From the NCBI GenBank assembly GCA_041736305.1, contig JBGSTX010000311.1, positions 1-12,872 of the forward strand: a stretch of 12,872 nucleotides of DNA. Reading direction: 5' to 3'. The translations under genes were made by a program, and so were the position numbers. This document shows positions 1 through 12,872 of the stretch, one piece after another (position 1 is the stretch's first letter; every line of letters begins with the position of its first letter). This DNA is from Oligoflexus sp. (GTDB lineage: Bacteria > Bdellovibrionota_B > Oligoflexia > Oligoflexales > Oligoflexaceae). The notes beneath the pieces are model-generated. The model made no database searches. It was given only the letters and a program-made list of their open reading frames with translations, and was not told the DNA's origin.

Positions 1-1086
1 GAAACCTTCGACTCCCGTTTTGCTGTGATACGCTCTCTCGGTCGGCAAGCAGCGGGACTTGCCACGTCTCTTGTAGTCGAAAATTATCCCTACACCAAGG
101 TCCTCGAGCCTGGCTTAACGGCAGTCGACGGAGCGATCGCTCATTTCTACTCGCAGAAGCACCACTTTCGCATTGATGAGCTCAATCTCGATCCGGAAGT
201 TACGAGTCTTGTCGAAGGCACGTCGTTTACTGATACTAGGTTCAAGCTCCTTAAGACCTCCAGCTACGACTACGCTTCGGGTGGCATTATCAGTACCTTC
301 GGCTTTCTTCGCCGCTTCGACAAGCAGCGTACCCGTGCGAATGAGCTTTATAAGCGCCTCCTCTGCCGTGAGTTCACGGCCGACCTGCCGAGGGTTTTCC
401 CACAGGATCCAGGTAACCTGCGCATAGCTCCAGGCTGTACCAATTGCCACTCGGTACTAGACCCTCTCGCTGACTTTTTTCTCGCCTGGGGCGAAGGAGC
501 TTCTCTCTATAGCGGAGGCCAGGCCCCCGTCAGTACCTTTTTTAATGGCAAGTCGGGAAGTAGCGTCGCTGAGCTTGCCGAAATCATTCGAGGCGATCAG
601 GCCTTCGCAACCTGCACTGTGCAGAACGTCTGGTACTGGCTGGTGGGAAGGAAGTTTTTCAAAGATGAAGAAGCTCTGCGCACAGCCCTTACCCAGTACT
701 TCGTTACGAGCAACTTTAGCTTTCGCGAGTTGGTCTATGCGATATCAACTCACTCTGTCTTTCTTGAAGGAAGTCGCGCCGATGGTCTCACCTCGGAGCC
801 TCTCGAAGCGCCACCTCTAGGTACTGCACCTGTAGAAGCGCCTCTGCAGTGCGATCGTCCCTACACTTTTGCTGCAGATGTTGCACCCCGTCTGAACCTT
901 TGCTCGAATTGCCACTATGCTGGTGGCGAGGGTCGTCAAGATCTTACGAGCGAATCGCAGTGGAGGGTTTGGGGTGTTACGGCTGTAAAAATGATGGGCT
1001 CCGGGCAGATGCCTCCAGGGCCCTCTCGTTCCGAAACCGTAGATTTAAAGAATGCAGTCCGTTGTTGGATGGAGCAAAACCCATGA
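1..1086 (+). CDS. DUF1588/DUF1585-like protein with two CxxCH heme c motifs and a C-terminal cytochrome c-like domain (5'-truncated by the window edge)
   Basis: Frame 1 is open from base 1 (ETFDSRFAVIRSLG...), so the GTG at 25 is probably internal. 'RANELYKRLLC...PGCTNCHSVLDPLA' resembles DUF1588 (CxxCH at 436-450). 'VAELAEII...FATCTVQNVWYWLVGR...FRELVYAI' resembles DUF1585. After a Pro-rich linker comes 'YTFAADVAPRLNLCSNCH...GQMPP' (CxxCH at 901-915, candidate axial Met at 1009-1011). Family assignments are by motif recognition, not HMM search. Confidence 0.75.
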   Translation, partial: ETFDSRFAVIRSLGRQAAGLATSLVVENYPYTKVLEPGLTAVDGAIAHFYSQKHHFRIDELNLDPEVTSLVEGTSFTDTRFKLLKTSSYDYASGGIISTFGFLRRFDKQRTRANELYKRLLCREFTADLPRVFPQDPGNLRIAPGCTNCHSVLDPLADFFLAWGEGASLYSGGQAPVSTFFNGKSGSSVAELAEIIRGDQAFATCTVQNVWYWLVGRKFFKDEEALRTALTQYFVTSNFSFRELVYAISTHSVFLEGSRADGLTSEPLEAPPLGTAPVEAPLQCDRPYTFAADVAPRLNLCSNCHYAGGEGRQDLTSESQWRVWGVTAVKMMGSGQMPPGPSRSETVDLKNAVRCWMEQNP

Positions 1087-2462
1087 AAATAGATCCAAAG
1101 CTTCTCAAGAATAATCTTCTTTATGGCAGCGGTCACGCCCATGTCTGCCACCCAAGTCAAATGATTGAGCTCAATCGGCGCGAGTTATTTAAGACAGGAG
1201 TCAGCCTCAGTGGCTTTGCTCTCGCATCCGGTCTATTGAAGGCCGGCGAAGCCCAGGCGCAGACTCATGCCTATCCGCCTCAGCGACGCCTCATTTGGAT
1301 CAATATGAGCGGCGGCTGGGATGTCCTGGAGGTCACAGACCCTAAGCCCGCTTCTACTCCCGGCATCGATATGATGTATGAGTGGGGTCTAGCACAAACC
1401 TTGACTGGTACTTCAGGTACTGATCGAATAGGACGTTGGATGGGCCGTCTTGCAGCTCACGGTCAGGAAGTTCTCGTCGTGCGTGGGCTCGGAATGGGAA
1501 CCACCTCCCACATGGCTGGCGCTGTGTATATGGATACAGGAATCTTAAGCAACTCAGGTACCGTCAACTCAGCCTCGATACCGGCTATCGTCGCCTCAGA
1601 AAGTGAAGCCACGATTCCCATCATTCAACTCAACGGTGGCAGTGAACCAAAAATCGATCGCGGTCTCTTGAGCCCAGTCTCGACCGTGCGCGCCCAAAAT
1701 CTGGAGCTTTATCGCTCTATGTATCCTCAGACTGACGAAGAACTTGCGCAAAAACTCATGATTCTCGATCATCTCAAAAATTCCGTCGATCGAGTTCAAA
1801 GTAAGAGCGGAAGCTACGATCGGCTGAGTGCTGTAGGTACTGCAGAACAAAAGATTCGGATTCAATTTCAGAACGACGTGGGGGCGAAACTAGCTCTGAC
1901 CGACGCGGACCGTGCCCCGTTCACAATCAATCCCCCAAGGACTATAAATAACGGTCAGCGTGATGCCTTTGCACTCTCCCTTAAACTGTTGAAAAACAAT
2001 TTGGTTACCTGTCTAAACTTAGGTGTCGGTGGCTTTGATACGCATGCGAACCAGGAGCGTCAACTACAGGGAACGCTCGATAACTTCGACTATCTCTTGG
2101 CGACCTTAGTCACCGAACTCAAGGCCGTAAACCAGCTCGACAACACGTTGATCGTCGTATATTCTGATTTTGGACGCACCCCAAAAATTAATAACAGCGC
2201 TGGGCGCGATCATTGGCCGGTTGGTGGAGCTCTCATGGTGGGTGGTGGAATCGCAGGAGGGCGCTTCGTCGGCGTCACCGACAGTAACCTCCGCTCCGTG
2301 AATATCAATGCCAACACAGGTGAAGCGGATCCTGCAGGCATCGATTTCAACCCTACGCATCTGGGGGGGAGCGTGCTAGCTCTGACTCTAGGTAGCGCCT
2401 ATCTCCCCTATCGTACATATCTTGAAGCCCTGCCAGCCCTCACTCGCCTAAAGGGGACATGA
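1083..2462 (+). CDS. DUF1501 family protein (alkaline phosphatase/sulfatase-like motifs) with a twin-arginine signal peptide
   Basis: The ATG at 1083 overlaps the upstream TGA (ATGA) and has GGAG 8 nt upstream; there is an alternative ATG at 1161. Tat-like 'NRRELFK' is followed by a hydrophobic stretch and AQA. Motifs typical of DUF1501: 'LIWINMSGGWD', 'TTSH', 'GGFDTHANQ', 'LDNTLIVVYSDFGRTPKIN...GRDHW', 'GGGIAGG'. Confidence 0.88.
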   Translation: MKIDPKLLKNNLLYGSGHAHVCHPSQMIELNRRELFKTGVSLSGFALASGLLKAGEAQAQTHAYPPQRRLIWINMSGGWDVLEVTDPKPASTPGIDMMYEWGLAQTLTGTSGTDRIGRWMGRLAAHGQEVLVVRGLGMGTTSHMAGAVYMDTGILSNSGTVNSASIPAIVASESEATIPIIQLNGGSEPKIDRGLLSPVSTVRAQNLELYRSMYPQTDEELAQKLMILDHLKNSVDRVQSKSGSYDRLSAVGTAEQKIRIQFQNDVGAKLALTDADRAPFTINPPRTINNGQRDAFALSLKLLKNNLVTCLNLGVGGFDTHANQERQLQGTLDNFDYLLATLVTELKAVNQLDNTLIVVYSDFGRTPKINNSAGRDHWPVGGALMVGGGIAGGRFVGVTDSNLRSVNINANTGEADPAGIDFNPTHLGGSVLALTLGSAYLPYRTYLEALPALTRLKGT

Positions 2463-2497
2463 AAAGCGATGTGGGCTGAAGCTGAGTTAGGAATAAT

Positions 2498-3646
2498 ATG
2501 AGAAGGATCGCAAAGCTGCTGCTTGGGACTCTGGCCTTCAGATCGCTTTCGGCCCAGGCAGATGTCCTCGAAGAGAGAAACTGGCAAGTTATTTCCGAAC
2601 AAGTACGTAATCCTTTTCAATTAAATCCTGCCGCGCTCGCCACCTCAGAGACGGTCGTCAGCCTCATGCAGCTGACGGGGACGGAAGAAGCTAAGTACAT
2701 CTTCAATCCAAACAACAACGCGGCCAAAGTCGAGCACAAGACTAAAGTCAAAGACATAGCTCTCGGAACTCAGTATCCTCTAGGTGGCGCTGCTGTGGGA
2801 TTCGTTGTCGATCAGTACGACCGTGTAGTCAAGGCTAAGCATGAAAACCGGGGCAGTGCTGTAGAAGAAAACTTCAGTCTCCGCGAATACAAGATGAACT
2901 TCGCCATCGATCTTATTTCCGAGCTGCAGGCCGCCTTTAGTTTTCGCTACCAGACATTAGAATCCGATCTATTTGGCTCACATTTCCTTAGTAATGAAGA
3001 CAAAACCCACTACGAAGGTAATCGCTCAGGATATGCAATCGGTGGTCTCTACCAACTGAAGAGTATGGGCATAGGCGTTTACACGGCTCGGCCTCTCCGG
3101 GGTAAGGCAACCATCGAAGGCGAGCAAAAGATCATCTCCGATCCCGGCTACGATGGATTGGACTTCGGCCTCGATCTCAACGAGCGCATCAAGCTTAAGC
3201 TCAGTGCCCTGCGTTGGACCTATAAACGAGATGATCGGGACGACGATTCAACGAGTCCCGTCGATCAGCGCGGTATTCTCTTGCGTGGACTTGAAATCGA
3301 TCAGTATTATCGCAAAACCCAGGCCCTGGGGTTGGGGGGTGAATTTCTGCTCACTCCTGTCGTCGCCATCAAAGCGAGTTGGACGATGCAAAAAGGAGTG
3401 TTTCTCTTCGATTCCAAAGCCTTGCCCGGGCAAAAAGAAAACCTGGAGACATCCATGAACTACGGCGACCTCAAGGGAGGTGTCAGTGTTCGCAATCGGG
3501 AATTTATGGTCGAATTAATGTTCAGCCGTTATCAGCGCGAGAAGGATACGATAAACGTCGGGCGCGGCGATGTGGGTCTCAATCAGCTAGGCTCTTACGA
3601 AGCTTCCCGCTACGGCGTCCTGCTCAATCTCGGAGCTGCTTTCTGA
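2498..3646 (+). CDS. Putative outer-membrane beta-barrel protein (FadL/PorV-like N-terminal NPA motif)
   Basis: AGGA RBS upstream. Sec signal peptide (MRRIAKLLLGTLAFRSLSAQA). 'LNPAAL' near the mature N-terminus (NPA at 2624-2632). Many alternating amphipathic strands. C-terminal 'YGVLLNLGAAF' ends in Phe, matching a BAM beta-signal. Confidence 0.72.
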   Translation: MRRIAKLLLGTLAFRSLSAQADVLEERNWQVISEQVRNPFQLNPAALATSETVVSLMQLTGTEEAKYIFNPNNNAAKVEHKTKVKDIALGTQYPLGGAAVGFVVDQYDRVVKAKHENRGSAVEENFSLREYKMNFAIDLISELQAAFSFRYQTLESDLFGSHFLSNEDKTHYEGNRSGYAIGGLYQLKSMGIGVYTARPLRGKATIEGEQKIISDPGYDGLDFGLDLNERIKLKLSALRWTYKRDDRDDDSTSPVDQRGILLRGLEIDQYYRKTQALGLGGEFLLTPVVAIKASWTMQKGVFLFDSKALPGQKENLETSMNYGDLKGGVSVRNREFMVELMFSRYQREKDTINVGRGDVGLNQLGSYEASRYGVLLNLGAAF

Positions 3647-3657
3647 TATCTTGAGAA

Positions 3658-5337
3658 TTAAAACTGGCTCCTGTCATTTCTTTGGTTGGCACTGGGATAG
3701 GTCGCCAAGACCTTCTGAAGTTCGGGAATGCCCGATTCTGCTTCAACCTTGCGCGTTAAGGTTACTTTAGGAAGGAACACCAAAGGTACAGCTGGGACAT
3801 CGCTCAAAAACTGGTGTTCAAGCCGGCTGAACAGTCTCAGCAGATGGCTGGCATCAGGCTCTCTCATCATTGTTTCAAGCAAGCGATTGACGGAAGTTTG
3901 TTCCCAGCCGCTGAAGTTAGAACCTATGTAACTGTTGTCTGAATTAGGGATGGCCAGCCCGTGAAAGAGATGAATGGGTGGCGAAAGTGGTGGCAATCGC
4001 CAGCGCATGCAGGCGGCGTCTTTGAAGCGGAGGTGCCCTAAAGTCTGTCGGAGAAAATCGGCTTCAGGAAGCGTTTCTACGGTCAAAGCTATGCCGACAT
4101 TCTCTAGGTCCTCAGCTACGGGTTTGGCCCAGCCGTTTTTTAGCCGTTCCTCGGTGCAGCTCAGACTGATCGTGAGTTTCTCCCCTCGCTCGTTATAGCG
4201 CCAGCCATCTTCCCGCTTCTTCCAATTCGCCGCGTCCAAGAGCTGCTCGGACAGCTCTTTTTGAAAAGCCAGAGGAATCTTTTCTCCGGTTCGACGGCTT
4301 TGTTCGCTATAAAAGAGCCCGTCGGTAGTCTGAGCTCCACTCCGAAAGTATTCCTTATTAATCCTCGAACGATCTATTGCATGAAAAAGGGCCTGACGCA
4401 TCGAAGGATTGACGAGGGTGGGGCTTCTCATGTTGAGCACGAGCAGTTCTAAAGTCTCACCTTCACTCAGACCGATTTCGTAGCGATTATTTAGGTCGGG
4501 GATACCTTCATTGAGGGTCCGCAACTGATCCCAGCTCAGTTGTCCTGAGAAGGTTTGGTCTACTTCGCTTTTTCGCAACGCATCGGCAAGATGCGGGAGT
4601 TTCGCAAAGAAACGAACGTCGAGCTTTTGGCTGGGGCTCACTTCCCACTCATTTTCTCTATTTGGTTCTAAATTTAGTCTGTCTGCTGTCGCATCACTTA
4701 CCCGATAGGAACCATAATAGAGGCCCGGATCGCGCAAGAGTCGCGCGTATTCTTTGTCCTCAGGCTTAAGCTGCAGGAGCTTCTTGAGCACATCTTCCTT
4801 GTGTTTGGGCAGAAGGCTGATGGCAAAAATCTGTGCCGCATCCGCTCGGCGATGCTGCAACACGAGCGTCAGTTTATTGTCCTGCTCGGTGTTCATCTCG
4901 ATTCTTTGGATAGGAAGGATGGGATGCTGCCCCTTAGGGTAATCCCCACGGGCCATGAATTCGAGCGTAAACTTCACATCTTCGCGGGTAAGAGCTCGGC
5001 CATCGCCCCACGAGAGATTTTTCTTGAGAACAAGCGACGTGATCTGACTGCTGCTCTTTCCTTTGCTCTTTCTTATAAGGGATTCAGGTGCTTCTTTGCA
5101 GAGATTGCAGGCGATGCGTCCTGAATGTTGCAGATAGAGGATGGGAGGGTTTACGAGCATATTGATGCCATGAGCTTCCCCCGCATATTGCTTGAGCGGG
5201 ACGACGTCTTCAAGCGAGCCGAGGCTGCCAATAGTAAAGGGCCGCGGTCCCGGGGCAGCGGAAGCGGCGAAAGCCGAAGAAAAAGCTACGATCAGGGCTG
5301 TCACTATACTTCTTGCTTTAAGAAAGCGGCGCGTCAT
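3658..5337 (-). CDS. ABC transporter solute-binding protein, family 5 (peptide/nickel; OppA/DppA/AppA-like)
   Basis: Signal peptide. Family 5 features: 'LKKNLSWGDGRALTREDVKFT', 'YGSYRV', 'LVLNMRSPTLVNPSMRQALFHAIDR', 'LLDAANWKKREDGWRYNERGEKL', 'GSNFSGW...VNRLL', 'DVPAVPL'. Confidence 0.88.
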   Translation of the reverse strand: MTRRFLKARSIVTALIVAFSSAFAASAAPGPRPFTIGSLGSLEDVVPLKQYAGEAHGINMLVNPPILYLQHSGRIACNLCKEAPESLIRKSKGKSSSQITSLVLKKNLSWGDGRALTREDVKFTLEFMARGDYPKGQHPILPIQRIEMNTEQDNKLTLVLQHRRADAAQIFAISLLPKHKEDVLKKLLQLKPEDKEYARLLRDPGLYYGSYRVSDATADRLNLEPNRENEWEVSPSQKLDVRFFAKLPHLADALRKSEVDQTFSGQLSWDQLRTLNEGIPDLNNRYEIGLSEGETLELLVLNMRSPTLVNPSMRQALFHAIDRSRINKEYFRSGAQTTDGLFYSEQSRRTGEKIPLAFQKELSEQLLDAANWKKREDGWRYNERGEKLTISLSCTEERLKNGWAKPVAEDLENVGIALTVETLPEADFLRQTLGHLRFKDAACMRWRLPPLSPPIHLFHGLAIPNSDNSYIGSNFSGWEQTSVNRLLETMMREPDASHLLRLFSRLEHQFLSDVPAVPLVFLPKVTLTRKVEAESGIPELQKVLATYPSANQRNDRSQF

Positions 5338-5474
5338 CTAGTTTTAACCCCCACTAGGCATCGGAATATCTTAATGGAAGGGAAGCCTGCCGCCAATGGC
5401 AATTGGTCTAGGCCAAATTGTTGGTGCTTTCATAAGACAGGAGAGACTTCGCTCTTTATTTCAATGATTGCGGC

Positions 5475-5510
5475 CTGAAGCCTAAGAGAAAGCAGGAGCC
5501 TTGGCTTCAG
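5475..5510. promoter_or_regulatory. Inverted repeat in the divergent intergenic region (possible operator or RNA hairpin)
   Basis: CTGAAGCC (5475-5482) and GGCTTCAG (5503-5510) form a perfect 8-bp inverted repeat with a 20-nt spacer, extendable inward by AAG/CTT with a one-base bulge. Function is inferred only. Confidence 0.3.
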
Positions 5511-5566
5511 AAAGCGGCGGTTTTGCCGAAGAGCCTGAGGAGCAGTCAAGCTAATGAGGAGCGTTC

Positions 5567-7951
5567 ATGAAACGGAATCCTGGACAGTGGTTACACAGTC
5601 CACCTATCAGCCTACGATGGATTATCTTTATCGTGGGATTTTGGGTTAGCGTGTTCATGCTCATTAGTTTTTCTAAGGTTTCCTATCAGGCAGAGTCGCG
5701 GGTAGAGGCACCCTTACTCTACGCCATTCGTGATAGGGTAGGACTAAGTCCCGCGCTTGATCCCCACCTGAAGATCTATGGCTTTGACGACAAGACTGTC
5801 TCGACCTTACGCCGCGCTCGACTAAGCTATAAAGAGTGGGCTGAGTTGATTGAAAGTTTGGATAGCCGCCGACCCAAGGTTATCATCATCGATGCGCTTT
5901 TCTCGGTTGTCCAGAGCGTCTATGACGAGAGTGATGTATCGCATCAAGAGATGGTTGAGCGCATTAGCCGACTGAATACTCCGGTAGTAGTCGGTGCCTA
6001 CGCTATTCCTGGAAAGCTGCCCGACCGTGTACCTCTCGATGAAACCGATCCTTCGCAAGATCTCACGAAATACATTCACAATTACAACAGCCATACTCTT
6101 TCACCGAAGGAACAAGCTTCACAGCTTACTCTAGCCGATTTTGTCGGTAATAGCGTGTACGGTCCGGAGCCGGATGTGCGCGCTGCCTTTAAAAGAATTG
6201 GCCATATTCTCTATGGACAGCGCGAAGGTAGGTTCTATCCTTTTCTTCGGCTAAGCGACACGCGAGGCTTGCCTTACCTGATGTTGCGAGCTTTTGATGA
6301 TGTTGTATTCCGTCAGGGACATCTTTTTGCGGGAGGAGCAGAAATTCCCGTTTCCAGTGATGGTAGCGCGTTTATCAACTTCAGCAACGTCAAAGAATTT
6401 TCGAAAAACGTTCTTTCTATGCGGAGTTTGCTCTCGCCGAATACCCGGGATGCGGCTCTTCAGGATGTGGCCGCAGGCGACTACGTTTACATAATCCCTA
6501 TGCACTTTACTGGGAACACCGATTTCAAACCGACCCCCATCGGACTTATTCCAGGTGCCTATACTCATCTCGCGGTCCTCAACAGCATATTAAAAAAGCA
6601 GCCGCTTCGACCCATAGAGGCTGCTCCTTTACTTATCGTCCTTTTTGCATCTGCTGCAGCTCTGCTAGCTTGGTGGCTATCTCCTGTTCCTCTGTTTTTT
6701 AGCTTAATTACGCTCTTCAGCCTTTGGACGGGCGTTTGGATAGGAGCCTTCATCACGATAGGTTGGGTTTTCCCCTGGTTGCTGCCAAACCTCACTCTCC
6801 TCGGCGTCGGCTTCTCTCTTCTCATGCATAGGACTCGTGAGTCTGAGCGCAAATCCCAGTACGTGCGTCAAGCATTTGAGGGAGCCGTGCAGCCCCAAGT
6901 CCTCACGAAGCTGCAGGCTCATCCCGAAAAACTTTCGTTTGAGGCACGCGAGCGTGTCGTCAGCGTGATGTTCGTCGACATCGTCGGATTTTCGATGATG
7001 GTTGAAAACCAGCTGCCACGATTAGCCTTCGAAAGCTTGCGCGAACTCATCGAAAGCATTACGGCCATCGTTCACGAATACGGTGGAATGGTCAACAAAA
7101 CTCTAGGCGACGGATTACTCTGCTTTTTCGGCTATTCCTTCGAAGAAGACCGGGAACGTTCCGATCATGCGGAGATGGCTTTGCTCGCGGCTGCTAAGAT
7201 TCAAAAAAGTAACGTTCCACGAATGATCAGAGCCGCCAGAAACCGCGAACCGGTCTTTCCTTTACGCATCGGCATCAATACAGCTGCTGTCTTTATGGGC
7301 AACCTCGGCTCGGGTCAGCGCCTTGACTTCACCGTTATCGGTAATGGAGTTAACTTCGCAAAACGACTCGAGGGTGCTTGCATGCCTCATTCCATCTTAG
7401 TGGGCCCGACTACTAAGGAGCTTGTCGAACCGCTGGGCGGTCTGGACCGCGCTAAGCGGCGTATGATCGCTATCAAGCATCACAGTGAAATGGTCGAAGC
7501 TTGGGAGTACGACCCTTTTGCCCAAGATCCAGAGCTTCGCGTTCAAGCTGAAGAAGCTTATCGTTCGACCACCTATCTTACGCGGATTGAACGTCGTTGG
7601 ACCATTGCGAATCCAGGCAACATCACTTTCACATCCGCTTTAGGTGAATCGAGTCTCGTCAATTTTTCAGCCACTGGTATGAGCCTGGTTATGAAAAATT
7701 TGGTTTCACGTGGTACTAAGTTGGAAGTTCAGCTCGATTCATTGGATAGCTCGCTGGGCAAGCAGCTCTCAGCTTTCGGCTTACAGAAGTTTCAAGTTGA
7801 GGTACGCTGGGTGCAGAACCACGAAAACGGTTATCTGCACGGAGTCCGTTATCTGGATCTCGACACGCGGCAAACCGACCTCATCACGGACCTTTTATGT
7901 CAATTCGGACTAGAAAAGCGCGACGGATCTGGGTCGAGGGAAGCCTCTTAG
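5567..7951 (+). CDS. Membrane-bound CHASE2 sensor - class III adenylate cyclase - PilZ domain fusion protein
   Basis: GAGGAG RBS 5 nt upstream. N-terminal TM helix, then CHASE2 hallmarks ('GFDDKT', 'WAELIESL...PKVIIIDALFS', 'DFKPTPIGLIPGAYTHLAVLNSIL') and three TM helices. Cyclase motifs 'VMFVDIVGFS', 'NKTLGDG', 'LRIGINT', 'GNLGS...LDFTVIGNGVNFAKRLE'. C-terminal PilZ motifs RIERR (7583-7597), NFSATG (7661-7678), 'VEVRWV' and 'HGVRY'. Confidence 0.9.
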   Translation: MKRNPGQWLHSPPISLRWIIFIVGFWVSVFMLISFSKVSYQAESRVEAPLLYAIRDRVGLSPALDPHLKIYGFDDKTVSTLRRARLSYKEWAELIESLDSRRPKVIIIDALFSVVQSVYDESDVSHQEMVERISRLNTPVVVGAYAIPGKLPDRVPLDETDPSQDLTKYIHNYNSHTLSPKEQASQLTLADFVGNSVYGPEPDVRAAFKRIGHILYGQREGRFYPFLRLSDTRGLPYLMLRAFDDVVFRQGHLFAGGAEIPVSSDGSAFINFSNVKEFSKNVLSMRSLLSPNTRDAALQDVAAGDYVYIIPMHFTGNTDFKPTPIGLIPGAYTHLAVLNSILKKQPLRPIEAAPLLIVLFASAAALLAWWLSPVPLFFSLITLFSLWTGVWIGAFITIGWVFPWLLPNLTLLGVGFSLLMHRTRESERKSQYVRQAFEGAVQPQVLTKLQAHPEKLSFEARERVVSVMFVDIVGFSMMVENQLPRLAFESLRELIESITAIVHEYGGMVNKTLGDGLLCFFGYSFEEDRERSDHAEMALLAAAKIQKSNVPRMIRAARNREPVFPLRIGINTAAVFMGNLGSGQRLDFTVIGNGVNFAKRLEGACMPHSILVGPTTKELVEPLGGLDRAKRRMIAIKHHSEMVEAWEYDPFAQDPELRVQAEEAYRSTTYLTRIERRWTIANPGNITFTSALGESSLVNFSATGMSLVMKNLVSRGTKLEVQLDSLDSSLGKQLSAFGLQKFQVEVRWVQNHENGYLHGVRYLDLDTRQTDLITDLLCQFGLEKRDGSGSREAS

Positions 7952-9222
7952 CCGGCCTCCTGGTTTCTGATGGATTGGGCCTTTTTGCAGATGTTTTGAT
8001 GGCCTGCCCCGGTCTACTCATGGCCGAGCATTTGCCGATCGCTCGGCGGAACGGAAATCCTAAACGTTCCGACCTGCAACTGTTTTCCTATCAAGGCGGT
8101 AGTGCACCCTGGATTCCTTTAGCTCTCCAGCTCGATCCTCTCGACAAAGAGGGGAGTCTGCTTTTTCCAGATGATAAAGAATGGCTTTCTAAAGCGCTCG
8201 ACCCACGCGATCGCCTGAGCTTCGCTATCGATGGCTTCGGTAAACGCTTTGATGCTAAGTCGCCAGCCCCCTGTGCCCATACCCATTGGATAGAACTCGA
8301 AGAGCACGGACTTTATGCCTATCTCCTCGACTGCAACAAGGGAAGTGCGAGGACTTTTGAAAGCCCAGTTCTCCATGATGAAGCGCAACGCACTGTCACC
8401 TCGCCTTACTATAAATTTCATTATAGCGAAAGGAATCACCTAGTCTTCGATGAGATTCAGATCAACATGAAGGGTACGACAGATTTTTCTGCTGTCGCCG
8501 GTAAGTCTGACTTGCTTATCCTAGCGGATGTTAAAAATTTCTTTACGATGATTTTCGATGCGGAAAATTTTGATGCGCGGATAGTCCGGAAACGCAACGG
8601 GCCTCTTGGCCTCATGGGGGGCATGGAATTCTACTTAAAGATCATGGCTTTTCGCATCGAACTCGCGTTGATGCCGGAAGTCAACTTTTTCAATAATGCT
8701 CTCTTCATGCCCATGACCATGTTCTTGCCTATCGATGCGAAAAAATATCTGCATCGCGGCAGTGGTGTATATTACACCTGGGAAAGTAGTCCAGAGACGA
8801 TATGGCTGTTCGATGAAAGCAATATTGGTGAGCTCGACCTTTCGACGATAGATCCCGATTTTGAGGGAGAATCAGCCAAGCCATCGCCCGCTCACTGTAA
8901 TCAAGATCGCTGTCGCTTCAGCCTGGTGGGCAAGGTCAAAGGACGACGCTTTGTGATGGATTTTATCATTAGCCGTCAGGCAGCCGACTTAGGATTTTTC
9001 CCGCGTCTGATCAAAGACGTCGCTTCGATTGAGAAGAAGCTAGGGCGCTCAGTCAGCCGTTTTGAAAAGCAAAAAAGAATGGGCATCTATTTCGAATCCG
9101 CACGTCTTCCCAAAGGCACTCACGCCTGGGATTTTTGGATCTATTTTCCAGAGAAAGGGCTAGAGTGCGAGCACACGTTCAGTGTGCAAAACGTCAACCT
9201 TGTGAAGTCGAGTCCTCCATGA
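7897..9222 (+). CDS. Hypothetical exported protein (start uncertain; alternative ATG at 7999)
   Basis: 441-aa ORF. The basic then hydrophobic N-terminus looks signal-like. It overlaps the cyclase 3' end by 55 nt and its stop overlaps the next ATG. Composition is beta-rich and aromatic. No family recognised. Confidence 0.75.
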   Translation: MSIRTRKARRIWVEGSLLAGLLVSDGLGLFADVLMACPGLLMAEHLPIARRNGNPKRSDLQLFSYQGGSAPWIPLALQLDPLDKEGSLLFPDDKEWLSKALDPRDRLSFAIDGFGKRFDAKSPAPCAHTHWIELEEHGLYAYLLDCNKGSARTFESPVLHDEAQRTVTSPYYKFHYSERNHLVFDEIQINMKGTTDFSAVAGKSDLLILADVKNFFTMIFDAENFDARIVRKRNGPLGLMGGMEFYLKIMAFRIELALMPEVNFFNNALFMPMTMFLPIDAKKYLHRGSGVYYTWESSPETIWLFDESNIGELDLSTIDPDFEGESAKPSPAHCNQDRCRFSLVGKVKGRRFVMDFIISRQAADLGFFPRLIKDVASIEKKLGRSVSRFEKQKRMGIYFESARLPKGTHAWDFWIYFPEKGLECEHTFSVQNVNLVKSSPP

Positions 9223-9464
9223 GTTCCTATGGTGCCCCGCTGCTCTTTCATCTGCTACCCCTTGTGCCCCTTTTTTTTGGATTTAAATGGCTGGCGCTAG
9301 CGACACTGTTTCTAGTTATCGTAAGCTACGTCAAAGTCAAAAAAATTGAACAGCAGATTCGGGATTTGCAGCAAAAAAAAGGCCCCGCTGACGAGATTGC
9401 CGCTCTCGAAAAAGCCCAAAGCTTCTGGCTAGGCCTGACCTTTATGGGCAAGAAGAACTCGTGA
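9219..9464 (+). CDS. Small hypothetical membrane protein (81 aa)
   Basis: The ATG at 9219 overlaps the upstream TGA (ATGA). Hydrophobic N-terminal part (PLLFHLLPLVPLFFGFKWLALATLFLVIVSYV) followed by a short coiled-coil-like charged segment. Confidence 0.68.
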   Translation: MSSYGAPLLFHLLPLVPLFFGFKWLALATLFLVIVSYVKVKKIEQQIRDLQQKKGPADEIAALEKAQSFWLGLTFMGKKNS

Positions 9465-9482
9465 GACGAAGTCTCTCACGAG
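9458..9482. terminator. Hairpin between convergent genes, possible bidirectional terminator
   Basis: CTCGTGAGA (9458-9466) and TCTCACGAG (9474-9482) form a perfect 9-bp stem with a 7-nt loop, spanning the stop of the small gene and lying just downstream of sodB. No clear U-tract. Confidence 0.45.
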
Positions 9483-9497
9483 CGTCGGTCTTGCAGA

Positions 9498-10073
9498 TCA
9501 GAGCTGCTTTTCTACAAATTCCCAATTAACGAGAGACCAGAAGGCTTCGACATATTTAGCGCGAGCGTTGCGATAGTCGATATAGTAGGCGTGTTCCCAA
9601 ACGTCGCAGGTTAGTAGAGGTTTGAGTCCGCTGGTCATGGGATTTCCAGCATTGGCAGTTTTTTCCAGGGCTAAGCTGCCATCAGGCTTTTTAACCAGCC
9701 AGGCCCAACCGGAGCCGAACTGGGTAAGAGCGGCTTCGGTGAATTTTTCTTTAAAGGTCGGAAACGAACCGAATGCTTGCTTGATGCCATCGCCAAGCTT
9801 GCCTTTTGGTTCACCACCGCCTTTAGGCGATAGACAGTACCAGTAGAAAGTGTGATTCCAAACCTGTGCAGCATTGTTGAAGATACCGCCATCGGTAGTC
9901 TTGATAAGCTCTTCCAAGCTTTTGTCAGCAAGGGGTGAGCCTGCTACTAGCTTGTTGAGGTTGTCGACATAGGTTTGATGATGTTTGCCATAGTGAAACT
10001 CGAGGGTTTCTGCAGAAATGTGCGGCGCTAAAGCATTTTTGGGATAAGGTAGTTCGGGTAGTCTAAAGGTCAT
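9498..10073 (-). CDS. sodB: Superoxide dismutase [Fe]
   Basis: 'LPELPY...[23 protein letters not shown]', '[14 protein letters not shown]' (AAQ is the Fe-type signature, versus GGG in Mn-type), 'FGSGWAWL', 'NAGNP', '[15 protein letters not shown]'. AGGAG RBS upstream. Confidence 0.96.
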
Positions 10074-10101
10074 AGTGGTCTCCTAAGAACGCATTTCAGC
10101 T

Positions 10102-10129
10102 ACTATAGCTGCGGCCTCCCGCAGATCAA
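10102..10129 (-). promoter_or_regulatory. Putative sigma70-type promoter of sodB
   Basis: On the minus strand: TTGATC (10129-10124), a 16-nt spacer, then TATAGT (10107-10102), about 28 nt upstream of the sodB ATG. Confidence 0.5.
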
Positions 10130-10237
10130 GAAATTAAGGGCTGTGTCGCTTCGTACAGCTAGATTGCTTTACCCGAATTTGGCTGCTAGGTTCCAAAAGT
10201 AGGCCCGGCTTCGGCTTAAAGATAAGGACAAAGATGC

Positions 10238-11575
10238 ATGGTCGCCAAGAATATTCTCTCTGCTGAAGGTCTCCTCATCGAAGATGCCTGGATACTGCGC
10301 GAACTCAGTCATGAGATGCCCCAGCGGGAGAGTATTGCAATAAAGGCAGGTCGAATAGTTGCGCTTGGGCCTAAAGAAGAGCTGAGGCAGAGGCTCGGAA
10401 AAGCTGAACGAATCAGCCTTCCCGGGCATCTCATTATTCCAGGTCTCATCAATGCTCACACTCACGCTAGTATGAGTTTTTTTCGTGGTTTAGGGCAGGT
10501 ACAACCGACGAGTGCTGCAGCTGATGCAAGTCTCATCGAAAATTTTTTCTTTCCTGCGGAAAAAGCTCTGACGCCTGACCTTATCGAAGCTCTCGCTTAT
10601 CCTTACCTGCTAGACGCTCTCAAGTCAGGCACAGTAGCTGTGGCTGATGCCTACTTTTTTATCGATGGAGTGGGCCGTGCTCTCGAACGCTTAGGCATGA
10701 GGGGCTTCATTGGCGAGCATGTGGCGGATCTTGGTGGGCCGCATCCAGCAGGCAAGCCTACTTGGGAGAAATATCGAGACAAGATAGAAAATTGGGAGTT
10801 TTCTTCGCGAGTTCAACCTCTAGTCTATGGCCATGCTACGGACACCCTTTCGTTCGGTTTGCTCCGGGAGATTGGGCAGTATGCGAAAGATCGCCAACTC
10901 CCTTTCCATATGCATCTTTCCCAGACTTTCGGTGAACGGGAGCGAGTCGAAAGCCGGGAAGGAAAGTCACCGGTACGCTATGCCTACGATGCTGGCGTGG
11001 TCCACGAGCGCTCGCTCCTCGTGCATTTGGTAAGCGCCGATAGCCAGGATTTTAAGCTGATTGCAGCTGAAGGTTCCCTCATTTGCCTCTGCCCTGCTTC
11101 GGAAGTCATTTATGAGAAACTCCCACCTCTGAAGCCTCTATTCGCCTCAGGCTCAAGAATCAGTCTAGGGACCGACTGCGCCGCCTCTAACGATACGGCC
11201 GATCTCTTGCAAGAAGCCCGTATTATGGCGCTCTTTGCGCGGCATGAAGGTATTCCCCTAGGGGCGGATGTGCTGGGGAAGATGGTGCTGAATGAAGCCG
11301 CGACTCTCTTCGCACCTCACGATCTGGGCAGCTTGAATCCGGGGCGGGCAGCTGATCTCGTTTGTATCAACTTAGGCCTCGAACTCGCCCCTTGGACCCG
11401 GCCTTCGACCAATCTATTCTTCTCTTCGATCTCTCGCCAGGTTGAACACGTGATGATTGATGGTCGATGGGTCCTCTGGGATCGGGAGCTCACTCTAGTC
11501 GCCGAAGCAGATCTTCAGCTTGAGTTCAATCGAGCCTTAGCGGAACTTAGGCAGCGAACTACTCTTCCCCTCTAA
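10238..11575 (+). CDS. Metal-dependent amidohydrolase, COG0402 (MtaD/TrzA/AtzA/guanine deaminase-like)
   Basis: AAGGA RBS. 'LIIPGLINAHTHASM' (HxH), 'LKSGT', 'FHMHLSQT', 'LVHLV', 'LCPAS', 'LGTDCAASN' (metal-ligand Asp), 'GSLNPGRAADLV', 'VEHVMIDGRWV'. Substrate cannot be assigned. Confidence 0.9.
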   Translation: MVAKNILSAEGLLIEDAWILRELSHEMPQRESIAIKAGRIVALGPKEELRQRLGKAERISLPGHLIIPGLINAHTHASMSFFRGLGQVQPTSAAADASLIENFFFPAEKALTPDLIEALAYPYLLDALKSGTVAVADAYFFIDGVGRALERLGMRGFIGEHVADLGGPHPAGKPTWEKYRDKIENWEFSSRVQPLVYGHATDTLSFGLLREIGQYAKDRQLPFHMHLSQTFGERERVESREGKSPVRYAYDAGVVHERSLLVHLVSADSQDFKLIAAEGSLICLCPASEVIYEKLPPLKPLFASGSRISLGTDCAASNDTADLLQEARIMALFARHEGIPLGADVLGKMVLNEAATLFAPHDLGSLNPGRAADLVCINLGLELAPWTRPSTNLFFSSISRQVEHVMIDGRWVLWDRELTLVAEADLQLEFNRALAELRQRTTLPL

Positions 11576-12249
11576 TGGCCGGAATTTGTAGGGCCCAGAG
11601 CGAAAAAATCAGTGACGATCACCTGAGCGAGCTGTTCCGAAAGAAGCTTCACCTTGGAGCGCAGGGCTTCCTCATAATGCAGAAAAGAACTTGATACCGA
11701 GCTGATGTTTTCGGGGCGAAGACTACTGAAAGTAGTTGATTGATTGTAAGACTTTTTAAAGAGGACTTTACGGGTTTTCAGATCATGCACCTCAATCACA
11801 AGGCCGAGACCTACCATTTCACTTGTGGTCCAGCTCCCTGCTCGCCGCAAGTTTCTGAAGTCTTCGGGACGCCACTTCTCGGTGTCCGTTACAGGCGGAT
11901 CTTTGGAAATGGCCTCTCGACTAGGCGTTCCTGTTGGTTGGACTTTTGCCTTAACGAGCCAGATGGTCATAAGCGCATCGGCCTGCTCCTGAGAACTGAC
12001 GATGAGCTGACCTCGCTTCGCAAACTCACGCTGTACAGCTGACCAGAGCAGCTCGTGAGGTATTACTTCGCGACTGGTATCGTAGACAGCCTCGATGGCT
12101 ATCGTGCGGATGCCAAGCGGGGCCTGCATAGCCGTGTTACTAAAGCGATAGGCACATGCTTGAGTAAAATGGATAGAAGCTGCAAGCAGAAACACCGGCA
12201 AAAGCTGCCTAATCTGGAACTGCAGAACTTTGGGTAAAATAAAGCTCAT
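11572..12249 (-). CDS. lptE: LptE-like LPS-assembly lipoprotein
   Basis: Likely start is the ATG at 12249 (GAGGA upstream), not 12420. Hydrophobic signal followed by 'TQACAYRF', similar to the CGY(R/H)F start of mature LptE. Also 'IRTIAIEAVYDTSRE', 'AVQREF...QEQADALM', 'VIEVHDLKTRKVLFKK' and a C-terminal helix 'LSEQLAQVIV'. Its stop overlaps the amidohydrolase stop by 4 nt. Confidence 0.62.
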   Translation of the reverse strand: MSFILPKVLQFQIRQLLPVFLLAASIHFTQACAYRFSNTAMQAPLGIRTIAIEAVYDTSREVIPHELLWSAVQREFAKRGQLIVSSQEQADALMTIWLVKAKVQPTGTPSREAISKDPPVTDTEKWRPEDFRNLRRAGSWTTSEMVGLGLVIEVHDLKTRKVLFKKSYNQSTTFSSLRPENISSVSSSFLHYEEALRSKVKLLSEQLAQVIVTDFFALGPTNSGH

Positions 12250-12315
12250 AGGCAGAACGATCCTCAGTAAGCTCGCTGGGTGTAGAAGGCCAAGGCAGAT
12301 AATAAGGAAGTGCAT

Positions 12316-12840
12316 ATGAGCTACTTCGGCAGCGATCAACGGCCTCGCCCCCCCGTAATACGCAGTCTGGCAAGTGCCGATGCTGCGTTCAATAACTGGG
12401 TAACTCAGAACGGGTATCATCTACTTCTTGATAAAGCTGGCGATCGATGGGATCTCGGGCTTCACCTCGAGCAATTGCCTCATCCTGACTATACGATAAA
12501 GCCCCTCTGTCGTCTGCACATTAGCCTCTCGAGTCACATTGATCAAGACAAGCTCATAAAGTCCGGGGTCCTGAACCCAGTGACCGACCGTCGACTTCTT
12601 TCCCTCATGGGTGCCGACCAGATTCCCATCAAGGTTCAGGTGAAAGTTTTGGAAGCTCGGTCGATCGACGCCATTAGGTCTGAATTTGCTTCTTATATCG
12701 TGAACTTAAGGTCAGAGCTAAAACAGCTTGAACTCGGGCCGCTCAAAAAGAGACTGATTGGGTCTTGGGTCAACAAGAAGAGTCGTTTTGGCTATGTATA
12801 TCAGGCTGAGACATTAGATAAGATTAGCCTTGATGTCTAA
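12316..12840 (+). CDS. Hypothetical cytoplasmic protein (174 aa)
   Basis: AAGGA (12304-12308) lies 7 nt before the ATG at 12316. The ORF fills the space divergent from lptE. No signal peptide, TM segment or recognised motif. Confidence 0.65.
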   Translation: MSYFGSDQRPRPPVIRSLASADAAFNNWVTQNGYHLLLDKAGDRWDLGLHLEQLPHPDYTIKPLCRLHISLSSHIDQDKLIKSGVLNPVTDRRLLSLMGADQIPIKVQVKVLEARSIDAIRSEFASYIVNLRSELKQLELGPLKKRLIGSWVNKKSRFGYVYQAETLDKISLDV

Positions 12841-12847
12841 GAGGTCT

Positions 12848-12872
12848 ATGTCCTATATTCCCACAGTTTTTT
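12848..12872 (+). CDS. Start of the next gene, possibly the ATP-dependent Clp protease proteolytic subunit (3'-truncated)
   Basis: GAGG closely precedes the ATG at 12848. The eight visible codons read MSYIPTVF, resembling the ClpP N-terminal (Y/L)IP(T/Y/M)V motif. Too short to be certain, and the RBS spacing is short. Confidence 0.33.

Follow-up and report, generated by a model that had tools for sequence, protein, structure and literature searches.

The window, the 12,872-nucleotide stretch of Oligoflexus sp. DNA analyzed here, encodes on its forward strand a protein (P0001) in which a CHASE2 sensor domain, a class III nucleotidyl cyclase catalytic domain and a predicted PilZ domain follow one another in a single polypeptide. 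The gene is the only long open frame of its region in the list of open reading frames, and the alignments of homologs with the protein begin at its residue 1. The features of the locus that are relevant here are as follows.

3658..5337, reverse strand: gene for a family-5 solute-binding protein, divergent from the cyclase gene and kept beside it in related loci
5556..5561, forward strand: Shine-Dalgarno sequence GAGGAG, 5 nt 5' of the ATG of the cyclase gene, read from the sequence
5567..7951, forward strand: CHASE2, class III cyclase and PilZ gene (P0001), 794 aa, stop codon at 7949-7951
5615..5674, forward strand: N-terminal hydrophobic segment, residues ~17-36, predicted from hydropathy as the first membrane span
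5768..6658, forward strand: CHASE2 extracytoplasmic sensor domain, residues 68-364 (PF05226, E 2.3e-15)
6623..6823, forward strand: hydrophobic block, residues ~353-419, with room for three membrane spans (hydropathy)
6824..6952, forward strand: juxtamembrane linker, residues 420-462, conserved in the family (homolog consensus ...IRxALEGxVxPxxLxxL...)
6953..7474, forward strand: class III nucleotidyl cyclase catalytic domain, residues 463-636 (Pfam Guanylate_cyc)
6977-6979, 7097-7099 and 7109-7111, forward strand: cyclase key codons for D471, K511 and D515
7331-7333, 7352-7354 and 7364-7366, forward strand: cyclase key codons for T589, N596 and R600
7529..7585, forward strand: single predicted helix, residues 655-673, linking the cyclase fold to RxxxR (helix 16-34 of the modeled 640-794 fragment)
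7583..7909, forward strand: predicted PilZ domain, residues ~673-781, with six beta strands, a short inserted helix and a C-terminal helix, 767-781 (Pfam, structure model, Foldseek)
7583..7597, forward strand: RxxxR motif RIERR, residues 673-677 (R673 and R677), from the sequence
7661..7678, forward strand: [D/N]hSxxG motif NFSATG, residues 699-704, with F in the h position, from the sequence
7897..9222, forward strand: downstream gene P0082, 441 aa, overlapping the 3' end of the cyclase gene by 55 nt

The downstream gene is probably co-transcribed with the cyclase gene; its product looks like a lipoprotein, bearing an N-terminal signal and a Cys37-Pro38 pair that does not vary, and showed no match to a known family. 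No transporter genes for the family-5 solute-binding protein are present within the window. The ORF at 5125..5478 on the forward strand was rejected as a gene because it has relatives in none of the loci and overlaps the solute-binding protein gene on the other strand. A search of the whole window against Rfam at gathering thresholds yielded no match, and hence no c-di-GMP riboswitch, and the scores from the promoter and terminator scans were no better than chance. Furthermore, no c-di-GMP-making enzyme is visible in the 12.9-kb window, so that the use of c-di-GMP by this organism is assumed from its phylum.

The preliminary description of this DNA had read the protein as a membrane span, CHASE2, three further spans, a cyclase and a PilZ domain, and this order is borne out by the profile searches, in which all three domains exceed the curated Pfam cut-offs: 57.3 bits against a cut-off of 26.3 for CHASE2 (PF05226), 65.1 bits (E 8.4e-18) against 21.9 for Guanylate_cyc, and 30.7 bits (E 4e-7) against 22.5 for PilZ (PF07238, residues 685-777). 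The hydrophobic segment at residues ~17-36 and the block at ~353-419, delineated on the Kyte-Doolittle scale, agree with the same arrangement, such that the CHASE2 profile match is preceded by one span and followed by several, as in CHASE2 receptors. The NCBIfam scan of the protein returned just one match, far below threshold. The linker between the last span and the catalytic domain is presumably akin to the cyclase transducer element known from other class III enzymes.

The catalytic domain retains the metal-binding, ATP-specifying and transition-state residues previously noted in it, in the motifs FVDIVGF (D471), NKTLGDG (K511 and D515), DFTVIG (T589) and NFAKR (N596 and R600). The closest solved catalytic domains by sequence are those of CyaB from Pseudomonas aeruginosa (3r5g, E 8.6e-19) and CyaC from Spirulina (1wc0/1wc1), which share the Lys/Thr pair as well as the metal and transition-state residues: K511, T589 and N596..R600 align with the motifs DKFVGD, D(Y/F)T.IG and N(L/I)A.RL, respectively, and all six catalytic residues are present in alignment with these class IIIb adenylate cyclases. 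The subclass IIIb rule combines an ATP-specifying Lys with a Thr that replaces Asp. The metal-binding D471 and D515 and the transition-state N596 and R600 are invariant in 39/39 close homologs, and none of the 80 family-alignment rows that cover the catalytic hexad D-K/R-D-T/S-N-R departs from it. The catalytic set is complete and of the adenylate type; ATP is the likely substrate, and the domain is predicted to form a homodimer. The conserved stretch IKHH..VEAWEYDPF beyond the Pfam match (to ~652, nt 7522) probably contributes the last strands of the cyclase fold. CyaB and CyaC carry other sensor modules and no C-terminal PilZ domain; they are regulated by bicarbonate and by their N-terminal domains.

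The identification of the C-terminal region as a PilZ domain, originally proposed on the strength of its two motifs, is supported by the Pfam match and by the conservation of the motifs across a large family. Recomputing the coordinates placed RIERR and NFSATG exactly where they had been reported. The residues W-T-I directly follow RIERR, which fits the RxxxRhxh pattern, and NFSATG starts 21 residues past R677, within the canonical spacing of about 20-30 residues; the PilZ fold and the definitions of RxxxRhxh and [D/N]hSxxG are as given in the available text of 10.1101/814665. In 200000 composition-matched shuffles of the C-terminal 155 aa, an R...R motif followed after 15-35 residues by [DN].S..G was found in 1504 (0.75%); the pair occurs once in the real protein. 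The Pfam PilZ alignment of the window protein begins at profile position 15, leaving RxxxR outside, whereas those of the homologs begin at position 2-3, at the RxxxR residue.

A structure check that had been proposed for the tail gave a concordant result: the AF2 model of residues 640-794 (mean pLDDT 87.4) consists of a six-stranded barrel with a short inserted helix and a helix at fragment positions 128-142, and its best Foldseek matches are c-di-GMP-bound PilZ structures. There were 20 matches in the PDB at E<=0.001, those listed being all PilZ-domain structures or PilZ-containing proteins with a probability of 1.00, and most of the listed ones are c-di-GMP complexes, including Alg44 (4rt0), 4xrn, YcgR (5y6g), BcsA (4p00) and MotI (5vx6). 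The TM-scores are moderate, at 0.57-0.64 normalized to the target. A sequence profile built from 75 C-terminal domains retrieved no PilZ chain from the PDB at E<=0.01, returning spurious protein A repeats alone, and so does not serve to compare individual residues with those of the solved complexes. As modeled, the tail is a PilZ fold that carries both c-di-GMP motifs, and it can be predicted to bind c-di-GMP.

The protein is not singular but belongs to a large and old family, the members of which are mostly labeled Bdellovibrionota. A scan of species-level genomes yielded 195 relatives, with the best 79 loci mostly bearing this label and some genomes encoding up to three paralogs, and 337 protein clusters, formed at 50% identity, have a match to the tail region. 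One or more cultured strains carry a member, Oligoflexus tunisiensis Shr3 being one, and the family also turns up under the record names Pseudobacteriovorax antillogorgiicola and Bdellovibrio sp. HCB337, the latter a complete genome. Public databases already list such proteins under nonspecific names, for instance 'adenylate/guanylate cyclase domain-containing protein'; the three Pfam domains are precomputed in these entries. The earlier suggestion that no protein of this architecture had been characterized holds insofar as no publication on a fusion of PilZ with a cyclase turned up in the literature searched, but the protein is far from unique.

Conservation of the putative c-di-GMP-binding motifs was assessed in 76 PilZ domains from the window and the best 79 of the 195 relatives' loci. 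Both motifs are intact in 54/76; the two arginines of RxxxR are kept in 64/76 and [DN]xSxxG in 63/76, such that the remaining 22 domains have RxxxR alone (10), [DN]xSxxG alone (9) or neither (3). Among the best 150 representative clusters, 122 have both motifs intact. The PilZ profile match reaches the Pfam cut-off in 52 of the 81 ORF pieces from the loci and E<=0.01 in 67 of them. In one syntenic ortholog (L009) the PilZ motifs are lost, and in another (L011), as well as in P0034 and P0035, the whole PilZ domain is gone, with the cyclase residues intact in all of these, so that the enzyme can do without control through PilZ in some lineages. A tree constructed without the PilZ columns contains two deep clades (each marked 100*), and members with intact motifs are found in both, indicating that the fusion is older than the split between the clades.

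The cyclase-PilZ cassette also follows other N-terminal modules, 7TMR-DISM_7TM in P0156 and P0245 and regions of ~170 aa without a Pfam match in P0089, P0136, P0141, P0174 and P0176, in keeping with a regulatory PilZ that belongs to the cyclase rather than to CHASE2. More distant CHASE2-cyclase matches lack PilZ (P0040-P0042, P0044-P0047, P0055, P0061, P0069 and P0074), in agreement with the notion that the cyclase domain is, as a rule, the last domain of CHASE2 cyclases.

Several characterized systems share parts of this design. Similarly to the window protein, CyaD1, CyaD2 and CyaK of Sinorhizobium meliloti combine CHASE2, membrane spans and a class III cyclase; as described in the accessible part of PMC13001267, the CHASE2 adenylate/guanylate cyclases of this bacterium produce cAMP in response to an outside signal, the perception of which requires the envelope protein NsrA. 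The conserved envelope-protein neighbors of the window gene parallel NsrA. Compared by this description, the three cyclases differ from the window protein in being presented as CHASE2 cyclases only, with PilZ unmentioned in that part of the source. The tail itself may find its best working model in BcsA and Alg44, which likewise attach a canonical PilZ domain to a membrane enzyme system and carry RxxxR in a linker, and which are among the top Foldseek matches (Alg44 4rt0/4rt1, 4xrn, BcsA 4p00/5ej1), with a sequence identity of 13-19% in the fold alignments. In these systems, however, the controlled activity is polysaccharide synthesis, in contrast to nucleotide cyclization in the window protein.

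With moderate confidence, we propose that the protein is a receptor adenylate cyclase in which c-di-GMP, acting via PilZ, modulates the output. It would be a homodimeric class IIIb enzyme of the inner membrane with two inputs. The first would pass from the periplasm-facing CHASE2 domain through the three membrane spans and the conserved juxtamembrane linker to the catalytic domain, and the second would come from the canonical PilZ domain, joined to the last cyclase strand by one helix of ~20 residues that ends in RxxxR. As in PilZ proteins with the arginine motif in an interdomain linker, c-di-GMP would be expected to be held by RxxxR on one side and by the barrel face that bears [D/N]hSxxG on the other. 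Its binding would re-order the linker and re-position the barrel relative to the cyclase dimer, shifting the arrangement of the two active sites, which lie at the dimer interface, and with it the rate of cAMP synthesis. Coupling of this kind might be either activating or inhibitory.

The PilZ domain might, alternatively, bind c-di-GMP without gating catalysis and instead steer the cyclase to a location or partner, such as the cell pole, a pilus or flagellar component or a signaling protein, with a local rise of cAMP as the outcome. Partner binding is common among known PilZ proteins, with the MapZ-CheR1 complex (5xly) and YcgR among the fold matches, and nothing in the data shows the PilZ barrel touching the cyclase domain; nevertheless, a single short helix tethers the barrel to the cyclase fold in the model, and the cassette moves as a unit behind various sensors, so that an intramolecular role fits better and we consider steering unlikely. 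Somewhat more doubtful is a PilZ domain that does not bind c-di-GMP at all and serves as a structural, dimerization or protein-interaction module, like the non-binding PilZ proteins of xanthomonads. Such domains are on record (in the available text of 10.1101/814665), and 22 of the 76 family domains have imperfect motifs, but both motifs are complete in the window protein, including the hydrophobic positions, and their retention over both deep clades argues for selection on the binding site.

We regard it as quite improbable that the product is cGMP or a pyrimidine cyclic nucleotide, which would remove the link to cAMP. Specificity cannot be proven by sequence, and cyclase-like enzymes making cCMP or cUMP exist, albeit uncharacterized, according to the accessible text of PMC10118264; however, the Lys/Thr pair aligns with that of CyaB and CyaC, deposited in the PDB as adenylate cyclases, and a pair of the Glu/Cys type is absent. 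The latter is the signature of guanylate cyclases, and both CyaB and CyaC are biochemically proven adenylate cyclases. Finally, an assembly or gene-calling artefact that merged a cyclase gene with a separate PilZ gene has a negligible probability, with nothing found in its favor, and is refuted by independent assemblies, dozens of which carry the same ORF without interruption. Among them are the complete chromosome of Bdellovibrio sp. HCB337 (L075) and, in the assembly of Oligoflexus tunisiensis Shr3 (L003), a contig of 7.57 Mb.

The combination of CHASE2, cyclase and PilZ is common in one bacterial phylum. In the literature consulted, the links between cAMP and c-di-GMP either involve transcription, as in the action of c-di-GMP and FleQ on cyaA in Pseudomonas putida (cited in PMC11139211), or run in the opposite direction, as with the cAMP-dependent diguanylate cyclase of Leptospira (cited in PMC12943098) and Bd1971. 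The latter, a cNMP-binding and EAL protein of Bdellovibrio bacteriovorus described as a cAMP-activated c-di-GMP phosphodiesterase in the accessible part of PMC6717892, resembles the window protein in uniting both messengers in one protein of the same phylum, but its domains are unrelated and cAMP controls c-di-GMP breakdown. A cyclase reading c-di-GMP directly, if modulation through PilZ is real, would supply the missing direction with a rapid connection at the protein level, and the few activities known to be under PilZ control would gain a new class of enzyme. Given a large family with a cultured member, Oligoflexus tunisiensis Shr3, direct testing is possible by standard binding and activity assays.

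A more tentative extension, which we consider possible but less than probable, is that c-di-GMP-gated adenylate cyclases across the Bdellovibrionota and Bd1971-type phosphodiesterases form a reciprocal two-messenger feedback circuit, in which c-di-GMP would set cAMP synthesis, cAMP would set c-di-GMP breakdown, and each paralog would add a periplasmic cue via CHASE2 or another sensor. Such a circuit would include a direct, post-translational path by which c-di-GMP acts on cAMP synthesis, the first of its kind. The copy from Bdellovibrio sp. HCB337, used as a query, retrieved no match named B. bacteriovorus, and the architecture therefore cannot be assigned to bd0081, bd1116, bd2640 or bd3072, which are named in the accessible part of PMC6717892. 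The Pfam scans of neighbors covered 54/68 nearest upstream and 54/68 nearest downstream ORFs, the others belonging to loci syntenic with the window, for which the neighbors had been established from the synteny comparison. GGDEF, EAL, HD-GYP or cNMP-binding domains appeared among the scanned ORFs solely in L068 and L072, two of the 79 loci and both from one lineage, where the divergent upstream gene encodes a cNMP_binding and EAL protein with the architecture of Bd1971.

A single long open reading frame at 5567..7951 (+ strand) of the window encodes a 794-aa protein, P0001, and its ATG is preceded, at a distance of 5 nt, by a GAGGAG ribosome-binding site. The start is considered sound because homologs align from the first residues. 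All three Pfam domains of this protein exceed the curated cut-offs:

P0001 residues 68-364: CHASE2 (Pfam)
P0001 residues 463-636: class III cyclase domain (Pfam)
P0001 residues 685-777: PilZ (Pfam)

Hydropathy analysis detects one hydrophobic segment ahead of CHASE2 and, after it, a hydrophobic block with room for three spans. The CHASE2-cyclase-PilZ arrangement that the preliminary description had read from the sequence is therefore confirmed by the open frame, Pfam, hydropathy and the motifs, every one of which is found in P0001 where it had been placed.

The cyclase domain holds the complete set expected of an active class III enzyme (two metal Asp, substrate Lys and Thr, transition-state Asn and Arg), so that all six residues originally named are present; they are invariant or almost so among 39 close homologs, and a broader alignment of P0001 with 81 ORF pieces from 79 genome loci has them intact in 80 of 80 rows. 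By sequence, the nearest solved catalytic domains are those of P. aeruginosa CyaB (3r5g, E 8.6e-19) and Spirulina CyaC (1wc0/1wc1), and the Lys, Thr, Asn and Arg of P0001 align with the equivalent residues of both. The Lys/Thr pair is the mark of subclass IIIb adenylate cyclases, which makes cAMP the likely product; a product other than cAMP is a lesser alternative. Directly beyond the Pfam cyclase envelope, a conserved IKHH..VEAWEYDPF stretch looks like the final strands of the cyclase fold, judging from where such domains usually end, in which case only one short helix would separate the enzyme from the PilZ motif.

We modeled residues 640-794 using a 37-row alignment (mean pLDDT 87.4). Besides a helix (655-673) that leads into RxxxR, the predicted structure has six beta strands, one short inserted helix and another helix at the C-terminus; this corresponds to the canonical PilZ layout in the available text of Galperin and Chou (10.1101/814665). 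Foldseek comparison of this model with the PDB yielded 20 matches at E<=0.001, and those listed are all PilZ-domain structures or PilZ-containing proteins, the majority as c-di-GMP complexes, so that the earlier assignment of the C-terminal domain holds at the level of predicted fold. The top matches include the c-di-GMP complexes of Alg44, entry 4xrn, YcgR, BcsA and MotI, followed slightly lower by MapZ, VCA0042, MrkH and PlzA, PilZ proteins too; a search of PDB sequences with a profile built from 75 such tails retrieved no PilZ chain. Both binding motifs, RIERR (residues 673-677) followed by W-x-I, and NFSATG (residues 699-704) with F in the hydrophobic position, agree with the refined definition in the same text (10.1101/814665). 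The pair arises in 1504 of 200000 composition-matched shuffles of the tail (0.75%) and the motifs by themselves are therefore weak evidence; the PilZ case rests on the profile match, fold and conservation. Whether a PilZ domain takes up a single c-di-GMP or an intercalated pair is influenced by the residue in front of RxxxR. In P0001, this residue, 672, is Thr instead of Arg (residues 672-677, nt 7580-7597), and the fold matches include the VCA0042 L135R structure (3kyg), giving no more than a lead on binding stoichiometry.

P0001 belongs to a large family and is not a singleton. A word-indexed search retrieved 39 full-length relatives, with PilZ precomputed in 24 of these, and NCBI records carry relatives from Oligoflexus tunisiensis and Pseudobacteriovorax antillogorgiicola under generic names. 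When one genome was scanned for each species, 195 relatives emerged, the best 80 of which were kept as 79 loci. The record label is Bdellovibrionota (Oligoflexia and Bdellovibrionia) for 55 of the 79; the remainder mostly bear generic metagenome-bin labels, and their rows are interleaved with Oligoflexales on the tree. More than one locus is present in at least 14 of 60 isolates, and three loci in at least three isolates, these counts being lower bounds because only the best 80 of 195 relatives were kept; in L038, two members (1-2115 and 3068-5608) form a tandem pair on a single contig. The PilZ tail alone matched 337 clusters (50% identity, E<=0.001); among the best 150, 84 are 700-850 aa long, with the tail match C-terminal in nearly all. 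The architecture is already visible in public databases, there without a name of its own. The preliminary description knew of no characterized protein of this kind, and a full-text literature search that covered few subscription journals likewise found no paper on a PilZ-adenylate cyclase fusion; no such fusion appears in the available portions of two reviews of signalling by cAMP and c-di-GMP.

Of 76 PilZ domains, 54 keep both motifs intact, 10 have RxxxR only, 9 have [DN]xSxxG only and 3 have neither; in six more rows the domain is missing, either truly absent or lost to truncation or a split frame. At the Pfam cut-off, PilZ is recognized in 52 of 81 ORF pieces, and at E<=0.01 in 67 of 81. 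In a FastTree phylogeny of the CHASE2-to-cyclase columns only (72 rows, with 10 truncated rows left out), there are two deep clades, each with support of 100 and each dominated by intact-motif members, and at least 11 switches between intact and non-intact states are required, which argues that the cyclase-PilZ fusion is old and that the predicted binding site was mostly retained and repeatedly decayed. At the same syntenic locus, one ortholog (L011 5983-7980, 666 aa) has lost the PilZ domain, with no separate PilZ gene after the cyclase gene, and another (L009 5992-8364) has lost both motifs; P0034 and P0035 lack the domain as well. The cyclase residues are still intact in such orthologs.

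The cyclase and PilZ domains also occur together in 33 of 50 odd-length matches scanned from the representative-cluster search. In some of these proteins (P0156; likewise P0245 from another search), 7TMR-DISM_7TM replaces CHASE2, and the cassette behind this module is listed for P0156, P0189, P0209 and P0245; others have N-terminal regions of ~170 aa without a Pfam match. Thus, the cyclase-helix-PilZ cassette is what is conserved, with exchangeable sensors in front. Two cassette proteins contain a second PilZ-like stretch, and some members extend ~120-200 residues beyond PilZ without a Pfam match (L029 5989-8976; P0100, 980 aa; P0114, 901 aa). Matches of ~325 aa are fragments, since they begin within the cyclase domain. 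In one locus (L061 2-3553, - strand), a 7TMR-DISM histidine kinase-receiver-cyclase hybrid, truncated by the contig end, adjoins a family member.

Most likely, P0001 acts as a receptor-type adenylate cyclase dimer that integrates two inputs, with CHASE2 perceiving a cue from the periplasm and PilZ perceiving cytoplasmic c-di-GMP. Where a PilZ domain has another domain upstream, the available text of 10.1101/814665 places the arginine motif in the interdomain linker, which is re-ordered by c-di-GMP binding; in P0001, this linker would be the single helix that leaves the cyclase fold, so that, upon binding, the barrel should shift with respect to the catalytic dimer and activity should change. 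We put c-di-GMP binding combined with control of catalysis at slightly better than even. That PilZ governs localisation or partner binding of the cyclase is a less probable reading, as is failure of this PilZ domain, with its intact motif pair, to bind c-di-GMP.

One second-messenger link was found among the nearest neighbours scanned in other loci: a 395-aa cNMP_binding+EAL protein whose gene lies upstream of, and divergent to, the CHASE2-cyclase-PilZ gene in L068 (4542-5726, - strand) and L072 (4650-5834, - strand), loci whose genomes are close relatives, with none found in the rest of the 79 loci. The two proteins are 86% identical and so represent one lineage; they share the architecture of Bd1971, described in the accessible part of PMC6717892 as a cAMP-activated c-di-GMP phosphodiesterase of Bdellovibrio. 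If c-di-GMP activates the cyclase, pairing with a Bd1971-type enzyme would produce negative feedback on c-di-GMP; if it inhibits, mutual reinforcement would result.

The window locus shares synteny with genomes of Oligoflexus and its relatives, in the order DUF1585-like, DUF1501, unknown gene, divergent family-5 solute-binding protein, cyclase, 441-aa unknown protein and, on the opposite strand, Fe/Mn superoxide dismutase. The genes flanking the cyclase are:

3658-5337, - strand: family-5 solute-binding protein, divergent from the cyclase
7897-9222, + strand: P0082, 441 aa, no known family

In 17 of the 79 loci (L001-L004, L007-L012, L014, L019, L023, L027, L029, L035, L076), the cyclase is followed by P0082, whose start lies within the 3' end of the cyclase gene, with an overlap of 55 nt in the window and of about 46-55 nt among the closest relatives. 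The protein has a signal sequence at its N-terminus and an invariant Cys37-Pro38 in the context ACPG[LF]L, which looks like a lipobox and suggests a lipoprotein; Pfam, NCBIfam and the PDB gave no relative, and named relatives are hypothetical in every source. The solute-binding protein, with no transporter genes within the window, was matched in 20 of the 79 loci (>40% identity in the 8 closest) and adjoins the cyclase in syntenic loci. Thus, two conserved envelope proteins flank the gene for a CHASE2 receptor. According to the available part of PMC13001267, S. meliloti CHASE2 cyclases require the outer-membrane protein NsrA to perceive their signal; by analogy, one may speculate that P0082 and the solute-binding protein are envelope co-sensors for CHASE2.

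A 117-aa ORF (5125-5478, + strand) opposite the solute-binding gene is probably not a gene, with no Pfam match and no relative in any locus. The DUF1585-like (PSD2) ORF (1-1086) and the DUF1501 ORF (849-2462), both on the + strand and a pair syntenic in 7 loci, share 238 nt in the listed coordinates, so that the true DUF1501 start is probably downstream of 849.
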